Source of the DNA: Moniliella sp. 'wahieum'
Lineage: Eukaryota
Length of the DNA stretch: 64,000 bases
Direction of reading: 5' to 3'
Assembly (NCBI GenBank): GCA_003971905.1
Contig: RSEE01000011.1
Location: 372,001-436,000 of the forward strand
Positions 1-64,000 of this stretch are shown piece by piece. The position numbers were made by a program, and so were the translations under genes. The notes under the pieces were generated by a model. That model was given only the letters and a program-made list of their open reading frames with translations. It was not told the origin of the DNA and did not search any database. Position 1 is the first letter of the stretch; every line of letters starts with the position of its first letter.

Positions 1-667
1 TCAACTCGTTTTGGCTACCTCTGTAACGTGTTTTCACTTGGTAGCAGTGCCTCGAAGTGGTGCAGCGGATCGGGTGGGGAATGGGGAATACTTGGGTAGT
101 GCAGTTGATGACAAGCTTTTCAGGGCGAGTCACAAGTAGGCGCTAGGCCAGACGCGTAACATCAGTGTGCCCGGTTGCGTGTGTCTGGTGCAGCCGGGAC
201 AATTGCCACCAAAGTTGTGAGTTCTGTGAGTTGCGTGGCGTGGATGATCATATCAAGGCCAGAGTAGAGAAGACGGAGAACAGCACGATTAGGCAGTTGT
301 CCCCGTCAAGACCCCCAGCGCAGTGTGTCAAATTAACGTTCCTCAGCCGACTGGAAGTGTCCCCCCAGCATCCCCCCGGCGACGTGTCTGTCGATGCCAG
401 AGGAGGGGAGGTGGATTTAAGGGGCTGCTGCCGGCGAGTGAAGCTTGAAGGCGGTAGCAGCGACCCGGGGGGAGGGGCGCGGCGAGCTGGCCCTGAAGCA
501 GGCGTGCTGTCTGCGGCGATTAGCGTGGCTCGCTTAATAGGAGTGGAGCCCGTCTCAAATTTGCGCGCAGCTGGCTGGATTCGATTGGAATTACGCCGAA
601 ATCAAACCGGGTTGCGCTCCTCCGCCCCACCACCTTCTCCCGCAGCCTGCTCCCACTGGATGCGCCC

Positions 668-3600
668 ATGAGTGTGAACAGTGGGCGAGTCCGCCGCCAG
701 CGCAGCTCCGCCACCCGCAGCGACAGCGGCGACGGTGCTGCTGCCCATGCCCACGCCCATGCGCGCCGTGTCCGTGCTCTTGGCGCCCGCCAACTCCGTG
801 CTGTCGGCAACTACCGTTTGGGACGCACCATTGGCGAAGGCTCCTTTGGTCGCGTCCGTTTGGCCCACCATGCCCTGATCCCTCATTGTGCCGTGGCGGA
901 ACAGATCGCGCGTGCCCGCACTGGCGGCGAGGAGCTCGCGGCGCTCGCGCGCGAGGTGGACCTGCATGCCCGTCTGCGCCACCGCCATGTCATGCAGCTG
1001 CTGGAGGTGGTAAGGACAGAGGGCAGCATCTGGCTTGTGTGAGCTGTGCCCTGGAGGAGAGCTGTACGACTATTTGGTGGAACAGCCCACCGGTCGGCTT
1101 GAGGAGCGCGAGGCGCGCCGCCTTCTCGGCCAGTTATGCCTGGCGGTGGCGTATGTGCATGACGCGGGCATCGTGCACCGCGATTCAAGCTGGAGAATGT
1201 GCTGTTGGATGAGCGGTGTAATGTCAAGCTGGCAGACTTTGGCTTTGTGTCCCAATTTGACGACGACGAGCTGCTTGACACACACTGCGGCACGACCGGC
1301 TATGCTGCCCCTGAGATGATCCGCGGCGAACGGTACCGCGGCCGCCAAGTGGACATCTGGTCTCCGTGTCATTTTATGCACTATCACTGGTGCTCTCCCG
1401 TTGACGATGACAGCGAGGACGTAATGCGCGCCAAAATCTTACTCGGCACATTTGACATCCCTCAGCACGTGTCTCCCGGTAAGCTGGTCTTCCCCACCCC
1501 CTACCCCTTTACGGCAGCTGACATTACGACTCCAGAGGCCGCCGATCTACTTCGGGCCATCCTTATCCGCTGACCCTTCAAGCGGCTCACTATTCCTCAG
1601 ATCCTCCAGCATCCTTGGTTCCACAAGAAGATGCCCCGCCGCCCCTTCAACCACCGCCTCTCCCATGGCCACCCCCACCTCCCGTAACGCTAGCGTCCGC
1701 AGCTTCCTCGTAGGGCTCACTCATACTCTGCTCCTTCGGTGGAAGAGATTGGCGCAGACCACCACGCAGGCCTCCCGTCGAGCTTGGCGCCCGTTCCTGA
1801 AGCGCCTGGCATCGTGGATGATGCCCGTTCCGACACAGACGTGTCTCGATGCGATTGCCCAGTCCGATGATGGCGCTACTCCAGACGAAGTTCCTGCTGA
1901 AACTACCGATACCGACGTTGCCTCTGACGACGCCGAAGTCACTCCTGCTCGCTTACCCACCCCGCCCGGAAGGAGCTTGCCTGCCTCTCCGCGGGTGCTG
2001 GGCTTTGAACCGCACCTGCCCTCGATTAGCACTGATCCTTTTACGGTGCTCCCGGAAAGTGACGAAACAGACTACTATGCACTGCTCTTGGTCCAGAGTA
2101 ACGGCGTAAAGGGGGTACGAGCCCACTTTAGTCGTCCGCTGGAACAGCACCTGCTCAGCACCATGTCCGTGCTCGGCTTGGATGTTGGCGCCATCGTCCG
2201 GTCGGTTCGGCGGGACGCGTGTGACTCCGCTAGTGCGCTCTGGTGGCTTCTTCGTCGCGCCGAGGAAAGAGAGAGTGAGAACGGCTTCTCCTCTCTCTTC
2301 CACAGCGGGATCCTCAACCCAAGAGCACCGGTCCCACAACCACCTTGCCTCCCACTAGCGTCAGGACGGAATCCATTTCCCTCCCGGACGTTCAAGAACC
2401 TCGTCATGCAGACTCGCCTCCAGCGATTATCATCGCTCCCGGCTCATCTCCAACACAAGAGACTCCCGAGCGGAGCGGTTCCTGGGCTTGGGCGCTCGGC
2501 GATACGTTTGACCCGTCCCATCCTCATGGGGCCCATTCTCCTTTAGAAGCCACTGTATCACCTCGGTCGACAAAACCAGAGCTGAAACAGATCGCTTTAC
2601 CCCCACATGGCGCTGGGGCGGATCTCCGCACAGATTCCAGCTTACCCGGCGCCGAGCGGAGTCCCTCGCACCGCTTTTGCGTTCTCCAGGGGAAGACCGT
2701 GACGTATGGAGCCACCAGCGGACACGTACCACTCCCAACCTTACTCTGGCGCGCCCGCCGCTCCCTACCTTGCAGACGACACAAACAACCTCGACCATCT
2801 CTCTTGGCGAGGCACCCTCGTCCCGTTCTGCCTCCCCTACCCCCTCACTGGCCGCTTTCCCCCCAAGCGGGAGACAGCAGAAGGGCTTCACGACCCGACC
2901 GACAGCTCTGCTTCGCTCGCCTCCGGTAATGCCGATCCCAGCTCTGGTACCTTCGTGCCCGACTCGGCCGAGATGCGTGAAGGGAGAAAGGGGCGCAAGA
3001 ATAAAAACCGGTTCTTGAACAGTCTGAGCACAGTTCGCACTTGGCTTGGTACCGCCGATCCTAAGCCTCTCGCTCCATTGGGGGCAAGAAGATGGTATCG
3101 CCGCACCGGGGAGAAGCAAGTCTGTTAACGGGATCCTCTGCATCTCTCATACCTTCCCCGAATGAGGCATCAACGCCATCCCTAAGAGAAGGACAAGTTC
3201 CAAGGCACCCTTGGTCTGAGCATGCCCCTGCGCAACGCAAAAAGCCATCCCGCCGAACACGCCACTTGGTTTACCCATTGCCAGCTTGGCTCATCTTCCG
3301 CCCCAAGGGCATCTTGGCGTCGGCACCGGCGATTCCTTGGCACAGCGACGGAGCAACAGCTTGCAGCGTACTGTCAGTCGGCCGCGGGGCGACCCGCGTA
3401 GATTTTCTGCACCTCGCAGTCCAGTGCGCGTCGTCCTCCCTCCCGTCGCACTAGCGAAGGTAGTGTCAGCCATGCGCGTCCAGCGCGGCCGGTTCGGACA
3501 CGTCGTCAAAGTCGTAGCGGGAGCACGCTTGCCAGCCGTTCATCTGCGCCGCCCGGGCATGGGGACTGGGCTAGTGCACGGGGACAGCTACACCGCGTCT

Positions 3601-4526
3601 GCGCACCCGTCCTAGTGCGTCGCGTACGTCCAGTCTCCTGGGGCGGGTCAATTCGGTCTCTTCGGTCGCTCGCCCCGCTCGACCGAGGTCGGTGCGCTCC
3701 ATACGTGCCACGTCTACCTCCACCCCAGACCACGCCACCGCCGCTCCTCTTCCGAGTCGCACACCATTGTTGTTCGCCGGCCCCTGCCGCGGCGACAGCG
3801 TTCCCGTGCTGACTCGGACGTGGTCGTGACCGACTTGTGCCTCGCTCTCCCCTCCTAGACGGAGAGGAGACACCGCACCGTTCTCAGTTCTTTGCCCACC
3901 GAAAACGGTCTTCCTTCAAACCCCTCGCCGACGGGACTCTGTTTCGGACGAAGCGCCGCCCCGGAGAGAAGTGGCGACGTGGCTGCAAAGTTGGGGCAAC
4001 CCACCCCTGATTGGGCGGGGCGGGTGGATTCGGGCGTGTCGTCTTCGATGGCACAGAGAAAGGAGCTGCTGGCGTTGCTTCAGCCCAAGTTACGCGACGT
4101 GTTTTCTGCCCAAGAGGACGAGGACGAAGATTGGGTGGACGAGGAAGAGGACGAGGAACTTTCCCTGGGTATGGGCCAGTAGCCGCGGGCTTGCGCCCTA
4201 TCGTCCCCCCCGAGGTGACGCGGTGGCGTTACAAGCAGCCTCGAGGCAAGCCCGATTCGCCGTACGCAAGCCGGATGACGGTGCATGCGCCCTCGGTTGT
4301 CGCGCCCCCTGAGGATGGCGTGGCGGCACAGTTGGAAACAGTGACCCATCACCTTGCCTCGCTCGCCTCGCACCCGCCGCCTGCAGGCTACTCCCCCACC
4401 CCCACCCCCACCCACACGCCCGCCCCCCGGAATCAACGCCACGGTTCCCTCGGGCCACGGATCCGCACTGCGGCTGCCCCGGCCTTTACGGATGTGCCGA
4501 TCGAAGAGGAAGAAGAGGAGGATTGA
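668..4526 (+). CDS. Ser/Thr protein kinase, CAMK/CAMKL-like, N-terminal kinase domain plus long low-complexity tail (frameshifted)
   Basis: Consecutive ORF pieces give IGEGSFGRVRL, ELCPGGELYDY, IVHRD, VKLADFG, THCGTTGYAAPE, VDIWS, QILQHPWF. Intron 1479-1535 (GTAAGC..GCTGAC..CAG). Tail ends DVPIEEEEEED* at 4526. Confidence 0.88.
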
Positions 4527-4838
4527 GTAGAGTTGCTACAACGTTTCTTCTGGAATCCTTTTGAGCTGTTATGGATGCGAACGTATACCCTTTTTGTTTC
4601 TCTGCTGGGGGGTAGGCAGTGGAAGTAGTCAGGGCCCGATAGATCGCTCTGGACGAACCCCGGCGCTCGCTCCACCATCTCCGAGTGCCAGCGTTACGAA
4701 TTTGGGCAACTGTGGCCAACATCAAGCCTTAGGGAAGGCACAGCAGGTCACGCCAGGCACGCGCACTGAATATGTTGCCCTCGTCTAGCTGCAAACGATT
4801 GCAACGAACGCAATGCGGTTCGCCAGCATCAAAAAAGA

Positions 4839-4923
4839 CGCCCCACGTGGGACTCGAACCCACAACCGTGAGATGGACTTGGGTAGTAAGAGTCTCAAAT
4901 TCTACCGATTGAAATAGCGAGGC
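4839..4923 (-). tRNA. tRNA-Lys(CTT) with 12-nt intron (4875-4886)
   Basis: Reverse complement folds as acceptor GCCTCGC/GTGGGGC, anticodon stem TGAGA/TCTCA with CT-CTT-A, intron after position 37, T-arm GTGGG-TTCGAGT-CCCAC; T6 Pol III terminator follows (A6 at 4831-4836). Confidence 0.93.
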
Positions 4924-5464
4924 AATGTGGTGGTTGAAGCTGTTGTTGCATTCGCTCTTACCTGTGATGCGTGTGATGCATGATAGCGCAGCCAGAAACG
5001 TTCAGTGTTCAGTTGCTTATGCAATGCGTATTCGCATCCCGGTTGACTCCGTTCGACTGTGGCGTCTGCGCTTGGATGCGTGCGGTGGAGACGGGCTGCG
5101 TCGGGGCAGCAACGACTGCACTGCAGCGGTGCAGCGGGGCATGCTGCCAGTTTCAAAACCAATGCGGGATGGCGCCGATAACGTCGATAGCGCGTAACGC
5201 CCGGTGCGTGTTGGATTTATTTGCAGGCGCATCGCCCTTCTGATACGCGCTTTTGCGTCGACTCTGTTGGATGCATGCCCACAGCCTCGTGTCCGATAAG
5301 GCCCTAGGCTCCTAAGGCTCAAGGCCCCTAAGGCCTAAGGCCGAACAGGCTGCCCGGCTGGCTGGTCGTGTGAGCCATGCACGCGATGAGCAGCCCATCT
5401 GCAGCTCTTTTCAGGCCATTCAGATCCCCGCCACCACCTTCTTTCATCCCTCTCTCGTTGTGCC

Positions 5465-6205
5465 ATGGCCACCTGGCAGCGACACGCCGCTACCATTGTT
5501 GACACGACCCAGATGGGCGTCCTTAATCCTGGGTATGTCTCTTTGTTCCATGTTTCTTGCCCCTCTGTTGTGGCAGCCGCTGCGCGGCGTTCAACATGGA
5601 ACGCACGCATGCAACGCGGCATATACCACCGACAACCCAAGTGAGGTGTCTGTTTGCTGACCACCTAGCTGATGCCCCCATTGGTTTGATCAGGCGTCCT
5701 GCTGACGATTATTGGGCTTTTGCCTGCATTCTCCTTACCCTTCCCGTGATCCATCCCTTTAAACTGGGTCGCTACGCTCCAGCCTACTGGCTGGCGAACT
5801 GTACGTCACCCCCATCCGTTTCTCTTCCGCCCTTCTTGCGTATACCGATACTATGCATGTCCACTTCTGTATCACCCATTGACCTTCTTCTTCCACGGAT
5901 CCTCTGCCTGGCTGGCCACCGCACCGCTTCGCGCAGTCTATGATGATGCCCACTACTACCTCGAATGGGCCGAGACACCATTGTCAGGCAAGATCTGGGA
6001 TCTGGAACCCCTCGTCGCAGTGCCCATCCGAACCGAGACGCAAGACGCCGGAGGGGACGGGAAATGGCATGGCATGGAGACGCTCTACGGCCAGGCGGCT
6101 GGTACGGAGAAGCAGCCGGCGCCGTCTCGATGGGAGGGCGGCGGTGGGAGAGCTAGGAGGCTTGCGCCTGGGGGGAGTGAGGGGGGGGGTGTTTCTATTT
6201 CCTGA
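5465..6205 (+). CDS. small multi-exon hypothetical protein
   Basis: ATG 5465 (MATWQRHAATIVDTTQMGVLNPG); three intron-like segments opening GTATGT (~5533), GTGAGG (5641), GTACGT (5801); protein-like exons RPADDYWAFACILLTLPVIHPFKLGRYAPAYWLAN and VYDDAHYYLEWAETPLSGKIWDLEPLVAVP. Confidence 0.5.
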
Positions 6206-6853
6206 TTGATGTATATATGAGTTTGATATGATTTGTGAAGAAACCATGGTGTTTGGGGATGACCACTCGACGAGCGAAGCTCGTGTCGGCATGCCACGAG
6301 CCGCAATACTGAGGCCGGACAATGATTCAACCATACAGACCCCGCAGTTTGGACCCCCTCTGCCAAATAGTCCTCTTCCTCTGTGGCACGCCCGTGAACG
6401 TCCCTATAATACCGCTCGTACGACCAAACCGAGACCAGAGAGGCAGTGCAAAGGTAGGGCTTTTCATCACCTCCCCTCCATCCGCCATCAGCTGTACATA
6501 ACAAGAGGTCAACTGCATTGTCTCCCGCTGGTCTAATCTCCTGGGCGCTCTTCAATGCTATTCCAACACCTTATTCTATTCGATCGAGAGAGGAAAGTGC
6601 TCGCTGAAAATCTCCAGCGCTCACCACGACAGCAAAAGCAAATCCCAGACAGCGCTAGGGTTGCGTGCCCCCAGCAACCGCCGAGTGCGGCCGCTGTTGG
6701 CCTCGCCGCTGCTCCGCAGGCTCGTCTCGGCAGCCTCCACGTGGCTGCCACCACACAGCCCAGCCGTGCTGACCCTCACGCCGAAAGAGCATCCAGCCGA
6801 GCATCGCCAGCATCGCCGCCAGCATCGCCATTGCATCGTTTGCATCGCCCTCC

Positions 6854-9800
6854 ATGCCCACGGCGCATGCCGAGCATCTCGTCAACGCAGAGGCCACCGC
6901 CGTCAGTCGGCCCTGCGTCGCGCGGCGCGAGCACGCGAGCGCGGCTACTTTGCGTCTGCTCCCGCCACATCCTATGCTGCCCTCCTCGCCCACACCGATA
7001 CCTCGGCCCTCGCCCTGACTGCCTTCGCGACGGAAGCTGCCCAGCGAACCCTTTTCAACGCCCTTGCCCTCCCGCCAGAAGCAGCGGGACCGACGCTGCC
7101 CTTCTCAGGTTCGGCCTCGGACGAGCTAACTGCCCCCCCCCCGGCAACCCCAGCCACGGCCGCCGTCTGTCCTCCTTGGCCGCTGAAAAACCTGTCCCCG
7201 CCCCGGTGGCAGGTGAAGAGCTGGGCATCGTTTCCTCTTCAGCTCAGGATGCGCTCCTTGCCCCGTCTGTGCCCGCGCCCGCGCCCGCGCCTCTGTCTGT
7301 GCGCATTCCCGCCCCCAGCGGCGGGTTGGAAACGATCGCTGAGGACGACTCCGAGACGGGTCTGCTGGCCTCGTTTGTCATACTCAAAGCACAGCTACGT
7401 GAGGTGGGCGGGGTGCATGCGCTTCCTCTTCCGTTGCTTGTCGCACCCTTTGTCAAGGCGGTCATTTCGCCTCGCACAAGCGGATCAGTGACGTCGGCAG
7501 CGCTGCAAGCGCTGGACCGCATGTTGCTTAATGGCATTATCCCTGCCACGGGCGATGCTTCGCACCAAGCTGCGGTGGCGGACATTGCTCATGCCGTGAC
7601 TCACTGTCGGTTTGAAGCGGGGGACCCAGTGGTGGACGAGCTGGTGCTGCTTCGCATCTTGTCGCTGATGCGCCAACTTGCTTGTCCCTCTGACTCGCCC
7701 ATCTCTCCGGCATGGACGCTCTCGAACGAAGCAGTGTGCGAGATTGTCGAGACAGCACTTAGCATGGCTTCTCAAACCCGCTTGAGTGGTACGTTCTGTG
7801 TTTGTGTTACTTTTTCTGTGTTCCTTGCTTCGCCCACCATGACGTCGGACTGCTGACCCTCCTTCGTGTCCCTAGACGTCCTGCGCCGCTCCGCGAACCA
7901 AACCCTGTGCCAACTCGTCCGCACTCTTTTTGAAAACTCGACATTTCCCCCCCCAACGTCAAGCGTCCAGTTCATCCGCTTCGTCCGCCGACGTGCCACC
8001 TTCGAGCGAACCAGCGGCCCTTTCGGAACACGACATTAAAAATGCATCCAATGACCCTGCCCGACCCTAAGAGCCACGAAGTTCCAAGTGCCGGCTTGGT
8101 GGCCAAGGAGACCCGACCCGATTCCGAATCAGGTTCAGGTTCCGAGTCAAGGGGGGAGGGGGAGGTCAAATCCGCTCCCGAGCCGGATCAACCGATCCCA
8201 CCCCAAGCCGAGGCGTCGGCACCCGTACCCGCGTTTCCCGCGCCGACGCCGGTGCCTGTGCCCCTGCCCGAGTCGGATCCGGAGCCAGAGGCGGAGCTGG
8301 TGTCGCTGCCCATGTTAGTGCCAAGCTACGACGTAGCAGCGCTTTCGGAAATCTGCGTGTCATTCTTGCGCTTCTGGATCCACGGGCCGGGGAGACAACG
8401 GATGCAATGCGCTTCCTGGGGATGAACGTGATGATGGCGCTGGTCGAGGCCCATGGTACCTCTCTTTTGGCTCGGTCCGACGTGCTGCGAAGTCAAATGC
8501 AGGATACGGCATGCAACTATCTCTTCCAACTGGCCCAATGCGACAATCCTAACCTTGTCACCTATTCACTTCGCACGATCCAGACCTTGTTTGACTCGGC
8601 GGGCTATTGGCTCAAGTTCCAACTCGAGTTCTTCCTCAAAGAGATTTTTGTCAAGTTAGCACCTACTTTTCCCCTTGCCTTGGAACCTTGGAAGGAACAT
8701 GGAAGTACCGACCCACTTCTTTCCTTCCCGCACTCGTCGCCTGCTACTCCAACGCCCGGAACGGCCCACCGCCTCCGCCCCCGCCGCCACAGCCCAAGGC
8801 AAGTGGCATGGCGCCTCTGACGGGCGAGTGAGAGAGTTGTATGTCGAGGCGCTCTGCAGCCTTCTTGCCAGTCTTTCCCGTGGTGGCGGAGACGCCTATG
8901 TGACGCTCTGGGCCAATTACGATGTGGAGATGGATGCAGACAATGTGGTGGAAGAGCTGGTCCGATTCTGGTCCCGTGCTGTCTTTGCCCAACCGCCTGC
9001 TTCTGCCCAGACCTGGCCAGCTCGAGTCCGGGCCAAGACGGGCTGCAGATGGTGGCGCTGGATGCGATTATTGGACTGGTCCAGTCCCTGTATGCCCGGC
9101 AAAAGGACCCGCTTCTCCAGCCTCCTGAGCTCTGGTCCCCCTCCCTCTTACCCCCTCTCATAATTGGCCGAGAAGAAGGAGCGCAAGGCCACCCTGCTCG
9201 CCGGGGCAGACGAGTTCAACCGCAAACCCAAAAACGGCATTGCCTTCTTCCGGTCGCATGGGATGCTGCCCCCTGCCCCACCCGTGGAGGCGACCGACGA
9301 GGCGGCCAAAAGCGCGGACGACTTGGCCGTCGCTCGCTTTCTGCGATCGTGTCCTCGCCTCGACAAGAAGGGCTTGGGCGAGTATCTGGCGGCGCCGAGC
9401 AACACGGGCATCCTGGAAAAGTTTATTGGTCTGTTTGATTTTGGAGGGTGCAACGTGGCGGATGGGTTGCGCACGCTGCTCGAATCGTTTCGCTTGCCCG
9501 GCGAGGCGCAACAAATTTCGCGCATCACCGAGACGTTTGCGTCGCATTACTTTAGTTTTGGTCCGGCGGGCATTGCTTCGTCCGATGGGGTGTATGTGCT
9601 GGCGTTTTCGGTGATTATGCTCAACACCGATCAGCATAACCGCAGGCGGCCAAACGACGAATGCAGTGGACGATTATCGCAAGAACTTACGAGGCGTCAA
9701 CGACGGCCAAGATTTCGACCAAGATTTGCTCGCGGAATTGTACGAGTCGATCAAGCAAAAGGAGATCATCATGCCCGAGGAGCATGCCGGTACCGCGGGT

Positions 9801-12481
9801 TTGACTATGCATGGAAGGAACTGGTGACACGCATGCGCGCATCCAACGTGCCTTGCCTTGTCCCGTGTTGCACACCATGTATTTGACCGCACGCTGTTTC
9901 AACGGTCTTGGCGGCCCCTCGTCGCTGCTCTGGCCCATGGCTTCTCTACCTTCCGTGATGACAGTTGTTGGAACGTGCGATTGCTGGCTTCCGGCAATGC
10001 GCTGCGCTCGCTTCGCAGTTTGGCATGGTGGAGCTGTTTGACTTTATGGCCCAGACCTTGGCGGACGCGACGGGCTTGCTGGACGACCAACTGTGTGTGG
10101 GGGTGAACAATGCGCGTGTGGAGCGGCAAGCGCCTGCTCCCCAACCAAGGAGAACCAACCATGGACCCAGGCGCCGTCGCCTCCTTCGATCCAGCCGCGG
10201 AGCCAGACGTGCTGGTCGTTGGTCCGTTGAGTGTCGGATTCGGCTTGAATTTCAAAGGCCAAATGGCGGCGGTGGTGCTGTTCAACATTGCCAATGGAAA
10301 TGGCCATTCGATCCAGACTTCGTGGCCGGCGATCTTGCGGATTGCCAAAACCTCTTTGCGCATTCGCTCGTGCCGCCCGAACTGAGCAGCATGTTTCTGT
10401 TTGGCAAGCCGGCCGAAGACATTCCTCTGAGGCCCAAACGTCTGGCGCATGTGCCCTCCCCCGATTCCCGCGGACCAGGCGGCCTTTTCTCTACCCTGTC
10501 ATCGTATCTGTTGCGGGGGACCGGCGGGGGCGCCGCCCCGCTGGTGGCTACGAGACCACCTACCCCCCCCTCCGCCATGTCACAGCGAAGACGTAGAGGC
10601 GACCCTGTGCACGCTCGATTGCCTCGCCTCGTGTCGGATTCAGGACATTTGTCCAGATGGCCGAGCTGGAAGGGGAACAGTTGGTCCAAGCTGTGCCTTG
10701 GCAGCGCTGGCCGATTGGTACACCCTCGACCGCCTCGCTGCGGCCAAACACGCATTGGGCCCCGACTCGGGCAGTTCCACCCCGCGTCGCTCGGCCGATG
10801 TGGGCGCAACTGGCTCAGCAGGCAGCACCCCTCGGTCCACACCGCGCCCGGTCGTTCAGCTGGTCCGCGGTCAGCTGCCCTACGACCCAGCGTCCATGTT
10901 CTTGGAGGAACGTCTGACGGAGCTCGTCGTTGCCGGACGCGCGCCCACACAGCCGGCTTGGCGCCTGGCAATGGGCCACTTTGTTGCCATCCTCTCCGAC
11001 GCCGCACGCTTCCATCCTGCTGGTAGAGAGCGAGCAGTAGTGAGCGTGCTTCGCCTCTTGGCTGTCGCACCCATCAACCCGAGCCAGAACCAGAACCAGA
11101 GCCAAGCCAGAGTCAGAGTCAGAGCCAGCCACGCTGCGCCCCGCACCTCCTTCGTCCGCACCAGCCGCTGGAACGCGTGGTGGTGACCCCGGCAGGGCGG
11201 TACGGGACGAAGCGGGTAGCGCTGGACGCACTGCGTGCGATCCGCCGGATTTGGTACCGGCCATGGCAGAGCAGCTGATCCTAGGGCTCGGAGCGCTGCT
11301 GGCCAGCCGAGGTCCCCACCTCCTCGTCCACCCTACCGAGTGGCGTGGCTGACCCTAGTGGCCCAGTGTGCTTTGCACGCAACGCGGCGGCGGCAAGCGA
11401 GGCGCTGGACGTGGTGCGCGACCTGGCCCTGGGCACGCCGAACGAATCGCTCCTCTCGTGGCCAACTACGCCAAAGGTAGTAGACTGCTGCGGGAATTCG
11501 CACTGGCATCCGACGTGGTCGCCGTCGCCCGCCACGCCCACGCCCACCCGGGCAAACAACCGGCCCGGCGCACCTTGACGGAGAAAAAGGAGCAGGCGAG
11601 TACGACGCTGCGGCGCAACAGGCGCGGCCTAGCTGCGTTGGCTGTCCTAGGCGAACTACGACATGGCGCCGCGTCTCCTGGCCACGTTGTCGCCGCCGCG
11701 CGCCGCAGCTGGGGCGACCGAGACGTCAGAGGCTGATGCTGAGACTGAGGCTGACTCGCACGCTCCCGCCAGGGACAGGGGGAGGAGTGGGGCGCAATGT
11801 GGAGCCGACTATGGATTGGTCTACTGGAGCGGGCACAGCGGGGTGATGGTTACCGTGCCGCGCGGCACGAAGCGATGGGGCTGCTACAAAAAGTGTGCGG
11901 CGCCCGAGCTGCTGGGCTCGCTGCCCGCGCGGATGGCGGAGGGCAGTGGCAAGCGTGCTGCATGCGGCCTGTTCCCTGCGCTGGACCTGGCGCTGAGCCC
12001 GGGCGCGGCGCACGTCGACGCGGCAGGCGGGCTGGGGAGACGCAGGAGCGACTGGGAGCCATGCTGGGCAAGGTGCTGCTGGCGTACCTGCCGACGCTGG
12101 CGGCGGGCGAGGAACAGGCCGGTGCGGGTGTGGGAGCCGTCGCTGGACCTGCTGCGACGGATGCTGGTGGCGGCGCGGCGGACGCGTGGCGCAGCGGGGG
12201 GCGAGGCAGTGGCCGAGACGGTGAAGAACGTGGTGCTGGTGGTGCATGCGGCGGGGCTGCTGGAGCCCGCGCAGAGAGACAACGCCACTGCAGCAGGCGG
12301 TGTGGGCAGCTGCGGCCCGCGCCTGGCCTCGGCGCTGCCGGGGCTGCTGGAGGAGTGTGTGGGGGGCAGCGGGGGGTCAGTCCGCACTAGCATGCATGCT
12401 GCATGCGCCCCGAGAACAATGCAGATGCAGGGAGGCAATACAATCAATCCATTACAATCAGCATGCTCGCTTAGCGCTTAG
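6854..12481 (+). CDS. GEA2: Arf guanine-nucleotide exchange factor, Gea1/Gea2/GBF1 family (Sec7 domain), frameshifted
   Basis: N-terminal DCB-like segment (LVAPFVKAVISPRTSGSVTSAALQAL, AVTHCRFEAGD, DELVLLRIL), LWANYD motif, Sec7 domain (FNRKPKNGIAF, LRTLLESFRLPGEAQQISRI, VYVLAFSVIMLNTDQHN), C-terminal EAVAETVKNVVLVVHAAG. Intron ~7789-7875. 3' end uncertain. Confidence 0.9.
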
Positions 12482-12680
12482 CGTAGCCGCTGGGTGCTGG
12501 CTGGCGTGGTGCGGGGCAGGGCAGGACACGGGTGTCTGTCGGGTGGGCGATGTGCGTGTGGGCGCGGCAGGTACATACGGAGTGAGAGCAGGAGACCCTG
12601 CCAGCCCTGGCAGCTGGGTACGGGTGTTGGCGGCGGCGCACTGGCGTGGCCGGTGGGCAGGCAGTGGCTGGCAGGGATGC

Positions 12681-12947
12681 AGAGTGCCGATGGCCGATGG
12701 GCTGGCGGCATCGGGCCAGCGCTGGTCGCCTGCACGGCTGCAGGACGCCACAGGCTGCTGCAGCTGGGGCTGGGTGCGCCGGCTGAGCCTGGCTGAGCAC
12801 GGGCGCTGCCAGGGCTGGCAGGGAGAGTGCCGATGGCCGATGGGCTGGCGGCATCGGGCCAGCGCTGGTCGCCTGCACGGCTGCAGGACGCCACAGGCTG
12901 CTGCAGCTGGGGCTGGGTGCGCCGGCTGAGCCTGGCTGAGCACGGGC
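12681..12947. repeat. direct tandem duplication, two 124-bp copies (12681-12804, 12824-12947), period 143 bp
   Basis: AGAGTGCCGATGGCCGATGGGCTGG...CTGAGCACGGGC occurs twice, identical by eye, each preceded by GGCTGGCAGGG. Confidence 0.92.
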
Positions 12948-13454
12948 CGTGGGGAGGGAGTGCCTGGCATCGACGGTGCATGCGACGGCAGGCAGCAGCG
13001 GCAGGGCAGCGTCTGCGATCGGAGCAGCAGCAGCTGCCGCATCGCACAGGCCACGCCGCAGACAGGCGCAGCAGTCTGCACAGAACGCAGCTCGGCTGGG
13101 CAGCCGGAGCAGCAGCAGCGTACGCGAGCCCAGCGGAGCACCGCTGAGCGTCTCCGATCGCCAGAGCAGCAAGCTTTGCGTCAAACCGCACGCTTGCGTT
13201 GGCTGCTGGTTGCTGGTGCGCGTTGCGTTGCAGCCAGAACAGCAGCCAGAACAGCAGCCACTCCCGCAGCCAGCCAGGACGCAGTCCACTGGCCAGCTAC
13301 GTGCGTCCTATACTTGCACCTGCCCCCCCTGCGCCTGCCTGCACCCAGCAATATACCACCTGCCCTCCAACTCCACCGCCCTCCTCCTTCTGCTCCTCTG
13401 CCCTCCCTCGCCCCCGTCCTCCCTCCTTCACCCACCCTCTCCCCACCGTTCCCC

Positions 13455-16400
13455 ATGGCCGCCGCAGCGTATGCGCAGGCGCTGTACGAGCGCACCGGCG
13501 GCTGTCCCTCTGGCACCCCCGCAAGCTCCGCCTGGCCGACGTGGCGGTCGAGCGCGACGGCCGTCTCTATGTCCTCTTCAACGCCGCCGACGGCCCCCCG
13601 CCACTCCCATCGCCTCCTGCCTCGTCTGTGCCGTCGTCCTCATCGTCTTCGCTTGCCCCGCCACCTTCCCGGCCCTCGCTGCCCCTGCCCTCCTCGCCCT
13701 CGCCGCCCCGTCCCGCTTCGCCCGCTGAGCCTGCCTCGCCCACGCCCCATCCCCATCCACATCCACATCCACAGCCACATGCCCATGCCCAGTCCCACCC
13801 CCATTCACCACCCCCGCCAGCCCCTCTCGCCTCCGCCCCGCGATGTCATCACCTCCACCCTCGCCCTCGACGGCCCCCGCTGCTCCTCCTCTGCCGCCTG
13901 GGTCCGTGCCGAGCCCGGAACGCCTTCCCGCCTCGCCTTTTCTCTGGGCCCTGACCCCGGCGCTGTGCTGGTTGCACGCAACCTGTTGTCCAGCATGCCG
14001 CCCTCAGCCAGGAGACCGCACGCGCCTACTTGGCCGCCCATCGCTCCTGGATCTTCACCACGTTTGCCGCCTCGTGCGCGTTGGAGCCCCACGAACCCCT
14101 CGTCCTCCTCACTTCTGTTCAGCTCACATCCGACTGGGCTCTGGCCGTACATGCTGGAAGCGAGCGGGCTAGTGATGTTTCTTTCTACGTCCCTGCCCAC
14201 CTCTACCCAGAAGAGCACGGGTTTGTGGGGATATTGGGGGCACGCTAGCCCTAGCACCTCCCTCCAATATGGGCCCTACCGTGGCCTGACACCAGTGGTC
14301 TTTTACCCCCACCTCCGCTCCTAACCCCCACCTGGAGTGGACCCGACGGTAGGAGCCCAGAGGTCTCGTAGAGCCCGCCAACAGCCTTCTTTCTCTTGGT
14401 CCAGACCCCTAGCTTGCTTCTTCGTCCTTGCCCTCTGCACGGTCCGACACTCTCAAGCATCGGTCCCCTACTGCGCCCCGCATGCATATCCTCCGCCGCC
14501 CGACACCGTCAGCTCGTCAGGCCTGCCTCGCGAACCAGTGCCCCCGCAGAAAGATCGGGTGGCGGCACCACAACAGACCTCCAAGACCCTCTCTACTCCG
14601 TTCCACAGGGCCCGGCTCACTTCGTCGCATCCCCCCTCCCCTCCATCTTGTACCACGAAATGAGCCGCCCTTGATCTCTGGGACCGATGCCAATGTGGAT
14701 GTACAGGACTCCCTCTTGCATGGCTGGCATGGCATGCAGGATGTGGTGCAGCAGGGTAAGCAAGGTACGTTTCTCTTTTCTCTTCCTTCCCCCCTTTTCC
14801 CCTCCTAGTAGACAAACTAACTTTCCGCTTGCTGATCCATCACCGAGCAGGTATCGTTCCGGACCAATGCATCGTTTTCCAGCCGAGTCGATCCATTTCA
14901 ATCGATTTGGCACCCAGCCACGCCCACACGCCCGCAGGGGACCCAAGCAAAAGACGAAAATAAAGACGAACAACAAGCGAAGGTGGTCCCAGCGGTAAAA
15001 AGTCCCAACAGTGCTCCGGTTACCGTGCCGCGGTTTGTTCCAGCCTGGGGGGTCCCCTGGCCAGGCAGTGGGGAATCCTTCCTTGCGCAGGGGACGACTC
15101 ACCTCTTTCAGGCTGGGACAAGCTCGGAACCTAAGAGGTCTTCCCCCCCGACCTGGAACCGATGAAGATCAGTATCGTGCGACCCTCTGCTTGTCCTTCA
15201 TTCCATCCTGCGCTGGAATGCCCCGGCGCAGGCCGAATTTACCTCTGCATCTGACCAACTGGCATTGGAGCTATTGCGTCTCGGTTCCCTCTCCAAGGAG
15301 GAGGATCACTTGGGTACGAGGACCCACGGCTTTTATTTTCCCAACAGCAGCGTACCTGGTCTTCATCCACTGTCTTTGGTTCCATCCTCTTTACTGCTCA
15401 CTCTTTGGAATCTCCCACAGCATCCACGTCGCCCCAACAGGGGTTATCGGTCCGAAGGACTAGTACGGCCCTCACAGGCGGAGGGGTGGAAGATCCAGGC
15501 TCCCCATCTTTGGTGGATACCAATACGCTTGCCTATCGTCGTGGACGGCTGCGGCGACTTGGTTGGAGGTGGAAGTGGGAAAGAATGGTCTGGTGTGGGG
15601 CAAGCTTCGACCGTTCCACGTTCCCCGAAGGGCATTTTCTATGGGACGGACGAATCGGCCTGGCCGATTTTGTTCCCTTCATGACCCGACGACTGGGACG
15701 AGTCACCGCACGTCGCGTGCCTCCCTGGTCAGCCGGAAGGCTTGGGCCTCCATTTGGACTCGGACACTCTGGATAGTTATTCCACCCCAACGATTACCAC
15801 TCCCAGTACACCCAGCTTCCCTTACCTTCTTCCGCCCCACTTGCGACCAGGAAATGACCGCACTCGTTCCGCGCCCGTCGAACAGTCTGTTCACCGACCC
15901 GTGTCCATCCGCGCCTCCACCTGGGGATCTCCACAACGAAGCCCGGCCTTGCCCGAAGAAGACTACGGCCCGACAACGCGGTCTAGGCTTGCTTCTCTCT
16001 CGCTGGTCAAGGAGGGTGAGGTGGTAGGCTCACTGGAGGATCCTTGGGCGCCCGCCGAACCTAGTCCGACCACTTCCCTCCTTGGGTTCCGCATCGTCAG
16101 CTTACCATCCGCTGCGGCGTCAATCGGCCATGGTATACCGCTTGGACACGGTCCAAGTGGATTGGGCACTGCGGCGAGACTCGTTTTCGTCTCATCCCAT
16201 ACGCATACGCATACGCATGCGCATCCCCGGCGCCGCCTTCCCTAGAACCCACAATCGACCGCTCGTACTTTCCCCCGGGCTATGCACCCACCGCCACCGC
16301 CACCAGCACCAACATCAACATCAACCCCCCACCCTCCCCATCTCACCGTATGCACCTTCACTTTCACCTTACTACCCTCCTCACTCGGCACCCAGCCGTA

Positions 16401-17125
16401 CCGTTCTACGCTGCGGTACGAACCTCGCACACCTACCGCCCTGCCTCCCCGTGGGCCGCGCGAGTCGACTTCCCACCTCGCCTCGGGCTTGGGGGCTACT
16501 TCCTAGTAGATCCCTTGGCCGCGCCTACCGCGACCGCAACTTCGAACTCGACTTCGAACCCGAACCCTACGTCGAACCCTACGTCGAACCCTCCTTCGAC
16601 TTCTGCTTCGAGCGCCGCGGCATCACTAGCTCTCCAAGTACGATGCTCAACCCAGGAGCTTCTTCATCGTCCTGCCGTGGGGCTTGGGTGCTCATGCGCA
16701 TGCGCCTGCTCATGCCCATTCTCATGCGCTTGCTCGTGCTCATGTTCATGTACCTTCCTCTGGCGGGCGGTGGAGCTCAAGTTCCATTCCGGTTGCCGCT
16801 TTGCTCGCTACTACAACAACCTCCTCCCCCTTTCCTCCCCCCACGCACCAACGTGACCTGCTCCCCCCGCCTCCTGCCCATCCGCAGCCGCACCCTCATC
16901 CTCAGCCTCATCCTCACCGCAGCCGCAGGCCTACCCGTACCCGTACCCGCATACCGACGCACCTGCCTACCTGCCCCCCGGGCCGCGGTTCGACCCGCGC
17001 CGACCGCCCGCACCGCCCTGCACACGTCCTGTTGTGCCTGCACCGGAACATGCCCTGACCTTGGTCGACACTTCACGATCCGTCCATCTCTTCTCTCTTC
17101 CCGTACGCGCGGCTGGCGACGGTAG
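13455..17125 (+). CDS. large hypothetical protein with N-terminal basidiomycete G.PLW.P/LFN family domain (candidate gasdermin-like fold), frameshifted
   Basis: Reconstructed across frames: MAAAAYAQALYERTGGCPLWHPRKLRLADVAVERDGRLYVLFNA ... GAVLV ... AYLAAHRSWIFTTF ... LVLLTSVQLTSDWALAV ... WGYW..LQYGP. Intron ~14756-14850, further protein-like sequence to ~15.8 kb, then low-complexity tail. The end point, and whether this is one gene or two, is uncertain. Confidence 0.55.
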
Positions 17126-17377
17126 TCTCGGGGGGTCCTCCGATTCCAGCCCCGGCACCTTTCGCCCACTTACTCCCCGCATGCTTACCCCAGCCCGCCC
17201 CCCGTGCGGGTAGATCCCCAGATCCCCCCCTGTGCTGTGCCCTGATGTGCTCTGTTCTCGCCCCCATTTTTCATTTTTTTGCTTGTGTTTTGGTCGTTGT
17301 GATTTGTGCTGTGTGCTGTGTGTGTGTGTGGTTTCGGTTCCCCCATCGCATCGGGATTCGTCAGTACCTTTATATAT

Positions 17378-17690
17378 CCCCCCCTCCTCTCTCTCTCGGA
17401 TCTCTCTCTCTCTCCTCTCTCTCTTGCTCTTGCTCTCTGCTCTCGCGCGCCCACTCTCCTCTCTCTTGCACCTTCCCCCCCCCCACACCCCCCTGTTCTC
17501 CTCTCTCGCTCTCCCTCTCTCGCTCTCCCTCTCTTCGCAACTTCCCCCCCCCCCCCCCCCTCCGTTCTCTCCCCGCGACACCTAGTTCCTTCCATCCTCG
17601 ATTACTCGATTACTTCCGATTACTCGATTACTTCCCTCTTCCCTCTTCCCTCTTCCCTCCTCCCCGTACCCCCTCCCTACCTCTCTCGTT
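17378..17690 (+). repeat. CT-rich low-complexity tract / microsatellites downstream of a TATA-like element
   Basis: TTTATATAT at ~17368-17377 followed by (CT)n runs, poly-C at 17543-17560 and a duplicated CGATTACTCGATTACTTC unit near 17600-17635. Confidence 0.8.
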
Positions 17691-19973
17691 TGGCTCGCTG
17701 CTGTGATCAGCGCTCAGCTCAGCCTCAGCGCTCAGAATGATGCACGATGCACGATGCACGATGCACAATGGATGGCGGTGATTGCAATCGATGTGTGCTC
17801 GCGCTATGGTAGTGCGTACTGCGTCCGCTCCACTTGGTACCCGGTAATAATAACCAGGCTGTAGATCTGTGGGATACTCGATACGCCCGGTCGATACGGA
17901 TGTGGTCCATGGAGCATCGAATCCCATACAGGCACACGGTGAACATCCCATTCAATATTCACTTGTTGTTCCGTCGAGAACGGGCTGGAGCATGTAGCAG
18001 GCCAGAGTGCGTTGTGGTGGATGCCAGCCATGCCTTAGCTCAATGGTAAAGAGGCTCAGCAGTACAGTGCAACAAAAAAGGTACCGAAATTAAACACGTC
18101 GTCCGACAGATCACACGCATCACATACATCACATACTGTCACATGTCACATGTCAGAAGTGGTCGTAGACCGGTGATTGGTGACCGGTGAGCCGGTGAGG
18201 CCGAGCCGACCCCTCCCCCAGCGCCACAGTGCAGCAACGCGGGGGAGGTGCCAGGAAGGAGGCCAGGGTGCGCCAGGGTGCACTTCGATTATAGTAGGTC
18301 TTAGGTCTTAGAGCTTAGATTTTAGCGCTTTTAATTTTAGCACTTAGTACTTATAGCACTTACAACGTAGAGCTTAGAACTTAGAACTTAGAGCTTAGAG
18401 CTTAGACGCTAGCCAGTCTGCCGGATGCAACATGCCAGAAGCCAGATGGCCCGTGGTCCATGGCAGAACGACAAAAAGTCGGCCTTCGATTCTCTAGCCT
18501 ATAGTAGCGTGCCTGGCTTCGCTACAGGGTCTCCCCCGTTCTCCCCTCGGCTCCAGGTTGTCCCCTCTGCGATCGGCGTTCGCACAGACGTTCGATCACC
18601 GTGAACGAGGTGAGCGGGGGTCGTCGCTGAGCACGATTCTAAGCTTGGCGCTGGAAGCTTGAAGCTAGCTTGAAGCTTGACTGGCCAATTGTGGCCGAAA
18701 GCCGAGGCCTCGACAGGGTCGAAAGTCGAACGCTTTACCCGGGTTACGCGCGTAACGCGTAACGCGTAGGCTCGCATTGCGCTCATCGGTCATTGATCAT
18801 CTCGCGCTGAGGCTCTTCAAGCTTCAGAGCTAGCTTCAGCGCTTCCGCGTCAGCGCGTCAGCACTCATCGACACCAATCCTCTCACAGATGCCGCCCCAT
18901 CTGCATCAATCTTACATCGTTTAAAGATCTCAGATCGTTCCTTCTCCGATCTTCTATCTTTTCTGTCCGCCTACGGCGTTAGGGCGTAGGCAGACGTAGG
19001 CGCGCAAACCTGCGTAGTATAGGCACCAAACCCTAAGTAAAACAGGCTACATATAGGTATTGACACGATATTGACATTTGACCCTGTCGTCGCTGGCAGC
19101 GTAATGCCAGGGTCCTCGACGCCACGCCGTCTTTTTCATCCAACCGCAGCGTATCATCGATCCTCGTACAATCATTAATCATTAATCATTAATCAACGTA
19201 CGCAACGGTGCAAGCTTGGACGGTGATCGACGCTTGATCAATAGATGGGCACTGGGCAATGTTCCAGCATGGGATCGATGATCGATGGTTAGCCGGTCAG
19301 GTTCAGGCCGGTCAATATCGATGATCGCAAGGTGGCAATGCGTTGATGCATATCGGTGGTGGTAATGCATAATGGAGTTTTGCTAGTTGGGCCCGTGTTG
19401 GACCCTGTTGGGCCCCCAGGGTGCATGCTGGGTACGGGTTCCGGGTGTCCGCATGACTGGCACCAGCATCGGTGCCGGATGCAGTCCACGTGCCGCGGAA
19501 GACTGGGATGCTCGATGCTGGGGCTTGGGCACCCCCCCTCCTGCTCCATTTCTGTGATCGTGTGAACGTGAGAACGTTCAATTGATCCGAGAAAACAAAG
19601 AGGAAATCAGATATACAAGGCGACAGGGTTTAACGTTTACATGTTTACAGGTCTCTTGCGCTTATATTTAACCTGAGGCCTGAGGCCTGAAGTCCGTCTT
19701 GAGGCCCTCTGTGCTTTTGTTCACCACATGCACCATTCATGTTTCTTCCCGCCGAGAAATAATTAAGCGATCGTATCCTTCAATTGTCATGACAGCCACC
19801 TACTTTCCCCATTCACATCTGCAAAATGGATGTTGATACCACGAGATAGCGGTGGAGCCATAGGGTGACTCTTCTTCCGTGGTCAAATGGCCCGGGGAAC
19901 GTTGACTCATTCTAAGTTTATGGTGCACTATATTTTGGCAAAGGGTTGGCCTTCCTCCAGCAACCGGAGAACA

Positions 19974-20192
19974 TCGCTCGGATGTCAACCACGTTCAACG
20001 TTCATCCGTGTCCACACGCGCTTCCTAGGGTACGGGACCGGATGGCGACCACCGGAGGGTCCTGATATCCTGGCGATCCCCCTGGTTCCTTAACCTTTTG
20101 CTGCTTCCAAGTAACCCCCGCAAGATGAACGGTTCGGTTTAGACGTAGCATTTCCCCTGTCCTAGCCTTAAGCTCTGTCAATGAAATGGACG
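19974..20192 (+). mobile_element. short 3' fragment of an RLE-type non-LTR retrotransposon (second copy of 30644-30856)
   Basis: Colinear, high identity to 30644-30856 (TCGCTCGGATGTCAACC...GTCAATGAAATGGACG); both encode TFIRVHTRFLGYGTGWR.PEGPDILAIPLVP*. Confidence 0.85.
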
Positions 20193-20347
20193 CACAAAGA
20201 GGGTGCGTTTAACGCTATCTTTACTGGTTCCTCCCACCATGGGCAGGGCCCAATGCTGTATGACGAGCTCTACTTTCAATTGATCAAGGAGGCCCTCAAC
20301 AAGCCTAGAGTAAACATGTCTCGACCCCGGAGGACGAATCGCTCTGA

Positions 20348-21092
20348 TTACTCCTCCGTCTCTTCTTTTTCGCCAGCTGAAGCGGTTAGTAGAGCGCCAT
20401 TGAGTTTTTCTGCGTCGCTGGTGATGTCTTTACCATCATTCCCCTTTACCCTTCTGAAAGGATCGGCTTTGTGGTCTGCCCAGTCTGCGACCGCTTGACC
20501 CTCTTCAGCTCGCAGTGTTGCTGCCAACCATTTGTGCCAATCCGTGGCTCGTTCGAGCAGGATACGGAATATCAGGGATACGGAACATATGCAGGGCAAC
20601 CTGCTCGATCCACACTGTGCTATATACGAGGTTAAGTGTGCTATTCAGTCCTGATGAGCGGGACATGATCATGCTCCAATAGCATAAGTTTGTCGCCAAA
20701 GATAAGGGGAGACCATTGATGCAACTCTCACCTCTACCCTTCTCCTCGCTTCTTGGCATTCAAAAAATGGGTGATCTTGTTCTAGTCAAGGCTAAGGGTG
20801 TGTGCCATGTGAGATTCTCTAGCAGGCATGTGATGGAGGGCAACCACAGTAAGCCCTCATCTCCGAAAGCCTGGGGATATTGATTCGCCCTGCTCCCAGG
20901 ACATCAATGAGCCAATCCGCACCGAGATGGAGACCGAGGATGGTTCTCAAGGAGCGTTTGTTTCGAAATGCTTCCACAATTTCCGTTGTTCAGCCTGGTG
21001 TTGGCACAGGGCACCCGTTCGGAATGAATGGTTTTAGCCTTTTCTTCAGCCAAGCCAGGCAAACATCGCAATAGCACCGTAGTAATCTCCAT
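20348..21092 (-). other. possible degraded or frameshifted coding remnant, unknown product
   Basis: Overlapping minus-strand ORFs with protein-like composition ending FRILLERATDWHKWLAATLRAEEG...EKEETEE*; no recognised motif. Confidence 0.2.
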
Positions 21093-21364
21093 GTAAATGA
21101 AACTCAGCGGAAGTATCAGTCACTAACCCACTACATCAACATACTCGACGCCGATTTTACCTGAACCTCTATAACTAACTTCTCCCGCCTTTTGCGGCCA
21201 CACCCTAGCGTGGGCTGCCGTGCAAAAACAAATATCAGTAAAGCATGCCTTGTTTTATTCCCATAAATCAGTTCAACACATGTACAGAGATCGGTGGAGG
21301 TCATGAAAGGATGGATGCATAAGGTCCCACAGAAAAGCCGTGCATACGGTCTGCCCAGCTTTGC

Positions 21365-22154
21365 TTATGCCGGCAAGGCTTGACGGACCGGAACAGGTGC
21401 CGATGGGACCTCCGCCTCGGTCTCGGTCGGAGCAGAATCCGAAATCGGACTGGGTGCCACTGGCTCTGATGTTGGTGGAGTAGGCAGCATGGTGATCGGG
21501 ACCGCATCTTCTTCGCCTTCGTTCTCCATGACAAACTCTTGTTGCTCCCGTTCGATCTCCTCGAGCTCGTGAAGAACCGCGTCTTCCTCTTCAGCCGTCA
21601 TATGAGAGGAAAGAAGTTGGTCGATTTCCCTTTGGGCGGCTTGGGCTTCAGCGGTGTCCTCCATGAGCTTCTCGACGCTCTCAGCATTCATCACCCTGTG
21701 GATATCCTTGAGTACTTCATTCCCCTGTTTGAGACCATAGGCCACGGCTTCTTGGATTTGGGCAAATTCAACTGTGGAAACCTGGGGAGAAGTGTCACGA
21801 TAAGCATCGTCTCATTTAGGAGAAATAATAGCACACATACTAGTTGCTCCAGCGCTTCAAGTTGTCCATCCGTCTTGGCCAAAAGCGAGTCATGATACTT
21901 TCTCCTGCGAAGTGCTGTTCGGGCCTTTTCTCTCTCCCCTCGCCCCAGCGCGATTTTGGCCACTTCTTGTTCGCGGGCTGAGATAACGGCGAGCTGGACA
22001 AAAGACAGAGGCTGTCAGCACGCACAAATGGGTGGTACAAGAGTTAACCCACCTTGCGCTGGTATTGCTGAATGCGGTCGCGCTGCAACTTGAGTTCCAG
22101 AATGGCACGGTCTTGAGAAGTGATCTTGGGCCCCTTGGATCCGGACTGGCCCAT
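21365..22154 (-). CDS. VPS20: ESCRT-III subunit Vps20/CHMP6 (Snf7 family)
   Basis: MGQSGSKGPKITSQDRAILELKLQRDRIQQYQRK (myristoylation-type N-terminus), SLLAKTDGQLEALEQL, GLKQGNEVLK, VEKLMEDTAEA; introns 21994-22052 and ~21782-21840. Confidence 0.95.
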
Positions 22155-22435
22155 GGTTGGTGGTTGACGTTGACTCCGCTCTGAGCCGATAGAGTGGTGC
22201 GGCCTATCTCCCAGCTAGGGCGGAAATGTGGTTCTGAAGAGCCGAATTCCGCCGTATGACTCCGCTTATTTAGGAAAAGGTGGGCGCGAGAAAAATTATG
22301 TGCGTTGGACGTGTCCACCATCATCACTAGCATCACTAGCCACTCCTGCCCGATGCCGCTGCCGGACGAGCTTCCGCCCGAGAGCGATATCGCTGCCGCT
22401 GCCTCCTGGATCTCCGAGGGACAATTTCCAGCGCG

Positions 22436-24871
22436 CATGCAACGCTCCACGCTTCTTCCCAGCCTTGGAGAACTAGTCGAAACGCTCCCATCCCCATGTC
22501 CGCAGCGGCATCCGCCGTGAGCTGTCCTCCCCATCCACCCTCCTTCTCTCATCGTCGGCGCAGCGCGCTTCTCCTTCCGGCTATGCTACGTCCCCACACC
22601 GGCCTCCATCATTTGCCGAGAGTCAGTTCGCCACTATCGTACGGAAACAGCGCAAGCGCCGTCTCTTCAGCCCCGTCGACACCGCCCCACCGGGGAGTTG
22701 GGTGATGTGGCCCTACCGCCAACCCCCTCACCTCCCCAGCTTCCTCAATGTGAAACGACGGATTCCACCACCTTTGGAGCATCTTCTAAGCCCCCAGCAG
22801 CCCACCGTGACTCAGATTCTGATCCAGAGGCATTGGCCGAACCCGACCCTGTCGTAGAACTCAAGATTGGACGATCTACCGCAGCCGCATCGGGGCGAGA
22901 CGGATGGCCCTTTGCCGGATGGGGAAGTATGAGTCTTCTCGAGCTTCTGCTTCTGCATGGGAGGGAGCAGATCGACTGTTATCCGCGCGCCCGGAGCGCG
23001 TCCTCGGTGCGTTCCGTGCCCGCCGTTGCGGGAAACGCAGTGACGGGCAGTATTTTCTACACACTTCCTGCAGTCATTGGTGCCGCGGGCATCTGGTCAC
23101 CAATATCGATCTTGGTCGCTTGCCTGTTAATCGCGCCTTTCCGCTGGGTCATGGTGGAGTTATGTGAGGCATTTGGTGCTTCTGATAGCGCCAACTATGC
23201 ATTCTTCACCCATACTGCTTCCATGGCCATTGCTGCCGTGGCAGCAGCTGCCACAGCACTGGACGCTTTGGCTACCGGTGCTGTTAGCGCATCGACTGCC
23301 GCCACCTATATCGCTCCTTTGACACCGGGAATGGACCAAATCCTTTGGGCGGTTGTGTTGCTCATCGCTCTCGCTGCAGTCTGCTGCTTAGGGTTGGGGG
23401 ACAGCTCGCGCGTCGCATTGGGCATGCTCACACTCCATATGGTCACCATGGTCATCCTCATGATCAGCGCTGCTGTGGGTGGGGCCACCACGGATCCGAT
23501 GTTCTCCGTTCCAACTGGGCAGCCCGTGCCTCCCTCCTGACGTCCAACAAGTCTATCCCTCGGGCCCTGTTTGATGGCGTGTGTGCTGCCTTTGTTGGCT
23601 TGACAGGATTCGAGTGTGCCCCATCCTATGCCGGGCATGTCAAGCGCGGTGCATTCTCGACAGCCCTTTGGTGGCTACAAGCAGCTGTTTTGCTAGTCGA
23701 GCCAGGACTGATGCTCTTTTGCTTGGCAGCCTTATCAACCACCAATTGGCCGACGCAGCTCACGGAGGCTCCGCCAACGTCCTTGCCCTTCTAGGTCAAC
23801 GAGTGGTTGGGGGTAGCTGGCTACGCCTCTTGGTCACGGTCGATGCGGCCCTTGTCCTGTGCGGCGGGATCATTACGGGTGTCATCTCATTTTGTGGCTT
23901 GTTGACGGCACTGGGATCCGATCGCATCGTTCCTTCGGCCGTCTTAAAATTGCTTCCCCTTACCAAGTCTCCTATTGTAGGAATCGGAGCATTCTTGGCC
24001 ATTGCTTTGATCATGGAAGCGACAACCAACTTTTCCCTTTCCTCACTCTCTCAAGTCTTTTCTCTTTCCTTTCTCGTTGTCCTCGCCCTCTTTTGTCTTG
24101 TTCTTTTTCTTGGGCCGGTTGCGTCGGCCTGCCTTGTTCCAACACTCGAGCAAGGTTGCCCTACCCACCATTCAGATTGCCTTTGGCATAGCGGCCACCG
24201 CCATTGGCGGCAACATTGCGCTCAACCCTCATTCCCTCTTACTTTATGCGCTTTACGCTTTCGTGCTCTGGTTGGTGATTGACCTGGCTCGGACTCGCGT
24301 CGTGGTCGTCCGTCTGATCCTTTGGACTGTGCGAGAGTCGCAACTGGACTTGACCCGATGGGTCCCACCTCGTTGGCGCCAACCCGAACGGGATGGAGGC
24401 AACGATGGCGACAGCGATCCGACACCTGTGCTCGTGCCTGGGCATGTTGCATTCCTGGGCCAGGGTCGCAGCCTGGGGCGGAGGGTTGGGGCTTGGATTC
24501 AGCGTGAACGGCAGTACCCTGTTATCTATTTTGCCAAAGACGATGAGTTGAGCCAGCTGATGGCTGTGTTGGCCTATGTGGCGGGCAACGAACCAGTGGC
24601 GCATGTGTATGTGGTCCACTGCTTTCGAACGGTGGACCAAGTTCCCTCGGAACTCGAGGCCAACTACCAACTGGTGGACGAATCGTTCCCTACCATCACG
24701 GTTGACTTGGTCTTTGTTGAAACACCTTTCTCCCCTCGCGCCGCACTGGCCATCGCCAGTCATCTCAAGGTCCCACCCTCCCGATGCTTGATTGGCTGCC
24801 CACATGCAGGGCAGACCGAGGGCGCGGGCACCATGTCCGACTTGGCACCTCTGCGCATCATTCATGCGTAA
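22436..24871 (+). CDS. APC-superfamily (amino acid permease-type) transporter with C-terminal cytosolic domain, frameshifted
   Basis: AVAGNAVTGSIFYTLPAV, many hydrophobic helices, GLTGFECAPSY, VDAALVLCGGIITG, C-terminal ELEANYQLVDESFPTITVDLVFV. Start codon tentative. Confidence 0.85.
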
Positions 24872-25766
24872 GAGAAGGTTGTGGCCTTCTTTTATACCCT
24901 CATTCACATTCCCACTTATTTAGTGTCTCCTATTTATTCTTCCCCACAACCTCCCATCAGCTACATTTGACGGGTGGGACTCTCAATGCAATCCCACAGT
25001 CATTATATTCGAACTGGATAGAGATGAGCGCATTTCGTTCGATGCTTGTACGTATACGTGGAAGGTGGGGAAAGAAGGTCGATTGCAAAGTAGCTGCCAA
25101 AGTGGACTGTTCGCCAAAAGGAATGGGAAAGGGGCGGAAGGGAGAAGGGGAGGAAGGGGACACAATACTATATCAGGACAAAAAAGCTGAGATTGTTTGT
25201 GGCATAATGGAGACTATAACCTCTTTCCTAGGCAGACACCCAGTGGGATAATGTTGGCACAAATCCACTGCCTTGTCCGTACGCTTGCGCCTTCTTTCGC
25301 AGTGTTCTCCGCGTTTGCCTCCCCCTCCCGGCTTATACAACCATACTGTCCCCACAGTTCGCGCGTTTCGTCCATATTTCTGTGCACTACGTGATCAACT
25401 CTTCCTGCATTCTTTCAGTAGCCAGTCAGAGCCCTCGGGTTGCGGTCAAGTTGCTATACGACAACAGAAATGTGGCGAGAAGAATAACATATGATTGCCG
25501 GAGGTGTTCACACTGAGGGGTGGAGAGGGTCACAATAAACAGTAGATGGAGACAGCCAAAACAGTAAAAGTGCACACCATAGACAAACAAGGAATGTTGA
25601 AAGAGAAAAACAAGTATACCCGCCGTTTAACAGCCTCAGAGGCGGTGGAAATCTGGTAGATCGAGGGTCCATATACATATGGGTGCGTGGGCTGGGTTCA
25701 CATGACAACGGGGAGAGGAAAGGTTAGGGCCGACCGTATCGGAGCCACGAGCATTGACCCATTCGA

Positions 25767-28188
25767 TTACAGCTCGCTCAGTCCAACCAGGCCATTGGCA
25801 GCGACATAGGGAGGTGAGACATGGGGTGCTTCGAGGTTAGTTTTCCAGATGGCGGTCTGGTTCAACGATTCTGGGGCTTCAACCAGCACCACAGCCATGG
25901 CAGCAGCTATATACATAGCAGTCGAAGAACGTAGTTAGTATAGCAGTGCATGCGTATCTTGGCAGGGACTGGATTAAAGAGGAAGAGGGAGACGCACCTA
26001 GATGTTGGGCAATGTGGCAGTGGAGAAAGGTGACAGTTGGGCGACGAACCCAGTGACGGACAATGGCCCAGCCCAGAGAAGGCACATCCCATGAATCGGC
26101 AAGCTTCGGGTTGTTCATGTTGATCATCGAGCTATTGTGCGTGAGAATGTCTTCGACCGACGTGTAATTGAGTGTACCATTTCCGGCGCCCAAGAACCAA
26201 ACCGGATCGTTGTGCTTGTGGATCGGGTGGGAAGGATTGGGACCCAGGCGCATGGTGGCGTCCTGGAAGATAAAATCCACAATCGAGTCGTTCTTCATCT
26301 CGAGAAGGGTGTCGCTGGGTAGACCCTTGCCCAGGTTCGACGCTTTTTCAAAGAGAATGGGGTAGCCTTGGAAGTTAAGTGAGCTCAGCGTCTTATTCGC
26401 CCCCAGAAGTGACCATGTCACCGCATTAGTCATGTTGAGTACCAGACGAAACGTGTAATCAGCTTTACGCTGTGGCGGGGGGTCCGCTGAGAAAGGAGCC
26501 AGCGAGGTCTCGTTTTGGAGCGAAGCACCATTGATCAGGGAACCGTTGTAGGTAATCCATGTTGTGCCTGTAGAGGGCAAGTCGTTCGTCACGCTCCATC
26601 CCAGCGCCTTGCCCGCAGCAGTGCCGGGCTGAGGAAATCCGTTACTCCATTTGGCCTTTTGCAACGGAAGATCAGCCTTCTCGGATGGGGTGGGGATGTA
26701 TGGCTGCACCGATGGAACGGGGAAGCTAAGTACCTCGGGAAGGAGGGTATCTGCAGAGGCCACAGCGGATGGATACTGGGTAATAGTCGACACACCAGAC
26801 GGTTCGGGCGTCGCATCTTGCCGTTTGCTTGCAGACAACTTGCTCTTTGATGCCACCGCGGATGAGGGAGTGGAGCCAGAGCTGCTCTTCTTGTCCACAT
26901 CCAGCACGGCGTATCCGGTCAAAATTTGGGGCAAATTACCACATGCGGTCAGACGCATGCGGTATTTCCCAGAAGATGTGGAAGTGGGTACAATGACACT
27001 GTAGCGTGTTCCCAGTGTCAGCTGTACCACTTGCACTTTTTGCGGCTTGACAAATATACCATCACGAGCGACAACCCACAGGTCGTGTCCGTCAATGGAA
27101 AAGCACGACTGCCATTCTGCTCCGGCGTTAATGAGGTGGATAGCGGCCCAGTTACCGTCTGTGCTGCCGAAGGAAGAGGTCGGGTAGACCCCGAATGCAC
27201 TGGTTGTGTTCGTGCAAGTACGCGCATTGATGTTCTCAATGCGGTTCTCAAAACTAAGCAGGGGCGGAATACATCCAGTCGGGTCGATATAGTCCTGGAT
27301 ACCAAAACTGACTGGATTCACAGATTGCTCCTTCAGGTCGCCGGCTGAGAGGCAGACTACGCGGCCTTGGGAGTTGATGAGCATCGAATCGACGCAATAT
27401 GGGTCCTGACCGGTTCCACGGTAGCGAATCAGGGCAGTGTCAAACGTCTCGTGACGCCAATCGTGGAGCAAAAGAGGCACAGCTTGTTTGAATGCTTGCT
27501 CTATGCTGTTGTACGCAGACTTGTCAATGGAATTCCAAGGCCGGCCTGTATTGGATGCTGGGTGAATGATGATTGGTCCACGCAGGCCATCAACGTAACT
27601 GTGTATATCAAAGAGGGGAGTATAGCCGAGAGTCAGAAGAAAGGTTTCGGGCAAAAAAGAAGGGAGGAGGCACGTACGTGGCGCGAGTGTGTGAATGGTA
27701 AAAGAAGACGCGGACTGAGCGGCTTTCCACTCGTATGAGTAGTTCCCGTAAGGAAGGATGGGCCATTGCGTGACTCCAGGCACACCGTCCTGCTGGGGAT
27801 CAAGCTGGACAATTCCGTGGAAATGGATGCTGCTCTGGGTGTTGACATTGTTGAACACATGGATACGCACAGTGTCTCCCTCCGTCGCTTCGATTGTGGG
27901 GCCAGGGGTCTGCCCGTTGACGGCAAACGTTTGGCGCCAGTAGCCGTCGGGTGCGAGCCACTCTTGGGTAATCTCAAAATGGTACTCACGAACTGTGCTG
28001 ATTTGGCCACGAAGAGAGGGAGAGGCATCAGCAGGTGCACGTTCCAAGGCTGACGTTGAGTTATGGCGACCAAGTACGATGGGAAGGTTGGGACCAGGAT
28101 TGAGGTGTGAGGGGCGCCCTTCGATGAAGGTAGCCAAGGTCGCCGCAAGAAAGGTCGCACGAAGAGCCAGGGATAGAAGGCTCGGCAT
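25767..28188 (-). CDS. secreted multicopper oxidase (laccase-like)
   Basis: Signal peptide MPSLLSLALRATFLAATLATF; Cu motifs SIHFHG, FYHSH (across a frameshift), HPIHKH, FLHCHIAQHL|AAAM; QDGVPGVTQWPI; introns ~27599-27677 and 25907-25997. Stop position approximate. Confidence 0.95.
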
Positions 28189-29735
28189 CTCTGCGAGAGG
28201 AATGTAATAAGGACGCGGGGCTGGTGGGGCGGTTGGTGGAGGGAAGGACAGAAGAACATGTGAGCTATATATACGGCATGAAGGGCATTTATGAGAGACT
28301 GCGGCGTGATAGACGAGATGCCCTCTCCTCGGCTGTGATTGTATGCGGGCGGTGCATCGACGACCGGGAAACGACGCAGCGGGGTCGAGGCAGAGTGGGT
28401 GTCCGCATTTAGGCTTCATGTGGCCACACACATCATGCATCATGGGATCCGCTTGGGCGTTGAGCCTCAACGTTGAGTGTTGCATGTTGTGTTGTGTGTG
28501 TTGAACGTATGCATATGCTGAACGTCTGAACGATGTGTCCCTTTGAGAACGTTCAAGCTCTTGAAGAGCGCAATACGCACACGCGATAACCTCAGTATTC
28601 AAGTTCACTAATACTGTATGCATAGTATGTCGGCCCTCCATGTATTCGTATGGCTCAAGATGCGAGGTGGGAGAGAGGGCAGAGCGACCTACTAATTGTC
28701 CTTAGCTATACGCGCCTATTCATGCGCCTCATCTGCCCAGGGTGTGCACAGCTTAGAATCGCAGTCAGCGCAGATTTGCGTCTTGGGGACTCTCCACCAT
28801 ATCTCGCTCTGGGAGCGCTGAGGCGTTGAGAACGAGAGGGTCCGAAAAAACCAATGTCAAACATATATGCTGCCCCATACGGAGATGGAGGCAGGCATAA
28901 TGCGTCCTGCTGCTACACGCATGGAATTGCTGGCGCCGGTTGGTCCGTCTGTAGGAACGTTGTTGGCCCACCGCAAAAGCTCCTACACAGTGATACAAAG
29001 CATGGTGCCATGTGTAGCGTATGTGCAAAAGACTGTCTACTCGATATATATATAGCCGACGATGCAATTCATTAATTGCGGCCGCAGTAACCACGAGCAT
29101 GTAATAACCAGCAAAACCGACACTGTTATGCGTAACACATGGTAAAAAACCCACTTTTTGTAAAGTAAAAATCATCGGAGAGCTGCGGAGATCCGCCATC
29201 GCATGTACACGCAGGCCACACTACTCAGGAAGACCACAGTCATCTCGATGTGGCCCCGCGTCTGTCCCACTATATGCAGGTCCCCAGGAGATGAGATATG
29301 CATGCAATACTCATATGCCACCTTCCCACCGCCCATACGTGCTATTATATAAAAGAGTATATATATAAGCGAGATGATCGACGTCCTAGAATGCCGACAC
29401 CAACAACATCTTGAAGACTATGCGTACTTCCCTCTGCTTCCTGTACGTCCTAACAAAAGAGAGTTGTCCCCACAAATTGATCGTCACCGAGAAAGAAAGG
29501 AGGGCCACACATAACCATCGATTTGTCATCCAATTTCCAACCCGCACCAACGCCGAAAATACTGTTTGTGTAATAGCTGGGCTAAATCCCACTGGCCCGA
29601 AGAGGCAACAATTGTTAAGGAGATGAGAGGCGTCGGATAATCCTTTGAGGAGTGAGAAGCCACAAGCTTTAGCCATTGAATACCGTTGTGGCAAACAGAA
29701 CGAAGGAAAGACTGGAGGAGTTGAGATGTGATGCA

Positions 29736-30221
29736 TGATGAGACCTGGAGTCCTGATGCACTGATGGTCCTCGAGGGTAATGCAATCGCACTGGTAATGG
29801 CGGCAGTCTAAGTCAGCCAGCAACGCCTATACTTAGTAGTGCAGAGGAACATCAAACAGATACAGTCGCCACCAGGGGCTATAGTAGGCTGCGGAACAAA
29901 AGGAAAACACAGAAGCGAGAAAACAACGCGGAACTCCTATTACCCCTGGGGAGGGACTGAAGTGCCGTTGGCCAAAATTCACACGAGAGCCACGCGCGAT
30001 AGCTCAACATTGAGCGAGAAGACGAAAAGGCGAAGGAAGAGTACCAAGAACGGGGCCATCGATCCGTCTCGCTTGTTTATTATTCTGAATCTCGTGTCCA
30101 GCCCCCAAACTCCACCTAGACATAACCATACTAGAGTGCACCAATGGCACGATAGGCGACTGCCAGAGAGGTTCGACCAGAGGACAACAATAGAAAATGC
30201 ATTTGTTCGGGGTCTATCTCA
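29736..30221. mobile_element. solo-LTR-like dispersed repeat
   Basis: Starts TGATGAGACC, ends GGTCTATCTCA (TG..CA with imperfect terminal inverted repeat); first ~220 bp align with 55535-55750 (CTGATGGTCCTCGAGGG, AATCGCACTG, CAGTCGCCA, ACAGAAGCGAGAAAACAACG). No clean target duplication. Confidence 0.6.
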
Positions 30222-30856
30222 TTGAGTAAGTATCCCCGACACCCACGTCCGCAACGAACCTATGGTGGAGGAAGAGGATGGGACGAGGCGCGGACGGAAG
30301 GCACAGCGCACCGATTACCGCGTGATGGGGCCCGGAGCACTCGGAGGATCAGGAATGGAGGTAGACCACACGCTGCGCGACACGGGATCGCTGGAGGCGC
30401 AGAGCGCGTACCGGAGGGTGGTACATGAGAGCACCGCAACCCCCTTGGAACGCCGGGAGAAGGAGCTGCTTCGGCTGCTTGAACGAGCAGAATACGACAA
30501 GAACGCCAAGTACCAGGGACGCGCTCAAGATTCGTTTTTCCCCCTGGTTTTGACGACGCGAGGATACTACGGCACCAAGACAGCGGGCAAGTTGTTTGCG
30601 CATTGGAAGGAGTTGGCTACTAAGTCTCAGTGGAAATGGTTCCTCGCTCGGATGTCAACCACGTTCATCCGTGTCCACACGCGCTTCCTAGGGTACGGGA
30701 CGGGATGGCGAGAACCGGAGGGTCCTGATATCCTGGCGATCCCCCTGGTTCCTTGACCTTGGTGGCGCTTCCAAGTAACCCCCGCAAGATGAACTGTTAG
30801 GTTTAGACGTAGCGTTCCCCCTGTCCCAGCCTTATGCTCTGTCAATGAAATGGACG
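30222..30856 (+). mobile_element. 5'-truncated non-LTR retrotransposon, C-terminal restriction-like endonuclease (RLE) domain, CRE/Cnl1-like
   Basis: ORF 30262-30756 plus upstream codons: HVRNEP ... QRTDYRV ... EVDHT ... EYDKNAKY ... FFPLVLTTRG, matching the order EP / R.D / D.T / K..KY / F.P.V....G typical of RLE domains; partial second copy at 19974-20192. Confidence 0.75.
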
Positions 30857-31218
30857 TGTTGATCTAGAGATTTATATAAGACAACAGCATGTTGATATGC
30901 CCCATCGTCGGGTTCAGTCTGAGCCATTCTTCTACCGGTGCCAGCTCCCATGTCATCGTTTGGCTGATCTCGCACTCCCATTTCCAACTTCTTCTCGTCC
31001 CAAGAAGCGCTTAGCTCTTTCCCTGTGTTCTTCTGCTTCGCACCGTGTCCTCTGTTTTCTCGCTTCTTCCCCAAGAATGATTGTTACACATCCCTTGACC
31101 TACCGTATCGACTCTGGTCTCCCTCGCCTTTTAGCCCTGATTGCGACATACTAGACCCTCGGTTATCGGTACCGCGGCTACCACGGCTAGACCTTGTGTG
31201 CCTGAGAGGTCAATCACA
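30857..31218. mobile_element. second solo-LTR-like segment abutting the LINE fragment
   Basis: Begins TGTTGATCT exactly where homology between the two LINE copies stops, ends AGGTCAATCACA; contains TGTTTTCTCGCTTCT (~31053), the reverse complement of a 15-mer in the 29736 and 55535 repeats. Confidence 0.4.
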
Positions 31219-32639
31219 ACGGAAACAATCGTATGCACACAATGGGAGTGGAGTGAGACAGCGGTACTATTACGAATTGGAATCCGCGCCGGCTGTCGAA
31301 AACGCGGTAGACGTGCCAATGCCACTGGCCCGCCGCGTCATGACGTGCATCAGGCAGTAATGCAGCGAGGGCAGACTCTCAGGCAGCCAACTATCGGTCA
31401 TACATACTATGTGTCGTAAATCGTTCCCACATCCCTATATAATTAACGGTTCTCACGTTTGCCGCTTATCGATTCACGTTTTAAAGCGTGTAAAAAACGT
31501 TAACGTGTTTAGCCGACCCGAACGAGTCATTTTCGCACTAGACAACAGTCAACCCATGCACACGTACACCGCCGAGAGGATATAACTATGCAGACTACTA
31601 TTATATGTGGGCCACAGCAGTGGTGAGTACGGTGAGTGGCGATGAGTACTGTGGGTACTCAGACTGAGTTCTTACCAACTCCGACTGCTAGATATCCTAG
31701 AAAAATGTGGAGCTGACGCCAATGTGCTGGCTTTGCACTGGCCTTGAAGAGGATGTATAGTAGCACGAGGGGCAGCGGCTGCTGATGAGATTACATATAC
31801 CTCAGTGTACCCCTCCCCCCCCGTTGCCGTTTTGTGAGAGAGTATAGAAAGACTGTGTGTGGATGTGCAGCTGCCACATATCAAAGGGAGCTTCTTCCAT
31901 TCTTCGTCTTCTTGCATCATGTTGCATCATACTCTCTTGGGGCACTAGTCGTCGGCAGGGTGGTGCTCGCATGGCGGCGGCTGGTTAGCGCTTAGCCATG
32001 ACGCTGGGCGTGCCATGGTGCGTAAGCCCCATTAGTGGCGCCGTCACGCGCACCAACCTGTCGACTGCTCAGGCCGATGCTGGTCTCGATCGTCCGGCCC
32101 CACTGGAGAGACAAAATGGGTGGCGGGCACAGGCGCTGCGTGTTGGATGCATGTACGTAATCACAGCGGCGATTAATGACGTCGGTGGCAGGCGGGCAGT
32201 GTTGCGCACGTTGGGCCTGGGGCGGGGAAATATTGAGGGCGCCGCAGGGTCTGAGATGTGCCTGTTTCGATCGCCGCACTGTTCACGTTGGGCAGCGTTG
32301 CTTGCTGGCCTTGCGAGTCGGCCGACTGGAGCAGCCAGACGTTGCTTGTGGGCGCCGACACGCGCTCTACCGCCATCGCAACACCACAGCTCCACCTCTG
32401 TTCACCCCGTCCTTGGCGCTGCTGAGCGTCTGGCTCCCTGGCCTTGCTGCCCTCTGCTGTCTCGCCCCTCGCCCCTCGCCCCTCGCACCTCGCATCTGGC
32501 ATCTGGCATCTGTGCACCGCGCATCTGGCACCGGGCGTCTGTGCCATTAGGTGTCTGTTCACCGGCCTCTGTCCACTGGGCTTTGCCTTCTGGCCGCCGA
32601 CCTCTGGCTCGGGATTCCGCCTCTCCACCTCCATTCGCC

Positions 32640-34639
32640 ATGCACGGCTCAAGCGCCAGCGCCAGATCAAGCTCCAGTCCTAGTCCTGGAAACGCTGCTG
32701 GCGCCACCAGCCCCAATACACTGCCCCCCATTGCCGCGCTCTTCCCTCCCCCTACTACGCATCCGCCCCTTCTCGCTCGGTCCCCGTCCCCGTCGCCTAT
32801 GGCCAACTCCGTCCATCATGCGGAATCAAGTCCCCGTCGTACCATCTCACTCAATAACCCTTCCACCTCTAGCTCCGAGCGTGCTTCATTCAACTCATTT
32901 GGTTCTCTGAGTTCCTGGCCCTCTCGGCCCAGTAGCTTCTCGTCATCGGCGTCACTCCCTGTACGCCCCAAGCTTAGTTCGGTCCGAACATCGAGTCCAA
33001 ACGCGGCGAACTGGTCCAGTAATTCGTCTGAATTGCTGCAGCGTCCTGTATCTCGGAGCCATCTGGCTCCGCCTGTACCGGCTGATCAGCCTACGCCTGA
33101 ATCCCTTCTGCTTAAGGCTCCGGGATTATCCCCACATCAATCACTCACTGAATCCCCCCTTCCTGATGCACCAGCAACCACAACTTCTAGTTCGGGTAGG
33201 GGGGCTACTCCAACTCTTTCAGGCTCAAGCGAATCCGCTTCCACTTTTCCCCCGTCCACATACCGAACAAGAGATTTATTTTTGCGGCGCAGCCTCAGCG
33301 AAGGGAACTGAGCACCAGTGCGCCTCCGCCCTTAATGCCCAGAGGATATCATCCTTCTGGCATCACCTCAGCGCCGTCGAGCAGCCATGACCTCATTTCG
33401 CCCGAGGGAGGACTGTCTCAGCCTGTGTATCCCCCATCTGCAAGACCAAGGCTCTCTAACCCCACCCAGTACAGCCTCATTGGCCAGACGCAGAGTACAT
33501 CTCACCCACATCGTCCACCATGCCGGCCTTCCCAAGGATTGGGGGTGCCTCTATCTCGTTCTGCTGGATCAAATTTGGAGCCTGACTCAACAAGGGGAGG
33601 AGAGGAGAAGGCGGCGTTTGCCCCCCCTAGACGATCTTGTTCCCCCAAGACGCCCTATGACCTCGTTGCCATCTCAACATTCGGTCTCTTTGCCTAGCAT
33701 GATGGCCACACCAATCTCTCCCCCAACTCGCACATCTCCCTCGACACAAATTGCACCAGCGCCAACTGGTCTTCCCCTAAACGAAGAACCATTGCTGGGC
33801 CTGCAGCGTCTGACCCTCAGTCTTTATGGGTACGGGAACTCCCCACGATCTCCCCATCAAACCACGTATCCGTCCCAGTCATCCAGGGGTCTTCCAGGAC
33901 CTGACTTGAGGCCATCACCCTCCGGTCTCCACCTCTCTAAGAATTCTGGCACCGCGACTGCAAGTGGTGAGCCCGATATGCTTCAGCCCAGCCAGACTGT
34001 TATGCACACCTCTATTTCGGGTCCTTCGGGGGCTCAGATTCGGGTCGGGAAGAGGGGTATGAGCAGCCTCGGACTGGGCGAACAACGAAGCGAGCCAGGC
34101 GAGGTGGAGGGAGGAACATGCATTCTAGCTCCTCTGCTACCTCCCTTCCTACTGGGGGGAAGAAAAAGCTGGGCCGGCCCCGCAACCAGTCGCGGGACCG
34201 GCAGCTGACCATCTTGTCAGGTCAAGATGGGGGAGGGGCCGGTGGGACGCGCTCGTCCGTGAGAAAAACGTCGCCCTCTGCCCCAGGCTCGTCCCAAGCT
34301 GAGATGGGAGCCGATCCAGCTGCTTCGGGTGACGGGGACAAGGAAGCAACCCCAACACCTGCGACTAGTATCTGCACCTACCTCCACCCCCTGACGGGAG
34401 CTTACTGTGGCACACACTGCAATCGTCTCTATGACCTAGTCCGCCACCGTCAGATCCATGCCCGAGATGAGCTAAGGGCGATCGAGTCAGGAGCCCTCGC
34501 CCCCGAGCAAGCGCTCATCTGGGGCAAAGAGGTAGATCCGGCCTCTTCGAGTATCAACAAGGTATGGATGTGCGACTGTGGTAGCGTCTTCTCCCGCAAA
34601 GATGCTCTGCTGCGCCACAAACGGCTTCGGGGTCACTGA
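32640..34639 (+). CDS. C2H2 zinc-finger transcription factor, Rpn4-like finger pair, frameshifted
   Basis: Long Ser/Pro-rich region, then CTYLHPLTGAYCGTHCNRLYDLVRHRQIH and CDCGSVFSRKDALLRHKRLRGH*; YDL.RH / FSR.DAL.RH resembles Rpn4-type fingers. Confidence 0.8.
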
Positions 34640-35798
34640 TCATCGATCAGTACTCAGTTCAGTACCACGCGCCACCTGGCTTTACCAAGTTTACTGGCGC
34701 TGTACCGGTCGTTTCTCTGTGGTACGCCCCATGCTTCCGCTTTTGGCTTATTTACTGGTGTTACCTAAACGCCCTCAATCCCTCGCCGCTTGTGCCCATT
34801 GTAGTCCCTGTTGTCGCGTCTTCTTTCCCGTTCTCGCATTTTGGTTTTTCTTTCTGTCACGGCGGCTGCACTCAAGCTCAAGGCGCTCAAGGCTCTTATC
34901 TATTTGCACAATGAAGCTCCCAACTGGAATACTCAGACTGTGGTATGTTTACCGGTGGGGTCTTTCCGGAATGATGTCTCCAAGCAAGGTTGCCGTCCTG
35001 AAGCTCTGAAGCTTGAAGCTGGCCTGATGGGTAGATGTGTTCCACGTTTACCGCGCCCAACCCGCTGTTCCTTCTAAGAACAGCCTCTAGACGTATCGGC
35101 GTGTTGTGCATGCATGGGGGATATCTGGCATGATGTATAACTCGCCTCATGATGCATGGGCACGGAGTATTAGAGCACAGGTCCAGGACGGCTGCTGTTA
35201 TTTAAGGGGTGTGTGGCACGCGCGCTGCCACAGCATGAAAAATGGCAAGATGAAAAGATTCCGTGAGGTTATGTGGCGTAGCTATGATGGTTTTAGACGC
35301 CATCCCTTTTAGTTTTGTTTGCCTCCTGTCCGTTTCATGGATGGCCGGCGGGGAGTGTTCCGACTGAGCGCAGAGAGGAAAGGGGCCGGAAGAGGGGTAG
35401 ACGCGGGTGGTGGAATGAGCTTCGGCGCTGCACCACCAAGTACTATCTGAAAGTACTGGAGACCGAGCGGATAGCCTCGGGACGCCGGCACGTGCTGGAT
35501 TGGAGACTGCCACTGCGAAACCAACTCTGCCAGCCTTGCCGCCAACCACTCCTTTCCATTCACAATTAAGCAGTCGGCGCGCGCTCGGACGTTTTAACGT
35601 TTAGTTCAACGTTCAACGTACGTTCAAGCTGAAAGCTCCAATACAAGCTTTCGCGGTTTGTCCTATTTCGAAATGTACGTGTGAATCTCTGCTTTTGCTT
35701 TCTCCCCACCACCACCCACCCACGCTCTTCAAGCCGCCCAGATCCCCACCATCGCCCCCCTCCAACTCTCACCCATCCACTGAATTGCGCTACTCTCA

Positions 35799-37442
35799 AT
35801 GTACCGTACCCGTCTCCCTCGCGGGGCCGTCCCGCAGGTTTGATCATGTATGTATTTGGCATCGCCTCGGATCTGGTATCAGGGCTTTGGCTGGACCCCT
35901 GTCTAGGTTCTGGGCTTGTACCATCAGACACCCTAAGTTTGGTATAGGGGTGCTGCCCTTGCCGGCTTGATGTACGCTGCTGACATATTTATTCTTGGTC
36001 TATTAGGTCACATTTACCATGAATAGCAGTGACAACACGGTGCCCGAAGCACGGCAGGCCCACCTCGATCGACTGCTGGCCAAGTATACTGATCTATTCA
36101 CCATCTCCCCCGCCCTGCAAGACATTACCCCAATTTTGTCGATGTCTTGCAGAACGGGCTGGACAAACACGAACAGACGGTTCGCATGTTTGCCACCTAC
36201 GTCTTTGGGTTCCCATCCGGGCAAGAAGAGGGCAAGTATCTTGCCCTGGACCTAGGTGGGACCAACCTGCGCGTCTGTCTTGTTGAACTTCACGGTAATC
36301 GCACCTTTCAAGTGACACAGTCCAAGTTCAAGCTCACCGAGGAGCAGAAGCATTGCGAAGGTTCTGAGCTGTTCGACTTTTGTGCCCAGTGCCTCGGTAC
36401 CTTTGTCGATGAGACCATCCCCCCAAGGCCGATGGTTCTTTAAACATCGAACACCGCATCCCTCTCGGATTTACTTTCTCCTACCCCATGGAGCAGGAGC
36501 GGATTGATCATGGCGAGTTGGTGCGCTGGACCAAAGGTTTGGCAATCCCAACACGGAGAACCAAGATGTGGCTGCTCTCTTCCGGGACTCACTTACCAAG
36601 TACAACATTCCTATCCGTCTCACATCGCTCATCAATGACACCACCGGTACGTTGATTGCATCTCATTATACCGACCCGGATGTGAAGATCGCCTGCATTT
36701 TTGGCACAGGGTGCAACGCGGCCTATATGGAGCACGTGCGGACATTCCCAAATTTACCAAGGACCACCCTGAAGTGAGTCTAGATGACGAGATGGCAATT
36801 AACTGTGAGTATGGTGCGTTTGACTCCTACCACCCCAAGTTCCTGCCACGGACCAAGTACGACGAAATGATCGACATGTCATCCAACAAGCCGACACAGC
36901 AAGTGTACGAGAAGATGATTGCCGGCTTTACCTCGGTGAAATCTTCCGTCTCTGCATGACCGAGATGGTCGATGAGGGATCCTTATTTGTCGGCCAGAAC
37001 ACTACAAATCGAGTCCCCATTTGTGTTTGATACTGCGTTCCTCTCCCTCATGGAGGCCGATCGAACATCCGAGTTGCTTACCATCACTGGCCTCTTTGTT
37101 CACTTTTTCGGGTTGGAGACCACCTTGGCTGAACGCCAGTTCCTCGCAACTTAGCCAAGCTAATTGGTACCGCTCCGCACGGCTGTCAGCATGCGGGATC
37201 GCGCCCTAGTAACCAAGATGGGATACATTGAGGAAGGGTGTGGGGTAGGAGCAGACGGAAGCCTGTTCACCAAGTACCCTGGCTTTCCCGAACGCATCTC
37301 TCAAGCTCTCGTTGATATCTTTGGTGAGCCAGGACGAAAGATCAAGCTGCACCAGGCAGAGGATGGCTCTGGTGTTGGCTCTGCCATCATTGCAGCCATG
37401 ACCAAGAGCCGCAAGGACCAGGGCAAGTACGAACAGCTGTAA
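35799..37442 (+). CDS. HXK: hexokinase, frameshifted
   Basis: YLALDLGGTNLRVCLV, PLGFTFSYP, LINDTTGTLIA, CIFGTGCNAAY, AINCEYGAFD, VGADGSLF, AEDGSGVGSAIIAA. Short exon 1 joins via intron 35848-36006 in frame with M at 36019. Confidence 0.96.
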
Positions 37443-38494
37443 GACGGCCTTGGACGATAATTGCTTTCTGCCTTGTCTCTCTACCCTGGCTCCTCCTCAC
37501 CCTCCTTTTCCTCCATCTCTCTTTTTCACTCATTGATTCTGATCCTTTCTTGTCCGCACCCGCAAACTTATACCGCTACCATTTACGATTCCCCGCGTCC
37601 CATTGGACCCCCTTGTGGGTTGTGGCCTTCAAAGTGGGCCCCCTCGCGCATCTCTCACCCTCTCTCTTCCACATCCAGTGTGAGAGTTGTTTTCACGACG
37701 ATTTTCCATCCCTTTGGTGTTTTGGTTACATGATCGAGGTTGTTGCCCCACCTACCTGTTGTCGAGATCACAATTTCCTTCGTTCGGCTCAACTTCAAGA
37801 CAACGTGATGATACTTTCGCTACGTTTATTCCACACTTTCGTACCTCTCTGCCCGACCGATCGGCCGATCATGTGCAGATACATAGGCAGTAACTGACGG
37901 GTACGTCGTCGGGGACCTGAGCGGCCACTTGCACGCACTACCAAAATCCTGAGAGTAGTAATATAAACGCTTTATCCCCGATGTCGGACCACACAACAGT
38001 CAATGACAGACGATGCCGGCGGCATCGGGGGCAACCGGCATGAGAGCCAAAGAGTCTGGAGCCACCGCCAAATTCTCAGCATTAAGTTTGCCCCTCTCCC
38101 CTGTGGGGATTGAGATCAGGGAGCGATAGGCGCCACGAAACCAGCCCAAAATTCGAGGGGAGGCTCATAACAGTGTGCTCAGAAGTTTGCGGGGGCGGCC
38201 ACGGCGAGCGTTATAGGACAACATGCCTGAGAAGGAAATTTGTATCACACTCCTACGTGTAATGATATACCTATCCGGGCGTGCGAGGACAATGCAAGGC
38301 TCTTCTGCGATGGCCAATGGACGAAGGTGCAGAAATGGCGGTGGCACTATATCGGACTCAGATCGGTGGTCTGGCGGTCGACTAGTGGGCAAAAATCATT
38401 TTGGGAGTTGGTTGGGTGTTGATGCTTCGGTGATCGGTTCAATTAGGAAATTAACTAACTTGTGTGGAGTTATGACAGCAACTCCTAATGTAGT

Positions 38495-38593
38495 GCTCTG
38501 ATCTTCCAGTGGTTAGGAAGTAGGATTTTGAATTCCCCCTGTTAAAGGTAGAAGAAACTTCCTGAAACCTGGGTTCGAATCCCAGTCGGAGCT
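38495..38593 (+). tRNA. tRNA-Gln(TTG) with 27-nt intron (38532-38558)
   Basis: Acceptor GCTCTGA/TCGGAGC+T, D-stem TTCC/GGAA, anticodon stem TAGGA/TCCTG with TT-TTG-A, T-arm CTGGG-TTCGAAT-CCCAG, T8 terminator at 38597-38604. Confidence 0.88.
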
Positions 38594-38982
38594 GACTTTT
38601 TTTTAGCATGGCTGGCTAATTTTGGCAGCAGAGGCACGCAGGCGATAGGATGCACATATGTGGGGCATGCTGACGTCATGCAAGCCATGCACAAGCCAGT
38701 TTCATATTTCACACTTGGCTGGCGCACACCTGCCTCCAAGGCGAGATGAGCGATTAAACCCAGGCAGGAGGTGGCTTATGTAACGCCTCCGGAGGTATCA
38801 GTCCAGTGGCGTCTGTTATCTGCGCAGGGGTACAGCCTGGTACGGCCTGGTACGGCGCCTGTGCATATCGGTAATCACTGCCTTGTTACCCCTCCCCCCT
38901 TTCCTCTCTGCGCTCCTCGGTCCCCCTTTTGTCTCCTCAACCACCATCCCCTGCTGTCGGCCCCACAATAAGACGCTTCCTT

Positions 38983-41390
38983 ATGCTTTCATCCTCCCCC
39001 GTACACCCAGCGCGGCTCGTTTTCTCCCCGTCTTCTCATGAAGCTGCGCCTGACGACCTGGCCGAGCCCAGCGACGTGTCGAGCCTTGGCACATCCGAAC
39101 TTGACGAGTATGACTTTCTACACGATGTCCTCCATCAGACCATGGCTGGGGATCAGAGACCCTGCTCTCTACTTTCTTGCTGCCCCTCCCAGTGTACCAT
39201 CGCCATCGCCATTACTCGCGCCTGACGTGACCGATAGTCCGTCTGTGCGCCCAGTCGACCCTCAACCGATCTTGATCTATCCTACGCTACACTTTCAGCC
39301 GCAGTATCGACATCGGTTGACGTTCTGGACCTACCTCACCATAATTCCGGATTATTACCTCATCGACATCTCCTTCTATCGAGGAGAGCTGGTATGCACC
39401 CACCTACACTGGCTTAGCCGGAACGGCTCCCACTCCAGTACAACCGTCAGCACCCCTTGACCGTTCTTGGAACTCGCGTCCCAGCAACTGTTTGACCCTC
39501 CATCTCATGAATTTTCTTTCGGCATATCCCGACCTATGTTGATGCTCATTTGCATGAGGTGCAGATTATGGTTCATATTCTGTCCGCTTCATCGTCTGCT
39601 CGGGTTGTTTGCGCCCCCGTCGTAGAGGAAATCCAAGCGTCATTGTCCGTGGCTTTCCCACTCGAAAGGTAAGGCATACCCTTCAGCCTTCCTGCAGCGA
39701 AGGCCTTCCTTTGACTCTATTTAACCCATTTCATCTTTTTTTTTGCTCGCAGGTATCTGTGAATGCTACTACGGGAGTGTCCCTTCCAAGGGAAAGCAGG
39801 ACGTTCTTTGTCATTGTGCCACACCCGGTGGCCCCCAACCTAACCGTTAATGGCCTTAACTCATTCCCCCCGGAGGCAATCGTTCTTCCTGTCGTATTGC
39901 CTGGCACTGCAAAGAATCAAGACCTCTCATTTGTAAAGTGGGAGGATCATGTTTGTTCAGGTCAGCGTGCCGTATCCGGTACAAGCTGCTGGGACGGTCT
40001 TGCCTCCTCTTTGCCTGAATGAGTTTGTCTGCGGAATTCGCCACGCTCATTGTGATCGCCGGGAGTGGGCTGGAAGGTATGTTTCTCTCAATCCGAGCGG
40101 TAAGGTAGGCTCGGTGCAGTCCAACGCTCCAGTCTCGGCAACAGCATCAACCCTTATGCATCCCCACACTCGTTGGTCACGAAGCCTCAAGTCACAAAAG
40201 ATGTGCTGCGAGAGGGCATGTGCGGTCCAACTTCACCACCACGTTTGTTGAACATGCAGCCTTTCGGCTGGATTGTCTTACTTCTTCTCCCATTGCTAGG
40301 CATCGCGATCCAGCTAAGCCCTAGTGCTTGGTCAATGATGTCGTCTTTGTCTACGGCCCAACTGAGGCATTCGAAGTGCGGAAGTGGGGCTTTCCCTCCC
40401 TTCGTGGGGTCCAAGCAGCATAGGTCACACCTACTCAGCCTGGTTCGGCATTGTGGTCCCGTGTTCATCAGACGCCTTCAAATGCCGTTTTTTCTGACGT
40501 GATCCTCTCTCGTCTCTACCAACGCTCGAGTCCCAAAGAGTCGTTTGTCATTTCTATGTCACCTAGTCCCACCCCTACAATGATGGACGACTGCGCCACC
40601 CACAACAAGGGCGGTATCTTGGCTGCCTCCTCCAAGGAGAAAACTACGGTCACACCAGAGTCAAGTTATCTTGCACCTTGTACGTTCCCCTTCCATTTGA
40701 TAAATGAAGAGGTATTAATACCAGTTTCAGGGTTGGAAGAGAACCTCGAGGAATTCTGGAGCGACCTGTTGCGATGGAATCGGGAGCTCAATGAGTTTGT
40801 GATTCAGCTTCAGGAAGAAGGTATCTTGATCCGTGACTTCGTTGCCGAATGGTTCCCTTTGCCTGGTCGGGTTCCTGGGGTGCTCACAGCGGCGGCGGGG
40901 GGATCGGCTCACAACGTCCTTTCGTCGACGGCGGAGCGAATTCGGGCTCTGTCGACTTCACTGTCCAACTCGGTCCAACGGGTGACCAAGCAATCCGCAA
41001 AGGGAGCTCATACTACCCGTTTAAAGGCACAGAGGGATGCACTGATGACAGCCCACAAGATCCACAGATTTTTGATGACAGTCTCATCACCTTGAGTCGC
41101 ACCGCGCACTATGTGCACGACCACACACGCGATATGGATGTACAAGCCCAGCATTCAGGCCGTTTTGTTGCAAAGAAGATGCACAGGTCCTTTGACCAAT
41201 TTTGGTCCTATTCCTGCCGTCATGCCTTGAACGCCTACCGTGCCGTACAGAATTTCGAGTCAGTGTCGCGGTTTACTGGCCACGAGTGCAAGAAGAGTAC
41301 GTGTTTCCCTTTTCTTCCATGCTCAAACTAATCCATTCCTTTGGTTATTGCAGCACACACTTGAGGGGATCCGTCTGCAATCGGCACCTG
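38983..41390 (+). CDS. hypothetical protein with one hydrophobic segment, frameshifted
   Basis: Chain of protein-like plus-strand ORFs (SELDEYDFLHDVL; GWIVLLLLPLLGIAIQL; LEENLEEFWSDLLRWNRELNEF) and intron-like segments ~39669-39752 and ~41298-41353. No family recognised. Confidence 0.45.
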
Positions 41391-41600
41391 ACATCTACGT
41401 ATCTGAGGACCGTTAGTCGGTCCAGCTTTTTGATTTGACGCTTCCGTTTTGATCGCCTGTACTATACTCTACTATGTTTTTAGCTCGAAAACTGTAAGCC
41501 TATTATCCGTAGTTCCGTGAGGTGTATTTGTGGCAAACACGATAGAACAGGACATGGAAAATGCATATACAACAGAGCCTTCGCGTGAGGTGGGGCGAGG

Positions 41601-44600
41601 CTAAGACGACGTTTTTACCGTGGCAGACTGAGAATGAGAATGGTTGGAACGGACGACGGGCCGCATCTGCAAAGAAACCGTCTGAATCATCGTCAGAGTT
41701 GGAAGGCGTCCTGTGGGAGGAACACGACTCCACAAGCCGGCCTTGGGCTTGGAATCGGACCCGATCATCCCATCGTCGTCAGGAAGCGGGTTGTCCTTGT
41801 GAGCTGGGCCAGTGCGCATGTGTGCTTCATACAAGGGCCGCAGCAGCCCAATTTGTTCCTCGGCGCCCTCTCGCCCAAGAGGGACATACGGAGGAGGAGG
41901 AGTAAAGTCCGCTCCATCCACAGCAGATGATGCAGCACCCTCATCCCCCACAGAAGCGGGGTGCTTGCCTCCGCACTCCTTGGAGTAAGTGCAGCGGCAC
42001 CGAGAGCGAGCCCACATCAATTCCCAGCTCGCGGAACCCGAAAAAGTCAATCCCGGTTTGATCTGCAAAGCCGCCGGCAGCAAGCGCCGTTGAGCTTGGG
42101 TCGGCATAAAGTCGTTCGTGAGCATCGGCTAACCGAGAATTAGAAACGCTGACTTGTCCCTCCCATGCGTGGTTGAGACGACGAAGGAGGTCGCTATACC
42201 GGGCCCTTTGGCGTTCCACCCCTTTGACATAAGCCAAGAGCGATTCGAACGTCTGCCCGCCTACCTCCTGCAGGGCATGGCTCACCATCTCGTCGGGGGG
42301 CATAGCGTGTGCAGGGCGGAGAGATTGTTCATCCCTTCAGAGCCATCGGAACGGCCAAAGGGGAATTCCTTGTCTTGCGGCAGGGACAAAGCAGCTGGCA
42401 ACATCTCCCCGCTTGGATTCGCTTCTCGATCAGCATATGCACGCAATGTCCTGCCTACAGCAGTGATCATTTCAGCCCCCAGGTCGGCAAGCACGCTAAG
42501 AGGAGCACGGTGTGCAGCATCCACCCCATGCACACTTGCCAACTGGGCAGCCATGAGCCATGACGTGCGTAGCCCCGGCAGGAGTCACGCGCGATAAAGG
42601 TGCCATTGGCTGCTCACCCTCATCTTGCCCGGCCTTGGGTGCGGCTGAATGTGAAGTGATCATACCAAAGCCCAAAGCGAAATTACGCTCTGGGTTTGGA
42701 ACGGGATCTCTTCGCCTGCTTTGGTCCGGGCCATCTTCCCCCTCTTCCCCCTCTTTCTCGTCTTCCTCCTCTTCGCCCTCGGCGTTCAAGGCCCAGGTTG
42801 GAATTGGATCGTTGGATCCATTGGCCTGTACCAATGCACCCAGTTTGGCATTCACTGACCGAACCTTAGCCAACGTAGCGATGGACTGAGGGATTCGGTT
42901 GCGGTATCGCTTGCGGGGTGGGGGGTGACTTGCATCCTCCTGAGATGACGCAGGGCCCTCTTCCACAGGAGCATCAAGACGCTTTTTCTTAGCGCGTTGG
43001 AAACGATGGGCCAAATGAGCCTGACGAGCGGTGGCCTCCTCATCTGTCAAATGCCGACTTGGTGTAGTGAAGCAGGGATCCCGTTTCCCGCCAACGAGGT
43101 GGACGGCATAGCGTCCCACCACGACCCAAGAGGAGAAGGGAAGTGTGTCACTGCTTCCGCGGCCGTGGACGCACCCGACTGTTCAGATGAGGATGAAGGG
43201 AGGTTTGGGTCGTCCAGTGGGTCCGAAGGACGTGCGGCTATCGAAGATGACCCCGCTTTCTTTGGATAGGCCGTCAACGATGAATGGAGGGGACCAAGCA
43301 TACGGAAGTCACGAATTGCCGCATCAAAAGCGAAATGATCCAAAGGGGCAGTTGGGGGATGTCGGTGCCCCTCGTGTGGCGAAAAGTGGCGGGCAGGAGA
43401 AGAAGCTTCTTTCGCAGGGGATTGGCGCGGAGAAACGCGGGGCAGACGGACTAGATGGATGTAACGACGGCTGGGGAGATAAGAACGAGATGAACTTTGC
43501 AGAGACAATGACCTGTCCAGCAAAGAAAACGTGCTCATGTCCTGGACTGAGCGGAGAAGAGCAGGGCGATCACCGAAAGGGCGGATAATGCAGGAAACGG
43601 AGCACGTAGGGTCGTTCCAGATGTATCGGAAGAATCGCCCACTGCAGTAGTCGAATCACCTGTTCTGCCCGCATCCAAGTCAGGTGAGGGTTGGGCACCG
43701 GCGACAGCCCCCGCAGAACCCGGGCCCGCCAACGCGGGCGGAGTCTGGTCTTGCCAGGTCGCTGCAATCGTCTCGAATTGGCGCAGAGCTTCCTGTGGCT
43801 CGGACTTATCGTGGACAAAACTGAGAAGGTGGGCGGCCTTCTTGCGCATAAAGTACACACTGCGGCGAGTGGGTGGGCGGGGTTGGTATTATATATGAGG
43901 CAGTTGTTCCAGATGAGGTCCAGATCATGCGCAAACTGCTTCTTGTTCTTGTACTGGCCTTGGCGCACCTTCTTCTGCATGGTGCCAATATCCATGGGCT
44001 GCTTGATCACGTCGTAGTAGTCCGGTGCTTCGCGCTTGCTGACACGGTTGAGGAAGGCGGCCGAATGCTCCGAGTAGGCGCGCAACTCAGCCAGGACGCG
44101 TTCGATGGACTCGAGAAACTCCTCTCGTTGGTCACGGGCCTTGTGGGTATCGGAAATCAGTGTCCAAAGATCGCGGTCGGCGACGGGGACGTCGGCGCGG
44201 TGCGCCTGGATCGCCTGGAGATACTTCATGGCGGCGATCACGATCACAGCACGGCGGTGGAGTGCAATCGATCAGACGCGATCGAGATATTCGACCGACT
44301 AGCCGAAATCGCAAGGTAGGTGGTGCAGTCCATTCCGCCCGCGGAAAGAAAGCGCGATGCGTTCGGTGCAACACGGGCACCCTGGCGGCGGTGCTGCGAC
44401 GCCGAGGCTGAGCTCAGTCAGCGCAGCGGCGCTGCAGGGGGTTACGCGCCCGCGGGGCCCGGGATGGGCGCGCTGGGTACCGCGCCCAGCGTGCGCCCCC
44501 ATGTCAGCGCGCGCGTCGGCCCTGCGTCCGTCTCTGTTCCCACCACCATCTCCTCTGCCATGGGCATCTTCAAGAAAAAAAGGACCGCGCCGACTGCGGA

Positions 44601-44776
44601 CCCGGAGGGGCGTCCCCCTCATCTACCCCCCAGTCACCCACGCCTGCCGGGCCCCCCTCGTCCGACAAGGCCAGCACCACGGGGAATGGAGCAACCAGCT
44701 CCACTGGCACATCTCGTGCGCGTAACCCCCGGGCAGCGGCTATGGTGGGCGCAGTGCCGCTTCTGAAAATTCTCAT
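41601..44776 (-). CDS. SPT7: SAGA complex subunit Spt7 (bromodomain plus histone-fold region), frameshifted
   Basis: Bromodomain HSAAFLNRVSKREAPDYYDVIKQPMDIGTMQKKV...DLDLIWNNCLIYN; C-terminal LAAGGFADQTGIDFFGFRELGID and EQIGLLRPLY...VPPTG typical of fungal Spt7. Confidence 0.88.
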
Positions 44777-44864
44777 ACGGGCGGAGGAAAGGCAAGTGGT
44801 GGCCACGCCAAAAAAAGGAACGTGTCAATGCGCGCTCGAACTGGGCGCGGACGTGTCACGCACC

Positions 44865-45858
44865 ATGGTCCATGTCGGCGGCTTGCCAGTCAACGTGTTT
44901 GGGTGGGACGAGTTGACACCCATAACTTCACGCACTTCTGCGGCGCCTACTCCCAAGGTGACAGTTGTAATCCACATGCACGGGCGCACCGGCTCAGCCG
45001 CTAAGGCCGAAGGGATGGTGCGACAACTGTACGATCGTGTACGCAAGTCTAAAGCTGCCTCTCAGGGGCAGACTGGCCAACAAAATGACTTTTTGGTCTG
45101 TTCTTTTGACCAGCGCAACCATGGGCATCGCAAAACGTCTGAAATCGCTCAAAAAGCGTGGAAAGAGGGTAACAAATCCCATGCGGTTGACCTCTACGCC
45201 ATGTACGACGGCACGGCACGAGACGTGTCTTATCTTCTCGACTACCTCCCTGCGTATCTCTTTCCTCATGATGAAAGGCAGATTACCTCTTGGGCCGTGA
45301 CGGGCCAAAGTCTGGGTGGGCACGCTGCCTGGCACGTGCTGCAGAACGAGCCGAGGGTAAGTATTGGGGTACCCATGATTGGCATGCCAGATGTGAGCAA
45401 ACTCCTTGCACGCCGCACCGCCAGTAATTTTATCCCCAATGCCCCCCCCGCTGTGCCGGGGTCATTGCGCTCCTTGATTGCCCGGACCGACCCGGCGGCG
45501 GTGGCTGCTGCCAATGCTGCTGCGGCTGCAGGGGCCGGGGGACAAGTGCAGCCCCCAAATCCTTTCTGGGGCAAAAAGATTCTCGTACTGGCCGGACAGG
45601 ACGACCGTTTAGTGCGGTGGGACTATTCGTCCGAGTTTGTGGATGCGCTGGTAGTCGACAACTATGGGTCTTTTGCCCGTCCCAATCCTTCTTATCCCCG
45701 TCCTCCACCAGGACAGGGGCCCCAGCCTGGCATGCCCCGACCCGGCCTCGACGTGGTCATTCAGCCTGGTGTGGGTCACGCTGTTACGCGCCGCCATGGT
45801 GGATCGGGCGGCAGAGTGGATCTGGTACTGGGGGCTTCTTTCTCACGAGATCGCCTGA
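44865..45858 (+). CDS. alpha/beta-fold hydrolase
   Basis: MVHVGGLPVNVFG, HMHGRTG, FDQRNHGHR, nucleophile elbow GQSLGGH, LAGQDDRLV (Asp), GVGHAVT (His); frameshift near the C-terminus continues AMVDRAAEWIW. Confidence 0.88.
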
Positions 45859-46610
45859 GTGTGTGTCATTTATACTCCAGTCCCCCGTTGATGAGTTTCC
45901 TGCCTTCGTTTCCACTCTTTTCACTGCGTTCCCGCCTGTGTCCTTGTTGACTATTATCTTTTCGCCTGGGATGAGACACATCGCTATCCTGCGATCGCAA
46001 CCAATCCTATCGGTAGGTACCAACCAGGTCGACGACATCCTGCTCCCCTACTCGCATTTTTTGCCGGACCTCAAGTACTTCCCCCCCTGTAGCTACAAAG
46101 GATATCCATTACCTCGGGTTCTTCGAGCGGTGGCAATTGGTGTTAGTGAATGCTACGAGGCCTCGGGACTCACTGTGGACTCGATCGCAAGCCAGCCTGA
46201 ACACCAAAGTTTCCCCAATTAATTTGTTGCGTGAAAAGTGTCGTAGGAGTAAGGATATGATGCTGCCGCTTGCGATGAACTTCTTCCTCAGGTCTCGTGC
46301 TTAGGTCTCTTCAGCCTGAGGCATTTTTCGTTACCGCGGAAGCAGCGCGTTCGATATACGTATGCTGCCGAAGAACTCGAGCCAGGTAAGGCAACTGAAA
46401 GCATGCTAAGGGAGTGGTTTAAGCTCCCTGGAAACATCAAGTAGGATGGTAACGACAACAACTGTAGTTCTTACTATGATGTAAAGTACAGCGCTAATGC
46501 TCGGCACTCAGGCCAAGTCGAAGTTGAAGTCCGCAAATGGGAACATGCAATTTCACGATGCGAAAAGGTTGGCAATAGCCCATCCGCAGTGGACCGAGCA
46601 GGCATCAAGT

Positions 46611-47109
46611 TTAACGGCTCCTGTGAAGGTGAGCAATGGTCAGTATCAGTCCGGGCAGAGAGGAAAGACTGCAAAACATACTTGAAGTACTCGGTGAGGA
46701 CGTTCAGGCCCTCCGACGGCTCGCCGAAGTCGCGCACGACAACACAGCAGCCAACAACCTTACGAGGGTTACCCTCACGGTCGATCTTGGCGAGACCAGC
46801 CCAGGTGCCGAGGGTCTTGGCGTCCGAGACCTTCAAGAGGTCAATCTTGTGGTCGTTGCAGAGAGCCTCAATGAGCTTGATGTACTCGCCCTCAGTGTTG
46901 GTCTCAACCAGCACACACAGCTGGGCGTTGCCACGGTCGAGGGCATGAGCACACTCGCGCAGGCCACGGGCCAGGCTGTCGTGGATGAGAGCCTTCTTGA
47001 GCACCTCCTGGAGAGCCTCCTCGATGGTCAGGCCCGTCTTGACGGGCGCAGTCTCCTCGACGGCAACCTCCTCGACAACGTCGATCTGCTGTTCCTCAAT
47101 GTCGGACAT
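46611..47109 (-). CDS. RPS12: 40S ribosomal protein S12 (eS12)
   Basis: [50 protein letters not shown]; intron 46621-46681, last exon gives KSR*; probable 5'UTR intron 47130-47205. Confidence 0.97.
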
Positions 47110-47541
47110 TTTGAGTGGATGAAAGTAAGCTGCGTCGTCCAAGGGAGATGAGTCCTTGTCAGTCAGCGACGAATGGTGGGTGGGACCCAGAAGCGGGTTG
47201 CTCACCTGTTGTTCTCGTAGAAGCGGCCGGCCACCAGAGCTGCAACTCAGGCGTGTTGCCGCAAACCAATGCAGCAGCAGGGCGCCAGTGTCCACCCTTC
47301 TCATTTCAAACTTGCACTTTCGAGCAACCCTGATGCATGTGGCGCAATTAAATAATTTAAAGGATGGGGATAACTGGCGCTGTGCCTCCCGCATCCTGAT
47401 TCGGCACATGGCCAGTGCTGCGCATTTGCCTCTCGCATGGGCCCACTGTTGCTTCTGTAGCCCACGCCAGGTGCCCAGCTGGCCGCGGCGCTTCCGGCTC
47501 GAGCTGCGCTCACCACCTGACTCTCCCGTACCGACTCCAAG

Positions 47542-48030
47542 ATGTCCAACGTTGAGCTTGGTGTGCAGCACGAGCGCGCCTTCCAGAAGCAGCCTCTCTT
47601 CCAGAACGCCAAGGTGGCTGCTGGCAAGAAGGTCAACAACAAGACCAAGCGCTGGCACAAGGACATTGGTCTGGGCTTCAAGACCCCGGCTGCTGCGATT
47701 GGCGGCACCTACATTGACAAGAAGTGCCCCTGGACTGGCCTTGTTTCGATCCGCGGCCGTATCCTTACTGGCCGTGTCGTCTCCACGAAGATGACCCGCA
47801 CCATCATCATTCGCCGGGAGTACCTGCACTTTGTGCCCAAGTACAACCGTTACGAGAAGCGCCACAAGAACCTCGCGGCCCACTGCTCGCCCGCTTTCCG
47901 TGTCGACGTCGGTGATGAGGTCACTGTTGGTCAGTGCCGCCCTCTGTCCAAGACGGTGCGCTTCAACGTTCTTAAGGTGACCAAGAACAAGGCTCTTGAG
48001 AAGGCCGCCAAGCAGTTCGGTCGTTTCTAA
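47542..48030 (+). CDS. RPS11: 40S ribosomal protein S11 (uS17)
   Basis: Intact 162-aa [58 protein letters not shown]. Confidence 0.98.
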
Positions 48031-49155
48031 GCGCCTGTTACTGTCCTCTAAGACCATAGGTCTAGCGGGCTTATGCATTTGACGGCCCCTTTCAGACTAA
48101 GAACGGGCGTCTTGGCTTTGCTTCTTCCTATGTCTCTGCTCTCTTTTATGGGCATCTCATCCAAAAATCTCGGTCCGCTTGCGCCGTTCCATGCCTATGC
48201 ACCTCATTGTTCGTGCACCTGTGAGAATCGTAGGCAGCCTTCGTTTTCTGTACACCCAACCAGTGTACCACTCCGACGAATTGGGCTTGTGACAGGGCAA
48301 TAGGAAGTCGCCAGGGTGATGGGAGGTCAAGCTAGTTGAGAATATTACGAGGTGCTTGAATGGACTTGGGGAGAGCCACCTGCATGGCTGATAATTGCGG
48401 TAACCGCCAAGTACTGTGGACCCAGCCATGTGCCGCACTGTTCGTCTTGACTGGATTGACTGTTACTGTGCAACATTGATCTCCCATCAGCGCCTCTGCA
48501 GCGGATGAGCAACAACTGCGCGGGCGTGGCGAAGGCCTGTTGGGCATCTCTCTAGCACCTATTTGACTCCGGTACAGGGGAAGGGGTTGATAGCGCCCGT
48601 ATCCTCCCTTAGGCCTTAGACCTTACTGTAACTGTACAACTGTGGTTGACCGGTCTTTACCAAGGCCAATCCCCCATCTCTCGGGATGCCCATTATCAAC
48701 ATTTCGACACATACAGAGAATGGCTCGTCATGACACCGCCATGGCGACAGCAGGGCCACACCAGTCCCCCTCTCCAGAGGCCGTCCACATGGTCTGAGGT
48801 GAGAACTACGATGCACACGATGCATGATGATGATGATGAGTTCACCATATGTTCACGCGCCAAGCTTCAGAAAACATACTTAGGCTTTTCTCCGACACAA
48901 GATCTCATCGCCGCATATGATTCATGTGCTGCATGACGCATGACGCCATGACGTTGAGCACTGGACGATCCGCAGTTGTTACCAACTCATCTTGCCTCTC
49001 CGGTCCATGCAGTCTTTTGCTCCCTCCCACTACTCCCTTTGCAGCACAGAGGGTGTCAGCCAGTCTACTCCTCGATTGACGCTCTCATTCCTCCTTCTTT
49101 CCACCGACGTTCTTCGCGTTGTCCTCTTGACGCTTGTCGGCTCGCTCTCCACACC

Positions 49156-49388
49156 ATGCCAGCCCCTGAACAGCCTGACCACACCAAGTGCCCGAGAAGC
49201 ACGTCGATATGGATCGGATCCACCATGAGATTGCCCATCTCAAGAGCAAGTACCACCAGAACGCGGAACACTACAAGCGCAATACAGGGAAGCAGCTGGG
49301 TCAGTCTGCCGCGTCCGGGGAGGACAAAGGGGTTGGTTTGGACAAGTCCACTGCCTCTGAAGGCATGCCAACCACCAAAGACACTTGA
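49156..49388 (+). CDS. small hydrophilic hypothetical protein (~77 aa, one frameshift)
   Basis: CACCATG after a pyrimidine-rich leader; MPAPEQPDHTK.PEKHVDMDRIHHEIAHLKSKYHQNAEHYKRNTG...TKDT*. Confidence 0.4.
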
Positions 49389-49796
49389 TCCTTGGGCTTG
49401 AGAGTGCTTCTCTCCTCAATCTTTTCTTTGTTATACGCAGCCAAGTGTATTCATCGCCTGGGAAGTATAAGCGGAAGGCAACTCGGGCTGGGGCGCCACG
49501 CACCTCCCCATCTCCCCATGAACAACATGACAGTCCCCCAGCCTCTTGTTCTCGCCATTGCAAAACCTATCCCATCATAGAGCCAAGTATGCAAGGCAGC
49601 GACAAGTTGATCGCATTTGCATATACCGGGGACGAGAGTGTGCTTATGGGGGGCATAAGAGCTGGCTCACTCCTATCGTGGGCACGAATGGGAAGCTGAA
49701 ACCAAATTCGATACTTTTAAGACACAAGTAGGATAGAACAACCAAAACCACACGCCACATGTCGGACCTACCGGGAAGAGAGGTGGTCAAAACGGT

Positions 49797-51261
49797 TTAC
49801 TGAGCCGAAACGAGAGCCGTAACGGTCTCCTCCGCTTTAGGTGCCGTCAATTTTTTCTTTGCTTTGCGGGAAGACGGCTTCAGTAGCATGGTTCTCAAAG
49901 TCTTTCGACTGCACGTCAAACGAGATACCAGGCGGCAACCCGGCCGCTTGCAGCTTCTGGATCTCCGGGTTGTTCGCCGCCATCGCGGCTGCTGCTGACA
50001 AGCCAGCTTCGTACGCCTTGGTCGCAGCCAGGGCCGGCTCCAGTCCACGAGCCATGGACTCGTCGTAGGTCTTGCGTGATTCGTCATACCGCACCTTGTC
50101 CTGCTCGGCCTTCATGACGAAAGGCTGCTTCTCTAGTTCGGGAAGCTCGCGCCATTTGAGAGCAGCGAGAACACTCTGTTTTGTCATTTCTTCCGCCTCG
50201 CCAAAGACAGATTTCTTCATTTCAGGCGAGGCTCGAATGGCGCGCAAGAACAAGAAGTAGGCCGACATTGGTTTTGGGGGCGTGGGGATCTTTGAGGTTA
50301 GACTTGCGACTCTTTCCCGCCTTACGTTGCTGAGTGCGGTACGCGTTCTCTAGCTTAATGTCTTCGGGCGAAAGCGACTCCTTCCAACTGCGCATGTCTT
50401 GCTCCCATTGCTCCTTGAGACGCAGACTCTCTTTTGATACTTCTCCTTTTCGGCAGCGGGTAACGCGTTGTACTTCTCCCCAGCAGCCTTAGAGGCGTGG
50501 GCCACATTCAATCGTTGTCCCGGATTGGCTTGACGAATCGTAGCCAACTCTTGGCTAAAGAAGATCTGCCAGGCCGAGGGGCTTGCTTGGGTTGCTTGAG
50601 ACGGGCGCGCAGTACCTTCTTGGGAACCTCGGCAGGCTTCTGGAAGATCAGAAATAGTAGTTATGGTGTGGTCCAACCAAAACGGATACGAGAAGCCGAA
50701 GCACACCTCGGCCTTTGGCTTGGTCCCTTTGCCTGCAACCTGAGCCGGGGCGACAAGGTCGGTGTAGGAGGCGGTGTTGTTCTGAACAGCGCCTTGCACA
50801 TTATTGGCAAAGTAATGCGCTTGATAGGGCATACTGCATGTTGGCAGCTGCCGCAGCAGCTTGGGCTGCTCTGCTGAATTCTCGCCTTGGGCCACATTGA
50901 CGTCGCCACCCATCACGGCAGGATTGACCATGGAGGTCTGGAAGCCGCCGTAGACGCTGGGATTGTACGCGTACCCATACCCCGGGGGCAAGTTGTAACC
51001 ATAAGCGGGGTGATGGCCTGTATCAGAAGGAATGATGGAAGCAACGAGGAAAGAGAGGTAGGGTCAGGCAAACGAGGATGCAAGACGCGTGTCATATCCG
51101 CCCTTCCGACGCGTAGTGGCGGAGAGGGAAGGCAGAGATGAGGACGTACTGGTGGGGGCGTAGGCTTGCTCCGAACCCGGAGGCAACTGATGGGCTGATG
51201 GGTGGGAGCCAAACTGGCTGGCATGCATGTACGCGGCGTGGGCGCCCGTCTGATCCTCCAT
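49797..51261 (-). CDS. protein with two HMG boxes, frameshifted
   Basis: Box 1 PSAWQIFFSQEL...AGEKYNALPAAEKEKY; box 2 PPKPMSAYFLFL...KWRELPELEKQPFVMKAEQDKVRY. Confidence 0.88.
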
Positions 51262-52314
51262 CGTGTCGGGTAGAAGCAGGTGGTGGATGAGAACCGAAGC
51301 GAGGAGCTAGCTGCCTTGCTATTCGTCCGCCTCGATTCGACGCGAGCGCCCAACGAGCCACATGTCATGCCCGTCGCGAAACTGCCCGCCAGGACGCCAG
51401 TGTAACGGAGCTGCCGCCTACGCCAGTGCAAAAGCTCCACTGCCCTTGTCCCTGATGCGGATGTGTGCCCCTGTGCCTGAGCTTGAAGCTTGAAGAAAAA
51501 TAACGTGACATGCGTGACACGGGAGTGACGCGTGACGCCACGTTCGAGTGTCTTAGCATAGGCGCGTGCTGCGAGAAAATGTAATTTCAGCCATGGTTCC
51601 TGCCGTCGAGCTCGCCGAGCTCGCCGAGCTTTGCGCCGCCTGGGCTGAACGAAGCGAAGCTGGAAACGGGACGCCGCTCGCAGGCAGACTCCTCAGCCCC
51701 CCCGCCTCAGGCTGCATCCGTGCTCGCTCGCGCTCAGCGCTCACTACGCTCACTCCCGCCTCATCGAATTGGGATACGGGCGAATGAAGGGCCACCAGGA
51801 GAGCCCCCGTGGCGACGACAACGGACTAGATCACATGTAGTTTTCTGCTACACGCGAGGCATGAGCGAATCTGATTGCCATAGCACTGCTGCGATTGCTG
51901 GCTGACAAAGGCTTAAGAAGGATGGCGCTCTTGGATGGGATGGGGAGAATGCAGGTGCGGGTGGGTAGCTGAGAGAGAATCGGATGCAGTTTCTTGTTAC
52001 ACTTAATAGTTGGTATCTTGCAAAGCTCCGGACATGGCCCTATCTTTGACCCGTTCCAAGTCGGGAGGAGAGACACGACGAATGGGCTTTGAGAAAACGT
52101 GTGTCACGTTAGCATACCGACATACCAACTTATCGACGTGTCCCGCCCCAGAAATCGGTTCTGGAAGTAGCCTTGCCCATCGTCGCAGGCTGCATTACGC
52201 AACAGCCACATCGCTGAGGCTCAACGGTCAACTGAACGGTCAACGGTCTCAACGGTACTAGCAAGTGACAGTCATCACCAACGTAGCAGGGTAGGGTGAC
52301 ATTGGAGTTACCCA

Positions 52315-52931
52315 TTATTCCATCACGAGATCCGCCTTTTCAGCCGCAAGTTCGGCCATTGCCTCCTGCACCTCGGAACGGACGGAACGGATGTGGCTCT
52401 GGGCAGACGTGTACCACTCGGGAGGTGGGCGAAGGGAAGCAGGATCTTGTCCCAGCTCAAGCTGCTCCGTTCGTCTCCGTTGGTCACGCGCAACAATGGC
52501 ACGTAGCAAAGCGTTCTCCCCGCTTTGCACTTGGTCCAGGATACGCGCAAGATCCGTTCGTCCAAACCCCTGTTCGGATTCTTCGTGTCCAGGGCCAGAG
52601 GGAAGCGAGAGCTGGGTCTGGATCGCGCGCAGTTCATGGCCGGCTTCAACAACCCCGAAGCAACGATCCGCGTAATTTCAGAGATGGTGCCTTGGTCTGG
52701 GGCAAGACGTGCTGGCCCCTCATGCGCGCACGAATGCGAATGCCCGTTCGCTTGCGGCTCCGAGCCGGATGGTTCCTGTCCACTGGTTGGAACAGGAGGA
52801 GCGGCAAAGAATGCGTCCACCGCCTCGTTGTATTCACTCCATAGAGCCACACGCCGCTCCTGAAGTGCCTCTACGGCTTTGAGAGCATCCAGGAGTGTTG
52901 GAGTCGCGTCAGCGTTGCTGGCGGCGGGCAT
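52315..52931 (-). CDS. coiled-coil protein resembling the REX1-B (DNA repair) domain family, frameshifted
   Basis: ALQERRVALWSEY ... ISEIT ... QSGENALL ... IRSVRSEVQEAMAELAAE follows the Q..R...Y / IT / Q..E..L / C-terminal helix pattern I recall for REX1-B. Confidence 0.5.
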
Positions 52932-53093
52932 TAGAGTGAAATAAGCTGGCGCTGGTGGCGTGGTGGCAAGGAAGGTATCGCGAAACATGCATCATGCACA
53001 CCGGGGTTGCGTGGCCCGCGCTCCTCGGAACGTTTCAACCTTTTATTTCCGCGTATACGCCACCTGCCACCTGTCTTCGGTTGTCTAAAATGC

Positions 53094-53142
53094 ACCTTGT
53101 GATCGATTCTCCCATCGACCTTGTGATAGATTCTCCCCATCG
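53094..53142. repeat. 24-25 bp tandem duplication
   Basis: ACCTTGTGATCGATTCTCCCATCG followed by ACCTTGTGATAGATTCTCCCCATCG. Confidence 0.85.
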
Positions 53143-53265
53143 AAGGGCAAGAGGTGCTACATGGTTACGTGCATCTTCTCGGGAGAGTGAACTGCGTCCA
53201 TTGAAACGGTCGAAACATACTCATTCGAATACGGTACAGGGATCCAGACAATATAGGCACCTCGT

Positions 53266-54711
53266 CTAGATGATGAAGGTGAGCGACATGTCGATGGGGT
53301 GACTTGAAGACAACTTTTCACACGGTGGATGTCAGCTGTCAGCACCAAACTTCGCAGCAAGGATCACAGTTTAAAGACGTACCTGAGGCTTTGCGAGTAC
53401 TTGGCAACCAGTTCGTCGCGGATGGCATTGAGTAGCTGATTGTAGGTCAGCCGGGGGTACTTGTTCATGACCGTAATGAATGCCCAGGAGCAAGCCCCAG
53501 TTGCCTTGTTGGCCTCAACCGCGTCGGCTGAAGTCTGCGAGTCCTTGCAGCCCGATAACATCACCACATCGCCCCCGAAGAGCGGGTACGCTTGGTGATC
53601 TCCTCGGCCGAATTCGTGTTCTTGGCTGTCATGGCAGTGTTGAACAAGCCCTTGACCACGCCAGCCAAATCACCTCGAGCATAGTCCGCCGCAGCACCCA
53701 CACCCTTTCCAATCCCCCCCAAAATATTGGGTTCCTTGATCTTCCCGCTGGTGGAGTAAACGTAGGGCAAATCAAGTGCCGTGCCCGAGTGACACGAATC
53801 AAAGATGGCCGTCAAGCGGCAACCAACCGGGGGGACGAACCATAATGGCATGGAGCTCATCGTCTTCCATCTGGCCCGCACGCTGGTAATCAACCGGAAT
53901 AATGGTCTCGTTCAGACCATCGTCCTCGTCGCCATCATGAGCCGGCGCCTGGCCACCGTGGCCCGAGTAGTGGAAGAAGAGAGCGTCGCCCGGTTGCGCC
54001 CCCTTCACAAGCCAGTGCATGGCAGCAGTCATGTTGGCACGGGTGGGCTTGTTACGCGGGTTTGGTCACGATCGGTAAGGACAACATGTCCTCTTGCTTG
54101 TAATTGCCCCGGGTGAGCAAAAAGTTGCGAAATGTTATCCACATCGTTCCAGCAGCCACGCAGGGCCGCGTTGGTGCCGCATAGTTGATACCAATCAGCA
54201 GCGCCTTGCGCTTGCCGTCATGGTCGAGTACTCGTAACGCATCCCATTGTCCATGACTTGGCCAGTGGGACGTTCGTAACGGACAGGCATGTTCTGATAC
54301 GCCGCCGGTCCCATCGGGCCTTGCGGGGGAGCACCCCACCCAGGCGGGGGGCCAGAGGGGGGAGCAAATCCCCCAGCCGCGTGCGGAGGGGGGCCAGCAG
54401 AGGGGGAGCAAATCCCCCGGACGTGGGCGGAGGGGGGCCAGGGGGCGGGGCAAAGCCGCCCGTCTGGAAGCCAGACATCGGGGGTGGCCAGGGGGGGCGC
54501 AAAGCCCCCATATGAGCCGTATCCATTAGAGGGAGGAGGGCAGGGGGCGGGGCAAAGCCACCCATGCTGAATCCGCCGGCATTTCCGTGTTGGGGGGGAG
54601 GAGGGCCAGAGGGCGGGGCCCAGAACTGGGGGGGGGGGGGGGGGCAGAGGGAGGGATGAAGTCAGCAGGGGGCGTGGAAGGGGATGATGTGGAGATGGAC
54701 GTACCCGCCAT
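53266..54711 (-). CDS. MCA1: type I metacaspase (peptidase C14), frameshifted
   Basis: Pro/Gly-rich prodomain with GGFAPPP repeats; [22 protein letters not shown] (catalytic His), [18 protein letters not shown] (catalytic Cys), [12 protein letters not shown]; intron 53314-53382; ends [14 protein letters not shown]. Confidence 0.96.
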
Positions 54712-55534
54712 TGTTGTTGCCGTACGACATGTGGGCGTGAAGCTGGACGGCGAGAGGGTGGGATGTGGGGTGGGGCCAGACTCAGACCGAGGAAGCGAGT
54801 GAGGTCGGAGGCGAGGTGGTGGCGGGGGAAGCAGGGGGCTTCGGCGACTTGGGGTTACGCTAGGCAATGGATGCATTACCTCATCATCTCGCTCCCGGTC
54901 GTCCAGTGGCGAGTCAAGCATCACCCTAGTCAACTAGTCGCAGCGCGCGCGACGCGGCCGGCTGGCTGGGGTGCTGCGAGACAGGCATGCTGCGGGCGGT
55001 GCCTGCTGCGCCGCGGCGCTTTGAAAAATCAGTTAATCAGATGCCGTAAGGTGTGTGACTGCCCGGCTTCCGGCACGACCTTGGCGCAAATCATATGACG
55101 CGCCTGGATGGCAGAGCGGCGGCTGGCCTGGCAATGCCATGCGTGCTGCTGCGCTGAGGACTCGGCAATGGGGGGGGCTGGCGGGGCTGGCAGCGGTGCT
55201 GATGCATGACGGGGGATGGAGCTTGCCTCCTGGTTGGTGAGCATCTTGAGAAGCTTGAGCTTGCACGCGAAGCGGCGTGTACATACACCGTGGCACTCGG
55301 CCCGCAGCCAGAAAGGCGGGGCGCGAGTGCGAACGGGCGCAGCAGCCGCATGCCGGTGTCTGCCGCCATCATTCATCACCCATCGTAACACTGCCGCCGT
55401 GGCATCTCCCTCGCACGGCGCCAGTCCTAGTCCCACTTGCCTACAGCTCACGGTCACCGTGGCCGCTGAGCCTCAGCGTTCAGGCTGAGGTCAGCAGGTT
55501 AGCCATTTTCGGTACCCGGTACCATCTCCCAGAG

Positions 55535-55750
55535 TGATGAGATCGATGAGATCTCTGGAACCCTGATGCGGCTGATGGTCCTCGAGGGCGAGGTAATCGC
55601 ACTGATGGTGGTGGCGGTGGACTAAGCAAACCAGCAATGCCTACATAGGATCATCAAGCAGCCAGTCGCCATCAGGACGGCTGCGGAACGAGAAAAAACA
55701 GAAGCGAGAAAACAACGGAGCTCTTAGGCCTGAGGAAGGGGGGACTCAAT
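55535..55750. mobile_element. diverged copy of the LTR-like repeat at 29736
   Basis: Starts TGATGAGA and shares several colinear blocks with 29736-29960; right boundary not resolved. Confidence 0.6.
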
Positions 55751-55806
55751 TGTCCTGCCTGCGAAACGGAACAGATTGGAGCATGGGGGATGCGAGGAAC
55801 CACGCG

Positions 55807-57068
55807 CTATAAGATCGAGGCCAATCGTTCGTTGCTCGATTCAAGGCAGAGGGGATGGCTCGCGTGAATGTGGAAGCAGCGTGGAAGGCAGGGCCATGCG
55901 TCGACTTTCCCGCTGGCTCTGCTTGTATGTGGGAAGGGCGTCTTGGACAGTCCCCAAGAAGAATCGTCTGGTAAGCTCGAACGGAAAGTCTGACGTTGTT
56001 GTTCCATGTACTCCTCCGAGGTCAAATGGGTTCTCGAATCCAGAGACACGGCCGTCGCCCACGTTCGGGGCGGGCTATGTTGTGTCGCATCAATCCCCTG
56101 CTGCTGTTCTCCCACATCATGGACGCACGATCGTGCCAGTCTTGAAGTGGATGGCTGGGTCAGCTGCCCGAGCAGCATGTGCTTCACGCTCGCGTTTCCT
56201 TCGGGCCACCATCAGACCCACCAAGGCGCCCATCAAAGCAATGCTAGTGCGATGGGGATGGTGATAGCCAAAATGGTGCTATTATGGCGAGATGATGTTG
56301 TTGCGATAAGTTTGACACGTTTTTATCTGCTAGTGCCGAGGCACCCCGACACGTTGTTTCCCAATTGGACGTTCGTCAATGCCACAACTTGCCCAACTAG
56401 AGACCTTACGTCCCCCCGCCCACGGCAACCTCGACTCGCAGGTCCGTCCTTGCGGGAATCGACCTCAGTCCAGTTCCAAAAAGTTACCGGCGGAGGGATG
56501 GTCACATCGAGGCGATTGAGGATGTCGTGGTAGTTCATGACTGTTATTGTCACAGCCTGATCTGGGGCTGCCATGATGTTGAGAATTGCAGGGAGACATT
56601 GGGTGAGTCCCTGCGTTGGAGTGTCACGTTCAAAAGCCCAGGACCAACCTTGGCACTCACAACGGATTCTGAGCCTGATAGGATTTGGAGGGGTAATTGG
56701 AGCTACGAGTCCGTCTTGTTGAACCTCCATAAGAAGAGGGGATTGGATTGGGCGCACCACTAAAACGCGTTTTGACCCATTGCTGGCGGCGGTTGTAGTC
56801 GTGACGCCGAAGGCCGTGTGTTTACCATCGCGAAACGTGGATGAGTGTCCCGGATGCAAATGAGTAGAGTGGATGCCCGACAAGAGGGGTGTAATGACGA
56901 CGCTCTGGGGCGGACGCCGAGGCAGACGAGGGGGAAATCGTTGAAATCGAATCGGACGTGCCGCGCATGTCGGTAGCTAATGATAGACGGAGATCAATGG
57001 TCGGATTGGAGCTAGCACGGGGCTGGGCAGTAGCTGCTGCGGTCCGTAGCGGCAAACTTCTGCGCATG
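55807..57068 (-). CDS. possible single-pass membrane protein, frameshifted
   Basis: Minus-strand pieces GLTQCLPAILNI...VTITV...VTFWNWT...NNVSGC, then hydrophobic TILAITIPIALALL, then a polar tail. Confidence 0.35.
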
Positions 57069-59070
57069 TGGTGGACAACCAAGATGAGCAGGCGCAATTG
57101 TAGAAGGGGCGACCAGGTGAAGCAAGAAGAGAGAGAGAGAAAAGAGGCGGGGACAAGGCGAAATGTAGACGAGAGTGACGAATGATACTGACAGTAGGCT
57201 GACAAACTGACGCTCAGGCGGGCTGAAGCTGTGGGCGGCGCTGACGCTGACGTTGACGATGCTGACGCTGACGCTGACGCTGATGCTACTAACTAATAAC
57301 TCAGTACTACTATACTCTCACATTGCATAGAATCGTCACATTGCTTGGGCTGTCGCAGGCCGTCGTCTGCTATCAGCGTAAGACCACGTTGCCGCTGTCA
57401 CACGACGGCCATTACATGTTACAAGTGCAAATAAGTGTGTGGGACAGGCATCTCTTGCACACTCCGCTATCTGCTGTTCCTTGATGAGTGCCTTTAGTGC
57501 TATTCCAAGGGACCGTTTGCACGACTACCCGCGGGATCATTCAGATCACATCCGCGAAGGTAATATCCAACCTATAAGTCTTAAGTCCTAATAAAGCCTA
57601 AGGCCTAACGTATTCACGTCGTTAACGTTTAACCAAATTTAGCAAGTTATTACTGGTTCCGTTACCGGCGGTCTTGCACCCAACAGGTTACTGCAACTGT
57701 GCAGGAGAAAAAAGTACCCGTTACATGTTTTACAAGAGGCCAAGGCGGAACCGACCTTGCATCTTGAATCATGCATGCGGTGCTTATAGCACGCTGATTG
57801 TGCCGATCATGCGCTAGAAGTGTTGGGACCCGTGGTCCCGTATATACAACGCCAAGGCGCCTTATCACCCTTTGCCTCTAAGGCCTTAATAGGCCTTAGG
57901 CCTTATTTGACCTCCGAAGCCTCTCCACATGTATATCAGGCTGTTTGAACCCCTATGTCTCCGCTAGGTGTGGCATAAGGCTTGGAGCTTAGACCTGACC
58001 CCACCACCGCGATTGCATTTGGCTCTACCTTTCCAGAGGTTCATCATGCATCACCCAACCTCTTGGGTTCCTCGGGTCTTACAAGAAGTGGGAGCGCCGA
58101 GTGCGGTTTTAAAGACTAGAACGACATAATAGCAAACCCCACACATAATGGCATTCTGCTGTCGGTGCACAACAGTCTGTGCTGAAGCTGTAGGCCGTAG
58201 CACACCCAGGCAGATCGTGAGGGGATGATGAAGAATGGAACCTGATTGTGATGGTAATGGTGGGGCTATGCCATCGCCTAGTACGCGCAGAAGAAGGTGG
58301 CAGGGCTATCGGTATAATACTCACTGGTATAGAATGACGCGTGACGCTTGGCGTGGCCTCCATACAGGGTGCAGCTGGAGTGCACACCGCCGCAATGGGC
58401 GTGTCGCTGTTTGGCCGCTCCGATCATAAAATGCCGATGTATGTGCCCGCGGTCTCACATGCTTTCATGATGCATGATGACACATGAAGCATCCACCACG
58501 TGTCATGTATCTGCCACCGCTTCACGTTGAGGTGATGGGGCCGATGGGGATCAATATCACTATTCAATGAGGCTCTAAGTACCTAGTCCCCGAGGTATCT
58601 TGAGGCTTGAAGATAGGTCCTTGAAGCTTGAAGCCTTAGGAAGTCTGGCCAGAGGGCCACGTGCAACCATTCGTCGAATATGCGCTCAAGATTGAATAAC
58701 TGAGGCCTGAGGCCCATCTGATACATCAGAGGCCAGTGGGTTTCACAACTCAGCACCACAAGTACTCAGTACAAAGTGCTAAATGCACGATCGAAATCCC
58801 ATACACAGTACTCACGAACCGTCGCCGGACATCAGACGACGTCCGAGAACTGTGCAACTCGACTGCAACTATAGCCCTAGTCACAAAGACATGTTCGTGT
58901 GACATGTGATGCCCAGTTGAGATGTTGACTCGATGACTAGACGATTCGCACAGTAGTGTCTTTGCTCTTTGGGCGGAGTACCGGAGTTGCCTGTAGAATT
59001 AATGTGTCTGTTCTGTGTTGGTGTAGTAAACGAGACAACACAATTGGCACTGCCTGCTCTTCTCCTCCAA

Positions 59071-61414
59071 CTACCTTTCGTTCGATTGTGTCCACAGGTC
59101 TTCCCCTTTGCCCCCCCCCCTCCCCCCCTTGACGAGCACTGAGTATACCGATTCGCCAAAGGGACTTGTCCTTGTTTTCTCCTGGACAGGAGTGGGTAAT
59201 TGCACTCTATTTTGCACGAAGAAGAGAGTGGTGATCGTACTACTCCCGTTTTTCATCAAGTAACTGTTGAACTAACCCTCTATTCCCCCTCCTTGTGCTG
59301 CTCTCTGTCATTATCTGCTTCACTGGGCCCTTCTGTCCTTAAGCGCTCTTCTTCCAAGGTTTGGTTATCGCTCCCCTCTGTGTGCTCTTCTTCGTTGACC
59401 TTCAATATAACAACAGAATAAGCACATTCATGCGATGCCAAAAGAATCCATGCCGGGGGTATAGGCTGCGTGAAGTTCAACGGCCATGCCACCGCTCAGT
59501 CCTTATCGACATACCCGACTGCCCTTCAGTATTATGTTCTCTTTTGCTGCTGGGCTCTTCACGCTTCTTCACTACAGTAGTCATCTCCTTCAGCAAACAG
59601 AACTGTTATACAGGCCTAATGATACGCACACAAAGTGAAGCTTGCCATTTCTTACATCTCCCCTGATACAAAGGGGGATTGGGTTATGTAGGCCATGGCC
59701 AAGTGCATGTTTTGGATCCCACCCCGGGCCCTTCCACCTCATCTCAAGGGCATTGTCACCCATGAGGCCTGAGGACGCCAGCATTTTTCGCCCGATAATT
59801 AACTCCCAAGGACCTCACCAGTCAGCCCGATAGGCCCCTCGTGGTTCTAAGGACAATACGTCTACGTTTGAGCGGCGGGTATAGACGACGTTCATCCGTG
59901 TGCGTTCCGCGTCCATAGAATATACGAGTCGACATCCGGTAGCCCTGGCAACGGGATATTGGCCGCGTCACGATGAATGAAGCGGGGCTGACATGTAAAA
60001 AATGCTGGCCTTCCCCGTAGTGTTGACATTAGTAGTATGATATGGCCCTTTACTGCTTACATGGCGATACATAGCCCAAGTTCACACCCATTAGGAGGAA
60101 CTTGTGCGCCATCATGTATCAGACATCAGGGCTGACAGTGGTTAACCACATGAACGGCGAGAACAAGGGGAAATACAAGGCAATGTAGATGTCGGATTCA
60201 GGTTATGTATGGGCCCATGGGCAACGGTTATCACTCAGTTCTCCGTCAACTGGTTCAGCGAGGAGGATGGAGCAAACTCGCGGGTTTCGCGCAACAACTG
60301 TGGAAGGTCTTCCTCCTCGACCTTCTGCAACATTCGACTTCCGTATCCTGGTGACTCGATCCTGAGGCGAAAAAAAAAGTGTTAGTGCGCAGGGAAGCCA
60401 GATGCAGACAAACAAACATACCGGTACGTAGTGGCCTTTTGGGTAATCTCAGGCATTTGGTGCCAGTCAGTACCTCATAAAGTAGAAGAAGCGCTCCACC
60501 ACTTCGGGGTTTGCATCGTAGAGATGGATCTCAGCACGCTCGTCCGGCGCCAGAGACTTGCTGGCGCTTCTTGTGGACGAAAGGGACTTGGGCGTTGTCC
60601 ACGTCCTCGATTCTCTGGTAGACGAACCACGTTGGAAGTGGGGATACGCAAGGCATAAGCAGTCCACCGGCAAAGTTGGCAAACATGTTATGCTCTGCGT
60701 CCATTGAGGTTCAGTGCGGTAGCATTCGTACAGTAGCGTCCCTACCAGATACCCATGAGTCTTGGGGAGGGTGGGTGCGACCGTGAACGCCTTGGGCACC
60801 GGCCCACCCGTCAGCGGCGGCAGCTCCAGACCCTTAAGGTCGGCACCAGCCGCTTCCTTTTCTCCGACACATCCGCTGGGTCTTCACCGGGTCTGGCATG
60901 CCCTCTGGAACCAAGAGATCGGGACGACGCATCTCGTCAAGCTTCAGGTACCCTGGCTGGGAGGCGGAGATCATAACACTTTGGGGTAGCGGCTGACCGT
61001 CAGTCATGGTATGAACACGCAGCTTTTTACCACCAATACGTCCGGGACCGTGGGGGAACGGCAGGTGGGTGAGAAGGAGGAGCAGGCTGCTGAGGGGGCA
61101 GGCACATTGACATTGGTCTTGTCCTCAAGGCCGCGCTTCAAGCCGAGGAAATCTCGTCCGTGTCGAAAGAAGGCTTGAGGTATGTGCGACGCCCAAGCAG
61201 AAAAGAAAACGCCACAGGGGAGGAAGAGCCGAGGCGCCCTACGCTTCCCACCATGGGGGGCAACACGGGCCAGCATGCTCGCTGTCCTGGGCGCCAGGGT
61301 GGTCGAGGTCAAGGGTGGGGATGAGGCCTGAGGCGGGGAGGCCACCACGAAGAAGATCATAGCCATCTTCCCGGCCAACTCCGCGTCGGAGCGGAATTGA
61401 GCCACAACAAACAT
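59071..61414 (-). CDS. possible multi-exon hypothetical gene with a BTB-like fragment
   Basis: EIHLYDANPEVVERFFYFM resembles the BTB I.L.D..P..F..F motif; clear intron ~60362-60421 (GTATGT..CTAAC..CAG on the minus strand). Limits are very uncertain. Confidence 0.3.
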
Positions 61415-61884
61415 TTCAAATCAGCAGGCCCCAGTACAGGCTGAGCTAAGCTTAGCGCTAAGGCTTAGCGGTCAGCCTGGGGCAACCGGTAATCGGCCAT
61501 TAGAACTTCAAACTTCATCGACTTCATCGACTAATTCGTCTCCTGGGCTTAGCCTCGAGGCCTCAACATGTCACATGGGATACTCGTCAAGCGTCAAGCT
61601 TCAAGCTTCAAGGCGACCAAGACTGCTTCCCCGGATAGGCCTAGGCTATTGATAGTTCTCACTGGAGTACCGCTACCCCTTCTTGCCCTGACGGGACCAC
61701 CATTTCCTCTCATCACTGTTTCTTTAGGTTGCGGCGAGGCCACCATCATCCCGCTTTGAAGCAGCTCGCGTCCACTAAATTTAGGAGGCCGATAGACCAG
61801 AAACTAGAAGTACTGTAAGCGTCGCATTGCGATTCTTGACTGTGACATGCGCCCGAGAGGATCCACATAGCCGGGGAACCGCGT

Positions 61885-62796
61885 TCAAGAGGACGAAAGT
61901 TGAGCCTCAAGTTTTCTCCTCTTGGCTCGAGTTCTTCATCTCACGTTCGGCCGCACACGTTGGCGACGGATATGAGGGTATTGCTCACTAGGTTTGACCA
62001 CTTGGACCAGCTTGTTCCAATTGGTGCTTAGTGCTGGGAGTAGTCAGAAGCAGCCAGCTGGGCGTCACGCGCGCGGTTCACCGAGTTTGTATCTTGTTGT
62101 ACTTGGGTTAGCGCCGCTTCCGCACGTTTTGCGTCCGTTTCCAGGTTGAAGGTATGCATCCTCCATGCGTTGGCGCCATACGTCTTGAGTAACGATACAT
62201 TTTCTGAGCGAATTTGTTGAGCAGCAAGCGGACGCGCGCATTGTTCAGCGCTTCCTGCCTTCTTCGCAGACGCGCTACTCCCCTTTTCGGGCCAGGGACG
62301 GAAATTTGGTGGAATCAAACAGGACATCTCGCTCCAACGCATGTCCTGAAGGCTTGTGAGATCGGCGCGCGTTTCTGGAGACAACTGTGCATAGCAGGTC
62401 AGCATGGTGTGTCCTGGTGTTCTGTGGTAACGGAAGCAAAGGCAAACGGAGGCCAGGATTGAACCAACCTTAGTTGTAGAAACGGTTCCAGTCGTAAGGG
62501 GACCCATACTTGTTCCATTTGCTTGTCCACCTGGGCACGAGACGAAGTGCTGGCTCGTGCCTGGGCCGCGATTTCAGCATCAACACGAGCGCGCCATTTG
62601 GGGTCCTCGATCTCGCGGTCAATGTAGGCAGGCCGCTGTAGCGGCACAAGAAGAGATGTGTACGCCGGTGGCACAGGTGCAACGGTATTTGCGTATCCGG
62701 TGTGGCAGAGGCACAACAAGCGCGGACGAAGTGGCTGCCATGGGGGCGGTGGGTATGGGCGCGGAGGGGGGTGAACAGATACTGGGCCATACTCAT
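61885..62796 (-). CDS. SPF27: pre-mRNA splicing factor SPF27/BCAS2 (Prp19 complex), frameshifted
   Basis: AYIDREIEDPKWRARVDAEIAAQ, SLLKTYGANAWRMHTFNLE, NSVNRAR..QL; ends RAKRRKLEAQLSSS*. Start uncertain. Confidence 0.82.
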
Positions 62797-63396
62797 ACGC
62801 GTGATTATGGTCACGGCGTAAAAATTCCGCCAAGGTTGCAGTTCCGGTGTGAGGGATAGCCGGGCTTATGAGCGTAGGCCCTGCTTTAAGCTTGTTTGGG
62901 GTGTCCAGTGCTTCTACTACCTCCTACCTTGCTTTGGTCCGCTTCTAGCCTCTTGAACCAATCTGTCCCCTCATCTTGACATTCGCATCGCCGACAGACG
63001 TCCGGTTCATTTCGTACCTTGCTGGTAGTAACCATTGAGGTGCATGGACGAAAAGTGGTGCTCGTATTGTCCCAGAGCCACATACCCATCTCTCTTTGCG
63101 CTACCACATCTGTGGCCACCGTATACCCGTGCCAGAGTGTTCGACTCGGGCTAATTTTGCAGTACACATTTGACATCGTCAACCCCCTTTGTATTGGCAG
63201 AAACGGGTAGCCAGCAGGCCCGCTGACGAGGTGGTGGTATCCACATTCAGTGCGGCTTGTTCGCATGGCGCATCATGGTTGGGCCATTTCCCTCCCAAAC
63301 TTTTGTTCTTCCCGCAGGTGAGAAACCCCACACAGGATGGACGAAGGTTACGCCACGCCCCAGCACTGGGGCTCCTTGCACAGGTTGGTTGGGGGG

Positions 63397-63736
63397 TCAT
63401 TGCAGATCTCGTCGGCCGCGAAGTTGGTAGGTCGCCGGGGGAGGTAGGGGATGAGGCGAGTTGCCAAGGCCCAGACCATTGGCGCAGCATGCGATGACCT
63501 TGTTGCAACGCGTCTTGATTTGTTCCTTGTCCGTCATGCCCTTGGTCGCATCAAACTCGTCCCGGATCCAGCCAGTGTCTCGCGTCGCGCTTGCGATTGG
63601 CATGCCCCTCGACTCTGCACAATGTTGCGGTAGAGTGCAACGCCCTGGGAGCGCAGAATGAATGCTTGAGCGTCAAGGTCGCACTGGGGTCCAACTTGCT
63701 CGCCGTCCGTGCCACGGTCATGGAACTGCGTAACAT
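63397..63736 (-). CDS. mitochondrial LYR-motif protein, LYRM2-like, frameshifted
   Basis: MLRSSMTVARTASKL (targeting-like), TLKHFILRSQGVALYRNIV, WIRDEFDATKGMTDKEQIK. Confidence 0.75.
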
Positions 63737-64000
63737 GTTCCCCCACCAGTGGTGGCACTCAGCAAATGCGCCACCTGCCCCCAGTGGAGAGAATCGGAGG
63801 AATGTCCTGCAGCACCCGCCCGACTCATTGAACGTTTCATCAACTAACTCTGGTTTCCTATCGTATATTGTGCGTCGACTGGACACCATGAGCATTCGCC
63901 CGCATACTCTGCCACCTGCTAGGCGATGCTGGTCATATATTCTACCAGGGATTGACCTCCACGCACATGTATACGGTTCGCATCTGGCTATCAGATCTAT

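Follow-up and report, generated by a model that had tools for sequence, protein, structure and literature searches.

A Frame-Broken Moniliella Locus With a Putative Divergent Member of a Large Unannotated Basidiomycete Protein Family and a Possible Link to Gasdermins

Features of the Locus

The window, a 64,000-nucleotide stretch of a Moniliella sp. 'wahieum' contig (RSEE01000011.1), is GC-rich eukaryotic DNA with fungal-type genes for a multicopper oxidase, an amino-acid permease, an L7Ae protein, a kinase, a Sec7 GEF and Snf7. The multicopper oxidase is encoded by a 939-aa ORF at 25879-28698 on the minus strand, which has about 200 residues between the second and third cupredoxin domains and, unlike its neighbours, no frame break. 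From 13455 onward the plus strand showed the features below, where P0002 and P0003 are database proteins and L203 is a metagenome locus.

13455..13505, plus strand: start codon and N-terminal helix piece MAAAAYAQALYERTGGCP in the frame of 13455; YAQALY resembles FQASLY (P0003) and YAKALF (L203) by eye
13508..13612, plus strand: LW.P / ADV / DG / LFNA beta-hairpin piece LWHPRKLRLADVAVERDGRLYVLFNAADGPPP in the frame of 13457; tblastn match to P0003 residues 15-50, E 1e-5
13613..13838, plus strand: Pro/Ser/His-rich low-complexity insertion with a frame change somewhere within it; the P0003 counterpart, residues ~50-160, is Pro/Ser-rich
13839..13982, plus strand: PRCSSSAAWVRAEPG...LAFSLGPDPGAVLVARN piece in the frame of 13455; tblastn places P0002 residues 79-123 at 13875-13982
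13979..14224, plus strand: core piece with helix AYLAAHRSWIF and strands LVLLTSVQLTSDWALAVH... in the frame of 13457; matched by phmmer, tblastn (E 1e-9) and a subfamily profile
14214..14291, plus strand: GLWGYWGHASPSTSLQYGP in the frame of 13455; aligns to GFWGHWGGATANSKQGP (P0003) and SIWGHWESSSSVDRNAGP (L203)
14292..14691, plus strand: linker with at least one further frame change or an intron; P0003 has ~225 low-complexity residues in the same position
14692..14764, plus strand: exon end NVDVQDSLLHGWHGMQDVVQQGKQ; QDSLLHGWHGM resembles QDALLSNWFSM of P0003 by eye, without statistics
14765..14850, plus strand: canonical intron with GTACGT donor, ACTAAC-type branch site and CAG acceptor; splicing keeps the frame, with P0003 homology on both sides
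14851..14955, plus strand: exon with IVPDQCIVFQPSRSI, counterpart of the family NQC.F.RG strand; by eye similar to DQGVVIRRQSI (P0003) and NQCVFVRG (family)
15175..15684, plus strand: C-terminal region, beginning SCDPLLVLHSILRW...ASDQLALELLR; tblastn match to P0003 residues 590-623, E 3e-4, 51% identity

The motifs quoted in the original prediction, which had placed a candidate gasdermin-like domain here, are all present at 13455-14291, where the reading switches back and forth between the frames of 13455 and 13457. In the former, GPDPGAVLVARN ends at 13982, and in the latter AYLAAHRSWIF...LVLLTSVQLTSDWALAV lies within 13979-14224. Reading the sequence in both frames thus confirmed the motif strings at their place, and the ORF list agreed that no single ORF displays the gene. 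The proposal that three frames had to be stitched together was correct only in part, since the listed motifs need two, although the reading may pass through a third within the low-complexity insertion. Reading of the start region showed no ATG upstream in the other frame. The beta-hairpin piece was in register with 26 family N-exon pieces in alignment A5, and the piece at 13839..13982 aligned to the family motif F.C..EGAIL in alignment A4.

Further downstream, the exon end could also be read as NVDVQDSLLHGWHGM..., which was compared by eye with the same P0003 segment. The C-terminal region is carried by an ORF at 15166-15684, open up to the stop codon at 15682-15684. Downstream likenesses rest on comparison by eye, except for the tblastn block at 15175-15279. 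Because this block lies outside the coordinates first reported, the gene is longer than that stretch. Just upstream of the gene, a 71% GC stretch at 12670-12947 contains a 135-nt unit in two copies, which start 143 nt apart and are 97% identical.

Homologues of the Window Gene

When the 97-aa piece encoded at 13955-14245 was compared by phmmer with 1,835,955,588 representative proteins, three matched at E <= 1e-3. P0002 (E 5.1e-6) and P0003 (E 6.4e-6) were the relevant ones, and the third, P0004, was judged spurious, as it is a repeat protein matched at the query end only. Word-based homologue searches yielded solely P0002, P0003 and P0005 (2 of 8000 candidates, 1 of 189 candidates, and 0 scored from 1). 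None of these three proteins carries a name or a Pfam domain.

P0003 (742 aa) contains every motif in the same order and in one frame, including the Pro/Ser-rich insertion after LFNAFEGPPP. Its tblastn blocks on the window were colinear, with residues 15-50 at 13466-13594 (E 1e-5), 135-206 at 13809-13999, 207-290 at 13979-14242 (E 1e-9), 280-296 at 14214-14261 and 590-623 at 15175-15279 (E 3e-4). The motif order of P0003, P0002 (556 aa) and P0005 (a 339-aa fragment), which come from public run assemblies, is identical to that of the window gene. Common to all are the Pro/Ser-rich insertion after LFNA..GPPP, the TSDWA..VH and FWGHW....GP blocks, a DQ.V strand past the long linker and a C-terminal DPL..LH..L.W block, with block identities of 38-51% between the window and these proteins. 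The P0003-type proteins are read in one frame, whereas the window copy has at least four frame changes, and the insertions and linkers differ in length and sequence.

An Unannotated Basidiomycete Family

The motif V-T-G-C-D-K-x3-W, which we take to occur in hypothetical proteins of mushroom-forming fungi, was back-translated and the pattern scanned over metagenome contigs, giving at least 122 loci. A context filter retained 58 of the 122 among the matches listed, so that the family is encoded by at least 58 loci with the ordered motif set. The mostly unannotated basidiomycete family invoked in the original prediction does therefore exist. The other 64 of the 122 listed loci were set aside as chance matches or as members of an unrelated FVTGCDK..EW group. 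In that group (FVTGCDK..EW.L.WF..N; L136, L140, L141, L147, L161, L163, L165 and others), the motif lies near the start of ORFs of ~220-250 aa.

From the at least 58 listed loci, 26 distinct N-exon and 57 distinct C-exon pieces were cut. The N-exon pattern is G[FY]PLW.P ... IGDVG ... G.FDFLFNI, and the C-exon pattern is F.C..EGAIL.LP.GA ... Y...H..SWY ... LYLVTGCDK..SWG.A.FS ... Y.W....GP ... NQC.F.RG. MAFFT placed N-exon and C-exon pieces together correctly only in a 20-row subfamily set, and no contiguous unspliced full-length family ORF was found in the at least 58 loci listed. The window pieces were in register in alignments A5 (27 rows) and A4 (62 rows), with the VTGCDK block replaced by LTSVQL. 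Family members such as L134 and L203 share with the window, in the same order, G.PLW.P, (G/A)DVG, LFN, F.C..GA.L, Y...H..SW, L.LVTGCDKTS.W, W..W....GP and NQC.F.RG. The branch of the window and P0003 differs in having VTT/LTS where the family has VTGCDK, in the absence of an LP..YR..GV segment and in its long low-complexity insertions, whereas typical family members are compact.

A subfamily that includes L156, L193, L203, L228, L229, L244 and a few others bridges the family to the window, with sequences such as HHRSWLSFA...LILVTGCDKTSDWACAAW...SLWGRWES...GP. The subfamily C profile, built from 9 sequences, matched the window ORF 13955-14245 at 22.7 bits (E 6.4e-6) as the sole match among six-frame window ORFs, and scored P0002, P0003 and P0005 at 38.4, 35.3 and 21.7 bits. 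The broad-family profiles gave no significant score on the window (E 3.8), nor did the N-exon profiles, the subfamily one included. A metagenome scan with patterns of the P0003 branch returned 69 stretches, none of which was a relative.

Judged from the sequence comparisons as a whole, it is highly probable that 13455 to about 15684 on the plus strand is a real gene and a divergent member of this large unannotated family. The same joint assessment covers the layout seen in family proteins, in which a disordered linker joins an N-terminal alpha+beta domain of ~280 residues to a conserved C-terminal region. In the window gene and its closest relatives, long low-complexity insertions break up the N-terminal domain.

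Annotation resources gave little for the family. Pfam produced scattered chance matches only on the 62 members of A4, and PDB profile searches with A3, A4 and A5 found no relative, while PDB sequence searches gave none or chance ones. PADLOC and NCBIfam (E up to 10) gave no match. The gasdermin papers listed for Basidiomycota and Agaricomycetes, judged by their titles and the opening of their abstracts, included none on such a family, and the literature search for the VTGCDK motif returned none.

Some features of the metagenome copies are recorded here as well. L166 and L167 are two family copies on the same contig, separated by ~9 kb. In one subfamily (L133, L138, L143, L150, L164, L201), the spacing from GDVG to VTGCDK varies by 1-3 nt (428-431), so that several copies are out of frame or contain a stop. 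Such copies may be broken paralogues or assembly errors.

Origin of the Frame Changes

Four shifts fall within the stretch of the original prediction, and two of them (shifts 1 and 3) could be pinned to a few bases, each being a C absent from a C-run. At shift 1, in the run at ~13500-13510, the sequence reads TGT-CCC-TCT against an expected TGT-CCC-CTC-TGG (G-C-P-L-W), and at shift 3, at ~13980, it reads AAC-CT against AAC-CCT (N-P, as in P0003). Breaks of the same kind occur elsewhere in the window. A large ARF-GEF gene changes frame twice within ~25 nt of its Sec7 catalytic domain, at 9640-9665. The match to Sec7 profile positions 1-143 runs as far as nt 9646, and that to positions 149-183 resumes in a different frame at nt 9663, with 16 nt in between; read against the Sec7 consensus HNP...K..M...D, one C and one G are presumably missing. 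The amino-acid permease match (PF13520, 23489-23764) is split over three frames with gaps of 54 and 27 nt, which leave no room for an intron and are thus frameshifts. No stop codon lies within any homologous block of the gene, and all family motifs are kept. The C bases missing from C-runs, together with Sec7 and permease breaks that leave no room for introns, make assembly error likelier than decay, and we conclude that an error-prone assembly probably dropped single bases from C/G runs at the frameshifts and that the gene itself is probably intact.

Two other explanations of the locus were weighed. It could be a decaying pseudogene of the family whose frameshifts are real, as might be suggested by at least four frame changes in 870 nt with up to three further downstream, by the unbroken 2.8-kb multicopper-oxidase ORF of the same window and by the several metagenome family copies that also appear broken. 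We regard this as unlikely, since comparable breaks affect the Sec7 catalytic domain and the permease, the pinned shifts are deletions in homopolymer runs, and the motifs and intron signals are intact in homologous blocks free of stops; moreover, at least seven real indels should have been accompanied by some nonsense substitutions. A chance likeness of the motif string in stop-poor, 71% GC sequence might be entertained because all three plus-strand frames are largely open here and the broad-family profiles were non-significant on the window. The phmmer, tblastn and subfamily profile matches rule it out for practical purposes, with one piece reaching E 5e-6 among 1.84 billion proteins, five colinear blocks to P0003 and a subfamily profile E-value of 6.4e-6. 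As frameshifts in this genome are probably mostly C/G-run assembly errors, the description of the domain as hidden by frameshifts should not be taken as biology, and the Sec7 break signature is a useful marker of assembly error for other findings in this genome.

Genomic Context and Fusions

The 92 ORFs in 147-22585 with a length of 110 aa or more, and the larger ORFs beyond, yielded no S8, CHAT or caspase gene, and a domain scan of the 92 ORFs identified the kinase, Sec7 and Snf7 only. Likewise, the 28 ORFs flanking family loci included no protease; one of them has TPR repeats and one has DUF6699. At L153, TPR_12 and TPR_10 repeats (3-551, minus strand) lie on the same strand just downstream of the family gene. 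According to PMC8851545, a protease lies no more than 10 kb from about 80% of fungal gasdermin genes, and because about 20% lack one, a nearby protease is not obligatory.

In both of the related loci tested (2 of 2), the open frame that encodes the family domain also carries a NACHT-type NPHP3_N module (E ~1e-24) on its upstream side:

L168:663-2018, minus strand: NPHP3_N fusion, upstream of the family N-terminal exon
L180:35-1498, plus strand: NPHP3_N fusion, upstream of the family N-terminal exon

The order of these fusions, NTPase and then effector, would be unusual. The fusions hint at an immune or cell-death setting, with the two loci being near-identical and so representing one lineage.

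Predicted Fold and Comparison With Gasdermins

Similarity to gasdermins was not detected by profile methods. PF04598 (E up to 1 or 10) matched neither the window pieces nor P0002 and P0003 nor any of the 62 A4 members, PDB profile searches returned no gasdermin chain, and PADLOC and NCBIfam gave no match to a gasdermin model. In 401 Bacteroidota genomes, PF04598 itself gave 46 weak matches with none above the cut-off. Inspection of six ORFs taken from these weak matches revealed two aminotransferases, recognised by eye, and no typical bacterial gasdermin. Profiles A3 and A4 gave 7 and 1 weak matches in the same 401 genomes, which were judged noise.

The AlphaFold prediction for P0003 residues 1-305, with 5 rows, had a pLDDT of 36.2 and was unusable. 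As the N and C parts lie in separate family exons, the C-exon part was folded alone. The model of the L134 C-exon part (203 aa, 62 rows) reached a mean pLDDT of 73.9 and a pTM of 0.57, with residues 1-155 mostly at 85-94; it represents the second exon only, ~60% of the N-terminal domain. It is predicted to consist of three short strands and a 20-residue helix, followed by six strands and a helix.

Foldseek found nothing at E <= 1e-3 for this model among 350,542 PDB chains. The weak rows for the partial-domain model were mostly actin-capping protein, PR-10 and hot-dog proteins, and they also included the RCD-1 pore 8jyz at ranks 9 and 10 (E 0.5), the GSDMD pore 6vfe at rank 27 and the bacterial gasdermin 8sl0 at rank 36. 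In the ESM Atlas, the nearest Pfam-named clusters were Bact_GSDM at 0.81 and Gasdermin at 0.77 for P0003 residues 1-300, and Bact_GSDM at 0.85 and Gasdermin at 0.81 for P0002 residues 70-225, values below 0.9 being leads only by the tool's calibration. The two queries are not independent, because P0002 and P0003 are homologous. The best unnamed clusters, at 0.90-0.91, contained hypothetical proteins of 181-274 aa from Basidiomycota and Ascomycota. In these model-based comparisons, gasdermin appears repeatedly, at a level short of demonstration, and none of the other folds is established.

The hydrophobic-x-hydrophobic-hydrophobic-T strand of the window gene may be comparable to a strand of RCD-1. 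Fungal gasdermins of the RCD-1 type resemble the family in domain size, in an alpha+beta order of secondary structure and in forming expanded paralogue families in filamentous fungi. They differ in that no profile similarity is detectable, that the linker and C-terminal region are much longer here and that no S8 or CHAT protease gene adjoins the window gene. The likeness to bacterial gasdermins consists of the weak Foldseek row at rank 36 (8sl0) and of the nearest named ESM cluster (Bact_GSDM). For RCD-1 itself, PMC7414189 gives an HHpred probability of ~95% to gasdermins, and PMC10197012 describes known fungal gasdermins as clearly commoner in Ascomycota.

Discussion

The layout of a ~280-residue domain, then a linker, then a C-terminal region supports a gasdermin reading of the gene, and the upstream NACHT-type fusions, the TPR repeats downstream at one locus and the pair of family copies sharing a contig also count in its favour. 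On that reading, the N-terminal domain would be a gasdermin-like, membrane-attacking cell-death effector that the C-terminal region would keep inactive and that would be set free once the linker is cleaved or unfolds, possibly under NLR-type control. The linker and the conserved C-terminal block exist, and an inhibitory role of the latter is what we infer from this arrangement. The mechanism as a whole is offered tentatively, as something a little short of an even chance.

The gasdermin-type interpretation of the original prediction thus stands in its family part, through the subfamily profile and the alignments, and fails to find sequence or profile similarity for its gasdermin part, which retains the weak recurrence in the ESM and Foldseek comparisons. 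The N-terminal domain might instead have a fold of its own, unrelated to gasdermin, and form no pores, acting for example as a signalling or adaptor module with NLR-type proteins. Against this, gasdermin entries or clusters keep coming up in three weak lines of evidence, none of the alternative folds is prominent and a partial domain can be mis-modelled. We hold a separate fold and function to be just as plausible as a gasdermin-type pore-former, so that the latter is a leading mechanistic guess in a tie, each having somewhat less than half of our confidence. More speculatively still, the family may be a branch of basidiomycete gasdermins that is invisible at the sequence level, with many paralogues, some of them wired directly to NACHT or TPR modules in place of proteases encoded nearby; in the branch of the window gene, long disordered insertions would sit in loops of the pore-forming domain.

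To our knowledge, there is hardly any molecular entry point to regulated cell death and non-self recognition in basidiomycetes. By sequence, the family appears to be large; the Pfam copy searched has no model for it, PDB profiles revealed no solved relative and the literature searches no paper. The motif pattern, the two alignments and the confident model of part of the domain provide a route into it. A large undescribed family, some members of which are fused to NLR-type modules, is a concrete candidate for a cell-death effector. If the gasdermin reading is true, these proteins would be the "missing" pore-forming executioners of cell death in mushroom- and smut-lineage fungi.
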